Shown piece after piece: positions 1 to 64,000 of a DNA stretch of 64,000 nucleotides. This stretch comes from a virus. Location: the IMG/VR virus record IMGVR_UViG_3300046167_000921, positions 113,494 to 177,493 of that record; one strand, given 5' to 3'. The position numbers and the translations under genes were made by a program. Numbering within the stretch: the first letter of the stretch is position 1; each line of letters opens with the position of its first letter. Below the pieces are notes generated by a model, which had not been told where the DNA came from, did no database searches, and saw only the letters and a program-made list of their open reading frames with translations.

Positions 1-2064
1 TTTCTGGCAAGTTCCCTGAGAGTTGAAGACACAAGAACCACACTTGCTAGTTTTTAACAAGGTAGGGATCTGGTTTGCTCTGTGTATTAAAGCACCCTTA
101 TCGCACCCTTCAGTCCCATTGGACAGGTATGCCTCTGCGTCTACATAGGCGTGTCCTGAGAGACCTTCGTGCTCATCTCTTAGGGAGGCGATCTTAGATT
201 GGTACTCATGTACTACGTTCTCGTTGAATCTTGAGGTAAGAAGAATATTTAACTCTTCACCGACCGCTCCTTCACTCATTTTTCTCTTTAGCCAAGAAGA
301 GACTTTCTGCTCAGTGGCACTTACAACATTAGATTTTTTATGACCCAGCACATGAGCAGTTTCTTCTCCCACATACACATTAGACTCGCTTGGTGTCGCC
401 GCGAATTCGAAAGCTTTTCTCACGAAGTCGTTAGGGTCTTCTATAGAGCTTATCTTTTCATATTGCTCTTTGCCCAATAGTCCCGTCGATAAGAGCTTAT
501 CAACTTTTGCATTGGCGGCCTTCCAAGAATTCGCGTTGGCTCTCTTCTCTCTACTAGGGAGAGGCTCTACTGCTTTGTTTCGAGCCTTAGTCATCCTATG
601 CTCTGTTAGGCTATACTCTTGATAAGACCTCTGCTCTGCAGGTCTGGCTATGACTTCAAGAACAGAGGCAAGCTTGTCTTCGGGTGTCTTCTTTCCTTGG
701 ATAGCTTCCCCTACTTCTTCGTAGGAGATCTCACCCGCCCTTAAGAGTTGAGATATCTTTAACATAGCGGATTTCTGACGCTTTGCGTATTCTCGTTCTT
801 CTTTACGGGGTACACTTGCTTCCCTAGAGATCTTCTCTTTCTTCATATTGAAATATGAAGTACTCTCACCTTGCCCGCTATAATCTGATGCCGCCGACGG
901 TCGGCTTGCCATCCTATACAAAAGGTTTATCTTCTCTGTAGGAGTTCCTTTAGAGTTTAGGGCCTTTGTTGTCTCGCTCTCGCCGAGAAACCCTTGTGAG
1001 ACGAGCTGTCCTGCAATCTTCTCAAGTCTCCTTTGAGCGGTCGAAGTTTCTCTGTGTTCCCTTGAATCAACCTTTTCAACAATAGTAGAGGTTTTCTTCA
1101 GGTTACTAGTGCCGTCATGGTTAGGAAACCAAGTCTGTGTAGCAACAGACTCTGGTTGCTTGCTCATTTGAGAGAAGAGACTCTTGATCTTCTCTTTGTA
1201 GCTTGAGCCTGCTTCCTTCTCTATGCCACAAGCTTCAAACTTAGGCTTGAGCAAAGAGTGGGCTTTCTTCCAAGATATATCTTTAACACTAGCGACAACT
1301 TCCATCCCCAAGAACCTGTCAAAAGGAGTTCCTTTGGCGATCAGGTACATGCATGAAGCACACTTCTTGTTAATTTCCGCATCCCACTTTCCATTGAAGA
1401 TACCTGGGAAGTGGCTCGCTCTGATGTAGACCTTTCCGTATAGACCTGAATCTTTCGAGAGCCTCCCCCTTAGCTCCTTGTCCTCTACCGATTTGAGATC
1501 TAGGTTGTCAAAAGCGAGCTTCCTGTATGCCTTTTCTTTTTTTTCTCGGTAAGAGTCACCTGGTAACTTGCTTTGTTCTTTTCGGTATGGGTTTAAATAA
1601 GGCTCATTCTTATGGTTGGTGTTAGGGATGATAGTCGTACCATCAGTAGAGGCAGAACCCCATAGCTCTTGAAGGGCTTTGAGGTTGCTTGCCTCAGGGT
1701 CATTGAGGTTTCCCTCTTCCATATTCTTAATAACTTCTTCAAGGGATCTTACACCCTTAAGGTCGGGCTCGGGTTGTGAAGCAAGCCAAGAGTGATCCAC
1801 AAGGTTAATGTCTTGACCTGCGTCTCTTGTGAGTTCCGCCATATTCAAGTCGGCTTCGACAGCTAAGCCATCAGGCATATCAGAGTGTAGATTACCATCA
1901 GGAGGGACGATACCTCGAGGTAAACCTGCGATCCCTTTAGCTTCAGGGAGGCGTGCTCCGTCGAGGACACCATCATTATATTCGGTGTCGAAGTGGAAGC
2001 CGTCTAACATGTAGTTAGAACCGTTTGTAAGGGAGAATCCTCCATTGGGTGTCTTGCTACTCAT
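1..2064 (-). CDS. Large hypothetical protein, truncated at the window edge (at least 688 aa), Cys-rich towards the C-terminus
   Basis: Absent from the ORF track. ATG at 2064 overlaps the TGA of 2061..2621 (ATGA). My manual translation stays open to position 1: MSSKTPNGGFSLTNGSNYMLDGFHFDTEY...EHEGLSGHAYVDAEAYLSNGTEGCDKGALIHRANQIPTLLKTSKCGSCVFNSQGTCQK. Confidence 0.8.
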   Translation of the reverse strand, partial: MSSKTPNGGFSLTNGSNYMLDGFHFDTEYNDGVLDGARLPEAKGIAGLPRGIVPPDGNLHSDMPDGLAVEADLNMAELTRDAGQDINLVDHSWLASQPEPDLKGVRSLEEVIKNMEEGNLNDPEASNLKALQELWGSASTDGTTIIPNTNHKNEPYLNPYRKEQSKLPGDSYREKKEKAYRKLAFDNLDLKSVEDKELRGRLSKDSGLYGKVYIRASHFPGIFNGKWDAEINKKCASCMYLIAKGTPFDRFLGMEVVASVKDISWKKAHSLLKPKFEACGIEKEAGSSYKEKIKSLFSQMSKQPESVATQTWFPNHDGTSNLKKTSTIVEKVDSREHRETSTAQRRLEKIAGQLVSQGFLGESETTKALNSKGTPTEKINLLYRMASRPSAASDYSGQGESTSYFNMKKEKISREASVPRKEEREYAKRQKSAMLKISQLLRAGEISYEEVGEAIQGKKTPEDKLASVLEVIARPAEQRSYQEYSLTEHRMTKARNKAVEPLPSREKRANANSWKAANAKVDKLLSTGLLGKEQYEKISSIEDPNDFVRKAFEFAATPSESNVYVGEETAHVLGHKKSNVVSATEQKVSSWLKRKMSEGAVGEELNILLTSRFNENVVHEYQSKIASLRDEHEGLSGHAYVDAEAYLSNGTEGCDKGALIHRANQIPTLLKTSKCGSCVFNSQGTCQK

Positions 2065-2621
2065 TTCTTCTTCCTTTCACTCAAGAAGTCCCTACTAGGG
2101 TCTTTTGGAGAGTCATCCTCTTCCTGTTCCTGCAAAGCCCAGCCTTCTGGGTCTCCCTTGATTTCTTCAATATCTTCCATAACTTGAACTAGTACTTTCT
2201 CTTGTTCAAGTTGCCAATGGTCAGCAGTGACTTCATCGTATAGGGTGTCGGACAAGGCAGAAAGAGCTTCGACAATATTCATGTATTGCCGCCTCATCGC
2301 CTTTATCTCCATAATGTAGCCTCTGCCTCCAAGATTTCCGTCTGGGGAGATGTCCCTAGACTTAATCTTAGCGAAGGTAGAATACGCACTCATGGCGTGA
2401 CCTAAAGCGGATAATGTGGCCCTAAGTACTTTAGCTAGGTTCTTATTGCACTTCTTATTGTATTTGTGCTCAGGGTCCATGAACCGAGAACTAGGGGGGT
2501 GTTGCCCCCAAGCCCAAGCATTAGAATCATCTCCGTGATCTTTGATAAAGCGGACTTCGCCCGCCGTCTTAACTCGTCTTGAATATTTCCGAGCTACGCT
2601 TTTTGGGTCTGCCTTACTCAT
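2061..2621 (-). CDS. Hypothetical protein (basic N-terminus RRVKTAGEVRFIKD, acidic C-terminus)
   Basis: ORF track 2061..2636. Start moved to ATG 2621 (MSKADP), which has a GAGAGG SD. Stop is coupled to the next ATG. Confidence 0.75.
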   Translation of the reverse strand: MSKADPKSVARKYSRRVKTAGEVRFIKDHGDDSNAWAWGQHPPSSRFMDPEHKYNKKCNKNLAKVLRATLSALGHAMSAYSTFAKIKSRDISPDGNLGGRGYIMEIKAMRRQYMNIVEALSALSDTLYDEVTADHWQLEQEKVLVQVMEDIEEIKGDPEGWALQEQEEDDSPKDPSRDFLSERKKK

Positions 2622-2661
2622 CTGACTACCTCTCAATATCTGTTACTGAGAGAGCAGGCTT

Positions 2662-2675
2662 ATAAATGAGATATT
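2662..2675 (-). promoter_or_regulatory. Putative phage late-promoter motif AATA-N5-TTTAT
   Basis: Minus strand reads AATATCTCATTTAT about 40 nt upstream of ATG 2621. Same pattern is seen upstream of several other minus-strand genes. Confidence 0.35.
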
Positions 2676-2821
2676 GAAGATCAGCACCTTATTGATCCTC
2701 AAAGAGTGAAACCTGTCTTTCTTTGACTTCTCCAACCTCGCATTCTCGACTCTGATTCCGACGTAGGATGTTTTGGCAACCAACGGGGGGGTCAAGTATA
2801 AACCCGAAGGCACACCTTCAA

Positions 2822-3778
2822 CTATTTTACCTCGGTGTTTACGATGTCATTAAGTCTGGACTTAAACTCTTCAGTCCAGCTCTTCTCCGCTGGAACATCT
2901 TTGGAAGAGGAGATGAAGTACAACTTGCCTACGCTAGGGTTAATTGAAGTGTATCCTCTGCCGTCTCTTTCATTGAGAAGGAAGTAGAAGTCACCCTGCT
3001 TGTTATAGCCTGCGGAGATGACCTCCCCTTCGTAATATATAACGGAGTATTCAGAGAGCTTGCTATCCATCAGGTCATTGAAGTTTCCATGTAGAGTTGT
3101 CTTCTTCTCCCTACTTTCGAGCATCGTTTGTGTCAAATCTCTACGAGCTTGGGGGGCTGGAGATTTACCGCCTCTGTCGTATACAACAGCAAACAGGGGC
3201 TTTGTGGCTGTAGATCCTAAGTAAGAATTAATGTTCCTAAATGCACGGTAGAGACCCACTTTGTCATGTGGTGCGAGGCTTTTCTCCCTCATCTGCTCAA
3301 GAACCTTCTCTTGCTTCTCAAGGTTGCCAGATTTCTCTGCGGCCTCGAGTTTATTTTGCAACCCTCTGATCCTTACAGGCAAGACTGCCTTGAATTTGAA
3401 TTTATTACCAGGCTTACCCGTCCTCAGGTCAATCGGTGCGACTTCAATCGTGCAATCTTCTCTTAGGTCTCTAGGTCTGGTGATATCGAGGATCACGCAG
3501 TACATGGGTTTTTCAGGCGTGTGCGTAAGTAAGCCACAGTTTTTAATATTCTGCGGGTGCGTGCATTTCTTCCCCTCGACCTTGACTACTTCTCCTACTT
3601 CGAGTGCTCCTTTCCTTTGGGTCTTTATAGATCCCTTTGGGTTAATGAAGACTCCTTGGGAAGAAAGATACGACTTTACCTCAGACTCGGTCATGCCTGT
3701 CGGGTTTGATAGCTTACCCCACGCCGCGAATGCTGCAGGGTCATTTGTGAGTGCGTTTGCACCTGATTCTTTTTTCAT
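2822..3778 (-). CDS. Hypothetical protein (318 aa)
   Basis: Long ORF with AAGGAG SD upstream. No motif recognised. Confidence 0.75.
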   Translation of the reverse strand: MKKESGANALTNDPAAFAAWGKLSNPTGMTESEVKSYLSSQGVFINPKGSIKTQRKGALEVGEVVKVEGKKCTHPQNIKNCGLLTHTPEKPMYCVILDITRPRDLREDCTIEVAPIDLRTGKPGNKFKFKAVLPVRIRGLQNKLEAAEKSGNLEKQEKVLEQMREKSLAPHDKVGLYRAFRNINSYLGSTATKPLFAVVYDRGGKSPAPQARRDLTQTMLESREKKTTLHGNFNDLMDSKLSEYSVIYYEGEVISAGYNKQGDFYFLLNERDGRGYTSINPSVGKLYFISSSKDVPAEKSWTEEFKSRLNDIVNTEVK

Positions 3779-3920
3779 GATTCATTCTCCTTTGGTCACC
3801 ATTCTGTTGAGTATAGATATATTATAAAAATACCTGATTGGGGCGAACAATAATATGTGTTAGATGAGCTCCGCTTATATGGAGGAGATAGGTTGCTCTA
3901 AATTCTGTTAGGAGACTCAA

Positions 3921-5210
3921 ATGCAGAAAGCCGTGATCCTCGACACAAGTGTTCTTATCCACGACCCTCAATCAATCAGATCTTATGCCGAAGACGTAAA
4001 GGTGCTGATACCGATTTTTGTGGTTATGGAGCTGGACATACTGAAAGATACAAGCCGAAGAGAGAAAGCTCATGTTGGTGCTCTCGCTCGAAAGGCATCT
4101 TCAATCATTCTTACTATGATAAAGGAGGGAACACTCGAGGTCGTCTCTCATGAGGAAGAGATCAACATCAAGTCTCTAGATCGAGCTTCTCAGATTCGAT
4201 ATGTAGACTTGCTCATCTTGCAAACCTCTATCTTCTTTAGTAAGAAGTACGACCTAAAGCTAGTGTCTAAGGATGTTAACTTGAGGATCATTGCTGAGTC
4301 TTACGGAATACTCTCAGAAGACTTTACCTCCGATTCTTCGACTTCAAACATCTACGACAGTCTTGGACTCAAAGAGTTTGTTCCAGATCATGTGTTGACC
4401 TCTTCTCTGGTGAAGTCTTATTGGGAGGGTGCAGTACGTATTCCTTTTGACCTTGACTTCAAGGCCTTCCAAAACGAATACTTCTGGTTCTTAGACAATA
4501 GGCAGAAGACGCATCTCTTCCAATTTAGAGACGACACTCTTTTCCCGATACACAAATCAGAACACCGCGTGAAGCCACGGAATCTAGAGCAACGTGCGGC
4601 TCTCGATCTTTTGATGGACTCAGAGGTAGAGTTGGTCGCCCTTCTAGGTAAAGCAGGTACGGGGAAAACATATCTCGCCCTCGCATCTGCCTTAGAGCAG
4701 ACTGCTCGGTATCACCGAATATTGCTCTCTAAGCCTGTCGTCGATGTTGGTAAAGGCATAGGCTTCCTTCCAGGTTCTATGTCAGAGAAGATGGAGCCTT
4801 GGATGCAGAGCTTCTTTGATAACCTCGACCAGATTAACCCTATGTGGGACACCTCACCATTGGGGCTGGAGGCAGGCTCGAAGGAGACCTTCTTAGAAAA
4901 AAACCAAATTGAGATACAACCGATACACTCCATAAGGGGTCGTTCTCTCAAGCAGGCTTATATGATCATAGATGAAGCTCAGAATCTCACTAAGCATGAG
5001 ATCAAGTCTATAATCACCAGAGCGGCAGAAGGCACAAAGGTTGTTCTTCTTGGAGACCCTTATCAGGTTGACCACCCTTACTTGGACACAAACTCTAACG
5101 GCCTTGTCTATGTCATTGAAAAAATGAGAGGTCAGTCGATCTTTGGCTGTGTGAGTCTTCATAAGTCAGAAAGGTCAACCCTCTCCGATATTGCCGCTGA
5201 TCTTTTGTAA
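3921..5210 (+). CDS. phoH: PIN-domain + PhoH-family ATPase (PhoH2/YlaK-like)
   Basis: N-terminal PIN motif VILDTSVLIHDP and LVSKDVNLRI. C-terminal Walker A GKAGTGKT, MEPWMQSFFDNL, RGRSL, IIDEAQNL, GDPYQVD. Confidence 0.9.
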   Translation: MQKAVILDTSVLIHDPQSIRSYAEDVKVLIPIFVVMELDILKDTSRREKAHVGALARKASSIILTMIKEGTLEVVSHEEEINIKSLDRASQIRYVDLLILQTSIFFSKKYDLKLVSKDVNLRIIAESYGILSEDFTSDSSTSNIYDSLGLKEFVPDHVLTSSLVKSYWEGAVRIPFDLDFKAFQNEYFWFLDNRQKTHLFQFRDDTLFPIHKSEHRVKPRNLEQRAALDLLMDSEVELVALLGKAGTGKTYLALASALEQTARYHRILLSKPVVDVGKGIGFLPGSMSEKMEPWMQSFFDNLDQINPMWDTSPLGLEAGSKETFLEKNQIEIQPIHSIRGRSLKQAYMIIDEAQNLTKHEIKSIITRAAEGTKVVLLGDPYQVDHPYLDTNSNGLVYVIEKMRGQSIFGCVSLHKSERSTLSDIAADLL

Positions 5211-5247
5211 TTTATCTATAATACTCTGGTTGAAAAAGGAGTATTAG

Positions 5248-5808
5248 ATGTTAAGTATGATCGAACGAATTGTGTTGAATAGGTTTCTTAATAAAAAGAA
5301 ATACAATCAGAGGTCTGTGTACGGTTTCTTGTGTAGGAAGATCTTTCTCGCTTCTCATAAAATTGTGTCGAAGAAAGAGGTTGAGGTTCTAGGTTCGTCT
5401 TTGTCTTCATATAGAGAAGGTGTGCCACAATACAACACCCCTATTAAGGTAATATCGGGGTTCGAGTCCATTGTTAAAATTACAATAGACCCAAAAGACC
5501 TTTTTAACGTACCTTGGCTATCCAAGGAACTCAAGATCTTAGCGGTAGCTCTTACGAAGTCGGGTAAGAAGTATCTCAAGTCCTTGCCCGTGGAAGTAAC
5601 TGCAGAACTTCTCGGCTTTGAGGAACACGAGGACATTCGCGTGCCACTAGGTTACGTAGTGGATGAGGTTTTTGACGACGAAACAAGGTACGGGTTTGGG
5701 GTAACCTCCATCGGGAAGACCCCTTCGGGGAAATTGGAATTTACCCTCAAGATGAATGTGGTGACTTACCCTTCTCTAAGAAGTGAGAGTCTTTACCCTG
5801 ACTTCTGA
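5248..5808 (+). CDS. Hypothetical protein
   Basis: 186-aa ORF with AAGGAG SD. No motif recognised. Confidence 0.65.
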   Translation: MLSMIERIVLNRFLNKKKYNQRSVYGFLCRKIFLASHKIVSKKEVEVLGSSLSSYREGVPQYNTPIKVISGFESIVKITIDPKDLFNVPWLSKELKILAVALTKSGKKYLKSLPVEVTAELLGFEEHEDIRVPLGYVVDEVFDDETRYGFGVTSIGKTPSGKLEFTLKMNVVTYPSLRSESLYPDF

Positions 5809-5960
5809 ATTGAATCGCGAGGGTTTCTCCTTCCATGTGGACATCAAAAGTCCCTTCATGCAGGAATAGCTCCTTGCCTCCTATCTTAACCGATACCTTG
5901 TTAAAACCTTTTGCTTCAATGGGGTCTACGCCTATGAGTATGACAGGCAGAGTCTTCTCC

Positions 5961-6464
5961 TCATAGCTTGAGTGGATTCCCTTTGTCATCAAAGAGCCTT
6001 TCTACTTCATAAGAACCGTCTTCTCCCATTTTAACAGTCCAGAGGTCTTCTGAGGACTTGTGTATGAGGGCAGGTTGTTCAGAGGCAAAGCACATAAGAG
6101 AAGGCCCGCTTAAAACTATAAAGTGTTCATCGAGGTTAGCTACTTTCATGCTAGCGACTTTGAGGAAGTCAGAGGGTATCCTGTCAATCTTGTTGCGGTT
6201 ATCGAATCGGACAAAGATTTCACCCTCTAAGCTCGTTATCTCCCCGTCGGGGGTGTCTACTGCGACAACGGTACCCTTTGTGCCTGACGAGGGTAATTGG
6301 CTTGGTAGTATAATGCCGTTGTTTGTGTGGGCTACCACCCTAGTACCTTGTTCAAAGGAGGGCGTTGCTGTCCGTCTCTTTCTGTCCGTCAGGTCAGAGA
6401 TGGTGGTCGAGAGTATAGAATCCAGACCTGAAGTCTTCGATGGGTTCGCAAATGAAATGTTCAT
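5961..6464 (-). CDS. Hypothetical protein
   Basis: ORF track 5961..6539. AAGGAG SD points to the start MNISFANP near 6464 (approximate). C-terminus LIHKSSEDLW...IERLF-like (YEVERLFDDKGNPLKL). Confidence 0.7.
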   Translation of the reverse strand: MNISFANPSKTSGLDSILSTTISDLTDRKRRTATPSFEQGTRVVAHTNNGIILPSQLPSSGTKGTVVAVDTPDGEITSLEGEIFVRFDNRNKIDRIPSDFLKVASMKVANLDEHFIVLSGPSLMCFASEQPALIHKSSEDLWTVKMGEDGSYEVERLFDDKGNPLKL

Positions 6465-6493
6465 AACTTTTCTCCTTTTCTTACTCCCTATTA

Positions 6494-6507
6494 ATAAAGG
6501 GAATATT
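6494..6507 (-). promoter_or_regulatory. Putative late-promoter motif AATA-N5-TTTAT
   Basis: Minus strand AATATTCCCTTTAT about 30 nt upstream of the inferred start of the 5961 gene. Confidence 0.35.
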
Positions 6508-6778
6508 AACCAACGAAGCACAATAGGTAGTTCACACATAGAAACTGAGATCCTTTTGCGTCTAAGGGTCTATTGTCCTTGCTAATCTGTATTTCTGATC
6601 TCATATGACAATCAGTGTCGAAGAAAATCGTGCTTCCTTCTTTTTCCTCGCACATACCCCTGACAAACCACAGGTAGTGCTTCATCTTGAGTTCTAATAT
6701 CTTGTCTGTTACTTCTCCAAAGTCTGTTGACAGGTACTCTTCTATCTGCCCTTTACTTTTGAACACTATCCTATACAC
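6506..6778 (-). CDS. Small hypothetical protein
   Basis: 90-aa ORF, AGGAGG SD upstream. Confidence 0.5.
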   Translation of the reverse strand: MYRIVFKSKGQIEEYLSTDFGEVTDKILELKMKHYLWFVRGMCEEKEGSTIFFDTDCHMRSEIQISKDNRPLDAKGSQFLCVNYLLCFVG

Positions 6779-6853
6779 ACTTCCTCCTTTTTTTCTGTTT
6801 GGGTGCGTGTGGTTTCTTATAAGAGGGTAGAATGTCTATGATAGGAGAGTAAC

Positions 6854-7786
6854 ATGAAAAGATTATATTGGTCACATATTAGTATGGTGAGGAAATGCCC
6901 TCTAAGATATCTTTGGTACAAAGGTCACCCCGACCACGATCTTGGTGCGGGCTTCGGTAAGCCCAAGCCTTTGGCTTTTGAGGAGAGACCTAGTGAGCAT
7001 TTTAAGCTCATGGGGTCGGTCTTATCAAAGGTGGTGGAGGTTATGTATAATGATCGACTCTTAGAGAACCCAAAAGATTGCTTGTCAAAACTTACAGAGA
7101 TTGCTCAAGGGGAATTTGAAGAGCTGGAGCAGACTCATCACATCATGTGGACGTATCTCACAAGGGAAGAAGCCATGAAGGTTTGTCTCGACGGCGTTCG
7201 GAACTTCTTAGAGATTGTCAAAGACCACAAGATGATCTCTAAGACCTATGCTCAGTCTGAGCTAAGTATGACACCCCAGATCAATAAAAGCCTGAAAGTA
7301 TGCGGTATCGCAGACCTTGTATACCGAGACTTAGACGGGAAACTTTGGATACTTGATGGTAAGAACGCCTCTACACCTATGAAGTATGAAGATGAAGACC
7401 AATTGAAATGGTACGCTCTCTGTTTCAGGCTTGAGTATGGTGTTTTGCCTGATAAGCTGGGGTTCTTCTACTTTAGATATCCGAAGTCGAACCCTCCAAA
7501 GAAGAACCCAAGCCCTAGTTCTGAGTGGACAGGGCTGGTTGAAGTTTCTTTAACTGAGGATGACATCAGGAGACTAGGTAACGAAGCAATCGAAACTCAC
7601 AGGCTCATTGAGCGGGGAGTTTTCGAGGCAAACCCTGTACCCAAAAACTGCTCTTTCTGTGACTTTGAGAATATCTGTGAAGCGAGGCAGGAGCAAAAGA
7701 AACTTAACGCAGCTAAACGTAAGCCAAAAGAGCCGAAAGAATATGAGAATTACAAGGTGCTTACATTAGGGAGTATGAAGCTATGA
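6854..7786 (+). CDS. PD-(D/E)xK RecB/Cas4/AddB-family exonuclease with probable 4Fe-4S cluster
   Basis: N-terminal KCP, catalytic GIADL...ILDGK, QLKWY, and C-terminal CSFCDFENIC: the 1+3 cysteine staple typical of AddB/Cas4-like nucleases. Confidence 0.85.
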   Translation: MKRLYWSHISMVRKCPLRYLWYKGHPDHDLGAGFGKPKPLAFEERPSEHFKLMGSVLSKVVEVMYNDRLLENPKDCLSKLTEIAQGEFEELEQTHHIMWTYLTREEAMKVCLDGVRNFLEIVKDHKMISKTYAQSELSMTPQINKSLKVCGIADLVYRDLDGKLWILDGKNASTPMKYEDEDQLKWYALCFRLEYGVLPDKLGFFYFRYPKSNPPKKNPSPSSEWTGLVEVSLTEDDIRRLGNEAIETHRLIERGVFEANPVPKNCSFCDFENICEARQEQKKLNAAKRKPKEPKEYENYKVLTLGSMKL

Positions 7787-8043
7787 ATACAGAGGCGATA
7801 TTACACAAAAAGCAAGATCTTCTATCTCGTAGAGAAAGACTGCTTGGTAAACTAGAGGCGGCTAGAGAGAATCTTTCCAAGATAGATGAGAGGTTGAGGG
7901 AGAAGGGTATAGATCCAGAATCCCTTGAAGACGAAATCAATCGGCTTCGATCAGAAAACGAAGCCCAAAAAGCCAAACTGACTCAGGCACTAGAGCTTGC
8001 AGAATCGGTTATTGAAAAAATAGAAAGTAGAGTAAGAGGATGA
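7783..8043 (+). CDS. Small coiled-coil protein
   Basis: 86 aa, heptad-rich. Overlaps both neighbours by 4 nt. Confidence 0.7.
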   Translation: MNTEAILHKKQDLLSRRERLLGKLEAARENLSKIDERLREKGIDPESLEDEINRLRSENEAQKAKLTQALELAESVIEKIESRVRG

Positions 8044-9245
8044 AAATATCTATATCCACCCAAGACCTAAAGTCCGCAGTCACGTTAGCTTCTAACACAC
8101 TAGGCGTGGCTTCTGATATCACTAGCCACTTCGTATTTGTGAAGGATGGGAATGGGGCTAGCGTAATGTCTTGCTCTCTCCCTCGAACCTTCTCTAAAGT
8201 TCCTTTGTTAGGTGCTCAGGTAACAGGGGAGGGTTCTTTCACCGTTGAAGGTAAGAGACTAATCCAAATGTTGGGTGCTGTAACAGGAGTGGTCAACATT
8301 GAAATGGGTGACGATAAGAATGTGAAGTTCACTCTCCCTAATGGACAGCTTGCGTTGACGAGCCTAGACCCTGACTCATTTCCTTCATGGTTGTCCCGTG
8401 TAGATACGGCTTCTCAAATGAAGGATACGAAGGTCTCCGCTTCAATCTTGTTCGACACATTCAACTCTTTGAAGAGTTATGTCTCTACAGAAGAGAGCAG
8501 GTCTGAGTTGGCTCAGTTGTATGTTGACTCAGGTAAAGCTTATGCTTGCGATGGCTTTGGGATGTCTGTCGCTCGATCTGAGAGCCTTGACGACCTGTCT
8601 TTGAAGATCCACACTAAGGATATTTCACCACTCTTAAAGTTCCTCAAGAGTAAGGAATCGGATCAAGTAGAGATCCTCAAGGGGGATCAATCTTCTTTCT
8701 TTAAGGCAGAGGACGGAAGTCTCTTTGGCTTGATGGATATCCCTTCCAATTATCCTAAAACAATCCTCAGCTACGCGGAAGCCTTCGATTGGGTGCCTCA
8801 GAGAGTATGGGGTGTCAAGAAGGGGAGTTTGAACACCGCGATCAAGTTCTTGAGAGCAGGTGCGGATAAGGATGATCTGAAGGTTAGCCTTACTGATGAG
8901 GGGGATATGCTTCCCTTAAAGCTCTCAATGCGACCTAGCAACGGAAGAGGCGAGCTGAGCTACAGCTTGAGTCCCGCTTCTCTCGAAAACCCAGACCAAG
9001 CAATAGAGCTCTTCACATCACCTGATGAGAAGATGTTTGTTGAGAGGTCTCGTAAAGGAGAGACGGAGGAGTCTTTTGACTCATTCTCTTTCAACTACCA
9101 ATATATGACCCGTGCGATAGAGTCTATGTCTTCTGACAACATCTTCATCGGGTGTAACCGAGAGAACAACAAGGGCTATATGATCTTTAAGGTTCTTCAA
9201 GACTCTGGTGTAGAAACCGTAAGTGTCGTAGGTTGGATGGTCTAG
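8040..9245 (+). CDS. dnaN: DNA sliding clamp (DNA polymerase III beta-like)
   Basis: 401 aa. Begins MKISISTQDLKSAV, has GSFTVEGKRL, LTSLDPDSFP, AYACDGFGMS and FNYQYM, paralleling beta-clamp segments. Divergent. Confidence 0.65.
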   Translation: MKISISTQDLKSAVTLASNTLGVASDITSHFVFVKDGNGASVMSCSLPRTFSKVPLLGAQVTGEGSFTVEGKRLIQMLGAVTGVVNIEMGDDKNVKFTLPNGQLALTSLDPDSFPSWLSRVDTASQMKDTKVSASILFDTFNSLKSYVSTEESRSELAQLYVDSGKAYACDGFGMSVARSESLDDLSLKIHTKDISPLLKFLKSKESDQVEILKGDQSSFFKAEDGSLFGLMDIPSNYPKTILSYAEAFDWVPQRVWGVKKGSLNTAIKFLRAGADKDDLKVSLTDEGDMLPLKLSMRPSNGRGELSYSLSPASLENPDQAIELFTSPDEKMFVERSRKGETEESFDSFSFNYQYMTRAIESMSSDNIFIGCNRENNKGYMIFKVLQDSGVETVSVVGWMV

Positions 9246-9860
9246 ATGGACATCCGATCCCGACTCTCTTACCTAGAGGTGTTACACAAGAGCTCAGTCT
9301 CACGGGTGCGTTCTTTAGAGACGGAGGTCGGACTTCTTGAAGTTTCTCTTGATCTCGCTAATGAGGCGAACCTCATCCTTGACCGTCTTGCAGAAGACGA
9401 GGTTACTCAAGGTGTCTCAGCCTATGTGTGCCTCTTAGAGGAGGGGTTGAAGGCAATCTTCCCTGAGCAAGAGGTAGGTTTGCACGCAGAGGTCTTGAAG
9501 CTCAGAGGTAAGGTGTCTGTAAGACTCAAAACCAGCTTTAAAGGCGAGGATGGTATAGAAGTGGTGGGTGAGGGTCTGGATTCCTTTGGCGGTGCTGTGG
9601 CGACAATCCAGAGCCTTCTCTTGAGGGTGTCTCTGGTCTTGAAGAGAAACCTCAGACCGCTCTTGGTACTTGATGAGACTTTCCCTTCAGTAGATGTCGG
9701 TCGGTCTGAGATCTTAGTTGGATTTCTAAAGGTTCTTTGCCAGAGACTCAATATGGACATTCTCTGTATTAGTCACGATTCTACGATTGCAGATGGTGCT
9801 GACATAGGTTACAAAGTCACTGCTTCTAAGACAGGGGCGAAGATTAAGAGAATCACATGA
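9246..9860 (+). CDS. C-terminal half of a Rad50/SbcC (gp46-like) ABC ATPase
   Basis: Short coiled coil, then signature-like SFGG, Walker B LLVLDETF and H-loop LCISHD. No Walker A in this ORF. Confidence 0.75.
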   Translation: MDIRSRLSYLEVLHKSSVSRVRSLETEVGLLEVSLDLANEANLILDRLAEDEVTQGVSAYVCLLEEGLKAIFPEQEVGLHAEVLKLRGKVSVRLKTSFKGEDGIEVVGEGLDSFGGAVATIQSLLLRVSLVLKRNLRPLLVLDETFPSVDVGRSEILVGFLKVLCQRLNMDILCISHDSTIADGADIGYKVTASKTGAKIKRIT

Positions 9861-10264
9861 AGACCGCAGGTAAGATTAAGCATAAGCTCCGACAAGTTCG
9901 CCATAGGCTATTGCAGAAAGCGATACGGACGGGCTTGAGTAAGAAGCCTTGCAACTGTGACCACGCGGGTCTAGTTAGAGGGAACTCATCCGAGCCTTTG
10001 TTTCATGTGTGCCTCCTTGACTCTGACAAGCCGAGGGAGTGGGAAGGTACGATATGTGATCCTTCCGTCCCTAACACTTGTCCTTTTTTCAAAACCTTTA
10101 GAGAGAAAGATCGGATTATAGAAGAGTTCAATCGCGACTTCGATGCTTTGCTTTCTCAAAAAGATATTGGCTCCATAGCCTCTCAGTATCCAGATGTGGC
10201 GGCTCTTCTTTGGGTTCTCGCAGGGGAAGAAGATGATAGAAATACTGAAACTGAAGAAAAGTAA
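9857..10264 (+). CDS. Hypothetical Cys-rich protein
   Basis: CNCDH, HVC, TICD, TCPFF. Coupled to upstream gene (ATGA). Confidence 0.65.
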   Translation: MKTAGKIKHKLRQVRHRLLQKAIRTGLSKKPCNCDHAGLVRGNSSEPLFHVCLLDSDKPREWEGTICDPSVPNTCPFFKTFREKDRIIEEFNRDFDALLSQKDIGSIASQYPDVAALLWVLAGEEDDRNTETEEK

Positions 10265-10661
10265 GACACCACTTGTGTTAGAAGTTGATGTCCCGCCTCT
10301 TTGTAGGCCACTTCTGGTAGGCAACCCCTCTAAGGATTCAGTCCTTAGGTGGGTTGAAGCTCCTTCCAAGAGAGACACCGTTTTAACTTGGGGTCAAGAG
10401 TGTCCTGTAGAAGAAACGGTAGCTCGGATGGTCACTATGGTCATAGAGAGAGGTGCTAAAGAAGGTTGGGGCATAGAACAACCCTCTTTAGCTTCTGCCG
10501 TAGAAAGACTTCGCTCTCTTGGGATAACAGAAGTGGAGTCTAAGGAGGGTCTTGTATACCCTAAAGACCCTTCTTTCTTAGGCTCTGTGATCGTCATAGG
10601 CGACCGCTCGTTTCCTGTTCTCCACAATGTGAGAAGAGGATTTTGCGTAGTTAGGTCTTAA
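10233..10661 (+). CDS. Hypothetical protein
   Basis: ORF track 10194..10661. ATG at 10233 (MIEILK) is the more plausible start. Confidence 0.6.
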   Translation: MIEILKLKKSKTPLVLEVDVPPLCRPLLVGNPSKDSVLRWVEAPSKRDTVLTWGQECPVEETVARMVTMVIERGAKEGWGIEQPSLASAVERLRSLGITEVESKEGLVYPKDPSFLGSVIVIGDRSFPVLHNVRRGFCVVRS

Positions 10662-11587
10662 GAGTTACCGAGCTCTTTCTCGATAGCCGCCTTAACGCCC
10701 TTAGTCTCAACACTGATGATAGACTCTAGTACATCAGGCTGGTCGCCGTACATATCAATAGCGATCTTTGCCCTCTTAGACCAATGCTTTGAGGTGTCCC
10801 ACTCGATTCCATTTGGAAGCATCTTGATCTTAGAGTTGTCTTTGCCTACAGGTACGGCACCCTGTGTAGGGTTTACCTCTCCTTCGATAGCTTGAAGGAT
10901 CTGTGCATTCTCTAAGGCCTGTTCGTCGATTTCCGAATCTTTTTCGGGAGCTGGGGGAGGGGCATCCTCTAGCGAGATATCATCTTCGATGTCAACACTT
11001 GCAGTTTTGACATGGGTGACGTGTGCTTCAAGGTTCTCTAACTTCGAGATTTCGGCACTCGCTTGAGACCCATCAGAGATCACAGTTTTCTGCCTAGAAG
11101 AAGTGCTTAACTTGATAGTTGAGAGGGACTCTGCCTCTTGCATCTCAGAGATGCCGTCATTCATAGACCCTGCAACTTCTGCACCTGACTTGTTGTCTAC
11201 TTTGGCGACAGTGATGATGTCTTCGTCTTGATTTTCAATGACGACAGGGAACTTAGACCCCTTCTTTTTCTCAGGTTCTTTGAGCCTTGTGACGGGACGC
11301 TCCTCGTCATAGACATTCTCGACAGCCATTTTCTTCGTTTTAATCTCAGGCTTCGGGGGTTCAGGCTCAGGCTCTGTGTTTTCTGAAACAATTGAGAGCC
11401 AACCACGCTTTACTCCAGCTTTCAGCTCGGGCATTTCAGTCACCTGCCCGCCGAACTTGAGTGAGAAACCATCGTATTCTACGACATCGCCTTCGTAGAT
11501 ATTCCTCTCAAGCCTGCCCAAGTGGATAACCGAGTTCGCTCTCAGCTTAACAAAAGTGCCTCTTTTAAAAATGGTATGAGAACTCAT
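10658..11587 (-). CDS. Hypothetical acidic protein
   Basis: 309 aa with AAGGAG SD. Low-complexity Pro/Glu linker. Confidence 0.75.
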   Translation of the reverse strand: MSSHTIFKRGTFVKLRANSVIHLGRLERNIYEGDVVEYDGFSLKFGGQVTEMPELKAGVKRGWLSIVSENTEPEPEPPKPEIKTKKMAVENVYDEERPVTRLKEPEKKKGSKFPVVIENQDEDIITVAKVDNKSGAEVAGSMNDGISEMQEAESLSTIKLSTSSRQKTVISDGSQASAEISKLENLEAHVTHVKTASVDIEDDISLEDAPPPAPEKDSEIDEQALENAQILQAIEGEVNPTQGAVPVGKDNSKIKMLPNGIEWDTSKHWSKRAKIAIDMYGDQPDVLESIISVETKGVKAAIEKELGNS

Positions 11588-11661
11588 GAGTATTCTCCTT
11601 TATGTTGGTTTTAAGTTCTCCTTATTTATACCAACATAAAGGCGAGATACCATAGTTTTTC

Positions 11662-14600
11662 TTAAGCACCTACAGTGACGCTAGAGATAAGAGACCAATT
11701 CGTCCCATTGTAGATGAAAGTAGCTGATGAGTAATCGTTGCTGAGAGTAATATTGCTACCTGTCGCGAGAGCGAGGCCGTCCGCAGTGCCTGAAGTTCCA
11801 TCGTCACTTAATATAAGGTTACCTCCACCACTCTTTTGGATCACCAAGATCGACCCTGTCTCTCCGCCTGTGATCGTTGAGATGGTATTGTTCGCACCGT
11901 CAGGGGTGACCTTATGGTACGACTTCGTGACAGCAAAAGTAATGTCTCCGTTACCAAGAGATATTGTCGAGGTATCTAGGACAGCTTGCCCGCCTACAGC
12001 CAAATCACTTGAAGTGATCACTCTTTGACCTGCATTAATTGTAAGGGCAGTGGATGCCGAGTTACTGCTCGACCCAGACCCGCTCGGAGATGCTGTCTTA
12101 AATACAATTGACCCGCCGTCAGCAGAACCCGTACTCAAGCCTCCTGATAAGGTAAGATCTGCACCTGTAAGATCCGCCCCTGATGCTTTACCGCCTCTTA
12201 CCATAGAGGTGTCAATAGGAGCCAGCTCAGAATCTGTTACGGTAATGTTCAGGTCTGTACCTAGAGAGAGATCTGTACTGATACCGTGAAATACTTTGTA
12301 GACTCCATCTTTTGCGTCTGCATCGGTTTCTTCTGGTTGGTAGATCATGCCTGCATATCGAGCGGCGGCGAGATTATTGCCGTATTTGGAGTACCAACCG
12401 AGATCTCTTGTGGCAGAGTCGTTATTTTGACCCAAGTAGATCATGCGGTCAGCTAGTTTGACTGCCGCACCTGTACCACTGAAGTTACCTGTAACGGTAA
12501 CATTGCCTGAGATAAGAACACCTTGTGCCGATGAACCTATGAGGGTCGGGTTGTCTTCGATAGCTATTGTAACTGCACCGTCGGTGTTTGTAACGCCAAT
12601 CTCATTAGCCGTTCCAAGAATGGAGAGTGCGTTATTTGTCTTCTGGTCAAAGCTGTATGTAGATCCCCCTCCCGAGTCTGTAGTTAACGTGTAGAGCACG
12701 TCTTCTTCAGTAAGCAGAATCTCAGCGTTGCCGTCTCCCCTATCCGCTTTCCAAGTGTCTGCAGTCTCATCATAGTGCAATGTCGCATCTGTCGAAGAAC
12801 CTCTGTTTACAGTGATACCTACGTTTTGTGAAGGAGCTACACCCCCTGCTAGATCACTATTTAATGTGATTGTACTTAAGCCATCACTTGTGACATTTAC
12901 GGAAGTTAATGTCGCCACGCCTGCGGTCAGCGTGCCTGTGGTCGTAAGGTTCTCATTGTCAAAGCTGATGGTGCCAGAAGCAGAGGTGATCAGCCCACTT
13001 GAAATGGAAATCGCACCGCCTGCGTCAGAGTCAGCAATGAGAGTATTTGCCACTTGGACATTACCCGCGTTGTTGAACTGCCAAACATTCTCGGACTCAT
13101 CCCAGAAGAAAACAGCGTCCGTGCCAGCCGAAGGTCTTGATACGGTGATCCCGAAGTCATGTGCGTCGAGTTCCGCTGTGTCATCCGAGTTGAATGTGAT
13201 CGCACCCAAGCTAGGGGTGTCAATCTGGATAGCACCAGACGAAGTCTTTACATTACCAGAAGCAGTGACCGTAGATTCTGTGCTTACCTCACCTGATGTG
13301 GCAACGGTGAAGTTAGGGTCTGTTGTGATCGTTCCGCCGACTGTGACCTGAGTCTCAGAGTGGAGCTTGCCTCCCTTTACGACAAAAGACCCTTCTGAGT
13401 CATCCCAATCAAACTGCACGTTTGCTGTCGTATCGTTCACTTTGAAGATAGATACGTCGGCATCCGCACTGTCTGAGTTCAAGAGGATTGCAACACTATT
13501 GGTGGGAGACGCTTTAATATTTAAAGTGTCATCGAGTGTACTTTGACCCGTGACCGTGAGAGTTGTTCCCACGCTTAGGTCTGAACTCGTCGCGGTACTC
13601 TGATTGAGCGTCAAAGACTCGGCGGTAGTGTTTACAGTAACGTAAGCCTCCCCCGCATCACCTTGCTTAATAACGAAAGCATCGGTGTCATTGTCAGCGA
13701 GTTCAACCACAATTCCATCGCCGTCGTTGTCCGACAGCGTATTGATCGCTAAGCCTGTCAAGGTCGTTACACCTGTGACATTAAGAGTAGAAGCGAGACT
13801 CAAGGCACCTGCCGTTGTTAAAGTCGCGGTTGTAGTTCCCGCTGAAGTTGTATCGCCTACGGTTAAGGCGTTTGCTCCTGCTTTGCCTTGAAGGTGGAGG
13901 CCAGAAACAGAGTTAATGTTAAACTCGTCATTGTCCTCATCCCATTCAATCAAGGCATTAGTCTCAGTGCCTCTTTCAACTGTTATCAGCTTAGCGTCGC
14001 TCTCTTCGCCATTTCCTGTAAGGTCTGAGTTGAAGACGATACCGTTAGTGTTCGACTCTACGTTCACCTCCCCCTGTAGGGTAGTTAGACCACTAAAGGC
14101 AGTAGGTTGAGCTAAAGTGATTAGTTCAGATCCCTCGGTGGTGTTGAAGGTCATGTATGAGTCCGCGTCACCTCCAGCACCGAGATCTTTAATTTCAAGA
14201 GCGTTGGCGATGTTGTTCACCAAGTTGATCTTAAAGCTCCCCGTCCCTGTAGAACTTGCTCTCAAGTCATCGGTTTTAAATTGACCCGTTACGGTGGTGA
14301 TGCTGTTCGTAGTGTCTACGTTTACAACGTCAGTGCCGTTTGCTTTCTCTACTACTAGGGCGGCGGTGTTATCTGCTTTTACGTTGACTGTATTAAGTAT
14401 CGAAGTGACACCTGTATTACTTACGCTAAAGACATCAGCACCAACATTGATTCCTGCATCGGGTTCGAACACCGCTGTTGTAACAGTGACCTTTGGTGTG
14501 GTGGTGTCAATGTTAAAGATCTCACCGTTTGCATCTGTCTCCACCTTCAAAGCATTGGCGGAGGTCTTGGTTACGAGAACTTCACCTGTTGTTGAAAGGT

Positions 14601-17600
14601 TATAATTCGCCCCGTCAACAGTGAATCCGTTAGTGTCAATGGCGATACCACCATTTGCGTTCACTACCCCCGCTGAAGTCACGGCATTGGTTGTCGTCAA
14701 CGTACCTATCTTCAACGCACCCCAAGTAGTTGGTTCAGTGAAGTCCGTCGCGGTACTTGCCGTTTGAGTGAGACCCATCTTAAAGATAGAGTCGTCTTCA
14801 TCGAAGAAGAACACCGCATCGTCTTCATCGCTCCCCCTCTCCATGAAGATACCGATGTCTCTGGTGTTATTAGCCCCAGATCCCGCTCCTTTGTTAAGAC
14901 GGATCATTGAATCCACTACTTCAAGATCCGTCGAGTTCACTGTGGTGAGAGTTCCGTTCACCGTGAGGTTGGTGCAAGTTACAGAACCTGTTGTAGTGAG
15001 ATTCTCATTTGCGAAGTCAATCGTACCTGTAGCAGAAGTGACCTCGCCGTTATTAAAGGTGAAATCTGCGATCTGAGTTCCTTCTGCGGTAGCCGTGATC
15101 GTAGAGGTGACAGCTAGAGTCCCCCCTACAGAGGTATTCCCACTCGCAGAGGCGACACTGAAGTTCCCATTAACGTCGAAGTTGCCTACGGAGTGTAGGG
15201 CGTTCGAGACTGACCACTCATCCTCAGACTCATCCCATTGGATGTAGGAGTTGGTTGCCGTGCCTCTCTCCACTTCAATCTTAGCGTCTCTCTCAGTTCC
15301 GACTGCGGTAGCATCTGAGTTGAGAAGTACTAAAGCAGATTGATTGTTCGCATCTCCTGCGAGGTCAGAGGACAAGATGGAAAGTACCCCATTTAGAGAA
15401 GTCGCCCCCGAAACATCAAAAGATCCCGACACTGTCGTTGCACCCGTAACATCAAGAGGTCGGTTTACTTCAACGAGGTCATTCGTACCATCCACAAAAA
15501 GAGCTTCTGAAGAGAGAGGTGTCTCAACTCTAAAGTCTGTGGCATTTCCGTTTTCGTTGACCACGATGTTCCCACCGTTTAGCCCGATAGCCCCGCTGGT
15601 GAAGTTCGCAGTCCCTGCAAAAATCACATCTCTACTGAACGTGATCAGCTCTAAGCCGTCTGTTGTGTCTACCTTGATATAACTGTTTAGACCTTCTTTA
15701 ACTTCAAAAGATCCCGCAACATTATCATCCATCGAAACAACAATGGTAGAGCTGTCAGAAGAGATCGTATCAAGGGAGATATCACCCACATTAGTGATAT
15801 CTCCCTCCGCGACGCTGAGAGAAGCAACGGTAACAGAACCTGTTGTAGTGAGATTCTCATTTGCGAAGTCAATCGTACCTGTAGCAGAAGTAACCTCGCC
15901 GTTATTAAAGGTGAAATCTGCGATCTGAGTTCCCTCTGCGGTAGCCGTGATCGTAGAGGTGACAGTGAGTGTGCCTCCGATCTGAGTATTACCTGACGTG
16001 TCCGCTACAGAGAAGTTATCAGCAGTGATTCCCCCATTCGCGGTAAGAAGACCATCGACCGTCACGGCATCCTCTGCTTGAAGAGTTCCGCTGATGGTTG
16101 TATTACCTGACGTATCCGCTACAGTGAAATTATCGGCAGAGATCCCCCCGCTCGCAGTAAGAAGACCGTCAACAGTAAGAGTGCCTCCGACCTGAGTATT
16201 ACCTGACGTATCCGCTACAGAGAAGTTATCAGCAGTGATCCCTGCGTTTGCAGTAAGAAGGCCATCGACCGTCACAGTCGCTGAAGCATTGACCGCATCT
16301 GAGAAGGTAGTCTCCTTACCGAATGTGATCAGCTCTGAACCGTCTGTTGTGTCTGCCTTGATATAACTGTTTAGACCTTCTTTAACTTCAAAAGATCCCG
16401 CAACATTGTCATCCATCGAAACAACAATGGTAGAGCTGTCAGAAGAGATCGTGTCGAGAGAGATGTCACCTACATTAGTGATATTCCCGTCAGAGACGTT
16501 GAGAGAAGCAACGGTAACAGAACCTGTAGTAGTGAGACTTTCATTGCTGAAGTCAATCGTACCTGTTGCAGAAGTGATCTCGCCGTTATTAAAGGTGAAA
16601 TCTGCAATCCGAGATCCCTCTGCGGTAGCCGTGACTGTAGAGGTGACAGTAAGAGTGCCTCCGATTTGGGTATTACCCGTAGCATCCGCTACAGAGAAGT
16701 TATCAGCAGTGATCCCTGCATTCGCGGTAAGAAGGCCGTCTACGGTCAGGGCGGAGTCGTAAGATACGTCACCCGTAAAGGTAGCTGTGTCAAAGGCCAC
16801 CTCCTTACCGAATGTGATCAGCTCTGAACCGTCTGTCGTATCTACCTTGATATAACTGTTTAGACCTTCTTTAACTTCAAAAGATCCCGCAACATTGTCA
16901 TCCATCGAAACAACAACAGTAGAGCTGTCAGAAGAGATCGTATCAAGGGAGATGTCACCTACATTAGTGATATTCCCGTCAGAGACGTTGAGTGAGGTCA
17001 GAGTCCCAGCTCCCCCAGACAGGGTTCCTATTGTGGTGAGGTTCTCATTACTGAAGTCAATCGTACCTGTAGCAGAAGTGACCTCGCCGTTATTAAAGGT
17101 GAAATCTGCGATCTGAGTTCCTTCTGCGGTAGCTGTGATCGCACCTACGACAGTAGTCGCACCAGATGCCGCCGTGATCGTAAAGTTTCCGTTGACATCG
17201 AAGTCCCCCGTTACGTTCATGGTGCCAGAAGTGCTCACATTGCCTGATGTGTCTGCTACGGTGAACACCCCGCCATCGGCGGTGATCCCACCATTTGCGG
17301 TAAGGAGACCAGATAGTGTTGCCGTATTGATCGAGGCATTACCTGTAGAGGTAACATCTGTGGAGCTCAAGTTTCCTGTTGTAGAAACATTCTCATTACC
17401 AAAGTCAATGCCCGCTCCATTTGTGGATGCCTCTATGGTAGTACCCGAGAAAGTAATACCTGCGAGCCTATGTCCGTCACTGTCGGAGGTGACTACACCC
17501 GCATTACTGACACTGAAGTTTGAAGCCCCGTCAACAGCACCTTGGGTGATTGCCCCAACTACGTTTATGCCCTCTGACACTGAGAAGTAAGTAGAGCTTT

Positions 17601-19248
17601 CATCCCAAGATAGGGTTGCGTAGGAGACGCCTCTATCTACTCTCAGGAGAGTCTCGTCTTGTGCGTCTGCTTCATCGTGCCTGAAGGTAATTCCGTTCGT
17701 GGAGCTATCCGAAATGTAGAGGTTTCGGGTAACAACAAGGTCTTGACCTACAGTGAAGTCTGTAGAAGCACTAGCATTATTAGAGAGAGCCCAAGTGCTA
17801 GTGCCATTGTCCCATTGGATTGTGGCATAAGAGGGTGCGTTACTGAGAGCAACTGCAATAGATGCGTTTGCTGGGGTGTTATCCGTGGTGGCATCAGAGT
17901 TCAATATAATCTGATGAGTCGCTCCCTTCTCGACAGAGAGGGTTGAGTTGGAGCTTACGGTAGCTCCACTCGTTAACGTAACCTCGCCACCGACAGTCAA
18001 CGTCCCTGTGGTAGAGAGGTTATTGTCGTTAAAAGAGAGGTCATTGTTAGCGTTTGTTGTCTGGATTTGACCATCCGTGAGCTCTATGTCTCCTACTGTT
18101 GAAGCAGAGGCTAAAGTAGAGATCCCTGTAACATCTAGCGTCCCTGCAATTGAGGTGTCACCTGTTGTGTCGGCGACGGTGAACTTATTAGTGTCTACTG
18201 CAAGGCCCGCGTTCGCGTTAAGTAAGCTTGAGAATGTGGCGATACCTGTGACTGCCAAAGTTGTGGCCACCTGAACCGTACCTGTAGTCTCTAAACTTTT
18301 TAGTTTGAGGTCAGAGTAATCGGTAGGGTTGAAATTTGTATCTCCGCCCGTGGCTCCGTTGGGAGCTTGTGCGAGTTTAAAAACCTGATCGGTGTTGTCG
18401 AAGATAAATAGTTGATCTCCTTCAGCACCAGGGTTGGTGATAAATAGGCCAATGTCGTTTGCTACGTCCCCATTGTTGAGGATCATAACGGGGTCTTGGA
18501 CAGTAACTTGATCTGTATTGACAGTAGTTGTAGTTCCGTTAACTGTCAGGTTGCCTGTCACAGTAAGATCGTTGCTTACCGTGAGGTCGTTTGAAACCGT
18601 CACGTCATTCGGGAGTCCGATAGTTACAATCGAACCGTTGGCATTATCCCCGTCAGCGGTTACGGCAACTGTAGTCTCAGAGTTTGTTGCGGTGAAAGTG
18701 AGGGTCTGTCCGAGAGGCAGATTATCGGTGTTAGCTCCATCTGAGATTGTGATCGTAGAGTTAGCTAACTTCGAGTTGGTTACTTGACCGTCTTCTATGT
18801 TTGGGGTCTGGATTGCATCTGTGGTGAGGGAAGCGACACCTGTTGCAGAGATTGTCAGGTCTCCAGAGATAGCTACGTTCTCCCACCTTGAATCATTGTC
18901 GTTATCGTAGATAAGGACATGGGCTTCCCCAACACCTGCAATATTTACATCTGTGAGGTCTCCAACTTGGATGCCACCACCTGAGTCAACATACGCCTTA
19001 GTCGCTACGTCTTGTGCATTCGTAGGGTCTGCCACATCTACGATCTTTTGACCATTGAAATCAACATCGGCAGAAGGGGCTATGTTAGAGAGAGTAGGAA
19101 GGGCTGTCTCAGTCCCTCCTGCGGTAGCCCCGTCGTGAACCCGAATTGTGTTCTTCGTGGTGTCTACGGTGATCTCACCGACAGCACCTGTGAAAGCATT
19201 ATTCTCAGCAGTTGTTCCCCTGCGTAATTGTACTCTGCGGACTGACAT
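11662..19248 (-). CDS. Giant tail-fibre/adhesin-like protein (2528 aa) with Mtd_N-like N-terminus
   Basis: N-terminus VQLRRGTTAENNAFTGAVGEITVDTTKNTIRVHDGATAGG matches the major-tropism-determinant N-terminal domain type. KIVDVADPTNAQDVATKAYVD fibre motif follows. T/S/G/D/N-rich internal repeats. AAGGAG SD. Confidence 0.85.
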   Translation of the reverse strand: MSVRRVQLRRGTTAENNAFTGAVGEITVDTTKNTIRVHDGATAGGTETALPTLSNIAPSADVDFNGQKIVDVADPTNAQDVATKAYVDSGGGIQVGDLTDVNIAGVGEAHVLIYDNDNDSRWENVAISGDLTISATGVASLTTDAIQTPNIEDGQVTNSKLANSTITISDGANTDNLPLGQTLTFTATNSETTVAVTADGDNANGSIVTIGLPNDVTVSNDLTVSNDLTVTGNLTVNGTTTTVNTDQVTVQDPVMILNNGDVANDIGLFITNPGAEGDQLFIFDNTDQVFKLAQAPNGATGGDTNFNPTDYSDLKLKSLETTGTVQVATTLAVTGIATFSSLLNANAGLAVDTNKFTVADTTGDTSIAGTLDVTGISTLASASTVGDIELTDGQIQTTNANNDLSFNDNNLSTTGTLTVGGEVTLTSGATVSSNSTLSVEKGATHQIILNSDATTDNTPANASIAVALSNAPSYATIQWDNGTSTWALSNNASASTDFTVGQDLVVTRNLYISDSSTNGITFRHDEADAQDETLLRVDRGVSYATLSWDESSTYFSVSEGINVVGAITQGAVDGASNFSVSNAGVVTSDSDGHRLAGITFSGTTIEASTNGAGIDFGNENVSTTGNLSSTDVTSTGNASINTATLSGLLTANGGITADGGVFTVADTSGNVSTSGTMNVTGDFDVNGNFTITAASGATTVVGAITATAEGTQIADFTFNNGEVTSATGTIDFSNENLTTIGTLSGGAGTLTSLNVSDGNITNVGDISLDTISSDSSTVVVSMDDNVAGSFEVKEGLNSYIKVDTTDGSELITFGKEVAFDTATFTGDVSYDSALTVDGLLTANAGITADNFSVADATGNTQIGGTLTVTSTVTATAEGSRIADFTFNNGEITSATGTIDFSNESLTTTGSVTVASLNVSDGNITNVGDISLDTISSDSSTIVVSMDDNVAGSFEVKEGLNSYIKADTTDGSELITFGKETTFSDAVNASATVTVDGLLTANAGITADNFSVADTSGNTQVGGTLTVDGLLTASGGISADNFTVADTSGNTTISGTLQAEDAVTVDGLLTANGGITADNFSVADTSGNTQIGGTLTVTSTITATAEGTQIADFTFNNGEVTSATGTIDFANENLTTTGSVTVASLSVAEGDITNVGDISLDTISSDSSTIVVSMDDNVAGSFEVKEGLNSYIKVDTTDGLELITFSRDVIFAGTANFTSGAIGLNGGNIVVNENGNATDFRVETPLSSEALFVDGTNDLVEVNRPLDVTGATTVSGSFDVSGATSLNGVLSILSSDLAGDANNQSALVLLNSDATAVGTERDAKIEVERGTATNSYIQWDESEDEWSVSNALHSVGNFDVNGNFSVASASGNTSVGGTLAVTSTITATAEGTQIADFTFNNGEVTSATGTIDFANENLTTTGSVTCTNLTVNGTLTTVNSTDLEVVDSMIRLNKGAGSGANNTRDIGIFMERGSDEDDAVFFFDEDDSIFKMGLTQTASTATDFTEPTTWGALKIGTLTTTNAVTSAGVVNANGGIAIDTNGFTVDGANYNLSTTGEVLVTKTSANALKVETDANGEIFNIDTTTPKVTVTTAVFEPDAGINVGADVFSVSNTGVTSILNTVNVKADNTAALVVEKANGTDVVNVDTTNSITTVTGQFKTDDLRASSTGTGSFKINLVNNIANALEIKDLGAGGDADSYMTFNTTEGSELITLAQPTAFSGLTTLQGEVNVESNTNGIVFNSDLTGNGEESDAKLITVERGTETNALIEWDEDNDEFNINSVSGLHLQGKAGANALTVGDTTSAGTTTATLTTAGALSLASTLNVTGVTTLTGLAINTLSDNDGDGIVVELADNDTDAFVIKQGDAGEAYVTVNTTAESLTLNQSTATSSDLSVGTTLTVTGQSTLDDTLNIKASPTNSVAILLNSDSADADVSIFKVNDTTANVQFDWDDSEGSFVVKGGKLHSETQVTVGGTITTDPNFTVATSGEVSTESTVTASGNVKTSSGAIQIDTPSLGAITFNSDDTAELDAHDFGITVSRPSAGTDAVFFWDESENVWQFNNAGNVQVANTLIADSDAGGAISISSGLITSASGTISFDNENLTTTGTLTAGVATLTSVNVTSDGLSTITLNSDLAGGVAPSQNVGITVNRGSSTDATLHYDETADTWKADRGDGNAEILLTEEDVLYTLTTDSGGGSTYSFDQKTNNALSILGTANEIGVTNTDGAVTIAIEDNPTLIGSSAQGVLISGNVTVTGNFSGTGAAVKLADRMIYLGQNNDSATRDLGWYSKYGNNLAAARYAGMIYQPEETDADAKDGVYKVFHGISTDLSLGTDLNITVTDSELAPIDTSMVRGGKASGADLTGADLTLSGGLSTGSADGGSIVFKTASPSGSGSSSNSASTALTINAGQRVITSSDLAVGGQAVLDTSTISLGNGDITFAVTKSYHKVTPDGANNTISTITGGETGSILVIQKSGGGNLILSDDGTSGTADGLALATGSNITLSNDYSSATFIYNGTNWSLISSVTVGA
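14981..15965. repeat. Near-identical 133-nt direct repeat inside the fibre gene (14981-15113 and 15833-15965)
   Basis: 131/133 identical by manual alignment, both differences synonymous. More diverged copies near 16.52-16.65 kb and 17.04-17.14 kb. Confidence 0.9.
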
Positions 19249-19286
19249 GGAATTTACTCCTTCTGATATTTTTGTAGTCGATATAT

Positions 19287-19300
19287 ATACAAGAGTTATT
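19287..19300 (-). promoter_or_regulatory. Putative late-promoter motif variant
   Basis: Minus strand AATAACTCTTGTAT about 40 nt upstream of the 2528-aa gene. Confidence 0.3.
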
Positions 19301-22300
19301 AAGAGACTAAAACTCCATGATCCACTTCTGCATATATAACAGGGTCATTGAACCCAGCCCCATTCCAATCGGTGCTGAAATCTGTGTTCTGCACAAAGGC
19401 GTCGCCCACTGAACCATAGTCAACGGTCTCGATTACCTGACCTAGGACAATCAAGTCCGCGACCGCATTAACATTACTTTGGGTAGGGGAACTCAATAGA
19501 ATAAGCTCATTCGGGCTAGTTCCTACATTATATTCCGTCGATGTCCCAAGAACCGTTGGGACATACTTGTTCAGCCCATTATCTGTTGTGTACCTTAGAA
19601 CCTGCTTGTTCGTGTCCGCTTGAGAGTTGATGTCAATCAAGTTCGAGGTGTTGATCCCAATCTCAAGATCTATCTGATTGTTCACGTCATCGTGTGTGAA
19701 AGAGATGCCTTGATCTTCAACAAAAGCGTGTGTGCCAGCTTCAAGAGCCGACCCGACAGCGTCTCTTGCTGATTCAGCAAGGATTGTAGAGACAAACTCA
19801 CCCGCGTTGGCGTTCCAAACTAAAACTTCGTCGCCTACAAAGTCTCCCGTAGTGACATTGACATCTGAGAGGGTGTTGACCGACCCTAGAGATGTGAGGT
19901 TAGAACCATCTAACGCACCGAGCTTGCCTTGAACGTCTGTGAGAATTGCCTTGCCTGCATCTGCACCGCCTCCGTTTACGGTGGTGTCCGCGAGCGACGC
20001 ATCTTTCAGACCTAATGTCGCTCTCTGGTCGGCTACCGTAGCATCATCAAGTAGGTCGAGACCCACAGAGGTGACTGTGTACGAGTCAATAGAGCCTTGA
20101 GCATCGGTATATATGATCTTGTCTGCCCCAAGAGGCTCTAATGCAGATATGTCGTCTAACAGACCACTCTGAGCTTGTATGTCCGTCCCGATCTCAAGGT
20201 CTAAAGAGGCTCTTACTTGAGCTGGGGTCTCTGCTACAAAGTTACCCCCATCACCTACAATGAAGTTTCCGTCTGCAACCGCAAGACCAGAAATGTCTTG
20301 AAGGTTCGAGCTGAGGGCTAAATCCACTCTACTGTTGGCGTCATCATAGGATGCGGTTAGACCCGTAGAGTGGTTAGCGTGGTCGAACATCGACCCCGTG
20401 ATGTCTTGAGCATCCTCTGTGGTATCCGTTAGGTCAGATAATGTTAAAGATCTGATCCAAGATGCAGTTACAATTTCATTTCCATTTGCCGCAGCAGCGG
20501 GTGCCGTTATAGAACCTGAACCTGTTACTGTAAGATTCCCGCTTATTGAGGTGTTCCCAGAAGCACCTGCAACTGTGAATAGGTTGTTTCCGACAGTGAG
20601 ATCGCCTATAGTGGAAATGTTCTCAGCTCCGAAGCTAACTCCATTACCCCCAGAGGTGATAGAAGTCCCACTCAGGACAAGGTTTCCAAGTGTAGCTCCC
20701 GCTGAAGACTCGATCTCTTTACCAAAGACAACCTTCTCTGAGCCGTCTGTAGTAACAAATGTGAGGTAGTCGTTGCCAGCTTCCGTAAAGATGAGAGCTT
20801 CTGCTTGGTTGTCTGTGAGTGAGATCTCCGTCACAGACAGAGTCCCATTAATGGTGAGGTTTCCACCTTGCAGAAGAAGAATGTTGCCTCCATCGGACAA
20901 GTCCGCAGTAGAGATCACTCTATTCTCGAAGTTAGCTCCATCGTGGACAATGAAGTGCTTGTTTGCAGACCCCGCAACAGTTACGTCGGAGAGGTCGTTT
21001 AAGCCTGAATTAGAGGCTAAGAAGTCTCCCGTGTCATTAGAGACAGCAGTTCCAAATCCAAGAGTTGCTCTAGCATTAGCTTGATCTATACCCAGAGAGG
21101 TTCTAGCTTGAGCGGGTGTCTCTGACACAAATCCGTTTCCGTCACCTACAATGAAGTTCCCCTCTGTATTGGCGAGTTCGGCAATATCTTGCAGATTATC
21201 GGACAGCGTGAGATCAACTCTGTTGTCGGCATCATCATAGGACGCGGTTAGGCCCGTAGAGTGGTTAGCGTGGTCGAACATCGCACCTGCGATGTCTTGA
21301 GCATCCTCTGTGGTATCCGTTAGGTCAGATAATGTTAAAGATCTGATCCAAGATGCAGTTACAATTTCATTTCCATTTGCAGCGGCAGCGGGTGCCGTTA
21401 TAGAACCCGTACCTGTTACAACTAGGTCACCTCCCACAGTGACACCTAATGTTGAAGAGATATCACCCTCAACATTTAGGTCACCTGTCTGAACAGGGGC
21501 TTTGCTGAGTCCTGCAACAGAGGAGAAGTCAGTGGATGTGCCGTCCACAGCCCCGCTATGTGTCGCAAATACGAACGCATCTTCTCCCTCATCCCAGAGA
21601 ACTACAGCATCATCTAGGTCGCCCCTGTTTAGGAAGAGGCCGATGTCGAGGGTGTTATTGTTTCCTCCGATGCCATTATTAAGCTCGATGACTCGGTCTT
21701 TAACAGAGAGGTTGTCCGTATCTATTGTGGTTAGCGTACCTGTAACCGTAAGATCAACGCAGGTGACAGATCCTGTAGTGGTTATGTTCTCAGCTCCGAA
21801 GCTAACTCCATTACCTCCAGAGGAGATGCTAGTCCCACTCAGGACAAGGTTTCCAAGTGTAGCTCCCGCTGAAGACTCGATCTCTTTACCAAAGACAACC
21901 TTCTCACCTGCATCTGTAGTAACAAATGTGAGGTAGTCGTTGCCAGCTTCCGTAAAGACAAGAGCTTCTGCTTGATTATCTGTAAGTGAGATCTCCGTCA
22001 CAGACAACGAGCCGTTGAGGGTGAGGTCACCGCCATTTAGGAGAGGGATCTCACTGCCGTCTAAAAGATCAGCGGTAGAGATCAATCTATTCTCGAAGTT
22101 AGCCCCATCGTGGACAATGAAGTGTTTATTTGCAGGTACGGCTATTGAAATATCACTCAGGTCATCTAAGCCTGAATTAGAGGATAGGAAGTCTCCCGTG
22201 TCATTAGTAACAGCAGTCCCAAAGCCAAGAGTTGCTCTCGCATTAGCTTGATCTATACCCAGAGAGGTTCTAGCTTGTGTCGAGGTCTTGAGTACAATGT

Positions 22301-25300
22301 CGTTCCCGTCACCCGCGAGGAAGTTGTCGGCAGTAGGTGCGGCAATCGCGGAGATCTCGGTTAGTCTGTCATTTACAGGCTGAAAGTTCCCTCCTACATT
22401 GATGAACTGTATTTCATTCTGTACGAACGCCGTAGTAGCTATTTGGGTACTGTCATCACCCTGTACTGCTGTAGGTGATTCGGGTGTACCTGTTAGGGTA
22501 GGGCTGTTTACTCTAGCAATAGTGGCATCTACCGAGAAGTCTATCTTGTCATTAACATCGTCGTAAGTCACAGTGATATCTGTTTGAGTACCGCTGTTGA
22601 TCAAGCTACCTACGGCATCTTGAGACTCTTCAATAATAGTGTTGTCTCCTACTGTCAACGCCCCTTGTGCATTGAAGATTAAGACCTTACCTTGTGCCTT
22701 GTTTGTAGTGTCAACGTCAGACAGATCGTTGATAGAAGACGATGTCTTTATCAGGCTCGTTCCGTCAGATAACTGATTTGAAGAGAGTTGAATATTCTCA
22801 AAGAGACTGTTCCCCGTGTAGACCAAAACTTGGTTTACCAAAGGAGTTCCTGCTTGAGGGTCATTAGTTATCGTGACATCATTCAGGTCATCTAAACCTG
22901 AATTAGAGGCTAGGAAGTCTCCCGTGTCATTAGAGACAGCAGTTCCAAATCCAAGAGTTGCTCTAGCATTGACTTGATCTATACCCAGAGAGGTTCTAGC
23001 TTGTGTGGGAGTCTTAAGAACGAGATCTGCCCCGTCACCCGCGAGGAAGTTGTCGGCAGTAGGCTGTGCGATAGCGGAGATCTCGGTTAGTCTGTCATTC
23101 TGTTCCTGTACGTCAACCCCAACCTCAAGATTCAGGTGGGCGTGAGGGTCGTTCGATGCGATTAAGTCTCTACCTTCCTGTGTGACAGCAGAGACTGCAA
23201 ATGTATTATTGCCTGTTGTGTATAGTATGTTTCCAGCTACAGGGTTAAGGCTTGCGATAGAGACTAAAGAGTCCTGTAAAGTGGCGGTGACTTGCCCGTC
23301 ATTTACTCCACCATCATCTGTATAGGCGAAGGTAATGCCTGTAGAGTGGTTAGCGAGGGTAAACTGAGCCCCTACGATGTCTTGAACCGCCTCCGTAGTG
23401 TTAGCGAGATCAGATAGCTCAAGTCCTCTTACCCAAGCCGCAGTGACAATGTGGTTATCTGCAACAGCTTGTGCGGGAGCGAGGATTGTACCTGTACTGT
23501 TTACCGTAAGAGATCCTGTAGTAGAGATATTACCTTGTGAATCAAGGTCGCCCACTCTCAAGTCTGCGTCTGCGATACCAGCCACTGCATCGAAGTCAAT
23601 GGTGTTGATATCGACTGCACCTGAGTGTGTAGCCAGCCTAAAGATGTCAAGACCCTCATCCCATAGGAAAACTGCGTCATCGAGATTGCCTCGGGTCAGC
23701 AGGAGTCCTAAGTCATTTGCGTTATTTCCTACAAACCCGTTATTGAGTTCGATGATACTATTCGCGACAGCGAGATTGTTTTGGTTATTGATGTTCTGAA
23801 CGCCGTTTACGGTAAGGTTCTGAACCGTGATGTCACCACCTGTTGTCAGATCTGTGTTTCCAAGATCAATCGTACCTGTGGAATCTTCAATAGATCCCGA
23901 CCCGATAGTCATCGTGCCGTCAATGACGGTTGTTTTTAACAACCTGATTTCTTCGCTGTTGTCTGTCGTGTCGATTTCGACATAAGACACATTGTTTGTA
24001 GACTCTTCGATCTTCAGGGCGATACCTTGATTGTCTGCGACATTCAAGCTGATTTGGTTGCCTCCAGAGGTGATTGAGTCTACTTCTATATCTGCCACGT
24101 TGGTGATGTTTTGATTGTTTGCAGATAGTCCTGAAGAGAGGGTTGTTGCTCCTGTAACAGTCAATTCTCCCGCTACTGAGGTGTTACCTGAAGCACCTGC
24201 GACTGCAAAGAGGTTATTTCCTACCGTGAGATTACCTGTTGTGGTCAACGCCTCCGTTCCAAAATCAACCCCTCCATTGTTTGAGGTAGTGATCGAATTG
24301 TCTTCGAGGAGTAGGTTTCCAATTGAAGAACCTGAGATACCTTCAAAGGTCTTCCCAAACACTACCTTCTCATCGCCGTCTGTAGTAACAAACGTCAAGT
24401 ATTGATTTCCTCCCTCAGATATAGATAGAGCGGAAGCCAAGTTGTCCGACATCAAGAGAGAGGCTGTGGCAAGAGAGGTAAGTGTAGTGACACCTGCGTC
24501 AAGCGTGCCTGTGGTGGATATGTTCACCGCATTAAAGGAGATATTGCCTCCTGCACTATTGACTGTCGCATCATTGCCGTTTGGGGTGATTGAAAGAGAA
24601 TTTGCTCCCGTATTCGGATTGACGACATTAAGACCGCCTTCCATAGAAGAGAGTCCGTCTACAGAGAGTGATCCAGAGATCTCCGTGTTGCCTGTAAGAC
24701 CTTCTACTAGGAAAAGGTTATTCACGTTAATCCCGCCGTTCGGCTTGAACGTGTTCGCGAGAATAAGCTCGTCGCTACCGTCTAACAAGGGGACTTTCGA
24801 CCCATTAGAGAGGTCGGCAGTAGAGATGGTTCTGTTAGAGAAGTCACCCTGTGCGTCGCTAACTAGCATCTGAATCGGAGCCACCCCAGCGATGCTGACA
24901 TCAGCCAGATCCTCTAGCCCAGACCCTGAAGCTAGGAAGTCTGCTACTTCACTCGTAGAGGCACTTCCAAGACCTAATGCATCTCTGGCGTTCTGGTTCG
25001 CGAGGACGACGAAGTTGTTACCGTCTCCTACAATAAAGTTTCCGTTGGCTCTGTTGAGCTGGGAGAGATCTTGGAGACTGCTTGCTAAGGAGGCGTCTAC
25101 CCTGTTGTTGATGTCGTCATAGGTGAACGTGATACCCGTAGAGTGGTTCACATGATTAAACATTACACCTGCGATGTCTTGAACGTCCTCAGTGGTGTCC
25201 GTTAGATCAGATAATGTTAAAGATCTGATCCAAGATGCAGTTACAATTTCATTTCCGTTTGCAGCGGCAGCAGGAGCCGTAATTGTACCCGTGCCTGTTA

Positions 25301-27209
25301 CAACTAGGTTAGATTGTAACTCCGCCTCTACGCCTACAACAATTCTCTCCCCCGCGTCTGTAGTTACGAACGTGAGGTAGTTATTACCTCCTTCAGAGAT
25401 AACAAGAGCCTCGGCTTGATTGTCCGTGAGGGTGATCTCTCCTACAGACAGGCTTCCATTGAGAGTAAGGTTTCCACCCTGTAAGAGGGGGACGCTAGCT
25501 CCATCTGCAAGATCGGTGGTCGCTAGAGTCCTGTTCTCGAAGTTAACTCCGTCGTGGATAATGACATGCTTATTTACAGGAGCTACCACCGCCACATCAT
25601 TCAGGTCATCTAAACCTGACCCTGAAGCTAGGAAGTCTCCTGTATCATTAGTAACCGCAGTTCCAAATCCAAGAGTTGCTCTAGCGTTGGCGGGGTCAAT
25701 TTCTAGAGAGAGCCTTGCCTCAACGGGAGTCTTAAGAACGAGATCTGCTCCGTCTCCTGCAAGGAAGTGGTCTGCAGTAGGCTGTGCGATATCGGAGATC
25801 TCGGTTAGTCGGTCATTCTGCTCCTGTACATCAATCCCAACCTCAAGATCAAGAGCCACTCTAGCTTGAGCTGGGGTCTTGAGTACGATGTTATTGCCGT
25901 CGCTGATGAGGATGTTGTTAAGAGCCTGCCCTGCATTGGCGATGTCTTGTAAGCTTTGATCGAGAGATCCTCTAATTTCAGAGCTTGCATCATCATAGGT
26001 AAAGCTCATACCTGTGGAGTGGTTCAGGTGAGTGAACTGACCTCCAACAAGGTCTTCAACCTCTTCTTGCGTAAATCCTGTGTTTGGGGGGTTGACCTGC
26101 TCGAGAACTCCTCCTACAACCTGAAGGATCTTTCCGTTAACTAAGTTTCCGACTAAGCTAACATCGTTAAGGTCGCCTATAGAGGAGTTAGCTGTTAGGA
26201 GGTCTGCACCGTCTTGGAGGTCTGCGGAGGACAAAGCCCTGTTTGTAAAGTTAGCTCCATCATAGACCAACACTTGATTTAGAACGGGGTTTGCCACAGT
26301 TACGTCGTCTAAGTCATTAGCGGAACTCACGGAACTCACTAGACCAGGTGAGAATGACCCGTTATTGTAGACGATAGTATCACCATTCTGAATCCCTTGT
26401 GTGTCCACATCAGAGAGGGTGTTTATACTAGGTAGTGCGGTTAGGTTAGCTCCGTCTAGTGCAGGTAAGGTACTTTGTTCCGCGAACTCAAGAACCTCGC
26501 CTACATTAGTGCCTGTGTCCTTAGTGGAGGCAGTGCCGAAAGCTGGTGTGTCTGAAAGGTCGTTGTAAGACAAGACTTGGTTTACAAAGGCTACTCCATT
26601 ATATCGGAGTATATGTCCGTCTACGGCACCTGCTATTAGGACATCACTGAGGCCACTAATAGAGAGGTGATCTATCGTGACGACGCCTGATATTTGAGAG
26701 TTTGCGTCGTCATATGTCCAAGTGACACCTCCGCCATCTTGGAACATACCTCCTACAAAATCTTCAATATCTTCTTGAGTGAAGCCTCCCCCACCATTAG
26801 CGGGGTCTACTTGGGTAAATACTCCACCTACAACTTGGAGTATTTTCCCGTTTACTATACCGTCTCCAAGATCTACGTCTTGGAGGTCTCCGATAGAAGA
26901 GAGGGTGTCTACGATGCCGAGATTTGTTCTAGCATTCGCTTGAGAGGCAACGCCGAGATCGGCAATCTCTGAGAGGAGGTTATCTACAACAAGGAAGTTC
27001 TGAGGATTACTGCCGTTGAGGGTCTCTATTTCAATGATTGCGTCTTGTATTGCCGCGTGTACTTCTGCGGGGTAATCGTTAGTCCAGACAACGCCGTTTC
27101 TTCGTATATTACCGACTGAAGTAAACCCGTTCTCGTCCGAGGTTACGGTGAAGGTGTATATGCCGAAAGAGGTGGCTACTTCATAGTTCTTACTGATCAC
27201 GTCTGCCAT
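19299..27209 (-). CDS. Giant repetitive virion fibre/adhesin-like protein (2636 aa)
   Basis: Very acidic, almost Cys-free. Multiple repeat classes (LNDLSDV, ARATLGFGTA, APAAAANGNEIVTASWIRSL, NDRLTEIS). Shares a DIG...RG...WDE module with the neighbouring fibre. Confidence 0.8.
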   Translation of the reverse strand: MADVISKNYEVATSFGIYTFTVTSDENGFTSVGNIRRNGVVWTNDYPAEVHAAIQDAIIEIETLNGSNPQNFLVVDNLLSEIADLGVASQANARTNLGIVDTLSSIGDLQDVDLGDGIVNGKILQVVGGVFTQVDPANGGGGFTQEDIEDFVGGMFQDGGGVTWTYDDANSQISGVVTIDHLSISGLSDVLIAGAVDGHILRYNGVAFVNQVLSYNDLSDTPAFGTASTKDTGTNVGEVLEFAEQSTLPALDGANLTALPSINTLSDVDTQGIQNGDTIVYNNGSFSPGLVSSVSSANDLDDVTVANPVLNQVLVYDGANFTNRALSSADLQDGADLLTANSSIGDLNDVSLVGNLVNGKILQVVGGVLEQVNPPNTGFTQEEVEDLVGGQFTHLNHSTGMSFTYDDASSEIRGSLDQSLQDIANAGQALNNILISDGNNIVLKTPAQARVALDLEVGIDVQEQNDRLTEISDIAQPTADHFLAGDGADLVLKTPVEARLSLEIDPANARATLGFGTAVTNDTGDFLASGSGLDDLNDVAVVAPVNKHVIIHDGVNFENRTLATTDLADGASVPLLQGGNLTLNGSLSVGEITLTDNQAEALVISEGGNNYLTFVTTDAGERIVVGVEAELQSNLVVTGTGTITAPAAAANGNEIVTASWIRSLTLSDLTDTTEDVQDIAGVMFNHVNHSTGITFTYDDINNRVDASLASSLQDLSQLNRANGNFIVGDGNNFVVLANQNARDALGLGSASTSEVADFLASGSGLEDLADVSIAGVAPIQMLVSDAQGDFSNRTISTADLSNGSKVPLLDGSDELILANTFKPNGGINVNNLFLVEGLTGNTEISGSLSVDGLSSMEGGLNVVNPNTGANSLSITPNGNDATVNSAGGNISFNAVNISTTGTLDAGVTTLTSLATASLLMSDNLASALSISEGGNQYLTFVTTDGDEKVVFGKTFEGISGSSIGNLLLEDNSITTSNNGGVDFGTEALTTTGNLTVGNNLFAVAGASGNTSVAGELTVTGATTLSSGLSANNQNITNVADIEVDSITSGGNQISLNVADNQGIALKIEESTNNVSYVEIDTTDNSEEIRLLKTTVIDGTMTIGSGSIEDSTGTIDLGNTDLTTGGDITVQNLTVNGVQNINNQNNLAVANSIIELNNGFVGNNANDLGLLLTRGNLDDAVFLWDEGLDIFRLATHSGAVDINTIDFDAVAGIADADLRVGDLDSQGNISTTGSLTVNSTGTILAPAQAVADNHIVTAAWVRGLELSDLANTTEAVQDIVGAQFTLANHSTGITFAYTDDGGVNDGQVTATLQDSLVSIASLNPVAGNILYTTGNNTFAVSAVTQEGRDLIASNDPHAHLNLEVGVDVQEQNDRLTEISAIAQPTADNFLAGDGADLVLKTPTQARTSLGIDQVNARATLGFGTAVSNDTGDFLASNSGLDDLNDVTITNDPQAGTPLVNQVLVYTGNSLFENIQLSSNQLSDGTSLIKTSSSINDLSDVDTTNKAQGKVLIFNAQGALTVGDNTIIEESQDAVGSLINSGTQTDITVTYDDVNDKIDFSVDATIARVNSPTLTGTPESPTAVQGDDSTQIATTAFVQNEIQFINVGGNFQPVNDRLTEISAIAAPTADNFLAGDGNDIVLKTSTQARTSLGIDQANARATLGFGTAVTNDTGDFLSSNSGLDDLSDISIAVPANKHFIVHDGANFENRLISTADLLDGSEIPLLNGGDLTLNGSLSVTEISLTDNQAEALVFTEAGNDYLTFVTTDAGEKVVFGKEIESSAGATLGNLVLSGTSISSGGNGVSFGAENITTTGSVTCVDLTVTGTLTTIDTDNLSVKDRVIELNNGIGGNNNTLDIGLFLNRGDLDDAVVLWDEGEDAFVFATHSGAVDGTSTDFSSVAGLSKAPVQTGDLNVEGDISSTLGVTVGGDLVVTGTGSITAPAAAANGNEIVTASWIRSLTLSDLTDTTEDAQDIAGAMFDHANHSTGLTASYDDADNRVDLTLSDNLQDIAELANTEGNFIVGDGNGFVSETPAQARTSLGIDQANARATLGFGTAVSNDTGDFLASNSGLNDLSDVTVAGSANKHFIVHDGANFENRVISTADLSDGGNILLLQGGNLTINGTLSVTEISLTDNQAEALIFTEAGNDYLTFVTTDGSEKVVFGKEIESSAGATLGNLVLSGTSITSGGNGVSFGAENISTIGDLTVGNNLFTVAGASGNTSISGNLTVTGSGSITAPAAAANGNEIVTASWIRSLTLSDLTDTTEDAQDITGSMFDHANHSTGLTASYDDANSRVDLALSSNLQDISGLAVADGNFIVGDGGNFVAETPAQVRASLDLEIGTDIQAQSGLLDDISALEPLGADKIIYTDAQGSIDSYTVTSVGLDLLDDATVADQRATLGLKDASLADTTVNGGGADAGKAILTDVQGKLGALDGSNLTSLGSVNTLSDVNVTTGDFVGDEVLVWNANAGEFVSTILAESARDAVGSALEAGTHAFVEDQGISFTHDDVNNQIDLEIGINTSNLIDINSQADTNKQVLRYTTDNGLNKYVPTVLGTSTEYNVGTSPNELILLSSPTQSNVNAVADLIVLGQVIETVDYGSVGDAFVQNTDFSTDWNGAGFNDPVIYAEVDHGVLVS
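20617..22006. repeat. About 220-nt direct repeat inside the 2636-aa gene (approx. 20617-20839 and 21784-22006), plus other repeat classes
   Basis: Long identical stretches such as gtcccactcaggacaaggtttccaagtgtagctcccgctgaagactcgatctctttaccaaagacaaccttctc. The gataatgttaaagatctgatccaagatgcagttacaatttcatttcc block occurs three times (about 20.44, 21.33, 25.21 kb). Confidence 0.9.
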
Positions 27210-27247
27210 CGTACTTCCCTTTAATCTAGTTTCTTAGATAACTGAAT

Positions 27248-27264
27248 CAATAAATAGTTTATTG
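27248..27264. promoter_or_regulatory. Interrupted palindrome CAATAAA-TAG-TTTATTG in the divergent intergenic region
   Basis: Reads AATA-N5-TTTAT on both strands. Lies between the 2636-aa gene (-) and the deaminase (+). Confidence 0.4.
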
Positions 27265-27333
27265 AGAGAAACCAAGATCTTCGTTGACTCCTTTTGTTTT
27301 AGACTCTTTATACTCGGGTTGAGAGGTTTTTAA

Positions 27334-28299
27334 ATGAAGGAGGGTAAGAGTATGAGAGATCTTTTTTTGAGTAAGGTACAGGATAAGGGGGGGTTCGTTT
27401 GTCATCATGCACATTTTGACAAGGCGTACCTCATCTCTCCCGAAACGCTTGAAAAGTCACAGAGTAGTCTTCGGGAGAAATGGGATCTGTATCGGGAGCT
27501 TAAAGAGGGTTACACACATTCTGACTTATATAGCAGAATGTGTCGTGGTGTAGAGGCTATGGTGTCTCAAGGTGTCACTAAATGCAGAACCTTTATTGAT
27601 GCTGATGGTATTGTGGGAACTGCCCCTATGGAGGTTGCCTTAGAGGTCAAGAATCACTATAGAGCAAAAGGCTTCGACCTCCAACTAGCGGTTCAGCCAC
27701 TTGAAGGCGTTCTGGAGGCTGAACCTCGCCGTGCATTCGTAGAAGCCTGTGAAATGGCAGATGTTGTGGGCGGTCTTCCCGATAGAGACAGAGATCCTGA
27801 GGCACATATGGATTTCATATTCTCTTTGGCAAAGAGGCTAGGGAAGCCTGTTGATGTTCATGTGGGACAGAACAACATCCCCTCTGAAAGAGAATCGCAT
27901 ATGGTTGTAAATAAAGTCATACGGCACGGGCTAGAGGGTCAGGTGAACCTAGTTCACGCAATTTCCTTAGCTTGCCAAGACACGTATCGCAGGTCTTCGA
28001 CTATCAGGAAGATTAAAGACACAAACACAGGGGTGATAGTCTGCCCCTCAGCCGCGATCAGTATGAAGCAAAAGACACACATATACGCCCCGATACACAA
28101 CTCTATAGCTCCTGTGAGGGAACTCGTAGATGCAGGGGTCGATGTGATGCTTGGGGTGGATAATATCCATGACCTCTTCATGCCCCTTGTTGACGGGGAT
28201 CTGTGGTTTGAATGCCGCCTTATGATGGAAGCGATTAGGTGTTATGATCTCGACCTTGTCGCAAAGATAGCTTCTAATACTAAAGGCTTTCAGGTATGA
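27334..28299 (+). CDS. codA: Cytosine-deaminase-like amidohydrolase
   Basis: Metal-binding HAHFDK, RTFID, VGGLP, VDVH, LVHAIS, VCPS and LGVDNIHD match the bacterial CodA family. Shorter than typical; substrate not certain. Confidence 0.75.
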   Translation: MKEGKSMRDLFLSKVQDKGGFVCHHAHFDKAYLISPETLEKSQSSLREKWDLYRELKEGYTHSDLYSRMCRGVEAMVSQGVTKCRTFIDADGIVGTAPMEVALEVKNHYRAKGFDLQLAVQPLEGVLEAEPRRAFVEACEMADVVGGLPDRDRDPEAHMDFIFSLAKRLGKPVDVHVGQNNIPSERESHMVVNKVIRHGLEGQVNLVHAISLACQDTYRRSSTIRKIKDTNTGVIVCPSAAISMKQKTHIYAPIHNSIAPVRELVDAGVDVMLGVDNIHDLFMPLVDGDLWFECRLMMEAIRCYDLDLVAKIASNTKGFQV

Positions 28300-28611
28300 C
28301 CAGAAACAGATATCTCTTCTAGGTCAAAGTAGCCAACAAAAAATAGCTTAGCCCGCCTAGACTTTTTGTTCACATTCCGTATTGTGTCATCTGCTCCGCT
28401 GTGGTATCAACGGTATGAGGCTCATGGCTTCATTCAAGAAGTAACACATGAAAGATTAAACCTTCTCCTTCGATAGCTTGGAGGAAGGTTACTTAGCCAT
28501 TATAGAAGCATCCGAGAGTTACGGGAGGCTTCAAGAGGCAATATTGACAAGGTTTTTTGATCGAATTTTATGCCTGTCCTAAGAGATAGGTCATTTAGGG
28601 GGTTTTGAGAG

Positions 28612-29820
28612 ATGCATAATGTTAAATCTGTAATTGGAGGTCAGTGGGGTGATGAGGGGAAAGGAAAGGTTGTGGACTTTCTCTCCTCAGACGCCGATTA
28701 CTGTATTCGTTTTCAGGGAGGATCTAATGCGAGTCATACCATTATCTATGAGGGAGAGACTTTCAAACTTCGCCTCTTACCGTCTGGTGTTCTCCAAGGA
28801 GCTGAAGTTATACTCGGAGCGGGTATGGCCATTAACTTAGATGTCCTCTTTTCTGAGATGAGGGACGTTGAAGAGAGGCTGAGCATTTCCCTAGAGGGGT
28901 CTCTTCACATAGACAGCAGAGCTCACCTTGTTCTCCCTACTCACATCTACTACGATGTTCAAAGAGAAGAGGCTTCAGGCAACCGTATCGGGACTACTCG
29001 AAATGGAATTGGGCTTTGCTACGAAGATAAGGCTCGCAGGGTGGGTATTCGTGCTGGCGATCTTCTTGATTCTAAAGAATTGCCTCACCGTGTAGATGTT
29101 TTCTTGAGGGCTTACGGAGAGAACACATCATATCAAGAGACGAAGCTTCTAGACATCCTCGAAGAGTGGTCGGAGCAGTGGAGGGGGTATATTAGGACAG
29201 ACATGACTTCTTTTCTTCATGGTATCTTTCATGAAGGGAAGAATGTGGTCATTGAGGGGGCTCAGGGAACTCTCCTTGATGTCACACATGGGACATATCC
29301 TTATGTCACCTCTTCCCACACTATCGCCCCTAGTATCGGTGCGAGTCTGGGCTGTGCTCTACCTCGAGATACAGATACTATCGGAGTGTTCAAGGCGTAT
29401 TGCACTCGAGTAGGTGAAGGCGATTTCATATCTGAGGACTTAGACGAAGACGGGGAGAGACTTCAAGCGATAGGCAAGGAGGTTGGTGTTGTCACCGCTC
29501 GTAAACGTAGGTGTGGGTGGTTGAACCTTGACGACCTCATTTATGCTCACCAGCTCAACGGCTTCACGCAGATTGCTTTAACCAAAGTCGATGTCTTGGA
29601 TGGCTTTGAGAAGGTGAAGGTGTGGTATCAAGACCAGATGCACCTGCTTGAGGGCTGGGGAGGTTCAGCCTCGGCGAAGTCTTGGGAGGAACTGCCTGAG
29701 AATCTTCAGTGGTTCATCTCTTTCATAGAAGATAACTCAGGAGTTCCTGTAACTATGGTCTCTAACGGAGCAGGTAGGGAGAATACCTTGTTGCACCCAG
29801 ACTTTATAGACCCTTTTTGA
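28612..29820 (+). CDS. purA: Adenylosuccinate synthetase
   Basis: GGQWGDEGKGK, RFQGGSNASHT, IGTTRNGIG, EGAQGTLLDVTHGTYPYVTSS, RKRRCGWL, LTKVDVL. Confidence 0.97.
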   Translation: MHNVKSVIGGQWGDEGKGKVVDFLSSDADYCIRFQGGSNASHTIIYEGETFKLRLLPSGVLQGAEVILGAGMAINLDVLFSEMRDVEERLSISLEGSLHIDSRAHLVLPTHIYYDVQREEASGNRIGTTRNGIGLCYEDKARRVGIRAGDLLDSKELPHRVDVFLRAYGENTSYQETKLLDILEEWSEQWRGYIRTDMTSFLHGIFHEGKNVVIEGAQGTLLDVTHGTYPYVTSSHTIAPSIGASLGCALPRDTDTIGVFKAYCTRVGEGDFISEDLDEDGERLQAIGKEVGVVTARKRRCGWLNLDDLIYAHQLNGFTQIALTKVDVLDGFEKVKVWYQDQMHLLEGWGGSASAKSWEELPENLQWFISFIEDNSGVPVTMVSNGAGRENTLLHPDFIDPF

Positions 29821-30280
29821 GATCAGAGATCTCAGATTTAATGTCGTCCAGCATCCTTGAAGCAACACGGATCTGGTCGGCTCTCTTTCGGTTCTTCCAG
29901 ACCCTCTCATAGACGGTCTTTAGCTTTTTCCCGAAAGAGTATTTCCTCTCCACCTTGTTCATCATGTCATCTATGATCTTAGAGTAGTATTTGGCTTTCG
30001 GGTCTCTTCTAAGATCTACGAGTTTTCCTGCTAACTCCTCAAGGCCTTCATCCGTCTGCTTAAACTTTCTACTCTTTAGGGTATCTGCCACATCATTCAG
30101 GGTTGCTAACACCTTAGTATAGGTCTCTACCTCCTTTCTGTTTTTCTTCAGAAAGGATTTTGCTTCTTGTTGTTCAGGGTGGTTTCTATCTCTAGCGTAA
30201 GATTGGATGGTAAGCAGGGAAACTTCTCTGCCGTTGAGCTTGAACTTTTTACCTGTATAAGCCGCTTCGAGGTGCCTCAT
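29804..30280 (-). CDS. Small basic hypothetical protein with C-terminal tag shared with 30994..32241
   Basis: C-terminus KVERKYSFGKKL...KRADQIRVASRMLDDIKSEISDLKKGL. Its 3' end overlaps the purA 3' end by 17 nt. Confidence 0.7.
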   Translation of the reverse strand: MRHLEAAYTGKKFKLNGREVSLLTIQSYARDRNHPEQQEAKSFLKKNRKEVETYTKVLATLNDVADTLKSRKFKQTDEGLEELAGKLVDLRRDPKAKYYSKIIDDMMNKVERKYSFGKKLKTVYERVWKNRKRADQIRVASRMLDDIKSEISDLKKGL

Positions 30281-30326
30281 TTATCTTCTCTACCTTCTAT
30301 CCTTCTTTGTATAACCTCTACCGTAT

Positions 30327-30340
30327 ATAAAAGAAATATC
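30327..30340 (-). promoter_or_regulatory. Putative late-promoter motif variant
   Basis: Minus strand GATATTTCTTTTAT about 45 nt upstream of ATG 30280. Confidence 0.3.
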
Positions 30341-30350
30341 AATTGAGGAG

Positions 30351-30509
30351 CGTGGCGACCTTAAGGACACCCTTCAGGACATACTTGGAGGCGTCAGATC
30401 AACCTGTACTTATATCGGAGCACAGGAGCTGAGAGAGTTAAGCAAATGCACGACTTTTATCCGTGTCTCTCAGCAGTACAACCCCGTATATGAGTCTAAG
30501 ACTATCTAG
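30351..30509 (+). pseudogene. guaC: 3'-terminal remnant of GMP reductase
   Basis: Manual translation [52 protein letters not shown] matches the GuaC C-terminal pattern RG..E.T..DILGGLRS.CTYVGA..LKEL.K.TTFIRV. No start codon or upstream catalytic domain. Confidence 0.85.
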
Positions 30510-30991
30510 CGTCTGTCTAGTAGCCTTTGTTTAGCAATTTCCTTAGCATAGTATTCGTCAGGACTAGCGGCCGAACTTGCCATGTCTCCTACAAAAGCGG
30601 ATAATAGCAATCCAGCGGCAAGCCCTCCGATGCTAAAGATCTTCATGGTAATAGCACCAAGCACCAATATCACGAGCATCATTCCGCCGTGCCCTAGTAC
30701 ATTTTTGAAGTAGATGTTGAAGTAGCCCCACATCTTTTTTAGGTTGCCTCTCTTAGGGGCTTTTTCTAGAACCTTTTTAAATTCAGGGTCTTTCTCCAGC
30801 TTCCTCATCGCTTTCTTGATGTCTTTCTCCGAAGCTCCGTAAATGAACTCTGGTCGACGAAAAGCACCTGTGAGCTTATTCAGGATGATAAAAGCCTCCC
30901 TTTTAAACCTTCTAAGGATAGCTTGCTTCTCAAGTTTGGCGATACGGTTCTCAAGCTGGGCGATTTTCTGTGATGCGGTTAGTTGTCTCAT
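30506..30991 (-). CDS. Basic protein with C-terminal transmembrane helices
   Basis: N-terminus [24 protein letters not shown]. Hydrophobic [13 protein letters not shown] and [23 protein letters not shown]. Confidence 0.75.
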
Positions 30992-30993
30992 GA

Positions 30994-32241
30994 TTATAGC
31001 TCCTTCTTGAGATCAGAGATCTCTTTGTTGAGCTGGTTAAGCATTTGCGATGCTGTTCTGATCTGAGAAGCCCTTTTACCTCTGCTGAAGAGCTTCTTCA
31101 GATAATTAAGACCCTTGCCTACAACAGAGTACTTCTCCTCGATCTTAGCTTGGAGGTCTTCGAGGATGTTTTCATACTCTCTAACGTAATCAGGTTGAGC
31201 CTGTAGGGAACCCACTTCCTGAGCAAGAGCTTCCAGCTCCTTGTCTTTCTTAGCTCTGGAGACACGTTTGGTGATGTCTTGGATCGCTACTCTTCGGAGT
31301 CTCTCTTCTTCTTCTTTTCGGAGTCTCTCTTCTTCTTTTCGGGCTTTCTCTTCTTCTCTGCGGAGTCTCTCCTCTACTGTCTCACCCTTGTGAGGGAACT
31401 TGTCAGATATGGACAGAGGTATCCCTTCTGCATTCTTGAGATCCGCATTTCTGAGATCCGCATCTATAAGTTTCGCATTTCTGAGATCCGCACCAGTGAG
31501 ATCCGCATCTATAAGTTCCGCACCAGTGAGATCCGCATCTATAAGTTCCGCACCTATAAGTTCCGCACCTATAAGATTCGCACCAGTGAGATCCGCACCT
31601 ATAAGATTCGCACCCTGTAGCTTTGCGTCTTTGAGATTTGCACGTTCAAGATTCGCATCTTTGAGATCCGCATCTTGTAATCTCGCCTCTTCGAGATCTG
31701 CATTCCTGAGCTTCCCATTGAAAAGCTTCGCACCAATTAGCTTCGCACCAATAAGTTTCGCGTCACTGAGATCCGCTTTTGTGAGATTTGCACCCGTGAG
31801 ATCCGCATCTGTAAGATTAGCCCCTGTCAGATTAGTGTTGGTGAGCTTCGTATTTTTGAACTTAGCTCTTTCTATCCACGCACCTCTGAGATCCGCACCC
31901 GTGAGATCCGCACCCGTGAGATTAGCTTCCAAAAGCCACGCACTTCTGAGATCCGCATCCTTGAGATTAGCTCTTTCTATCCACGCACGTATAAGCTGAG
32001 CAGACCTTAGGTCTGACTCTTCCATGTTCGCACCTTTGAGATTCGCATCAGTGAAATCCGCTTTTATACAATTCGATTTAAAGAGACTTGCACCCGTCAG
32101 ATCCGCACCTTCAAAGTTTGCACCTTCAAAGTTTGCCAAATTCATCTGCGAATTTGATAGATCCGCCTCCGAGAGGTCCGCATCTCGCATATCATCTCTG
32201 AGAGAATAACGTACTGCTTCTACATCTTTTGGATTAGCCAT
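30994..32241 (-). CDS. Pentapeptide-repeat protein with charged coiled coil and shared C-terminal tag
   Basis: About 50 A(D/N/K/E)Lxx pentapeptides, then an EEERLR coiled coil and KRASQIRTASQMLNQLNKEISDLKKEL. Confidence 0.9.
   Translation of the reverse strand: MANPKDVEAVRYSLRDDMRDADLSEADLSNSQMNLANFEGANFEGADLTGASLFKSNCIKADFTDANLKGANMEESDLRSAQLIRAWIERANLKDADLRSAWLLEANLTGADLTGADLRGAWIERAKFKNTKLTNTNLTGANLTDADLTGANLTKADLSDAKLIGAKLIGAKLFNGKLRNADLEEARLQDADLKDANLERANLKDAKLQGANLIGADLTGANLIGAELIGAELIDADLTGAELIDADLTGADLRNAKLIDADLRNADLKNAEGIPLSISDKFPHKGETVEERLRREEEKARKEEERLRKEEEERLRRVAIQDITKRVSRAKKDKELEALAQEVGSLQAQPDYVREYENILEDLQAKIEEKYSVVGKGLNYLKKLFSRGKRASQIRTASQMLNQLNKEISDLKKEL
31440..31620. repeat. 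15-nt-period tandem repeats encoding pentapeptides
   Basis: Units such as gagatccgcaccagt, gagatccgcatctat and aagttccgcacctat recur nearly identically. Confidence 0.85.
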
Positions 32242-32318
32242 GATTATAGCTCCTTATGTTTGCCTTGGTTCTGTATATTGATGTTATAGAAAACCTATGA
32301 GAAAAAGGCTAAAAGACT

Positions 32319-33032
32319 GTGCATGACATCATCCTATCTCCTCCCTTCAGTAACCTCAAACTCCTAAGCCTCTACCCAAACACAACAAGAATACTAGGTA
32401 CATACACCCTCAAGAAGAGAAGAGGCCTCTGGAGAGTTCTCACCACCCTTAAAAAGACTGAGAGAGGGTGGGTCAATAATGTCGGCTTGAGAAACGGAGG
32501 TATAGACTCCATACCTAACAAGCCCCACATCATATCTATCGCAGAACTAGAGGATGGAGATTGGGAAACTATGCTCCTCGCACTCTCGGAGAAGTACAAG
32601 ATACAAGGTGTGGAGCTTAATATTTCTTGCCCAAACGCCAACGTGAAGCACATCGACCATGAAGTCCTCACTCTAGCAAACACTCTCTTCAAACAAGTGA
32701 TTGTTAAAGTCCCACACAGTACGTATCTCCCTCGGGTTTTTAGCCTAGTAGAGCAAGGTGCAACCACGATTCACATCTCGAATACAAAGCGAACACCCGA
32801 AGGGGCACTGTCTGGGTTAGACTTACAGAAAAACAACCTAGACGCTATTTCAGAGTTGAAGAAGTGGTATCCGTCTGTCAAAGTCATCGGTGGCGGAGGT
32901 ATTTACTCTTTAGGGGATCTTGAGAGGTATAGGTCTGCTGGGGCAGATCACTTCTCTTTGAGTACAATCCTCTTAAATCCCATAAAGACAAATCGTATAG
33001 TGAGAGGTTACAATGCGTTACAAAGTTTTTAG
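32319..33032 (+). CDS. pyrD: Dihydroorotate dehydrogenase (short, family 1-like)
   Basis: NNVGLRNGG, ELNISCPN, IVKVP, ISNT, GALSG, IGGGGI FMN-barrel motifs. Confidence 0.85.
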   Translation: MHDIILSPPFSNLKLLSLYPNTTRILGTYTLKKRRGLWRVLTTLKKTERGWVNNVGLRNGGIDSIPNKPHIISIAELEDGDWETMLLALSEKYKIQGVELNISCPNANVKHIDHEVLTLANTLFKQVIVKVPHSTYLPRVFSLVEQGATTIHISNTKRTPEGALSGLDLQKNNLDAISELKKWYPSVKVIGGGGIYSLGDLERYRSAGADHFSLSTILLNPIKTNRIVRGYNALQSF

Positions 33033-33396
33033 TCTTCTAATGGTCGGTCTTTTTGCCCTCTTCTCGGTGGGTTCTAGGACAAACGTAAAGACGAAGTATG
33101 TTTACCCCCCACCTGAATCCAAAGGTTGTGTCTATCCAATCAAAGAAGTCAAAGAAGTAAAGACCGAGATGATGCACATCTTACCTTACACGCTCATCCA
33201 TAAGTGTTATTACGAAGGGGGTGGGAGACTAACTAAAGTCAGTACATATAACCTTGAGGTCGGGTATCAACTAAAAAAGCCTACCCATGAAGTCCTGTTT
33301 CATTGGGCAGGCGATATTTTACAGAGCTTCTCTAGACGAGAGGCAGTTCACGGAAACGGTGAGGTTGATGTGAGCGTAGTTTATCTCAAGAGGTGA
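33013..33396 (+). CDS. Hypothetical secreted/membrane-anchored protein
   Basis: N-terminal signal-like MRYKVFSLLMVGLFALFSVG. Confidence 0.55.
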   Translation: MRYKVFSLLMVGLFALFSVGSRTNVKTKYVYPPPESKGCVYPIKEVKEVKTEMMHILPYTLIHKCYYEGGGRLTKVSTYNLEVGYQLKKPTHEVLFHWAGDILQSFSRREAVHGNGEVDVSVVYLKR

Positions 33397-34532
33397 TTTA
33401 TATGAAATTTAAAGTATCTGTAGGACTTGATTTCACATGTGGCGACCCGATAGAAAAGTACCTGTCTATCGTGGATAAAGTCCCCGCCGAGTATTTTAAA
33501 CTCAACCCTGCTTTCATCAAACCGAGCGTCTTACTAGAGCTTTCTAGAGAGTTAAATAGGAGAGGTCTAAAATGGATCTATGACGGAAAGCTAGGGGATG
33601 TCCCACACACAAATGTACAGTATGCGAGATACGTCTTTGAAGATCTCGGTGCCTCTGCGGTCACTCTAAACCCGTATGTGGGACTAGAAGCACTCTCACC
33701 TTTCTTTGAGTATTTGGGTAAGACCTCTTTCATACTATGTAAGACCACGAATGGGGGGGGTAAGAGAGCTCAGGATGTCATGTGCGAAGAAATCTTAGAC
33801 TACGCGGAGAGCAAGCAGAATGTCGGAGTAGTGTATTCTTCTAAAGACAGGGTAGGCCTTGAGCTTGTCGCACAGAGGGGTTTTCCTATCCTCTCTCCTG
33901 GTATAGGCCGTCAAGGAGGTGAGATCACAGTCGATAGAGAGAACGTCACTTACTCTGTGAGTCGGTCTTTGATTTACTCTGAAGACCCTTGTTCGACCTA
34001 TTTCCAGATATTGGGTGTGGGTGGCTATTTCCTTGCAGAGTTTAAGAAAAGAGGCTTAGTGAAAAGTGGGTCTTTTGTTCTATCTAGTGGCGAGGAGAGC
34101 TCTTATTACGTAGACATCAAGGGGCTGTCCTCAGATATAAATCTTTTCCGTAAAGTCTGCTCACACTTAGGGGCAAAAATAAATACCTCCGCCCTACTTG
34201 GTGTAGAAAGCGGAGGTATTTCACTTGCCTCCGCAATAGCACTTATGGGGGGCAAGCCTTTTGGCTATGTGAGAAAGACCACAAGGGATTATGGCCTCAA
34301 GTCGGTTGTTGAAGGTGTTCCCTCTACCCTCGGCGAGTTCACACTTGTAGAGGATGTTTTGACAACAGGGCAGAGTGCATATCGTGCTGTTGTCGCGGCT
34401 TCTGGTGCGGGTTATAAAATCGCTCAGGTTGCTGTTGTTGTTGAGAGGGGCAAACTCGGCAGGGAACTTCTCGAAGGGTTGGGTGTCGAGGTCGTATCCT
34501 TAGTGGTGTGTGACGACGCCACTCTAACCTAG
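33393..34532 (+). CDS. pyrF-pyrE: Fused OMP decarboxylase + orotate phosphoribosyltransferase
   Basis: N-terminal DGKLGDVPHT (DxKxxD), VTLNPY, LSPGIGRQGG, VSRS. C-terminal FVLSSGEESSYYVDIK, GYVRK, LVEDVLTTG. Confidence 0.92.
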   Translation: MIYMKFKVSVGLDFTCGDPIEKYLSIVDKVPAEYFKLNPAFIKPSVLLELSRELNRRGLKWIYDGKLGDVPHTNVQYARYVFEDLGASAVTLNPYVGLEALSPFFEYLGKTSFILCKTTNGGGKRAQDVMCEEILDYAESKQNVGVVYSSKDRVGLELVAQRGFPILSPGIGRQGGEITVDRENVTYSVSRSLIYSEDPCSTYFQILGVGGYFLAEFKKRGLVKSGSFVLSSGEESSYYVDIKGLSSDINLFRKVCSHLGAKINTSALLGVESGGISLASAIALMGGKPFGYVRKTTRDYGLKSVVEGVPSTLGEFTLVEDVLTTGQSAYRAVVAASGAGYKIAQVAVVVERGKLGRELLEGLGVEVVSLVVCDDATLT

Positions 34533-34657
34533 AGAATCGAGGCTTTAGAGATCTTGTGTACTTTGCCTAAGATTGTAGCTGAAAGTAGTAGGTGAAAGAG
34601 GGCGGTCGCGGTATATAGGAGAGACCACAACATCTGGTATAGTGATGTTGTCCACAT
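34529..34657 (-). CDS. Putative 42-aa hydrophobic peptide
   Basis: Below the track cutoff. MWTTSLYQMLWSLLYTATALFHLLLSATILGKVHKISKASIL*, GGGAGG SD. Stop overlaps the pyrF-pyrE stop. Confidence 0.45.
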   Translation of the reverse strand: MWTTSLYQMLWSLLYTATALFHLLLSATILGKVHKISKASIL

Positions 34658-34723
34658 ATTATAAACACCTCCCTGTTCTCCTATGGTTGACAGTTAGGTT
34701 CTTAAAGAAGGTTTGAGGTTAAA

Positions 34724-35227
34724 ATGGCCGATATATTGGTTTTGATTCGGGGTCTTTCGGGTTCAGGGAAGACATCACTTATGGAGCTTATTGTAGGTAG
34801 CTCTGACTACTGCCCAGAAGACCGAGCATCTGTGTCGGTAGACGACTTTTTCGTGGATAGTGAGGGAGGGTATCAATTCGACCCCTCACGGCTCAAGGAG
34901 GCTCATGAGTGGTGTCTTGATACTGCAACTGACCTTGTGAGGGACGAGGATCTTGAGGTTGTCGTTGTACACAACGTGTTTTCAAGGAAATGGGAGGTAG
35001 ACCCTTACATGGAGATGGGTCGAAAGCATGGTTGTACTATTCATGTAGTCAACTTGTATGACAGAGGTTTGAATGATGCTCAGCTCTCAAAACACAGTAT
35101 GCATGATGTCCACCCTGGCATAGTCCAGACACAAAGAAAGAGGTGGGATAAAGATGTTTACAGGGACAAGTCAAGATTTTATGACAGTCCCCGAACCTCT
35201 CTCCCACCTCGAAAGTTTAGATATTGA
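34724..35227 (+). CDS. P-loop kinase (AAA_33 / polynucleotide-kinase / N4BP2-like)
   Basis: LIRGLSGSGKTS, SVDDFF, LKEAHEWC, HNVFSRKWEVDPY, HDVHP. Confidence 0.8.
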   Translation: MADILVLIRGLSGSGKTSLMELIVGSSDYCPEDRASVSVDDFFVDSEGGYQFDPSRLKEAHEWCLDTATDLVRDEDLEVVVVHNVFSRKWEVDPYMEMGRKHGCTIHVVNLYDRGLNDAQLSKHSMHDVHPGIVQTQRKRWDKDVYRDKSRFYDSPRTSLPPRKFRY

Positions 35228-35670
35228 TTAGAGTTGGTCACGTCATATTGGTTCTCCATAAGGGAGAAGTAACAGATCATCTTGTAATCAATGTCGTTGG
35301 AGATGAGTACGGTGCTCTTGACTTTTTCAATGGGTCGTTCGCCTTCTTTAATCAGAGGAAGGTAGTCGGCCATTTTGAGCTGGGGGTAACATCTCCTGAA
35401 ACAACTGATGAGCAAGACGATATTACGCTTGCTCATCAGAGGGTAGAACCTATCTCAGCCCCTCAAGAGAGTTTCAAGAGGGGCTTTCTAGTTTCTTTTT
35501 CAATGTTAGAGCAGGGTGCTGCTCTTGAGGTTAAAGGCTACTTCATGGATTACATTGATTACCCTGAAGGTTATTGCCTAATCAGCGAGCTGGGTTGTAC
35601 CGCTTGCCGATTGTGGAGAGTGCCTTCTTCAAAGGTCACTCTCTTGAAGGTTCTCAGTCTTCGTTATTGA
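35224..35670 (+). CDS. Hypothetical protein
   Basis: 148-aa ORF overlapping the upstream stop. Confidence 0.6.
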   Translation: MIRVGHVILVLHKGEVTDHLVINVVGDEYGALDFFNGSFAFFNQRKVVGHFELGVTSPETTDEQDDITLAHQRVEPISAPQESFKRGFLVSFSMLEQGAALEVKGYFMDYIDYPEGYCLISELGCTACRLWRVPSSKVTLLKVLSLRY

Positions 35671-35775
35671 ACCAAGGATCTGACTTCTCGATTTCTCGAC
35701 GGTTTTGCTCCGTTTGTGTTGGTCCGAGGGCGATGTATGCCCACGCTGCGGCAAAGCTCGCAATAGTAAAAGCGA

Positions 35776-36207
35776 CTAGCATTGGTTTTCTTCCTTATAT
35801 TTTTTTATCGCTCTAAAGCAATTTGACTTGTTGGCATATCCGACCATTCGAGCGATCTTTGCAAAACTGTAGTTGTGCTTGACTCTAAGTTCATAGGCGA
35901 TACGGGGTCTCTCGGTCTCGGTTGGCATCTCCACTCTGTTTTCTACACAGAACTTTTTGATCCTTACCAAAACCGCCCTCTCACCTATGTTGTAAAGTCT
36001 CGCAATGTCTCTTGTTGACATTCCGTTGTAGTACAGGTCATAAGTTTTTGAATGGTCTACTTGCTTTCTTGGGTAGGGTAAATTATTTCGAAGTGCGTGT
36101 CTTCGGACTAGCTTTCTGGAGTAGGGGGCATCAAAGCCAAGATAATTCCCTATATCCTTGTGTGGGAATCCTTGCATATACATTTCATAGGCTTCGTGCG
36201 ACTTCAT
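35776..36207 (-). CDS. Protein with three helix-turn-helix-like repeats
   Basis: AYEMYMQGFPHKDIGNYLG, TYDLYYNGMSTRDIARLYNI, AYELRVKHNYSFAKIARMVG. Confidence 0.7.
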   Translation of the reverse strand: MKSHEAYEMYMQGFPHKDIGNYLGFDAPYSRKLVRRHALRNNLPYPRKQVDHSKTYDLYYNGMSTRDIARLYNIGERAVLVRIKKFCVENRVEMPTETERPRIAYELRVKHNYSFAKIARMVGYANKSNCFRAIKKYKEENQC

Positions 36208-36518
36208 TTCCTATTATCAATGATCTCTACGGTAGAGAGTTTTTTGTCGAGATTCTTCTGCATTTTCTTTATGATATCACACTCTTCAGAGGAGAGCTGT
36301 CCTTTAGAAACGTAAGGGTCAGAATAGGATATAACACAAGCTCCTTGAATTAAAGCCGCCTCTACGCCCCTAGTCAGAACTTCGATCCAAATCAAAGCAG
36401 ATGTGAAAGGGTCGCAGTTCTCTTCTATAGAGAAGTGTATGTGAGGGAGTCCCTCATCTATCTTTAACTTGAGAGCTCTGCTGACTTTGTCCTCAATATA
36501 GATGTGTTTCTTATTCAA
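36204..36518 (-). CDS. Hypothetical protein
   Basis: 104 aa, coupled to both neighbours. Confidence 0.6.
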   Translation of the reverse strand: MNKKHIYIEDKVSRALKLKIDEGLPHIHFSIEENCDPFTSALIWIEVLTRGVEAALIQGACVISYSDPYVSKGQLSSEECDIIKKMQKNLDKKLSTVEIIDNRK

Positions 36519-37462
36519 TTGAATAAGCTATCCCACCAGCAGGCACAGTCCCACTTCTTCTTTGTAATGTGATGATGTCCGATAACACCCGTGAAGTTGT
36601 TGGTCAAGTAACTCTTATCAACAACCCCATGATAGAAATCCCCAGACGTATCTTGCCCTCTCTCCCCTCTGGGGAATTCATAAGGGATGTCGAGAACCTC
36701 ACAGAGAGATTTTACAGCCTCCCTTGTGGCCTTAGCGACGCGGGGGTCAAGAGAGAGAACCTTGGGGTCTCCTCGCCCTGTGGTGTTAGCCATCTCAGAG
36801 ATGCTGTACCCTCTTTTAGTGTAGTGGTCTTTCCACTTCAAGCTAGGTTGTTGACAAATGTCAATGCCCACAGAGTAAGAGTTCGCCCACCCTGCATGCC
36901 AAGACTTATGACTCAAGTCTAGGTATTGGTAGATGGTAGGGTTACCCTCAGGGTTCAAGCCAATCCCTGCGTGACTCGACACTTTACGGTCAGGGCTGGA
37001 GAAAACCCTGTGACAATGGTGTGGGTCAAGACCACCCCAATGCACCACAATTAAGTGAGGTTTTCTCCCGCCCCTGCTAGAGAAATGTCCGAACCTGTGG
37101 AGGTCAAGACCACCCGCTTGGTCAAAGTTTACAGTCTCAACACCCTCTTCAAGAGTGATGTTGACCCGCCTATCATTCGAAGTCCAAAAAGGTAGGCTCT
37201 CGTCAACAAAGTCGAACTCTTTTAACAAAGCCGACCATGTTCCTCTCCCAAGTTTACCGTCAACATGAGGGCCTGCCCCGAAGCATGATTCTTGAAATGC
37301 CTCAACCGCTAGGGCGAATTCACGGGAATCAACTTTTTCCGAGAGTCCTAAGTAAGACTCGATGGCGAGAGGTGGGATACACCCTCCCCACCCAATAGAG
37401 ACACTTGCTTTTAAGTTGTAAGACCGAGCTGACGATCTTGTTTGTATAATGACTGAAGACAT
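36515..37462 (-). CDS. N-acetylmuramoyl-L-alanine amidase (Amidase_2) with peptidoglycan-binding segment; probable endolysin
   Basis: FQES...VDGKLGRGTWSAL (PG-binding-like), IVVHWGG, SSHAGI, WHAG, SVGIDI, IGHHHI. Confidence 0.85.
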   Translation of the reverse strand: MSSVIIQTRSSARSYNLKASVSIGWGGCIPPLAIESYLGLSEKVDSREFALAVEAFQESCFGAGPHVDGKLGRGTWSALLKEFDFVDESLPFWTSNDRRVNITLEEGVETVNFDQAGGLDLHRFGHFSSRGGRKPHLIVVHWGGLDPHHCHRVFSSPDRKVSSHAGIGLNPEGNPTIYQYLDLSHKSWHAGWANSYSVGIDICQQPSLKWKDHYTKRGYSISEMANTTGRGDPKVLSLDPRVAKATREAVKSLCEVLDIPYEFPRGERGQDTSGDFYHGVVDKSYLTNNFTGVIGHHHITKKKWDCACWWDSLFN

Positions 37463-37488
37463 AGCCTATATCCTTTCAGAGAGTTAAG

Positions 37489-38868
37489 ATGTCGTTACCT
37501 TTATTTATACCCTCGGTCGAAGAAGTTCTGTCCCTTTTGATGAAAAGCCATGCCTCCTATGGGGGTACTGTGCTCATTTCAAGATCAGGTACGGTTTGGA
37601 ATAACCCCTCTACAAAATCAATCCTTAATGCTTGGCACCCAAAAGACAGTGCTGGGAGACTACTGCAGACTTCTTTCTTAGATATTTGCGGAAATGGTGA
37701 CGGTTGCAAGCTGGGGGTGTTCATAGCTTGCAGTTTGATTCGAGACTTTGTCAGGTTAGGGGAATCTGCTCACCCTGACCATACTGAGAAGGTGAAGAGG
37801 GCTTTGCCTTCAGTGCTTGACCGCATCCCCTCAGTACACGCCTCTGAAAATATTCTTCTAGATATCGGTGTGGGGGGAGGCTTGGATCTAGGTTCTGTGA
37901 GATCAGTCGCTGAAGCTCTAACTCTCTCTGGGGCTTCCTCTTCTCATATTTCATTAGAAAGAGGGAAGGGGGTAGGGATCGAAGTAGAAGAGTCGGACTC
38001 ATGGGTTTCAAACACTAGAGTCCATCACGAATCCGAGGTCTATTTAAGTGGGGCTATGTTTGCCCTATTTTCCCGCCCCGTGTTTAAAGTTGAGCAAATT
38101 CTCAAGGCGTTAGAGAATATGGGCTCTTTCGAAGGAAGACCTTTAGTGGTAGTTGCACCCATTATTGGGTCAAAAGCTTTGTCTACGATCAATCTGAACC
38201 GTTCTAAGGGTGTCTTAGATGTCTACGCCTGTGAAGTTCCGCGTGTGACATGGGGTCGAGGCTGGTTAGACGATCTCGCATCCTTCACAGGAGCTACCGT
38301 ATTTGATGAGGGTGTCTATCCTGAATACCTTACAGAGTTCTTCGGTTCAGCCCTTGATGTTGTTTTGAACAGGCGTGAGATGGTGATCACCCCCTATGAC
38401 GACCATACAGAGAGTGCGTCTTTGAGGGCAGACGCTTTGTTGAGGGAAGCTCAGACAATACCTTTTGCACACACACAGGACTTGTGGAAGAAGAGAGCAA
38501 ATGCGTTGACGGGTACCCTAGTTAAGATAAAAGTTGGCGGTGTAACTGAAGCGGAAGCACGCTGGAAAAGAGCATTAGTCGAGAAGTCTCTGACCTCTAT
38601 GGGTGATGCCTCCATAAATGGTTGTGTCAAAGGAGTTATACCTATGCTACACCAGCTACCTGTTGAGAACCCACTTCTCAAAAAAGCCCTTTCTTTCCCT
38701 TACGCAGTGGTTTGTGAAAACTATAATACCTCAATAGCAGATAAGAGTATGCTGACAAAACCTCACGCATACGACCACTTCCCTACGGGGAGGTTGAAAG
38801 AACTATTAACAAAAGCAGTTTCTGTGGCAACTACCGTAGGCTCTGTTTGTCACATCACAAGGCGGTGA
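37489..38868 (+). CDS. groL: Highly divergent GroEL-like chaperonin
   Basis: GGTVLI, GDG in the equatorial position, RPLVVVA, LDDLASFTGATVF, KIKVGGVTEAEARWKRALVEKSL parallel GroEL. The GDGTTT motif is degenerate. Confidence 0.65.
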   Translation: MSLPLFIPSVEEVLSLLMKSHASYGGTVLISRSGTVWNNPSTKSILNAWHPKDSAGRLLQTSFLDICGNGDGCKLGVFIACSLIRDFVRLGESAHPDHTEKVKRALPSVLDRIPSVHASENILLDIGVGGGLDLGSVRSVAEALTLSGASSSHISLERGKGVGIEVEESDSWVSNTRVHHESEVYLSGAMFALFSRPVFKVEQILKALENMGSFEGRPLVVVAPIIGSKALSTINLNRSKGVLDVYACEVPRVTWGRGWLDDLASFTGATVFDEGVYPEYLTEFFGSALDVVLNRREMVITPYDDHTESASLRADALLREAQTIPFAHTQDLWKKRANALTGTLVKIKVGGVTEAEARWKRALVEKSLTSMGDASINGCVKGVIPMLHQLPVENPLLKKALSFPYAVVCENYNTSIADKSMLTKPHAYDHFPTGRLKELLTKAVSVATTVGSVCHITRR

Positions 38869-39179
38869 CTATGAACGTACCTTTGAGATACTCAATTCCC
38901 TTAGACGATATCAACGGCATCAATGTAAGTATCGAGGCGTACAGCAAGGCTATATCTTTTTATGAAGAATGGGTGATAGAGAATGGGGAGTGGGAGTATG
39001 TAGAGGAGAGAATCCTGTACCTGACAAACATCCTCTGTGAGTATATGATTGCAGCATCTTTCGCCCAAGAGGGTGCTGTGGCTTGTGGGGTGGGTTCAGG
39101 TCTCTATGAATCCGTAAAGAAAGACTTCCAGAAGAAACATCCTAACAGGGAGTTCCCGACACAGAGAGAGTTGCAATGA
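38865..39179 (+). CDS. Hypothetical protein
   Basis: ORF track 38847..39179. Start uncertain (GTG 38865 or next ATG). Confidence 0.55.
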   Translation: MTMNVPLRYSIPLDDINGINVSIEAYSKAISFYEEWVIENGEWEYVEERILYLTNILCEYMIAASFAQEGAVACGVGSGLYESVKKDFQKKHPNREFPTQRELQ

Positions 39180-39853
39180 GGGTTGTCTGTATCTCTGACA
39201 CGCACAATCAACATAACAAGATAGACCTCCCCGAAGGTGATGTTTTAGTTCACTCTGGAGACTTCTCTGGAACAGGCACTCTCAAACAAGTCACCGATTT
39301 CATGGGGTGGTTTTCTTCACGTCCGCACCCACATAAGATCTTAGTTGCAGGTAACCATGACATTACTCTAGATCTACCTTTTTATGAAAACAATTGGCAT
39401 AGATTCCACAAAACCCGCTTATTTGCGAGTGGTATCAAGAACTTTGTTTTAAGGTCTGGTGTTCATTATTTAGAGAACAGCGGAGTCGAGATTCAAGGTG
39501 TCAAGTTTTATGGTAGTCCCTGCCAACCAACCTTCTGCAATTGGGCTTTCAATGTAGATAGGGGTCTTCCTATCCGCTCCGTTTGGTCTAAGATACCCGA
39601 AGATACAGATGTTCTGATTACGCACGGGCCTCCACGGGGCGTGGGTGACGTGTTACACACAGGAGAACCCGTGGGCTGTGACGACCTATGGGAGGCTGTA
39701 AAACGAGTAAGGCCTCAACATCATGTTTTTGGTCATATACACGAAGGTTACGGCTTATATATGATGGAGGGGATAAGCTTTGTTAACCCCTCCATCTGTG
39801 ACCACAAGTATGGGATTGCAAATAAACCACTAGTCTTTGAGGTGTCGAGATGA
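39176..39853 (+). CDS. Calcineurin-like metallophosphoesterase (MPPED-like)
   Basis: CISDTH, VHSGDF, VAGNHD, LITHGPP, HVFGHIHE. Confidence 0.92.
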   Translation: MRVVCISDTHNQHNKIDLPEGDVLVHSGDFSGTGTLKQVTDFMGWFSSRPHPHKILVAGNHDITLDLPFYENNWHRFHKTRLFASGIKNFVLRSGVHYLENSGVEIQGVKFYGSPCQPTFCNWAFNVDRGLPIRSVWSKIPEDTDVLITHGPPRGVGDVLHTGEPVGCDDLWEAVKRVRPQHHVFGHIHEGYGLYMMEGISFVNPSICDHKYGIANKPLVFEVSR

Positions 39854-40317
39854 ACCGAAAGCATTTAAAGTCACGCATACTACAATGCGACTTGATATCG
39901 TCGAACTCCCCATGTCCTCGGAGGAAGGTAGGTGCTCTCATAGTAGACCCTGAGAGCAACGTAGTGGTCAGTGAGGGTTACAATGGGACTCCAAGAGGGT
40001 CGCGGGAGAGTCTCTGCGGGGGTGATGTGTGTTTACGAGAGTGTAACTCCGTACTGAGTGGTACGTCTAATGACATAGGTTGCCACCACGCGGAGATGAA
40101 TGCAATCTTAAACGCCGCTCGGGTAGGTCAATCAACTATGGGGAAGTGGCTTATAGCCAACTGCGACCCTTGCCTCATGTGTGCAAAGGCAATACACCAC
40201 TCTGGTATAAAGGCCGTTTACTGTCCTTCGGAAGTAAACGGGACTTTTGCACAAGGCCTAAGTTACCTAGAGAGGAACGGCGTTTCCACCTTTAAGATAA
40301 AGGAGGTAGGAGAATGA
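39850..40317 (+). CDS. dCMP deaminase
   Basis: SPCPRRKVGALIV, GYNGTP, HAEMNAI, DPCLMCAKAI. Confidence 0.92.
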   Translation: MNRKHLKSRILQCDLISSNSPCPRRKVGALIVDPESNVVVSEGYNGTPRGSRESLCGGDVCLRECNSVLSGTSNDIGCHHAEMNAILNAARVGQSTMGKWLIANCDPCLMCAKAIHHSGIKAVYCPSEVNGTFAQGLSYLERNGVSTFKIKEVGE

Positions 40318-40529
40318 GTGAATATGAGAAAGTAGAACACCCAGACCACTACCAAAGTGAGAAGATCGAAGCCATAGACGTTATCGAGGCTTTCGAGCTC
40401 AACTTTTCTCTCGGGTCTGCGGTCAAATATATATTAAGAGCAGGTAAGAAGCCTACAGAGACCGCTGAAGAAGACCTAAGCAAAGCGGTTTGGTACATAC
40501 AGCGAGAGATCCAGAGGAGGGGAGGATGA
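40314..40529 (+). CDS. DUF3310-type small phage protein
   Basis: VEHPDHY...IEAIDVIE...FSLGSAVKYILRAGKK...EDLSKAVWYI. Confidence 0.85.
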   Translation: MSEYEKVEHPDHYQSEKIEAIDVIEAFELNFSLGSAVKYILRAGKKPTETAEEDLSKAVWYIQREIQRRGG

Positions 40530-41134
40530 TCATCACAATACTTAGGAAACCCGTAGAGGGAACAGTAGCAGAAAACACTCTTAAGCATGGGTGTGGGGCT
40601 ATAAATATAGATGCCACACGCATCGGTGGGGGGGTTCCCCGTCAAGCGACTGCTGGAAATCGGACTGTAGGATGGGGGGTTCAAAAGGGAGGGTGTTCCT
40701 ATGAGAAAGGGACTGGAGTAACCTTTACAAATCAAGGTAGATGGCCTGCTAACTTCATTCTTACCCACAACCACAAAGAGGACTGTGAATTAAAAGGCAC
40801 GAAGAAGATTAAAGAGGGTGAGGGTAAATCTGATAAAGGAGGCACTGAGCGAGAAGTAGGTCTTTACAAGGACGGGCTTAAGAAAAGAGCGAAAGACCAC
40901 CATCAAGGAGAAGAAACTATACCTGATTGGGCTTGTGTAGAGGGTTGTCCTGTTAAGAATCTTGATAAACAAACAGGTGTCTTAGTTAGTGGTAAAGATG
41001 TAAACCCAACTAATTCAAACGTGAGTGGTTTCTTTGGTAAGACAGATAATTATTACTCCTCATCTGCGAACTGTGGAGATAGGGGGGGTGCTTCTAGGTT
41101 CTTCAAACAGTTTAAGAAAGAGAATGATCAATGA
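40526..41134 (+). CDS. Middle segment of a phage N6/N4 DNA methyltransferase (split gene, part A)
   Basis: RKPVEGTVAENTLKHGCGAINIDATRI, GRWPANF, GGASRFFKQF. ATG 40526 overlaps the upstream TGA. Confidence 0.75.
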   Translation: MIITILRKPVEGTVAENTLKHGCGAINIDATRIGGGVPRQATAGNRTVGWGVQKGGCSYEKGTGVTFTNQGRWPANFILTHNHKEDCELKGTKKIKEGEGKSDKGGTEREVGLYKDGLKKRAKDHHQGEETIPDWACVEGCPVKNLDKQTGVLVSGKDVNPTNSNVSGFFGKTDNYYSSSANCGDRGGASRFFKQFKKENDQ

Positions 41135-41685
41135 TTGAGATTAAAATAGGTGATTGCACACAACGATTAAAAGACCTAGAGGGCAACTCTGTAGACGCAA
41201 TCATCTGCGACCCCCCTTATGGGCTAAAGTTTATGTCTAAAGGTTGGGACGACATAGGTAAAGGTTCTCAACAAAGGGAATGGCATAGAAAGTGGCTTAC
41301 AGAGGCTCATCGAATCTTAAAACCTAATGGGTTGATTAAGGCATTTAGTGGAACTAGGACTTTTCATCACCTAATAGCGATGATGGAAGAAATAGGCTTC
41401 TCAGATTTACGGGTAGAGGCTTGGACTTATTCGTCAGGATTCCCGAAATCTCTTAACTTAAGTAAAGCACTAGAAAAAAATGGAACTCTGAAAATAGTAG
41501 GTCAAGGACGAGCTGGTAAAAATGCTCTAGGTCAAGACAGTGGGTATAATAAAACATATAACCCACACACTTATGACATAGTAGAAGCAAATTCTGAAGG
41601 GGCTAAAACTTGGGAGGGTTGGGGGACAGCTCTTAAGCCCGCTTGGGAGCCTATCTGTATTGGGGTTAAGCAAGGAAGTAACTGA
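41131..41685 (+). CDS. DNA methyltransferase catalytic (DPPY) segment (split gene, part B)
   Basis: VDAIICDPPYG, RILKPNG, WTYSSGFPKS, WEGWGTALKPAWEPI. No FxGxG. Confidence 0.85.
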   Translation: MIEIKIGDCTQRLKDLEGNSVDAIICDPPYGLKFMSKGWDDIGKGSQQREWHRKWLTEAHRILKPNGLIKAFSGTRTFHHLIAMMEEIGFSDLRVEAWTYSSGFPKSLNLSKALEKNGTLKIVGQGRAGKNALGQDSGYNKTYNPHTYDIVEANSEGAKTWEGWGTALKPAWEPICIGVKQGSN

Positions 41686-42374
41686 TGAAAGACATGATAG
41701 AATATTTCAAGACAATGATCACCCCCCCTGTAAAGGATGCTTGTGTCATTGTGAGTAAACCTAGCGAGATCAACTTTGAAAGCTACCTAGAAGAGGTTTT
41801 TGAAGAGGGGGCTATTGCCTCCTCTCTCCAACCAAAAGCTCACGGTGTCATCCTGCTAGGAGAGCCTACAAAAGAGGAGTCTCAGAAGATTCAAGACATA
41901 CTCAAACCCGGAGGTCACGTAGTCCTAATCCCCGACTCAGATATTGGGTACAAGGGGGTAATCGCCCTTGAGGACACAGGCTTTGAGGTACGAGATGCGA
42001 TCTTTGTGGCAGAAGAGGCAGATAGCTTCTATTACACGTCAAAGGCGAGTAGGTCAGAGAGAGAAGCGGGCTTGGTTGCGGAAGAAGGGAAGAGGGGTAA
42101 CGTTCACCCTACGGTCAAGCCTATTGAGATTATGGAGTGGTGTGCTAGAGGCATAGAGGCAAGCTCTACTATAGTAGACCCTTTTATGGGGTCTGGTACT
42201 ACAGGGATTGCAATGTCTCGAAAAGGTCACAACTTCATTGGTATAGAGTTGAACCCAGAGTATGCACAGATCTCAGAGCAGAGGATTCGTCATTGGAAGC
42301 CTATTGACACTGAGATCAAGTCAGAGGCGAAGCCTGTTGACACTGAGTTCAAGGGTCAGGTTTCTCTTTTTTAG
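41685..42374 (+). CDS. DNA methyltransferase SAM-binding segment (split gene, part C)
   Basis: YYTSKASRSERE, NVHPTVKP, VDPFMGSGTTG, FIGIELNPEY. No DPPY. Confidence 0.88.
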   Translation: MKDMIEYFKTMITPPVKDACVIVSKPSEINFESYLEEVFEEGAIASSLQPKAHGVILLGEPTKEESQKIQDILKPGGHVVLIPDSDIGYKGVIALEDTGFEVRDAIFVAEEADSFYYTSKASRSEREAGLVAEEGKRGNVHPTVKPIEIMEWCARGIEASSTIVDPFMGSGTTGIAMSRKGHNFIGIELNPEYAQISEQRIRHWKPIDTEIKSEAKPVDTEFKGQVSLF

Positions 42375-43750
42375 AACTCGTCGTCCATGTCATAACCCAT
42401 GAGGTCTTCCTCATAACCCATGTGGTCGTCCATCATAGCCATGAGTTCCTGATCTTCACTCATGTGGTCATACATACCCATGTGTTCTTCCTCATTGCTC
42501 TCTACCTCTTCACCGTAGAGACCCTCGACAAAACGAGATGCGACGCGACGACCCGCTGTTGGGTTATGGTATGCCCTCCGAGTTACGAACTTCCTTAACT
42601 TTCTTCCGAAGCTCATGTCCAGCTTTGTTCTCTTGTCAGTCTTGATGTTCTTAAGCGTGACGTTTGAGAGATCTACGCCAGAGAGATCTGCCCCTCTAAG
42701 ATCTGCACCTGTAAGATCCGCACCGTCGATAGAAAGAACGCCTGTGAGATCCGCACCGTCAAGATTCGCACCCCTTAACTTCGCATCTGTCAGATCCGCA
42801 CCTTCGAAATTGCTTCCGTCAGAGAGATCTGCTTCTATAAGGATTGTGTTTCTCATCTTAGCGTTTGTGAAATCTCCGCCCTTAAGTTTACAAGATTTCA
42901 TGTTAGCACGATTAAAGTTAGTTCCTACAAAAGATCCGTTTTCTGCAGAAGACCCTTCAAGATTTGCACCCTCGAAAATGAGAGATTCTAAGTTCGCCAG
43001 ATTTCCAAACGAGCCTGAATAGGTGATCCTGCTAAGATCTGTCCTCATTGAGAAGGTACACCCTTCGAGAGCCCCTTCGTCTTCAAATTCGATGCCCACA
43101 AGGTCGGTTTTTTTAAATGAAGTGCCATTGACGCTGTGGATCTTCTTAACTCCAATGAAACTGCATTCTTCAACCTCACCATTCATGATGACAACGTTTG
43201 TCAGATCCGCGTGGTTAAAGATGACTCTCTCAAGACCATCAGCGGTTGCCATGTTCGCGTTCGCCATAGTTGCTCTGGTAAAGTTAGCTCCCCTCAAAAC
43301 AGTATTGTTTATGTTTGTGAAGTTAAGGTTAGCCCCTACGAACTGTGCCATCGTAAGATCGGCATTTTCGAAATTAGCCATGCCTATCCTGAGGCCACTA
43401 AAATTAGACCTCTCCAATTCACAGTCAGAAAAATTCGTATGGGACACAGTCACAAGCCCCTTAATCTTGGTGAAGTCCCTCTGGTTGAGGTTCATATCAG
43501 AGAGATCCGCACTAGGGATGTATTTACCTAGCTTTTCAATGATATCGGGATCTTCCTTTTTTTTGTAATTGATGTAATTTTTGAGTGCCTTATCATCCTT
43601 TTTACTTTTTTTCAATGCTTCAAGGAGTACTTGCTCTTGCTCTTCATCCTCTAACCCAGCCTGGCGTGCGGCGGCTCTCCTCACCCTGTTAAGGTAAGCT
43701 CTTCTCTTCATTGCGAGTTGTTTCTGAACTCTTCGTGATGCTCGTCTCAT
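42371..43750 (-). CDS. Pentapeptide-repeat protein with Arg-rich leader and acidic Met/His tail
   Basis: ORF track 42371..43798. AAGGAG SD supports ATG 43750 (MRRASRR). Long pentapeptide array, then RRAYHNPTAGRRVASRF and an acidic tail. Confidence 0.88.
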   Translation of the reverse strand: MRRASRRVQKQLAMKRRAYLNRVRRAAARQAGLEDEEQEQVLLEALKKSKKDDKALKNYINYKKKEDPDIIEKLGKYIPSADLSDMNLNQRDFTKIKGLVTVSHTNFSDCELERSNFSGLRIGMANFENADLTMAQFVGANLNFTNINNTVLRGANFTRATMANANMATADGLERVIFNHADLTNVVIMNGEVEECSFIGVKKIHSVNGTSFKKTDLVGIEFEDEGALEGCTFSMRTDLSRITYSGSFGNLANLESLIFEGANLEGSSAENGSFVGTNFNRANMKSCKLKGGDFTNAKMRNTILIEADLSDGSNFEGADLTDAKLRGANLDGADLTGVLSIDGADLTGADLRGADLSGVDLSNVTLKNIKTDKRTKLDMSFGRKLRKFVTRRAYHNPTAGRRVASRFVEGLYGEEVESNEEEHMGMYDHMSEDQELMAMMDDHMGYEEDLMGYDMDDEF

Positions 43751-44223
43751 GTTGTTTCTCCTTTGAATGACATAGCCACTATTGTAAGCCATAAACAAGA
43801 TATAAAAGACATAGTGTTTTTTTGAACTTCCCTATCTAGGTTGAACCTATGACTCTATCCTACAACGTCACCCTCCCTACTTTATTATTTAAAGAGTTCT
43901 TTAGTCTCAGCGGACTTTTCAGTTGAGATATCCTTACTGCCTCTTCCCTGACATGGGCAGGGGGAAAAAGAATAAGCCCCTCCAATCTCCTTCTATAAGA
44001 GTAAAGGGGTACGAGGGTGAGTAGAGTAGGTGTTGAGACAACTAAAAAAATAGGATGGCTGTCTATGCTCATGCTGTAGGAGAGCCTGTAACCTAGTTTA
44101 GGGCTACTCGGAAGACCCTAATCCAGCCACAAAAACCAGAATGTTCTTCTAACACCAGAAGAACATTACTAGGATAACGCCAGACCTCCTTGATGTTGGG
44201 GGGTAATTTAGAAGAAAAGGAAT

Positions 44224-44430
44224 ATGAAGATGAAGACCTTGTTTATTAAGAAGAGCGGCGAAGAGTTCTATAGGGAGCTTGATAGAGAAGAGAGGAGAAG
44301 ATCAGTAATCACGATCCGTGAGAGACTCAGTCTCTCAAAGGTTACAAGTGACCCTCTGGAACTCCTTAAAGAGAAGAGGTACAAGAGGGTAGTTCTAGCA
44401 GGGGATCTCTCTTTTAAAGAGATTGGGTAA
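44224..44430 (+). CDS. Small hypothetical protein
   Basis: 68 aa, AAGGA SD. Confidence 0.5.
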   Translation: MKMKTLFIKKSGEEFYRELDREERRRSVITIRERLSLSKVTSDPLELLKEKRYKRVVLAGDLSFKEIG

Positions 44431-44435
44431 ATGTC

Positions 44436-44645
44436 ATGTATTACATTGTAGACAGAGCTACAGGCCAGAATTTGCACTATGTTAACAGGGGTATAGTCAA
44501 GAAGGCATACTCTTTTAGAGTCCTCGCGGCGAAGGATTTAGAGGAGTCTATTTTAGAGAATGCCCAAAGAAAAGATGTTGTAGAAATCTCTAGGTCTGCA
44601 AGGCTTTACTTGGAGAACCAAAAGAGGCTTCAAAAAAATAGTTGA
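44436..44645 (+). CDS. Small hypothetical protein
   Basis: 69 aa directly downstream of the previous ORF. Confidence 0.5.
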   Translation: MYYIVDRATGQNLHYVNRGIVKKAYSFRVLAAKDLEESILENAQRKDVVEISRSARLYLENQKRLQKNS

Positions 44646-44733
44646 AAAAAATATCGGTAGCTCTGCTCCTATTGTATAATAGTTACTGTTGGGTGACGAT
44701 ACCTGAACAATCTTTGAAAAAACAAAAAACAAA

Positions 44734-44806
44734 GGGCCTATAGCTCAGTGGTTAGAGCTCCCGACTCATAATCGGTAGGTCTCAGGTTCAAATCCTGATG
44801 GGCCCA
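44734..44806 (+). tRNA. tRNA with CAT anticodon, probably Ile2 (lysidine type)
   Basis: GGGCCTA/TGGGCCC acceptor, GCTC/GAGC D stem, CTCATAA loop, TTCAAAT T loop. C4-G69 and C5-G68 are the TilS determinants and A73 is present. Elongator Met not excluded. CCA not encoded. Confidence 0.88.
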
Positions 44807-45034
44807 TTAGCACGCACCTCCTCACGGAGGGTCAAAAAAGAGATGACACTGCACGGAAGCATTCTTGTAGGGGGTTCGAATCCTCCGCCTCAGGGTGGCC
44901 AGAAGACTTCGGTTAGGTTTGGTCGCAGGTTTACTGAAGACTTTAAGCTCTCTCAGAGATAGTTGTATCTTAGGGTTCGATCCCCTTTCCATCATCGGTG
45001 GGTTTTGGTACGGTACAGTGAAGTGTGCTTTTAA

Positions 45035-45106
45035 GCACTCGTAGCTCAGCGGAAGAGCAGTGGCCTTCTAAGCCATTGGTCGCAGGTTCGAATCCTGCCG
45101 AGTGTA
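45035..45106 (+). tRNA. tRNA-Arg(TCT)
   Basis: Full cloverleaf: GCACTCG/CGAGTGT, GTGGC CTTCTAA GCCAT, GCAGG TTCGAAT CCTGC. Confidence 0.95.
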
Positions 45107-45157
45107 CTAGGTCGCATTGGGGAAACCTACCCCTACTCTATGAGTGGGGCAATAAAC

Positions 45158-45230
45158 GCATTCATAGCTCAGTCGGAAGAGCACCACTTTCCTAAAGTGG
45201 GGGTCACAGGTTCGAGCCCTGTTGAGTGCA
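45158..45230 (+). tRNA. tRNA-Arg(CCT)
   Basis: GCATTCA/TGAGTGC, CCACT TTCCTAA AGTGG, ACAGG TTCGAGC CCTGT. Confidence 0.93.
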
Positions 45231-45306
45231 TTAGGCTCACCCTTTTATCTTTTTACCTTTATATAGGGGGGGTAGATAGGTTGTTGGGCGAGGGTGGGTC
45301 TAAGGT

Positions 45307-45349
45307 AAAAAGGCTGGTTTTCTTATTGAGAGAGCCAGCCTTTTTTTTT
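45307..45349 (+). terminator. Rho-independent terminator (possibly bidirectional)
   Basis: AAAAAGGCTGGTTTTCT / AGAGAGCCAGCCTTTTT stem followed by a T9 run. Confidence 0.85.
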
Positions 45350-45420
45350 ATTTTTTCTCCTCCTTACTTGGTAGAGTGCTATTTGTGTAGGGCGTTCCTA
45401 CACATTACACACACAGGAGA

Positions 45421-45633
45421 ATGGTAATGGGAGACAGCGTAAGAAACGGTTATGAGATTAGGGAATCTCTCTTGGAAATGGCGATCAACATTCTACAAGA
45501 GAGGGTGAGCCAAGAGCGTGAGAATGAGTACCTTAAGCCAGAAGGTACTCGTCAACCCGTTCAAGGCTTTGACGTTAATGATGTTATCAAGGTTGCTCAC
45601 ACGCTTGACTCTTTTGTCAGTCGAAAAAATTAA
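45421..45633 (+). CDS. Small phage hypothetical protein
   Basis: NGYEIRESLLEMA...DVIKVAHTLDSFV, AGGAG SD. Confidence 0.7.
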   Translation: MVMGDSVRNGYEIRESLLEMAINILQERVSQERENEYLKPEGTRQPVQGFDVNDVIKVAHTLDSFVSRKN

Positions 45634-45679
45634 GTGATAATAATTTGCGTGACCACTCTTCATATAGATAATAAGAGAT

Positions 45680-45832
45680 GGGCGTATAGCTTAGTTTGAC
45701 AGGTGACTGTGATACAGTTTATCTGAGAGCACTGTTAAGTCGGTACTACCGATTAGGTTAAAGTCTGACCAATACTAGTCAGGGTCAGGTCACTTTCCGC
45801 AGGAGGGTCGGGTTTAAACCCCGATACGCTTT
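45680..45832 (+). ncRNA. 153-nt tRNA-framed RNA with hairpin insertions in the D loop and anticodon loop
   Basis: Acceptor GGGCGTA/TACGCTT, TA at positions 8-9, D stem GCTT/GAGC, anticodon stem CTGT/GCAG, 5-nt variable loop, T arm TCGGG TTTAAAC CCCGA. Lies immediately before tRNA-Glu. Confidence 0.65.
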
Positions 45833-45839
45833 CTAATAA

Positions 45840-45911
45840 GGTCCCATCGTCTAGGGGTTAGGACATCGGCCTTTCACGCCGAGAACGCGGGTTCAAATCC
45901 CGCTGGGATCA
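45840..45911 (+). tRNA. tRNA-Glu(TTC)
   Basis: GGTCCCA/TGGGATC, TCGGC CTTTCAC GCCGA, GCGGG TTCAAAT CCCGC. Confidence 0.95.
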
Positions 45912-46023
45912 CTATGTGTGCCTTCACGCAGGCTTGTTGCAACAGGTAAGTCAAGGTTTAGACCTTGACAGGGGCTGGTGGTTGATACACCTTTCCATTG
46001 AAACAAAGAATTAAGGTGTCTTA

Positions 46024-46096
46024 GGGTCGTTAGCTCAATTGGTAGAGCAGTAGACTTTTAATCTATTGGTTCTGGGTTCGAGTCCCAGACGACCCA
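46024..46096 (+). tRNA. tRNA-Lys(TTT)
   Basis: GGGTCGT/ACGACCC, GTAGA CTTTTAA TCTAT, CTGGG TTCGAGT CCCAG. Confidence 0.95.
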
Positions 46097-46101
46097 CTCT
46101 T

Positions 46102-46131
46102 AAAGAGTCTCTTCGGAGGCTCTTTTTTTTT
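46102..46131 (+). terminator. Rho-independent terminator ending the tRNA cluster
   Basis: AAAGAGTCTC-TTCG-GAGGCTCTTT followed by a T run. Confidence 0.9.
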
Positions 46132-46321
46132 ATTTGTGGGCATCCTCACCTTGAAAGCTCTCGGGCTAAAGGAGCTTCGGGACATCTTTAAGGTCTCTAC
46201 CGATGAAGCAAAACAGGCTAACACTTCGAACCTTGAGAAAAGAGGCAAGAGTGCTTCGTAGGATGACCTGAAGTGGTTGGTATTATGGTATGTCTATTTT
46301 AAACAAGAAGGAGTCAACGCC

Positions 46322-46504
46322 ATGAGTGAGAGCATCAACTTATACGCGATCTTGTCTGATAAAGGAGAGGTTATAAAGACCTCGCAAGGGTCTTACTATT
46401 TAACGAGATCACAAGCTAGATCTGCCCGTAGAGAGGTGTCGAGCAAGGCTCGCATCGTAAAGCGTTCTTATAGTGCAGGGAGTACATGGGAGACCGCAAA
46501 ATGA
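46322..46504 (+). CDS. Small hypothetical protein
   Basis: ORF track 46277..46504. AAGGAG SD supports MSESIN at 46322. Confidence 0.6.
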   Translation: MSESINLYAILSDKGEVIKTSQGSYYLTRSQARSARREVSSKARIVKRSYSAGSTWETAK

Positions 46505-46800
46505 GGAGTACCATGTGGGGCTTTGATAAAGAGTGTTTGGCTATGGGTCGGTTTTACGACTATCTCTCTCACTCTGAGAAGATTGAGCCTGAAAAAGTGG
46601 GTCGAGTCATGGCTTGGGCGGTTAAAGTTTTTGATAAAGATCTGCTTTATACTAAAGAGATGAAGATCACAGTCAATGTGCTTCTGACCTCTGGTTCTGA
46701 TGAGGATAAAGAGTTTGCTCAATATGCTAAGGATGCCATTGAGCAAGTCAATTTCGGCATCCTTAGAACGCCTAAAGACTATAGAATGAGATACCGCTAA
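46486..46800 (+). CDS. Hypothetical protein
   Basis: 104-aa ORF. Start may be the later MWGF. Confidence 0.6.
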   Translation: MGDRKMRSTMWGFDKECLAMGRFYDYLSHSEKIEPEKVGRVMAWAVKVFDKDLLYTKEMKITVNVLLTSGSDEDKEFAQYAKDAIEQVNFGILRTPKDYRMRYR

Positions 46801-46874
46801 GTTTTTTTGCTCGACCCTCAGGCTATCTCGATAAGTGCAGTGCCCATAATAACTAATCACGCAAGGAGATTGCT

Positions 46875-47114
46875 ATGAGCAGGCGAGAGGTTGCCATTCC
46901 TATATTAATCCTCGTTATCTGTTTGGCTTTGCTGGCGTTAGATCGCTCTTCAGAGACTACAGTTTACCGATGCATGAGTGGCAACGAAGTTGTTTACTTT
47001 TCAGACCGAGAGCCACACCCCGCTCTCAATTACAAGACATGTGCCGAGATTGAGATGCCGAAGGGTGATTACTTCGACGCCAAGCACTCGTTCCACTATG
47101 GTTCAAATAACTAA
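46875..47114 (+). CDS. Small membrane-anchored protein
   Basis: AAGGAG SD. Hydrophobic IPILILVICLALLAL, two Cys. Confidence 0.6.
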   Translation: MSRREVAIPILILVICLALLALDRSSETTVYRCMSGNEVVYFSDREPHPALNYKTCAEIEMPKGDYFDAKHSFHYGSNN

Positions 47115-47127
47115 GGAGTTAAAAAAA

Positions 47128-47355
47128 ATGAAACGGTTTAATTACACTATCCACAACGTGGTCGCTCATCCTTTAATGGAGATCCTCCACTTGGTAGGCT
47201 TTACAGAACTTGGTAATCGCATCCATGATGCAACCCTGCCGAAATCACAGAAGCACCAAGAGAATCAAGACCAAGAGAATCAAGACCAAGAGAATCAAGA
47301 CCAAGAGGATCAAGACCAAGATGTGGCACCTAGAGAAAATCAAGAAGATGAATGA
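47128..47355 (+). CDS. Small phage protein with (QENQD)n tail
   Basis: AAGGAG SD before ATG 47128 (MKRFNYTIHNVVAHPLMEILHLVG). Track start 46978 is over-extended. Confidence 0.7.
   Translation: MKRFNYTIHNVVAHPLMEILHLVGFTELGNRIHDATLPKSQKHQENQDQENQDQENQDQEDQDQDVAPRENQEDE
47256..47321. repeat. 15-nt tandem repeat, about 4.4 copies
   Basis: ccaagagaatcaaga x3, ccaagaggatcaaga, ccaaga. Confidence 0.95.
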
Positions 47356-47485
47356 GGAGCAAGAAGCTCCATCTCAACAAGAGTCTTCCGACAAAGTCCT
47401 GCAAGAAATTCTAGAGGCAAAAAGAAAACTTGCATACCTTACAGAGAAGCTGGAGAAGATAGTCCAGCAAGAAAAAAAGAAATGA
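47348..47485 (+). CDS. Small coiled-coil peptide
   Basis: MNEEQEAPSQQ...; overlaps the upstream stop. Confidence 0.5.
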   Translation: MNEEQEAPSQQESSDKVLQEILEAKRKLAYLTEKLEKIVQQEKKK

Positions 47486-47526
47486 TACTAGTTAAATCCG
47501 CACGCGTTTAAAAAAGGAAGATTTAT

Positions 47527-48114
47527 ATGTACCGTCATTCAGGTTCAGGGTCTAGGTCGATTAATAGGCTATTTTCTGGTGTGGGAACTCGCGGTGCGAG
47601 CCACCTCTTACACTCTCTTGCAGGCTTCATTTATGATAGCCCGCTAGAAGTCGCAAAAAGCAGTAAGAGAAGAGGGGATGTGGAGGTGTCTGACACGCCT
47701 CTTGTTCACCACTTAGATCCTCGAAGAGAAGACGACATGATAAAAGGTTATGTGGGTGGTAGTGTGGAAGGCCTCGTTAAAGTGAGTTTTCACTCTCTTG
47801 AGGAGGATCTAGGCTTCCCTATTAAATTCACACACAACCCTGCGAGTGAGAGGCAGTTCCTCAGAGCTCTAACTTTAAACATAGAACACAACATATTAGA
47901 GGCTCAACCGAAAACTTATTTGGAATCTGATTTCAACCTTATCTCAGACCTTATCTCCGTACCGCATCCTTATGAGATTAAAGGTCGAGAGATTGATGAA
48001 GACAGTGTGTCTTTCAGGGTTGAAGGTCTATCTGTTAGGGGAGCAAGTTTTGTCTTCAAGGTTATCTTGGAAGCGGAATTCTTCATCTATGCAGAAAAGT
48101 CGAGAGCGAGATGA
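47527..48114 (+). CDS. Hypothetical protein
   Basis: 195-aa ORF, AAGGA SD. Confidence 0.65.
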   Translation: MYRHSGSGSRSINRLFSGVGTRGASHLLHSLAGFIYDSPLEVAKSSKRRGDVEVSDTPLVHHLDPRREDDMIKGYVGGSVEGLVKVSFHSLEEDLGFPIKFTHNPASERQFLRALTLNIEHNILEAQPKTYLESDFNLISDLISVPHPYEIKGREIDEDSVSFRVEGLSVRGASFVFKVILEAEFFIYAEKSRAR

Positions 48115-48192
48115 TTACTTAGGGGGCATTTAGTACCCCCCCCTCCTTGATTGATAACTAAAGGAAATAATTAAACAATCAATCAAGGAGCA

Positions 48193-48702
48193 TTGTTCAT
48201 GGACAAAGTACTGAATATTCTAAAGGGTGTCTTCACAGCCCCTATCTTTTGGGTCCTACTCGCAGTAGCACCCTCCTACTACGGTATGGGTTTACAGGCC
48301 GTAGTAGGCGTGACCTCCCTCTGCTGGATACTAGGGCGTTCTTTCGCCTCTTGGGAGTTTTGTAGCGAAGAGATTAGAGCTCTTCGGAAACTTAAGAGAC
48401 CAATCCGAAAGGCGTTAACTCGCCAGACATTGAGCCTCCTAACTTGGGTCTCCGCATTCTCGGCTATTTGTTATAGTGTGTTCTTTATTGCAGGGAGCAA
48501 TACCGTGGTGGTAGATGGGGAGTTATTTTTGTTGCTCGGTTGGCTTCTAGTTATATTAATTAGTAAGAACTTCTTTGACGTAACTCAGGCTCGCTTCTCT
48601 CCAACGAAGAGGTTTTCCTCTTTCTTCTTCCTAATCTTGTTCTTGTTTATTTTTGTTTTAAACTACAAGTTAAACTACTCCTCTTTCCATCTCCACTACT
48701 AA
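48193..48702 (+). CDS. Multi-pass membrane protein
   Basis: Four to five hydrophobic segments. Confidence 0.65.
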   Translation: MFMDKVLNILKGVFTAPIFWVLLAVAPSYYGMGLQAVVGVTSLCWILGRSFASWEFCSEEIRALRKLKRPIRKALTRQTLSLLTWVSAFSAICYSVFFIAGSNTVVVDGELFLLLGWLLVILISKNFFDVTQARFSPTKRFSSFFFLILFLFIFVLNYKLNYSSFHLHY

Positions 48703-48705
48703 TAG

Positions 48706-48751
48706 AAAGCGTCCTCTTAACTCCAGCTTCGGAAGTTAAGAGGACGCTTTT
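48706..48751 (+). terminator. Long perfect hairpin / terminator
   Basis: AAAGCGTCCTCTTAACT / AGTTAAGAGGACGCTTT, 17 bp perfect, followed by T residues. Confidence 0.8.
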
Positions 48752-49322
48752 GTGTTTAGGGGGGTCTAATATGCATAACGAAGATGATTATGTCTGTTTC
48801 ACCTGTGGTGGCCTATTCCCTTTTGCTTTTGAGCATCAAGTATTCAGCCCAAACCCATACCTCAGTGGTATCGTGATTTGTAAATCTTGCATGAGAGGAA
48901 TCGCTATGAATAAGAAGCAACGTAGAGCAAACAAAAAGAAGGCGGTGATCCGCCAGCGAAGAAAAGACCGTAATCGCAGGAAGCAGTATGACCACCTCAA
49001 GAATAAAGAGAAAGGACTCGACTTCATGGCTGAGTTCATGAAGTTGTTCCAAGGCATGGATTTGTCTTCTCTTGAGGGCGATGGCGAGGGCGAGGGCGAG
49101 ATGTCGGAAGAAGACATGCAGAAGGTGATGGCTCAGTTCACGGACTTATTGGGCGGTGGTCTCGGAGACTTGCCTTTGGACTTAGGTGGGGTTGATTTTG
49201 ACTTTTCAGAAGAGGACGAGTCACCTGACTCTGTGCCTGACTCTGTACCTGACTCTGTACCTGACGAGTCACCTGACTCTGCACTTGCTTCTGACTCTGC
49301 TCCTGACGAGTTGGGGGCTTAG
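48750..49322 (+). CDS. Protein with basic segment and very acidic repetitive tail
   Basis: Possible CxxC...CxxC N-terminus. Strong internal SD before MNKKQRR (48907). 12-nt PDSV repeats at about 49224-49310. Confidence 0.6.
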   Translation: MCLGGSNMHNEDDYVCFTCGGLFPFAFEHQVFSPNPYLSGIVICKSCMRGIAMNKKQRRANKKKAVIRQRRKDRNRRKQYDHLKNKEKGLDFMAEFMKLFQGMDLSSLEGDGEGEGEMSEEDMQKVMAQFTDLLGGGLGDLPLDLGGVDFDFSEEDESPDSVPDSVPDSVPDESPDSALASDSAPDELGA

Positions 49323-49388
49323 GATAAAAAACGGTGCCCCTGATGCCTTTCGATAAAGAACTTAAATAACTATCGAAAGGGAAAAGAA

Positions 49389-50000
49389 ATGATGACCGTT
49401 GAACTTGTTTTCTACATTATTCTGAGTATGTTGTCGTCAGACAACATCAAAAACGAGCACCTCGCAGATCCGAAGGTGCAAAGCCACCTGCGGGAAGTGG
49501 CAGAGGCAATCGTGGCTGAGCAGGGCCCCATAGACCCTCATCGGCTTATTGCTTTAGCTTACAAAGAGACCCGCTTTGGGTATAACCCCAAGTCGCTTAA
49601 TAACGGCACAGCTTGTGGCGTGTACCAGCAAGTACCAGCGACCGCCATTAAAAAGGTGACTTGCGGTCAGCTTGTCAAGGATGTGAGACTCGCCACAAAG
49701 ATGGCAGTTCTCTACATTCAATACATAGACCGCCGTTGGGGTCAAGACGAGGAAGAGGACGTAGACCAGAGAATGTGTCACTACTACAGTGGCAACATCT
49801 GCGGAGATGTTGCATCTGCTATCTATGTCAAGAAGTACCGCGAGGCTCGGAGAAAATCTCGTGGGGAGTACTTCTCTTTCTACTGCGAGAGCGATGACGA
49901 GATTTCAGACCGATACATTCGAGAGTTTTCAGATGAAATACTCTTAAATGCACTCTGGGCGACCGAGCGAGCTAAGAACCGAGCTAAGAACCGAGACTAA
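49389..50000 (+). CDS. Lytic-transglycosylase (SLT)-like protein with N-terminal hydrophobic segment
   Basis: IALAYKETRFG (catalytic Glu), ACGVYQ, MAVLYI, HYYSG. Confidence 0.65.
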   Translation: MMTVELVFYIILSMLSSDNIKNEHLADPKVQSHLREVAEAIVAEQGPIDPHRLIALAYKETRFGYNPKSLNNGTACGVYQQVPATAIKKVTCGQLVKDVRLATKMAVLYIQYIDRRWGQDEEEDVDQRMCHYYSGNICGDVASAIYVKKYREARRKSRGEYFSFYCESDDEISDRYIREFSDEILLNALWATERAKNRAKNRD

Positions 50001-50562
50001 AAGACTTCCTAGATACAGGCTTATAGTCGAAACTAGGATTGATAGGGCGACCCGATTTTATTGGGTCGCCCTTTTCGTTTACCTTCATGTTGAAAGTGGC
50101 CTTTTTAGCGGTTCCTGTCTCAAAGGTGGAGATCTCTTCGATGTTATCCGCCCAAGCGAGGAGGTACTTACTGCCTTCAAAGAGTTCTCCTTTGAAGTCA
50201 GTTCTGAGTCCATATGCATATACAGGTATTTCGAGTTCGTCGCATATTTTCGTAAATTCGAGAACCTGCTTCTTGGTCAAGAACTGAGCCTCGTCCACGA
50301 AAATGATTTGGCAAGGGTCTTTAGCCCCTGAGTGTAACATTGTATCTATGAGGATCTCGGTAGGATTAGTGTTTTCTTCTAGAGACCTCGCTTTAAGCTC
50401 AAACCCAGCTCTTGACCTGACTTGAGACTTCCCATCTCTTTCTTGGGCTATGCTTGGCACGAAGATCAAGTGTTGGATGCCTCTTTCTTGGCAGGAATGT
50501 GCTCTCATAATGAGGTTTGCACTTTTCCCTGCGTTCACCGTACTATATAAAAAAGTTAACAT
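49984..50562 (-). CDS. tdk: Thymidine kinase
   Basis: STVNAGKSANL, VRSRAG, IFVDEAQFLT, IPVYAYGLRTDFKGELFEGSKYLLAWADNIEEI. Start MLTFLY at 50562 overlaps the upstream stop. Confidence 0.92.
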   Translation of the reverse strand: MLTFLYSTVNAGKSANLIMRAHSCQERGIQHLIFVPSIAQERDGKSQVRSRAGFELKARSLEENTNPTEILIDTMLHSGAKDPCQIIFVDEAQFLTKKQVLEFTKICDELEIPVYAYGLRTDFKGELFEGSKYLLAWADNIEEISTFETGTAKKATFNMKVNEKGDPIKSGRPINPSFDYKPVSRKSFSLGS

Positions 50563-51170
50563 GTTAGTAAATCTCCTCTGTTCATCTTTGTAGCAACGAT
50601 TTGCTGGATTTCTTTTTTTAACTTGGACACTTTGCGTGCCTCCCAACCTAGTGTTCTTGCAATATGTGCCATCTTGAATCCGTCCATGATGGCGTCGAAG
50701 ACCGTGAGCTGGTCTTTTTTAAAGGACTTTCGAATCTCAACGAACATTAGGTTGTCGGTGTAATCTTTCTCAAACGAGGTATTACAAGAGGAAGCCACGT
50801 CACTTTCAGACCCGTACTCAAATCTGCTTTTCTCTTTTCTGTGCTTGCTCACGATGTTCATGATGATACAATCCATGACGAGCACGATGTAAGTGGAGAG
50901 TGCCGATTTGCGGGGGTCGTAGGGGCATTTACCTCTATTCCTAATTAACACCCCTTTGTACACTTCTTGGAGTACTTCCTCTGGGTCGAGTCCTTCTTTA
51001 ACCATCCTGTGTGCTTGCCTCTTATAGAAGATGAGCTTGATGTCCTCTTTATATTTGGAGAGGTCAATACCTAGTTCGTATTCAGTCACTTGCTTGAAAG
51101 AGAAGCAAAAAATAGGAAGCATACCCTTGTGCCAAGTTTTTTCAGAGGTAAGATGGGTATAGTTAACCAT
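50556..51170 (-). CDS. Sigma-70 family (ECF-like) sigma factor
   Basis: Region-2-like DPEEVLQEVY...YDPRKSALSTYI and a C-terminal HTH GFKMAHIARTLG. Start uncertain (51170 or 51122). Confidence 0.7.
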   Translation of the reverse strand: MVNYTHLTSEKTWHKGMLPIFCFSFKQVTEYELGIDLSKYKEDIKLIFYKRQAHRMVKEGLDPEEVLQEVYKGVLIRNRGKCPYDPRKSALSTYIVLVMDCIIMNIVSKHRKEKSRFEYGSESDVASSCNTSFEKDYTDNLMFVEIRKSFKKDQLTVFDAIMDGFKMAHIARTLGWEARKVSKLKKEIQQIVATKMNRGDLLTC

Positions 51171-51187
51171 GAGTAGAATCTTTCGTC

Positions 51188-52183
51188 TTGAGAGACATGA
51201 AAAACAGGAGAAAGTCATTGGATCTAACACAAAAAATAAGCATTCTTCGTTGGGTCAAGAGGAAATATAAAGTAAACGTTGCTTTTGTCAAGAGTAACCT
51301 AGAAGAAGAGGATTTTGAACGCCTTTTACAGAGCTTTGCTTATCTTCGGGAAATTGGAGGTGTCTATGATGCCAACAAGTTAGTCGATGAGTTTCTCAAA
51401 GAGAGAGGTCGAGACCGCAAGCCGAGAGCGGGGTCTGGTGAGAGGGTTGCGGTACAAACTTACTTTAATACACACCAACCTCAAGATGGCGGGGTTCGAG
51501 TCTACTTAAAGCACTTACTACTTGGTGAGGGGCGAAGTGCTTCACGGGAGAACTTGAGGTTTGCGACCCGATCCTTGAAGTCTCAAGGATACGACTTGAA
51601 GTATGATATTCCCATTGACACTAAAAACTCTCGCAAAGAAGCAGTGCTTATACTCAAAGAGGACAGCGAAGTGGTTCTACCGCAAGGCCTCAAATACTAT
51701 TCTGGAAAAGAAGAGATAGTCGATGTGGCTTCGTGGATAGAGGGGTCTCTCCCTCGTTTCTACCATGAGGGTGTGGCTTTAGATTTAGATCTCAGTGAGC
51801 GGTGGTTATGTCATTACCGCAAACGCTTCATCGACTTATTTGAAATGAGTGAGTTCTCTTACCTCTACAAAGGAGATCGGAGGGGCTTCTATGTAAAATC
51901 TGCCCCTGTAGAGATGCTTTGCCACTTGTCTTTTCGAGACCTCTTTGCGTCCCACACTCTAGATGAATGGATACGGTTTGGCATATCTCATGAAACCACT
52001 TCATACACAAGAGAGCAAGAAGAGTGTTTCTTTTCGATACTCAAAGAGTACGTTTTATATAATACCCACAAGGTTAATTTGAACAGTAAGCCCATTAATA
52101 TCAATGCAGAAAAAGTGTACGGCTGGGTTGCCGTACTAGTCCTCCACTATGTTAGGGAGGCGATTTTGAAAGGAAAAGAATGA
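51188..52183 (+). CDS. Hypothetical protein
   Basis: 331-aa ORF. No motif recognised. Confidence 0.7.
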   Translation: MRDMKNRRKSLDLTQKISILRWVKRKYKVNVAFVKSNLEEEDFERLLQSFAYLREIGGVYDANKLVDEFLKERGRDRKPRAGSGERVAVQTYFNTHQPQDGGVRVYLKHLLLGEGRSASRENLRFATRSLKSQGYDLKYDIPIDTKNSRKEAVLILKEDSEVVLPQGLKYYSGKEEIVDVASWIEGSLPRFYHEGVALDLDLSERWLCHYRKRFIDLFEMSEFSYLYKGDRRGFYVKSAPVEMLCHLSFRDLFASHTLDEWIRFGISHETTSYTREQEECFFSILKEYVLYNTHKVNLNSKPININAEKVYGWVAVLVLHYVREAILKGKE

Positions 52184-52737
52184 CTATTTTAGTTCTAGCT
52201 CTCTCGCTGAGCTTCCAATGTATGCTTAATAGCTTAGAGGTCGCGTCGCGAGTTGAGATCAAGAGAGATTGGTCTCATGTTACAACTTCCTCTGCAAGCA
52301 AGAAACACTTGAGGAAGCTCTTAACTCATGCTTGGGGGGAGGAAGGCCCTGACAGTAGGGTCTTTGCCCTGTCTTGGTTAGAGTCTCGCCTGAGACCTGT
52401 TAGGACGGGGGATAGGGGGAAAGCCTGTGGTGTATTCCAGATACATGCTAGGTACAGTTACCCTTTGTTTAGGCGAAAGAGAGGGTTTAATGGCTGGGAA
52501 GAGAAGGCGGAAGAATCTAAACCTCTAATCCAGAGAGAGTGCCGCAAGCTTTTTAACCTTAAATATAGTGTGGACACAATGAGGAGGCTCTTGTCTATGA
52601 TGGACAAGAGAGACCTTCATGCGTGCCACCATAACTCAGGCTTTTATGGTAAATGCAATACATGGTATAAAGAGAGAGCGTCTTTCTGGATCTCTTTCTT
52701 CTCTATCTCAAAATGGATGTGTGAAAAAGGAGAGTAG
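52180..52737 (+). CDS. SLT-like transglycosylase with signal-like N-terminus
   Basis: ALSWLESRLRP...GDRGKACGVFQIH...HHNSG. Confidence 0.7.
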   Translation: MTILVLALSLSFQCMLNSLEVASRVEIKRDWSHVTTSSASKKHLRKLLTHAWGEEGPDSRVFALSWLESRLRPVRTGDRGKACGVFQIHARYSYPLFRRKRGFNGWEEKAEESKPLIQRECRKLFNLKYSVDTMRRLLSMMDKRDLHACHHNSGFYGKCNTWYKERASFWISFFSISKWMCEKGE

Positions 52738-52739
52738 AC

Positions 52740-52925
52740 ATGGGAATGATCAAGACAGGTAATCCAACCCCCACCGCACCTACAGAGCTGATCCAAGGCT
52801 ACATTGATGGTATCGCAGGTAAGGATGCGACGAGCGATAACGCAGTTTATAAGAGTGGCTATGATCTCGCCATTCTAGTCAAAGAAGGCAAAGCAGACCC
52901 TCCTATGTGGGGTTTGAATGTCTGA
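52740..52925 (+). CDS. Small hypothetical protein
   Basis: 61 aa, AAGGAG SD. Confidence 0.6.
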   Translation: MGMIKTGNPTPTAPTELIQGYIDGIAGKDATSDNAVYKSGYDLAILVKEGKADPPMWGLNV

Positions 52926-53580
52926 TTGGGTTCAAGCGGGGTTAAGACCTCCTCTAGAGAAGTACTCTGGATATTTAGCCTCAAGGGGTGTAGACTCTAA
53001 CTCTAAGGTTAGATTTCATTCGTGGAGTCCTGTCTCCTCTGGCTGTTCGAGGTTCAACAGTATGTATGGGGACACAGGCTACAAGATCAAAGATCACTTG
53101 GTCATACCGATCACTTCACCTAGAGGGGCTATAATCGGTCTTGAGCTGAGACAAGTCCTACCTAATGGAGAGAAGAGAGTGTCTCAGTATCGGACACTCT
53201 CCGCTCAGTGGAACCCTTACTTCTTAGGGTCTCCTGAGGCCTTCTCTTCTTTACACGAAGGTGGTGATCTCTGGATCACAGAAGGTGTCTTTGATAAGAT
53301 AGCTCTAGATCGAGTCGTACCTACGGGAGATGCCGTTGTTTGCACTTTGAGAGCAGGCATGGATCAGTTGTCCATTGACATGATCCACAGGTACTACAAA
53401 CGGAGTTCTACTCTCTACATCTGTTACGACAATGACGAGACAGGTGTCAAGAAGTCAAAGTGGCTCAAGTATGAGTTTGAGAAGAGAGGGATGAAATCCG
53501 CCATCTGGAAATATCGAGGGAAAGATCCTGGAGAGGTATTCAAAGAAGGCGGAGATCAACTCTTAAGGAGGCTTTTCTGA
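52918..53580 (+). CDS. dnaG: DnaG-type primase catalytic core (TOPRIM), no zinc-binding domain
   Basis: LVIPITSPRG, LWITEGVFDKIAL, YICYDNDETG, GKDPGE. Confidence 0.82.
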   Translation: MSDWVQAGLRPPLEKYSGYLASRGVDSNSKVRFHSWSPVSSGCSRFNSMYGDTGYKIKDHLVIPITSPRGAIIGLELRQVLPNGEKRVSQYRTLSAQWNPYFLGSPEAFSSLHEGGDLWITEGVFDKIALDRVVPTGDAVVCTLRAGMDQLSIDMIHRYYKRSSTLYICYDNDETGVKKSKWLKYEFEKRGMKSAIWKYRGKDPGEVFKEGGDQLLRRLF

Positions 53581-54172
53581 GCCTCTTTACGTCTTGAGGT
53601 CTTGCCTTTGAGGAGAAGAGCCTCTTCATCTTCTCCCAGCCTTTGAGGTCGAAGAGTACAATCACCAAGACCATCGCGACGATAAATATTTTGATCAGCA
53701 TGAAGGCTAAGGCCGCGAGGCCGAATCCTGGTATGCTTTTAGCCACCGCGTACAGCAGTCCGTAAACAATAGCGGCACTGATTATATCCGCCGTATATAC
53801 AATACCTGCTTGCTTGTCTAGGCTCTTCTCGAACCTAGACTCCCAAGTGTCGGAAAGGTACTCTACGCGGTCTTTAAAGGAGTTCTTCTTGTCGAGCTCG
53901 TTCTTAACCTCTTTTTCCATCAAGGTGCGAGGGGTTTTCGCTCTCTCTACCCACTTGCTGATCTCTTTAGGGTTTTTTACACCCTGATCAACAAAAGCCT
54001 CTCTGATATTGGAGAGGCTTTTTTTATTTTTTCTTCGAGTTCCGAGAACCCAACTTTCTAGCTCGTCAAACTTGTTCGCGAGCCAACTCTTGTCTGAAGC
54101 GGTTAAGGTCCTAGAAGCCTGTCTCTCTAGCTGGGCTATCCTTCTCTCTATTCTTAGAATTTGCTTTTCCAT
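53540..54172 (-). CDS. Basic protein with C-terminal transmembrane helices (related to 30506..30991)
   Basis: MEKQILRIERRIAQLERQASRTLTAS; two long hydrophobic segments; ends LRKASLRVDLRLL. Confidence 0.72.
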   Translation of the reverse strand: MEKQILRIERRIAQLERQASRTLTASDKSWLANKFDELESWVLGTRRKNKKSLSNIREAFVDQGVKNPKEISKWVERAKTPRTLMEKEVKNELDKKNSFKDRVEYLSDTWESRFEKSLDKQAGIVYTADIISAAIVYGLLYAVAKSIPGFGLAALAFMLIKIFIVAMVLVIVLFDLKGWEKMKRLFSSKARPQDVKRLRKASLRVDLRLL

Positions 54173-55074
54173 TTTCTGCGTACCTTTCTTACTGTATCTT
54201 TCAGGTTATATCTCAACTTTTGCTTTAGGTCACTTTTTTCTAGGGCTTTTTGGAGCATTCTTTCAATCTTCAGCCCATAGAACACCATATAGTCTTCTCT
54301 GTTCACGTACTTATCTAGGTTCTTGAACACTCTATCAAGGTCTTTTTTACTTGGGGTCTCAGCATTCACGACCCTCTCTATATAATTTAAACCCGTGCAT
54401 ATTTTTCTTATGTGTATAGGTGCTTTTGTGAAGTCGTCTACCTGAGCTCCCTTGAAAAAAGCACCCTGTGCCTTTGAGGAACTGAGATCAACGCCTCTGA
54501 GATCAGCATCTGTAAAATTGGCCTCTTTTAATGAAGCTTCAAAGAAAGAACATTTTCTAAGGTCGCAGCCTTGAAAGTCTGCTATATTCAAGGTCGCTTT
54601 TGAGAAGTTGTTTTTCCCCTGAAAATTGACTCCTTTAAATATCGCACCTTTGAGATTCGCATCCTTGAAGGTGCATTCTCTTATAGTCGAGTTCTCAAAG
54701 CTTGCCCAATTAAGAGAAGACAGAGAGAAATTCACATCATCTAGAGTTTTCGACTCTACAAACGCTTGCTGGAAGGAGACACTTGACAAATCAAGACCTT
54801 TATACACGTCTGTCTCTGAGAAGTCCCCTGTGGTCTTAACATAACTCTCAAGGACTCTCTTGTTCCCTTTTGAGATGTTTTTCTTCTGGAGACTTCGCAC
54901 ATACTCTTTCCTCTCTTCTCGGTACTTAGCTTTAGCGAGGTCTTTCCCTTTGGGGCAGAGGTCTCTATAGAGTTGAACCCTTCTATTGGTAGTGGGGTCA
55001 AAGAAGCCCCCTCCGTTTTCTTGGAGGTCTATCCAATCGCTGAAGTCTATCTTATAGGCGGATCTAAACATCAT
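54154..55074 (-). CDS. Pentapeptide-repeat protein with basic termini
   Basis: DANLKGA, ATLNIADFQGCDL, ASLKEANFTDADLRGVDLS. AGGAG SD. Confidence 0.85.
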   Translation of the reverse strand: MMFRSAYKIDFSDWIDLQENGGGFFDPTTNRRVQLYRDLCPKGKDLAKAKYREERKEYVRSLQKKNISKGNKRVLESYVKTTGDFSETDVYKGLDLSSVSFQQAFVESKTLDDVNFSLSSLNWASFENSTIRECTFKDANLKGAIFKGVNFQGKNNFSKATLNIADFQGCDLRKCSFFEASLKEANFTDADLRGVDLSSSKAQGAFFKGAQVDDFTKAPIHIRKICTGLNYIERVVNAETPSKKDLDRVFKNLDKYVNREDYMVFYGLKIERMLQKALEKSDLKQKLRYNLKDTVRKVRRKWKSKF

Positions 55075-55157
55075 TCTCTCCTAGTTTTTTTATAGTCGCT
55101 CAATAAAAGCATTATAACATAACGACCTCACGGACTATATTATTAGGAGAAGAGCAT

Positions 55158-57128
55158 ATGTCTTCCAGCAAGAGTGCTTTGGAGAGAACAATCTCCACAT
55201 ACAATAAAGGGAGTCGGGTGATCCGCTCCTCTGACTACGAGTTGACCTTGATCTCTGACGAGAACCCTAGTCTTCGACTAGAGTCCAACTCGGGTATTCT
55301 TGAAGGGGGGTTTATCACACTTGAGTCGGGAAGTTCATCTGGAGCGGGCGGTGGTGGGATTTCCCTTCTTACGGGAACTACAGACCAAACGCTAACCTAT
55401 CGCTCAGGAGATTTGAGCCTAAAAACGGGAGACTCAAGTCTGTCAGGTTATGTTTGGATTCAATCGGGCGACTTTCCGAACGCCGATTATTCTGAACCCT
55501 CGTTTGGAGAGGTGCATGTAGTAAGTAAGCGAGGACTTAGTCTAAGATCAGGGGGTGATATTGTCTTGAGTCCTATGCCTTATAACACTTATTCTTCAAC
55601 ATCAGGAGGTAGTGTGACAATCGCGGGTCAGGGCGACACCCTCGGTTCAAACCCAGGCCTTGTCAGGGTACAGGGCGGAGATCAGGCGGTTAATGGAAGC
55701 AACTCAAGCAGGGCAGGTGCTGTGTATATAGATGGGGGTAAGTCTAACTCAGGCGTTGAAGGCTCTGATACTTGGGGGGGAGACATCTTCTTGACCTCAT
55801 ACGGTTATGGGAGCATCGAGAGTGACGCTAACTCGTTGTATTTTCTGGCGAGAGGTGTTTACTCGGTAAGCACGACAACAAGAGACTCAAATGACGACTC
55901 GGCTTTCATTTACCTAAGTACGGGGGATGGTGCGGATGGTACTAGTACGTCAGGGGATATTTCGATCAAGACAGGGTCTGTCACAGGCACACCGACCTCT
56001 TCAGAGACTTCTGACAGCGGTGACGTTGTAGTTCAAACAAGTGGTTCTTACGACGGGGTTGTAGGCTCAATTACGCTGACAACAGGGTCTAGTGTGGAGG
56101 GCGTGGTAGGAGACATAGAGATCACAACAGGGGACTTAACCTCCAGCACAGGTACAGCGGGGTCTGTAAACCTACAGGGTGGCACAGGTAGTAATAATGC
56201 CCCTGCTGGCTCGGTTAATATAATTGGAGGGGGTGTCACCTCTGTGGATTGGGTTGAGGAAGCGGGTTCGGCGTTTTCGGCGGGTGACGTGACTCTTTCA
56301 GGGGGTGATGTTGACTCTGTAGATGGGCTTTTGGCTTTTCCTTCAAGGAGCTTCGGGGGGTCGATCTTTCTTAAGGGGGGTGATGGCGGTGTTGCGACAA
56401 ACGGGGCTGTGTCTCGAAAGGGGAGTGTGCATGTTTCAGACGCACACACTTTTAATGTGACCACAGACGAAGGTAGTTACTTTAATGCGGGGTCTACTTT
56501 TTCGGTGGACTCTCCTCAGATCGTCCTTAAAGACATCTCTATTTCAGGTAATCAAATATCCGCTCTGAGCGGAGCTAACGTTCACTTAGATCCTGATGGG
56601 GAGGTGGAGATTAGCAGTGCCTCAGCACAAGCGGGGGCAGAGAACCTTCTCCTAGCTCTCGGTTCGGATTCTATCTTAAAGACACTAGGTATCAGTCTAC
56701 TAGGCACGGGAACTGTTTCGTTCACGATCCCTTCTGACTACCACGTTCATTATATACCTCTATTCTTCTTTTCCTCAATCACTTACAATGACTCCTTAAA
56801 TGACATACCGATAGGTGCTAGCACTAACGAACAAGACCTCCTTTATGCCACAGTGACTGAGACTTACACGGGGGTGTCGCCTCTTTCCTCAGGCGTTCTG
56901 AGCTACCCTAACCTCAAAGTCTTAGCGACAGTTAACTCGGACTCAAACCTTCTTGAGGTAGAGTCTTGCTCTCAATTGGTCACAACACCTCTTCAGTTTT
57001 CTCCTAATATCTACTACCTAGAACTTAGGTATGTAAAAGCGGGGGCACATTCGGCTACAGATGGCCTTTCGAACAAGAGCGTAGGCACCGATATCAATGT
57101 TAAAATACACTACCTTGTTTTTGCTTAG
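55158..57128 (+). CDS. Gly/Ser/Thr-rich fibre/spike-like structural protein
   Basis: Repeated GGDIVL / GSVTI / GDISIKTG / GSVNLQGG units typical of beta-rich phage fibre proteins. AGGAG SD. Confidence 0.65.
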   Translation: MSSSKSALERTISTYNKGSRVIRSSDYELTLISDENPSLRLESNSGILEGGFITLESGSSSGAGGGGISLLTGTTDQTLTYRSGDLSLKTGDSSLSGYVWIQSGDFPNADYSEPSFGEVHVVSKRGLSLRSGGDIVLSPMPYNTYSSTSGGSVTIAGQGDTLGSNPGLVRVQGGDQAVNGSNSSRAGAVYIDGGKSNSGVEGSDTWGGDIFLTSYGYGSIESDANSLYFLARGVYSVSTTTRDSNDDSAFIYLSTGDGADGTSTSGDISIKTGSVTGTPTSSETSDSGDVVVQTSGSYDGVVGSITLTTGSSVEGVVGDIEITTGDLTSSTGTAGSVNLQGGTGSNNAPAGSVNIIGGGVTSVDWVEEAGSAFSAGDVTLSGGDVDSVDGLLAFPSRSFGGSIFLKGGDGGVATNGAVSRKGSVHVSDAHTFNVTTDEGSYFNAGSTFSVDSPQIVLKDISISGNQISALSGANVHLDPDGEVEISSASAQAGAENLLLALGSDSILKTLGISLLGTGTVSFTIPSDYHVHYIPLFFFSSITYNDSLNDIPIGASTNEQDLLYATVTETYTGVSPLSSGVLSYPNLKVLATVNSDSNLLEVESCSQLVTTPLQFSPNIYYLELRYVKAGAHSATDGLSNKSVGTDINVKIHYLVFA

Positions 57129-57163
57129 TCTGTTTATAGGCCCCCTATAGGAAAAAAAGGAGA

Positions 57164-58462
57164 TTGGCCATGATTCATCATGAAGTCAGACGTGTGGGTA
57201 AACATTCTTTCTTAGACCTCTATGCCTCCAGCACTGTACTAGGTTTCATAAACAGGCTTGCTGAAAAGTGTGGTGTTTACGGTGGGGAGTTTATCATTGA
57301 CCGAAAAGGCTTGACCGTAGGTAGAACCTATTTCAAGTTCAAAAGTACTAGGTACGGAGGCCTCCTTAACGTAGCCCCTATGGGGTTCTTGAAGTTGGTC
57401 GAGGGCAAGAGATTCAACACTCGCTTAGCGGGCTTCCAGAGTCAATTCCCTAGCCTCCGCTATGAAGGCATACTTTCAAAGTATACTAAGGTAGACTTTA
57501 AAGTAAGGTCTCAGGGCGACGCGGAATATCTCGACATCTATGCTCATCCTCAAGTCATTGCCTATGTTGATAACGTAGCCAAATCTGACGACGTGAGCCA
57601 AGGTGATTATTTAAAGGATTCTCAAGGTTCTATAACAGGGAGATCTTACTACACGCTATCAAGACACAAGTGTGTTAAGTGGAGCAATCCCTTTGACGAC
57701 AATGATGAGAATGAGACTTGGGATCGCGGCGAATGTCTCGAATATGAGACCCGAGTGTATGCCCCTAAAAAATTCGCACGCAAGATGAAGTCTGTATTAG
57801 TCCCTGCTAACATTATGAAGCTACCTAAGATCAAGGGAGAGATTAAAGAACTCAAGAAGGTCAAAGACTCTGAAGGCAAGAGGTCTAACTCAATCCTTAT
57901 ATGTGTTCAGGACTTAGATGCTTTGGTCGAGAGGAATAATGACATCAACCCTCAATCTCTAAGGCCCAAAGACTACAATATTGCTTGGGTGTCTGTCGGC
58001 AGGCTTCTTGGAGCGGCTCACAGGCTGAAGGAGGACTTACTCGCAGAGGTAAAGAGACCTCTTCCTCCTTTTGCTCTTGAGGGGACAAAACTCTATGAGA
58101 GTTTTAAGGGTATTCCTTGGCTCGGCAAAAAACTTAAGATGCTCAAGGGTGTGAACCTTTTCCCCACTCTAGCTTTCGAGCTAGACAGTGTCATAAGGTC
58201 TTTGGAGAAGAAGAGGAACTTTCTTACCTCTATGTTGTATTTGACAGAGGCAGATAAAGCCCTCTTCGATGTTGTGCGAGACAAGAGACTGAGTAAGGAA
58301 GACCGAGACAGAAAGGTAGTTAAAATCCAAAACGACCTAAAGAAGAACTTGAAGCACTTTTTCCAGAGAGACCCGAAAAAAAGCTTCGGTCTTACTATGA
58401 GCAGGGTTCTCTTTCAGAAGTACGACATACTCAGAGAAAAGTATTTTACAGAGGGTCGCTAA
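57164..58462 (+). CDS. Basic hypothetical protein (432 aa)
   Basis: Long ORF with AAGGAG SD. No motif recognised. Confidence 0.7.
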   Translation: MAMIHHEVRRVGKHSFLDLYASSTVLGFINRLAEKCGVYGGEFIIDRKGLTVGRTYFKFKSTRYGGLLNVAPMGFLKLVEGKRFNTRLAGFQSQFPSLRYEGILSKYTKVDFKVRSQGDAEYLDIYAHPQVIAYVDNVAKSDDVSQGDYLKDSQGSITGRSYYTLSRHKCVKWSNPFDDNDENETWDRGECLEYETRVYAPKKFARKMKSVLVPANIMKLPKIKGEIKELKKVKDSEGKRSNSILICVQDLDALVERNNDINPQSLRPKDYNIAWVSVGRLLGAAHRLKEDLLAEVKRPLPPFALEGTKLYESFKGIPWLGKKLKMLKGVNLFPTLAFELDSVIRSLEKKRNFLTSMLYLTEADKALFDVVRDKRLSKEDRDRKVVKIQNDLKKNLKHFFQRDPKKSFGLTMSRVLFQKYDILREKYFTEGR

Positions 58463-58504
58463 TTAGGAGAGAAATTGGAGCGTAAGCTTGAATGTTGGGT
58501 TTCT

Positions 58505-58801
58505 TTAGTGTTTGACCCACCACTCATCAAAAGCCCCCCACTCGATCTCTTCGTAATATTTGTTGGGGATACTGCCTACACAGTCATATGTGAACCACTC
58601 CCCGTTTTGTCTGACTCTGAATTGCCTGAGTCTTTCGTGGAGACCTCTCTCTTCTGACCCCTTATCTTTGAACACGGCGACCAACTTCAGCTTGTTCGGA
58701 CTGCCTGTCTGGAGCTGTTTTAGTCTCTTTTCAGGGTTCTTCGATCTTCCGATCTTGATCATTCCCGTATTCGCAGACTGAATGAAGTAGAGGTCACTCA
58801 T
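58505..58801 (-). CDS. GIY-YIG superfamily nuclease (T5orf172/MUG113-like)
   Basis: LYFIQ...IKIGRSKNPEKRLKQLQTGSP...ERGLHERL...GEWF. Confidence 0.85.
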   Translation of the reverse strand: MSDLYFIQSANTGMIKIGRSKNPEKRLKQLQTGSPNKLKLVAVFKDKGSEERGLHERLRQFRVRQNGEWFTYDCVGSIPNKYYEEIEWGAFDEWWVKH

Positions 58802-60315
58802 TGTAACTCCCCATCTAAAATCTTATCTAGGGCATCTCCTTTCGGGGCTTGTTTTGGCCTAGCGGAAGATTGAAACTGCAACGGCATATCTAAAGTTCTT
58901 CCCGCAGGCCAATTGATCTGAGCTTCAAAGTTCTCGAAAGGAGCTTGATCTCTAGACTTCAGGCATTGGTAGAGAACCTGAGACTTCTCCCTCTGGTCAT
59001 CACCGAACCAAGAGCAGATAACTACGTCCGCAGACCTCTCCGCCTCATTTGCATAAGACAAGTGAGTTAGATTGTACTTCCCACCATTCTTTTCCGCCGC
59101 CTTAAATCCTTCACGACTGATTTGGAATAGGCAAAGAACGGGTATGCCTTCTCCTCGGTTGAAACCTAGAGACATCTTTTTTAAGTCTCGTATCACCTCA
59201 TTCAGACGCTCTGTAGTAGAAGCAACCCACCTTCTTGAGGAGACGAGTAGGGCATGGTCTACCACAAGCATTTTGAAAGGTTCTGATTGTGCTATGGCCT
59301 CTGCTCTAGTTCTGATGTCTTCGACAGTGGTGTCCATTACATTAGGGTCAGCTACTTCAAACCGAAGTGACCCGTACTTTCCTTCTTTTACGCCATCGTG
59401 AAGGTCTTTGGTGACTTCTTTGAGGAACTCAACCTCATCTTCAGAAAGTGTCCCTTCCCTGATCTTTTTTGGGTCTATACAGGCATCTGTCTGACCTGCT
59501 TGGAGTCCTAATGCTATCCTCTTTGCTCTAAACTTAGGGTGCATAGAGTGATACACATAGATCATTCTCCGACATTGGGGGTAGTGCATCTCTAGGGAGA
59601 AGTAGAGCGTACTTGTCCCTCCATATATTGCTTGGTTGTATGCCCAATTAAGTGAGGTCGTAGACTTAAGGTGTCCTGTGTAAGCCGCGAGGATGTAGAG
59701 TTCTTTCTTTTTGAATCCTCCGAGAGCGTTGTCGATCACCGAGTGTCCTGTGATAGGTCTAACATCTAGCTCTCGGTGTTTAGCTTTCTCGAATTCCTCC
59801 CAGAAGTCCTCTTCGTCCACCATCGCGTCCCCTCCGATTCTTGAACCGAAGGTCGGGGTATTGATCTTTGAGATCTGAGTAAGGAGGTGATTGCTCGCAT
59901 CTCTGGCACCCTTAAGGAGCTTCTTTATTCTCCCGTCTTTGACTTCAAGGCCAGACCTTGCGATGGTCTTAGCATCCGAGAGAGCTGAAGCAAGAGACAT
60001 AACCCGTGCCTCTTCTACGGTCTTCTCGATGAGTGAGATGAAGTCGCCTCTGTAAGACACACTCTTAGTGCTGATTTGTTGAATGCGATCAGCCTCATCA
60101 AAGTTTTGACCTTGCTCGAAATGGTCGTGGATGCTCTTCAGATTTGGGAGGTGTCCGTGTCTCTGGGTGAACTCGCGGATATACTCATAGATGTTTACCT
60201 CTGAAGGTATATCAAACTTGAAGATTGACTCTCTCAGAGCGAGGTAGTTCTGATACATCAAGTTAGTGTCGTCTCCGCTTGATGTAGATGGGATAATGCT
60301 TCTCAGTAGACTCAT
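58798..60315 (-). CDS. dnaB: DnaB-like replicative helicase
   Basis: ITGHSVIDNALGGFKKKELYILAAYTGHLKST, FSLEM, LVVDH, QISREG, AERSADVVI, LKSRD. Confidence 0.85.
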   Translation of the reverse strand: MSLLRSIIPSTSSGDDTNLMYQNYLALRESIFKFDIPSEVNIYEYIREFTQRHGHLPNLKSIHDHFEQGQNFDEADRIQQISTKSVSYRGDFISLIEKTVEEARVMSLASALSDAKTIARSGLEVKDGRIKKLLKGARDASNHLLTQISKINTPTFGSRIGGDAMVDEEDFWEEFEKAKHRELDVRPITGHSVIDNALGGFKKKELYILAAYTGHLKSTTSLNWAYNQAIYGGTSTLYFSLEMHYPQCRRMIYVYHSMHPKFRAKRIALGLQAGQTDACIDPKKIREGTLSEDEVEFLKEVTKDLHDGVKEGKYGSLRFEVADPNVMDTTVEDIRTRAEAIAQSEPFKMLVVDHALLVSSRRWVASTTERLNEVIRDLKKMSLGFNRGEGIPVLCLFQISREGFKAAEKNGGKYNLTHLSYANEAERSADVVICSWFGDDQREKSQVLYQCLKSRDQAPFENFEAQINWPAGRTLDMPLQFQSSARPKQAPKGDALDKILDGELQ

Positions 60316-61010
60316 AATTTAATCCTCTTGTGTGATCCGATATTCGAGGTCACTTTTCCTGTTTCTGTGGCATTGCTTCTCCTCATGACTTTGGTCTCAA
60401 TCCTGACTCTAGACCATCCTTGAATCATTTCCTGAAGGGTAGAACTCCAGCTTAAGTGACCCTCCTCAAGGGGCTTGGTCGGCTCTTCTACGAGCCATGT
60501 TGCCCTGTTGAGGTGTTCTCTCATCTCAATCGTCTCGACAAGCACCTCTGGCATCGCGGAGTTGCGAGCCATCTTAGTGCCGAGTCTCACAATAAGTAAA
60601 TGGGGAGACTCAGCAAGATCCTCTAAGCTATATACTTTAAGGTGTCTTTGGAAGTCAGGGTCTGCCACCGCAAGGCCTTGAGCATGAAGACCGCCCAACC
60701 ATGCACTCATGAGCGTGTGGTCTCCTACCACTTTCATAAAGAGGCTTGGGTTTTTGGTGTTAGCGAAGGCTGTTCTCAAGTGTACCCTTAACATATCTCG
60801 GTCTGAGGAGATGAGGAGATTCTGTCTGTCCTTTCCGTCTAGGAGAGAAGACTCCTTCACAGGAACAAGCCCTAAGTTTGACCAAGCCTTCTCCGCCTGC
60901 ACTTTCAATGCTTTGTTCAGAACACACTCGCATTGGATTGCTCTCGGCATACCATTAAAGCCGTCGTCTACTTGTATATATCCGAACCCATTACATTTCT
61001 CACATATCAT
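60312..61010 (-). CDS. Zn-finger + degenerate DnaC/DnaI-like helicase-loader protein
   Basis: CEKCNGFG...CEC, HLLIVRLG in a Walker-B-like position. Directly upstream of dnaB. Start MICEKC at 61010. Confidence 0.55.
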   Translation of the reverse strand: MICEKCNGFGYIQVDDGFNGMPRAIQCECVLNKALKVQAEKAWSNLGLVPVKESSLLDGKDRQNLLISSDRDMLRVHLRTAFANTKNPSLFMKVVGDHTLMSAWLGGLHAQGLAVADPDFQRHLKVYSLEDLAESPHLLIVRLGTKMARNSAMPEVLVETIEMREHLNRATWLVEEPTKPLEEGHLSWSSTLQEMIQGWSRVRIETKVMRRSNATETGKVTSNIGSHKRIKL

Positions 61011-61182
61011 TAATTTTTCTCCTGTCTTGTATTCCTCTATATTATAATAAAGGGACGCGAGACAGAGGGAATAAAATGACATATGCGAAACTTAGAGAGT
61101 GCGGGCTTTGCTTAGGTGTGCCTCCCTTCAACTGTAAACTATATATTTAACGAGTTAAGAAAACACTACAAAGGGATAACTA

Positions 61183-63252
61183 ATGTATCACTCAGCAAAA
61201 GTACTAGGGCAGATCTTTGCCAATCCACCATACTATATCCTCAGATGCCTTGTCGCATCTGAGGTAGGTTCAGAAACAATCGTGGTCAAAGGTAATGTGC
61301 CTGGGCCTGTTGACCGAGGCTCCGTATTCACCTTTCAAGGTAAAAGGAAGCAGGACAAGAATGGCAAGATGATCTTTAATGTGGTTAAGAGTCCTGTGAA
61401 CCCAAAATGGCTGAAAGGTACAGCTCTGACAAGTTGGTCTGAGTGGACATCTGCATCTATGACTGAATCGGTCGCTTTGCTTGGTGACCTAATGGACTCA
61501 GGTGTATCTGTCCACGTACTGAATGAACTCTGGAAAGAGATCTCCCAGAACCCGAAGTTCTTACGGGAGAATCCTTGGATCTTAGTGGAGTCAGGCGTTT
61601 CTTTTAAGGATGTGGATGCTATAGCAAGATCTATCTTAGTCTCTGACTTCGACAGGAAGAACCCGCACAGAGTGGAGGCTTGTGTTTATTGGTCGCTATC
61701 TCAAGGTTTCTTGAATGGCCACTGCTTCCTTAATGCAGACACCGTTTTCCGAGATGTCTCTCTCTTGACAGGCATTACCGATCCTTCTGAGATCAAGTCG
61801 GCAATCTCGAATATGATGTTAGCGAAGAGACCTAGACTAGTTATCGAGAAGATAAGAGGATCTAACGCGGTCTACTTGCCTCCTTATCATAGCATGGAGT
61901 CTGGGGTGGCCGAGAGGTTGAAAGAGAAGCTCTCTAGGGATTTGGCGGGGGATGTCTCAGAAGAGACCATTCGATCATACACAAGGTACGAGCTTACAGA
62001 CACCCAGATAAAGGCCATTCAACAAGGCATACGAGAGCCACTCTCAATCGTTACAGGGTTGCCAGGTACAGGTAAGACTACGATCCTGTCTACATTATGT
62101 AAGATCCTTCAAGATGAAGGGGAGGACATCTTGCTGATTGCCCCAACAGGAATAGCGGCGAAGAGAGCCAACTCGCTCACAGGTGTAAAATCCTATACGA
62201 TCCACAGAGCGTTCGGTGCGGGTCAGCCGAGTGCGAAAGAAAAAGAACAGAAGTCCAGCTACGAGGGAGTTCAGCAAGAGGAGGAGAAGCGAGAGAAGAA
62301 GCTGAGTGATCCACGCCTAACTACTTGGAGTTACAATGCTAACAACCCTCGAACAGAATCCGTTGTTATTGTAGACGAGAGCTCAATGGTAGACCTTCAC
62401 CTGATGTGGCGAATAATGAATGGTATTTCAGAGTACTGTAGGGTCATTTTAGTGGGGGATATTGCTCAGCTCCCCCCTGTAGGGGCAGGTTTTATATTAT
62501 TTGAGCTTATTAATAGTGGCGTTCCTCGCACGCACCTCACAGAGGTTTTCAGGCAAGGAGAGGGTTCGGGTGTTACAAAGGCGGCTCACGAAGTGCATCG
62601 CGGTATTGTCCCAGAGTCGAACACTGAATTTGAGGTAGTCTCTCTTGACCAAGAAGTTGATGTGCTCTCTACTCTGGTAGAGAAGTGTAAGAGTCTACAG
62701 ATGGATGGGGTGGAATTCCATGTGATGAGTCCGACACATCATGGGACTCTTGGGGTGACTAACCTTAATAGGGAACTCCGCTCCGCCCTTAACCCCGACA
62801 TCGGAGGGGTGTGTGTTAAGATAGGGAAGAACACTCTCAGAGAGGGAGATCGGGTAATGATCACTAAGAATGACTACGACCTTGAAGTCTTCAATGGAGA
62901 TGTTGGCACGATCTCTCGCATTAGCAAGCATCATGTGGAAGTCTCTATAAAGGGCGTTCGGGACTCTCTCATCTCTATACCTAGAGACAGGATAAGTAAG
63001 CTCTTGAGGCTGGCATACGCTACCACTGTGCATAAGAGTCAAGGGCTGGAGTACGAAGTTATCTTCATGCCTTTGTCCTCCAGCCACAGCCCTAACCTTC
63101 TGAAGAGATCCCTGTTGTATACCGCGATCACAAGAGCCAAAGAGAAGGTTTACCTAATAGGTGAACCAGAGGCTCTTGAGGTCTTCGTACACAATAACAA
63201 ACAGCATGAAGGATACTGTGGGTTATCTGATAGAGTCAGCCCTAAAATTTAG
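61183..63252 (+). CDS. recD2: RecD2 (RecD/TraA family) SF1B helicase
   Basis: TGLPGTGKTT, APTGIAAKR, TIHR, IVDESSMVD, VGDIAQLPPVGAG, LTEVFRQ, NGDVG, LAYATTVHKSQGLE, LYTAITRAK. Confidence 0.93.
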   Translation: MYHSAKVLGQIFANPPYYILRCLVASEVGSETIVVKGNVPGPVDRGSVFTFQGKRKQDKNGKMIFNVVKSPVNPKWLKGTALTSWSEWTSASMTESVALLGDLMDSGVSVHVLNELWKEISQNPKFLRENPWILVESGVSFKDVDAIARSILVSDFDRKNPHRVEACVYWSLSQGFLNGHCFLNADTVFRDVSLLTGITDPSEIKSAISNMMLAKRPRLVIEKIRGSNAVYLPPYHSMESGVAERLKEKLSRDLAGDVSEETIRSYTRYELTDTQIKAIQQGIREPLSIVTGLPGTGKTTILSTLCKILQDEGEDILLIAPTGIAAKRANSLTGVKSYTIHRAFGAGQPSAKEKEQKSSYEGVQQEEEKREKKLSDPRLTTWSYNANNPRTESVVIVDESSMVDLHLMWRIMNGISEYCRVILVGDIAQLPPVGAGFILFELINSGVPRTHLTEVFRQGEGSGVTKAAHEVHRGIVPESNTEFEVVSLDQEVDVLSTLVEKCKSLQMDGVEFHVMSPTHHGTLGVTNLNRELRSALNPDIGGVCVKIGKNTLREGDRVMITKNDYDLEVFNGDVGTISRISKHHVEVSIKGVRDSLISIPRDRISKLLRLAYATTVHKSQGLEYEVIFMPLSSSHSPNLLKRSLLYTAITRAKEKVYLIGEPEALEVFVHNNKQHEGYCGLSDRVSPKI

Positions 63253-63825
63253 CAGATCCTCTATATCGAAGTCATGTTTAAGCAGATCGAACCTGTAGAA
63301 CGCTCTCTTATGTCGAATCGCACTTGATCTGACTAAAAAGGGCGTGAAGTTCTTGGGGTTATTAACTACGGAATAGCCCCCCAAGCCAGCCACATAATAT
63401 TCACTCTTACTGACCTTGACCACAAAGATCTGAGGTTGGTTTAGGTGACTCGGTGATGGGGGCTTCATCAGAGGGAAGTCTTTTACGTTACAAGTTTTAA
63501 CTCCGACAGAGTATCCTGCTCTCAATAGATCTGGTTGGTTGTAGTCATATGACTCGCCTATTGTCAGATCCATGAACTTTAACCCCAAGTGTTTCTCTAC
63601 TACTCTCTCACCGCACCATCCTGTCACCCATCTTTTTAGCAAAGATGTTGTGTCCCCAATGTTTTGAGATTCGCCTCCTTTCTTCAGTACGATGCTCTTC
63701 GCCCTTTCCTTAATGGCCTCTAGGTCATTGTTGTCTAAAAGTATTTTCGCGAATTGCTCTTCGTAAGGTTGGACGTAGTAGTTGTAAGATGCCTCACACC
63801 CCTGCCCTATGAGTTCCATTTCCAT
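63223..63825 (-). CDS. Hypothetical protein, possibly restriction-endonuclease-like fold
   Basis: GWCGERVV...PDL...VGVKTC could be a PD-(D/E)xK-type arrangement. Uncertain. Confidence 0.55.
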   Translation of the reverse strand: MEMELIGQGCEASYNYYVQPYEEQFAKILLDNNDLEAIKERAKSIVLKKGGESQNIGDTTSLLKRWVTGWCGERVVEKHLGLKFMDLTIGESYDYNQPDLLRAGYSVGVKTCNVKDFPLMKPPSPSHLNQPQIFVVKVSKSEYYVAGLGGYSVVNNPKNFTPFLVRSSAIRHKRAFYRFDLLKHDFDIEDLLNFRADSIR

Positions 63826-63868
63826 CTTGTATCCCTTTTATAGGCTCATCGTATATTGAGGAGCTTAT

Positions 63869-64000
63869 ATGATATTTAGACGAGATGGAATAATATTCCT
63901 GCACCTTGAAGACCCTGTGTGGGGCGAGGTCAAGATAGGCAAGATTCTTCCAAGCTCTACGAGTTGGGGAGTCTTCGAGTCTGTTTCTTTGAGAGAGGAA
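63869..64000 (+). CDS. Partial ORF running off the right edge
   Basis: GAGGAG SD, then MIFRRDGIIFLHLEDPVWGEVKIGK..., open to the window end. Confidence 0.6.
   Translation, partial: MIFRRDGIIFLHLEDPVWGEVKIGKILPSSTSWGVFESVSLREE

What the first reader, a model, noticed from the sequence alone, without database searches (positions are those of the whole stretch)
45680..45832. tRNA-framed 153-nt RNA with ornate hairpin insertions and a possible conformational switch
Seen: acceptor, D, anticodon and T stems are in canonical order with a 5-nt variable loop. The D loop carries an 11-bp hairpin (45700-45725). The anticodon loop is replaced by 63 nt (45736-45798) containing hairpins AGTCGGT/ACCGATT and CTGACC/GGTCAG, with an alternative partner GTCAG at 45778. 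AGGTGAC (45701-07) can alternatively pair with GTCACTT (45789-95), linking the two inserts. The T loop is TTTAAAC and the acceptor starts with two G-U pairs. It sits 7 nt before tRNA-Glu. Inference: it is either a doubly intron-containing tRNA, or a non-decoding tRNA mimic (for example a decoy for anticodon nucleases, or a Y/YrlA-like RNA). No anticodon can be assigned.
Basis: partly seen in the sequence, partly recalled or inferred. Interest (0 to 1): 0.75.

Follow-up and report, generated by a model that had tools for sequence, protein, structure and literature searches.

The report
Non-decoding tRNA-shaped RNA gene of phage
A marine giant phage carries, inside its tRNA gene cluster, a conserved 153-base RNA gene built on a tRNA frame. 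It has an extra hairpin in the D-loop and a long arm where the anticodon should be, so it is kept by selection but cannot read codons, like the long-known and still unexplained "tRNA-like stable RNAs" of phages T4 and T5.

Summary
Window 45680-45832 is a tRNA cloverleaf frame: a 7-bp acceptor stem, a D stem, a T arm, a 5-nt variable loop and discriminator U. It carries a 26-nt hairpin in the D-loop and about 62 nt in place of the anticodon loop.

I found homologues in four further metagenome lineages: L197/L198, L017/L199, L018 and a partial copy in L202. The element is 91-93% conserved. That matches the neighbouring true tRNAs and exceeds the adjacent protein gene (79%).

On the alignment 99.5% of pair cells stay paired. 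Five pairs show compensatory double changes: three in the acceptor stem, one in the D-loop hairpin and one in the long arm. A GATAAT -10 box 6-7 nt upstream, U at -1 and a CUAAU trailer are conserved. A true tRNA always follows within 6-8 nt.

It is not a decoding or intron-bearing tRNA, not tmRNA and not a Y RNA. The proposed conformational switch and the alternative partner at 45778 get no comparative support.

The best reading is a trans-acting, non-decoding tRNA-like stable RNA matured by the tRNA-processing machinery. Its function is unknown. The closest known RNAs are T5 RNA1/RNA2 and T4 RNA C, with no sequence homology to them. This scan has noted the same kind of RNA before in other phages. 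It is a new family of a known kind, of moderate interest.

The parts
45667..45672 (+). GATAAT -10-type promoter box, 7 nt upstream of base 1 of the RNA
   Evidence: Invariant in all five lineages while the surrounding upstream sequence is only 56-78% identical. The spacing to G1 is 6-7 nt, and the base at -1 is always T. Promoter activity itself is inferred.
45614..45641 (+). Second sigma-70-like promoter match (TTGTCA-16-GATAAT) inside the end of the small ORF. It would give a leader of about 30 nt.
   Evidence: 10 of 12 consensus matches. Only seen in the window/L197 lineage. Not evidence of function.
45680..45832 (+). The tRNA-shaped RNA gene (153 nt including discriminator U)
45680..45686 (+). 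Acceptor stem, 5' strand. It pairs with 45825-45831, and G1-U72 is conserved.
   Evidence: 7 of 7 pairs in all full copies. Three pairs show changes on both sides in L017: G-C to C-G, C-G to G-C, G-C to A-U.
45689..45730 (+). D arm: stem 45689-92/45727-30, with loop residues A14, R15 and G18 kept
   Evidence: The stem is kept, with one G-U to A-U change. It aligns to the D arms of true tRNAs.
45700..45725 (+). Hairpin inserted in the D-loop (11 bp, one bulged U, loop GAU)
   Evidence: 98% of cells paired. An A-U to G-C double change in L202 fixes the register at alignment columns 27/39. There are three one-sided compatible changes and one break in L017.
45732..45735 (+). Base of the former anticodon stem (CUGU, pairs with GCAG 45799-45802)
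   Evidence: Predicted independently by RNAalifold. It is invariant, so there is no covariation test. The rival local hairpin 45792-45808 loses a C-G pair in 2 of 3 lineages.
45739..45753 (+). Optional side hairpin (GUCGGU-ACU-ACCGAU)
   Evidence: Present in the window, L197 and L017, where a 3-nt insertion lengthens the stem. Deleted in L018.
45756..45798 (+). Long arm: GG/CC, AAAGU/ACUUU, CUGACC/GGUCAG, with the invariant 12-nt apical loop AAUACUAGUCAG (45771-45782) that contains the palindrome ACUAGU
   Evidence: RNAalifold consensus. There is a U-A to C-G double change at columns 90/111 in two lineages. The loop and linkers are 100% conserved except for one G/C.
45808..45824 (+). T arm (UCGGG-UUUAAAC-CCCGA)
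   Evidence: The stem is kept, with one U-A to U-G change. Loop positions 54, 55 and 58-60 are invariant. Position 56 is U, C or A and position 57 is A or G.
45833..45839 (+). Spacer to the next tRNA, with a conserved CUAAU
   Evidence: Conserved whether the next gene is tRNA-Glu (window, L018) or tRNA-Lys (L017).
45840..46135 (+). Co-oriented tRNA-Glu (45840-45912), a 111-nt spacer, tRNA-Lys (46024-46097) and an intrinsic terminator (46102-46135). This is the presumed rest of the transcription unit.
   Evidence: No terminator-like site lies between the element and 46102.

Best explanation
This is a gene for a non-decoding, tRNA-derived small RNA. It is a member of the loosely defined class of phage 'tRNA-like stable RNAs'.

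Shown here:
- It keeps the acceptor stem, D stem, T arm and most elbow residues of a tRNA.
- It carries a hairpin in the D-loop and a long arm of about 17 bp with an invariant 12-nt loop in place of the anticodon stem-loop.
- These helices are maintained by compensatory substitutions.
- It evolves as slowly as the neighbouring true tRNAs.
- It travels as a unit (own -10 box, RNA, CUAAU trailer) placed directly in front of a true tRNA.

Inferred:
1. It is transcribed from the GATAAT promoter at or next to G1, together with the downstream tRNA(s).
2. RNase P cleavage at the 5' end of the next tRNA releases it.
3. Its 3' trailer is trimmed and CCA is added by the host enzymes, as must happen for the phage's own tRNAs, none of which encode CCA.
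4. The tRNA body therefore serves as a chassis that gives processing, stability and recognition by tRNA-binding proteins.
5. The sequence-invariant long arm and its loop are the working part, binding a protein or an RNA in trans.

What it binds is not known.
For: - Frame: read directly. The element's own model R1 aligns all true tRNAs end to end.
- Homologues: L017/L199, L018, L197/L198 and partial L202.
- Structure: 99.5% of cells paired and 5 pairs with both-side changes. Only 1-2 of 500 shuffles reach these values, and slid controls reach at most 46% paired. RNAalifold recovers the same cloverleaf and long arm independently.
- Selection: the element is 91-93% identical between lineages. tRNA-Glu is 80-99%, tRNA-Lys 89-95%, the small ORF 79% and the upstream 60 nt 56-78%.
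- Non-decoding: no call by ARAGORN, with or without intron search. No Rfam match even at E<=10. No 7-nt loop in the consensus fold.
- Unit structure: GATAAT, U at -1 and CUAAU are conserved, and a tRNA follows within 6-8 nt in three different gene orders.
- Precedent: T4 rnaC/rnaD and T5 RNA1/RNA2 are annotated stable or tRNA-like RNAs inside tRNA clusters. The roles of RNA C and RNA D are stated to be unknown (PMC3014915).
Against: - There are no expression or end-mapping data.
- Only four full lineages and one partial copy are available, all fairly close, so covariation rests on few events.
- The anticodon-stem base and the GG/CC and AAAGU/ACUUU helices are invariant and therefore untested.
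- Elbow pair 19:56 is not maintained (A19 against U, C or A at position 56), so recognition by enzymes that read the elbow is uncertain.
- A complete 312-kb relative lacks the element, so it is dispensable for this phage group.
- The trans-acting role and any partner are pure inference.
Confidence: 0.7

Rival explanations
1. It is a cis-acting leader module. The tRNA-shaped 5' unit exists to help expression, processing or stability of the tRNA(s) that follow, for example by protecting the 5' end of the primary transcript or by recruiting RNase P or RNase E. It has no function once cut off.
For: It is always the first unit behind its own -10 box. It is always followed within 6-8 nt by a true tRNA, with a conserved CUAAU spacer.
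Against: The downstream tRNA differs (Glu or Lys), so no specific pairing with it is possible. A mere leader does not explain the 100% conservation of a 12-nt apical loop and of the single-stranded linkers, nor the compensatory maintenance of a long arm. Other tRNAs of the same cluster do without it.
Confidence: 0.15
2. It is a decaying pseudo-tRNA that has picked up insertions and has no function.
For: Phage tRNA clusters here do contain debris. There is a 63-nt truncated tRNA-Thr in L024/L025/L027. T-arm-like remnants lie between tRNA-Met and tRNA-Arg. A complete relative lacks the element.
Against: There are five compensatory double changes, six compatible single changes and one break. Conservation equals that of true tRNAs and exceeds that of the flanking coding and intergenic DNA. 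The inserted parts are the most conserved parts. The unit is retained with its promoter in three gene orders.
Confidence: 0.05
3. It is a functional tRNA gene with two introns that are removed to give a decoding tRNA of about 75 nt.
For: The stems are in canonical order, and real tRNAs align to the frame with both inserts looped out.
Against: - No spliced version passes ARAGORN at its default threshold. At a relaxed threshold the anticodon is arbitrary.
- The L018 deletion removes the 5' junction and part of the stem.
- Inserts of 26 and 62 nt have no group I core, and there is no ribozyme or intron match.
- By established knowledge, bacteria have no bulge-helix-bulge splicing endonuclease.
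- The inserts, not the putative exon junctions, carry the invariant sequence.
Confidence: 0.03
4. It is a Y-RNA/YrlA-like partner of a Ro (Rsr) protein, or a tmRNA-like ribosome-rescue RNA.
For: Both kinds contain tRNA-like modules, and some jumbo phages encode Ro/TROVE proteins (PMC7824862).
Against: - No YrlA model match on the element.
- No TROVE domain in this contig or in the complete 312-kb relative.
- In YrlA the RNA ends lie in the Ro-binding stem, not in the acceptor stem (my own knowledge).
- ARAGORN's tmRNA search gives nothing credible here. Its default run calls only the five tRNAs, and a run at a 70% threshold listed four low-confidence 'tmRNA' calls in the 2-kb region that I did not place.
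- Pair 3:70 is G-C or C-G, not G-U, and there is no tag reading frame.
Confidence: 0.02

Closest known systems
Phage T5 RNA1 (T5s03, 144 nt) and RNA2 (T5s06, 125 nt), annotated 'tRNA-like stable RNA with unknown functions'
   Same: They lie inside a phage tRNA gene cluster next to true tRNAs. They have an acceptor stem and T arm at the ends, a D arm, and a long folded arm where the anticodon stem-loop should be (fold). Their function is unknown.
   Different: There is no detectable homology: model R1 finds only the true tRNAs of the T5 region at E<=0.1. T5 RNA1 uses a class II (long variable arm) frame and has no hairpin in the D-loop in the T5 sequence I folded. The T5 T-loops are canonical (UUCAACU, UUCGAAU). 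The host and phage groups are unrelated.
Phage T4 RNA C (species 1, rnaC, 139 nt) and RNA D (species 2, rnaD, 119 nt)
   Same: They are stable small RNAs encoded at the end of the T4 tRNA cluster. The 3' 92 nt of RNA C form a tRNA-like frame: acceptor CGGAACG/CGUUUCG and T arm CCGGG-UUCGAAU-CCCGG (sequence; R1 14 bits; weak tRNA-Sec model match). Their biological roles are unknown (PMC3014915).
   Different: There is no sequence homology. RNA C has a 46-nt 5' extension and different inner hairpins. RNA D is not obviously tRNA-like. Neither has a curated Rfam family.
tmRNA tRNA-like domain
   Same: An acceptor stem and T arm frame a large non-tRNA insert. The RNA is processed like a tRNA.
   Different: The element has no G3-U70 and no tag ORF or pseudoknots. 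Its D stem is present. ARAGORN at default settings does not call it, and the low-threshold tmRNA calls were not placed. At 153 nt it is much smaller.
YrlA / bacterial Y RNAs
   Same: They are non-decoding RNAs with a tRNA-mimicking module.
   Different: The topology is permuted: YrlA ends lie in the Ro-binding stem. There is no model match and no Ro gene.
Engineered 'tRNA scaffold' for recombinant RNA (my own knowledge: the Ponchon and Dardel design)
   Same: It works alike in principle. An insert placed in the anticodon arm of a tRNA body is processed and stabilised by the cell's tRNA machinery.
   Different: It is man-made. The comparison concerns mechanism only, not ancestry.

Membership tests
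Decoding tRNA (Rfam RF00005) | Cloverleaf with a 7-bp acceptor stem, D stem, T arm and variable loop in canonical order | tested here: met
Decoding tRNA (Rfam RF00005) | 5-bp anticodon stem closing a 7-nt loop with an assignable anticodon | tested here: not met
   The consensus fold has a 4-bp stem running into a long arm with a 12-nt loop. No anticodon is called.
Decoding tRNA (Rfam RF00005) | Reaches the detection thresholds of tRNA finders | tested here: not met
   ARAGORN gives no call at default settings, with intron search or at an 80% threshold. Rfam gives no match at the gathering score or at E<=10.
Decoding tRNA (Rfam RF00005) | Canonical elbow: G18-psi55, G19-C56, T54-A58 | tested here: inconclusive
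   G18, T54, T55 and A58 are invariant. Position 19 is A, and position 56 is U, C or A in different lineages, so 19:56 is not maintained.
Intron-containing tRNA (group I intron or bulge-helix-bulge intron) | Removing the inserts yields a canonical tRNA | tested here: not met
   0 of 13,312 spliced versions pass ARAGORN at its default threshold.
Intron-containing tRNA (group I intron or bulge-helix-bulge intron) | An intron core or ribozyme is recognisable, and the splice junctions are conserved | tested here: not met
   No Rfam intron or ribozyme match in the element. The L018 deletion removes the 5' junction.
tmRNA | G3-U70 alanine identity pair, tag reading frame and a tmRNA finder call | tested here: not met
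   Pair 3:70 is G-C or C-G. ARAGORN's default tRNA/tmRNA run calls only the five tRNAs. A run at a 70% threshold tallied four low-confidence 'tmRNA' calls in the 2-kb region that I did not place.
YrlA / Y RNA | Match to the YrlA covariance model | tested here: not met
   There is only a 21-bit sub-threshold match elsewhere (45077-45183). Nothing matches on the element.
YrlA / Y RNA | A Ro/Rsr (TROVE) protein is encoded by the same genome | tested here: inconclusive
   No TROVE match in G000 or in the complete relative G001, but G000 is only about 57% complete.
Phage tRNA-like stable RNAs (T5 RNA1/RNA2, T4 RNA C): a descriptive class, not a homology family | Encoded within a phage tRNA gene cluster, co-oriented with tRNAs | tested here: met
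Phage tRNA-like stable RNAs (T5 RNA1/RNA2, T4 RNA C): a descriptive class, not a homology family | The tRNA-like ends (acceptor stem plus T arm) enclose a non-tRNA folded insert; length about 105-145 nt | tested here: met
   At 153 nt this one is slightly longer.
Phage tRNA-like stable RNAs (T5 RNA1/RNA2, T4 RNA C): a descriptive class, not a homology family | Accumulates as a discrete, stable, processed RNA in infected cells | not testable with these tools
The host is unknown.
Phage tRNA-like stable RNAs (T5 RNA1/RNA2, T4 RNA C): a descriptive class, not a homology family | Sequence or profile homology to the T4 or T5 RNAs | tested here: not met
   R1 gives 14 bits on T4 rnaC, due to the tRNA frame only. 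It gives nothing on T5 RNA1/RNA2.

The most novel reading that the evidence does not exclude
The RNA is a trans-acting tRNA-chassis effector. Its tRNA body lets it be handled, and perhaps bound, by host tRNA-recognising proteins. The invariant long arm with the palindromic ACUAGU loop either captures a specific host factor or pairs loop to loop. The factor could be a tRNA-targeting defence nuclease or toxin that reads the acceptor/T-arm half, or a tRNA-modifying or processing enzyme. Loop-to-loop pairing would give dimers or a target RNA complex. On this reading the RNA is a phage counter-defence or takeover RNA, and so would be the whole unexplained T4/T5-type class.
Probability: 0.2. Interest if true: 0.8.

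Novelty: new variant of a known kind. Interest (0 to 1): 0.5.

Why it matters
tRNA-shaped RNAs that cannot decode have been known in the tRNA clusters of T4 and T5 for about fifty years without a function. This element shows the same design in an unrelated, uncultured marine giant phage: a tRNA body kept by selection, with the decoding arm replaced by a conserved module. Here the design is backed by compensatory evolution, its own promoter and cassette-like presence or absence among close relatives. That argues the class is widespread and functional rather than debris.

It offers a compact 153-nt test object with a natural deletion variant (L018) and a clearly delimited candidate working part: the long arm and its 12-nt loop. 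On its own it does not reveal the function, and the host is unknown.

Tried and rejected
- More homologues by exact-word scans of IMG/VR. Six patterns taken from the element gave only chance matches or true tRNAs, checked by blastn and by model R1. A seventh, taken from the L002 element, hit only its own phage.
- One scan of prokaryote genomes gave a single chance hit in a Chryseobacterium MAG.
- R1 found no copy in four large related phage records, three of them 95-100% complete by CheckV's estimate.
- First alignments of the window with L002 and with L018:866-1100 were meaningless. The true L018 copy lies 630 nt further downstream.
- Ancestry from tRNA-Arg(CCU): an 8-mer CACUUUCC is shared with its anticodon arm, and it is the best R1 hit. 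However, collapsed versions of the element are 58-64% identical to all five tRNAs alike, so no parent tRNA can be named.
- A tRNA-Cys reading (GCA in a 17-nt local hairpin plus U73) was rejected. It leaves no variable loop, and that hairpin loses a C-G pair in two lineages.
- Repeats: the inserts are not repeated elsewhere in the 177-kb contig, so they are not a multicopy mobile element.
- Pfam and PHROGs give nothing for the conserved small ORF next to the element.
- The TROVE/Ro search was negative.

Full report
WHERE IT LIES

The window is the last 64 kb of a 177,493-bp IMG/VR virus contig, estimated 57% complete. Its closest complete relative is a 312-kb phage with terminal repeats (G001). 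Related contigs come from marine and estuarine metagenomes.

The region is a tRNA cluster, in this order:
- tRNA-Met at 44734
- tRNA-Arg(UCU) at 45035
- tRNA-Arg(CCU) at 45158
- a terminator at 45307-45355
- a 70-aa ORF at 45421-45633
- the element at 45680-45832
- tRNA-Glu at 45840
- a 111-nt spacer
- tRNA-Lys at 46024
- a terminator at 46102-46135

None of the five tRNAs encodes CCA.

THE OBSERVATION

- a 7-bp acceptor stem whose first two pairs are G-U
- a D stem GCUU/GAGC
- an 11-bp hairpin with one bulge inside the D-loop
- a short stem CUGU/GCAG at the anticodon position enclosing about 62 nt
- a 5-nt variable loop
- a T arm with loop UUUAAAC
- discriminator U
- 7 nt to tRNA-Glu

Standard finders do not call it. 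ARAGORN is negative with and without intron search and at an 80% threshold. Rfam is negative at the gathering score and at E<=10.

The single-sequence fold is moderately better than shuffles (z = -2.5).

The frame is not a chance look-alike. A covariance model built from the element and its homologues (R1) aligns every true tRNA tested end to end at 17-33 bits. In those alignments the two inserts loop out to 0 and 8 nt.

HOMOLOGUES

Searching around relatives of the neighbouring small ORF and running blastn and R1 on the loci fetched gave true homologues:
- L197 and L198. The phage is nearly identical, and the element differs by one base, at T-loop position 56.
- L017, which is the same contig as L200, and L199. 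Identity is 91% over the aligned bases (89% in the BLAST match), with a 3-nt insertion in the first inner hairpin.
- L018. Identity is 93%, and the first inner hairpin is precisely deleted.
- L202. This is a fourth lineage. Only the first 48 nt are present before the contig ends.

Gene order differs between them. The element precedes tRNA-Glu in the window and in L018. It precedes tRNA-Lys in L017, where it lies upstream of the small ORF.

In every case three things travel with it: a GATAAT box 6-7 nt upstream with T at -1, a CUAAU trailer, and a true tRNA 6-8 nt downstream.

SELECTION

Between lineages the element is 91-93% identical. For comparison:
- tRNA-Glu: 80-99%
- tRNA-Lys: 89-95%
- the small ORF at the DNA level: 79%
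- the 60 nt upstream: 56-78%

STRUCTURE

I tested the cloverleaf-plus-inserts structure on the five-row alignment A7.
- 99.5% of 205 pair cells are standard pairs. Slid controls reach at most 46%.
- Five pairs changed on both sides. Three are in the acceptor stem, one is in the D-loop hairpin (A-U to G-C in L202, which also fixes the register), and one is in the long arm (U-A to C-G in two lineages).
- Six pairs changed compatibly on one side, and one pair broke.
- Only 1-2 of 500 shuffles reach the observed values. With so few and related sequences this is supportive, not a probability.

RNAalifold, given no structure, returns the same acceptor stem, D stem, D-loop hairpin and T arm. It continues the short anticodon-position stem through GG/CC and AAAGU/ACUUU into CYGACC/GGUCRG.

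So the decoding arm is replaced by one arm of about 17 bp, capped by a 12-nt loop AAUACUAGUCA(G/C). The first inner hairpin is an optional branch, absent in L018.

The loop and the linkers are invariant while the stems vary by compensation. This points to sequence-specific use of the arm.

- The partner GUCAG at 45778 loses pairs in both diverged lineages.
- The helix 45701-07/45789-95 remains mostly pairable, but it has no covariation and one break. The same substitution improves the D-loop hairpin.
- The local hairpin that the single-sequence fold prefers (45792-45808) loses a C-G pair in two lineages.

A conformational switch is therefore not supported, though it is not excluded.

WHAT IT IS NOT

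1. A decoding tRNA. There is no 7-nt loop. T-loop position 56 drifts (U, C, A) against A19.
2. An intron-bearing tRNA. None of 13,312 spliced variants passes ARAGORN's default threshold, and at a relaxed threshold the anticodon is arbitrary. The L018 deletion removes the 5' junction. No intron or ribozyme model matches.
3. tmRNA. Pair 3:70 is G-C or C-G, there is no tag frame, and ARAGORN at default settings does not call it. A 70%-threshold run tallied four weak tmRNA calls in the 2-kb region that I did not place.
4. A Y RNA. There is no YrlA match. There is no TROVE gene in this contig or in the complete relative.
5. A multicopy mobile repeat. There are no other copies in the contig.
6. A pseudogene. 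See the selection evidence above.

WHAT IT IS LIKE

T4 encodes RNA C (139 nt) and RNA D (119 nt) directly after tRNA-Arg. The 3' two-thirds of RNA C are a tRNA-like frame. A T4 review states that the roles of RNA C and RNA D are unknown (PMC3014915).

T5's record annotates RNA1 (144 nt) and RNA2 (125 nt) in its tRNA cluster as 'tRNA-like stable RNA with unknown functions'. Their folds show tRNA ends, a D arm and an over-long arm at the anticodon position.

None of these is homologous to the present element, and none has an Rfam family.

Notes from this scan report the same kind of RNA in several other phages. I used them as leads to the T5 annotation, which I checked myself.

MECHANISM

Shown: a tRNA frame, inserts kept by selection, its own -10 box, and a position directly 5' of a tRNA.

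Inferred:
1. Transcription starts at or next to G1.
2. RNase P cutting at the next tRNA releases the element.
3. The 3' end is trimmed and CCA is added, as for the phage's tRNAs.
4. The tRNA body gives stability and access to tRNA-binding proteins.
5. The invariant long arm binds a partner.

A purely cis-acting leader role is the main rival.

The element is accessory. The complete relative G001 lacks it. At the same spot G001 carries an unrelated 117-nt sequence framed by a perfect acceptor stem and a T arm (L002:3209-3325). L017 lacks that sequence precisely. This suggests cassette-like turnover of such RNAs in the cluster.

VERDICT

This is a real, conserved, non-decoding tRNA-shaped RNA gene. 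It is a new family and a structural variant (D-loop hairpin plus long arm) of a known but unexplained kind. Interest is moderate. Its function cannot be derived from sequence.

Noticed in passing
L002:3209-3325 (the same sequence is in L003 and L019): At the same place as the element (after the small ORF, before tRNA-Glu), the complete 312-kb relative carries an unrelated 117-nt sequence. It is framed by a perfect 7-bp acceptor stem ATAAGTG/CACTTAT and a T arm GCAGG-TTTTAAC-CCTGC. L017 lacks exactly this stretch. Only one lineage is known, the fold is not better than shuffles, and R1 gives 9 bits.
   Followed up: partly
L002:2786-2841: A minihelix-like tRNA remnant: acceptor ACACTTG, 10 nt, T arm GCAGG-TTCGAGT-CCTGT, then acceptor CAAGTGT. 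It follows a strongly folded 75-nt hairpin (z = -3.7 for 2721-2843).
   Followed up: no
window 45421-45633: A 70-aa ORF with no Pfam or PHROG match is conserved (46-97% identity) in more than 60 marine phage contigs. In most of those with enough downstream sequence a tRNA gene follows within about 30-210 nt, and its identity varies (Glu, Val, Tyr, Leu, Thr, Lys, Gly, Asn).
   Followed up: partly
window 45231-45306: The 76 nt directly after tRNA-Arg(CCU) fold into one long hairpin much more stable than shuffles (-30.1 kcal/mol, z = -4.3). It lies just before the intrinsic terminator at 45307-45355.
   Followed up: no
window 44862-44895 and 44970-45000: Two canonical-looking T-arm motifs (GGGGG-TTCGAAT-CCTCC and AGGG-TTCGATC-CCCT) lie in the 228-nt gap between tRNA-Met and tRNA-Arg(UCU). 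No matching acceptor stem is present. They are probably tRNA debris or further odd tRNA-like RNAs. They are not conserved in the loci held.
   Followed up: partly
window 45913-46023: A 111-nt spacer between tRNA-Glu and tRNA-Lys contains a perfect 8-bp hairpin (GTCAAGGT/ACCTTGAC) and a weak promoter-like site. In L018 the two tRNAs are only 3 nt apart, so this is an insertion in the window lineage.
   Followed up: no
L199:3476-4693: The L017-type phage carries a 405-aa GIY-YIG endonuclease gene in its tRNA cluster just after tRNA-Glu. This recalls SegB in the T4 tRNA cluster and HNH HegC in the T5 cluster, and it fits the high turnover of these clusters.
   Followed up: no
L024, L025, L027 (+88..+150 after the small ORF): A 63-nt truncated tRNA-Thr keeps its acceptor stem and T arm but has lost 9 nt relative to the intact gene in L031-L034. 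ARAGORN does not call it.
   Followed up: no
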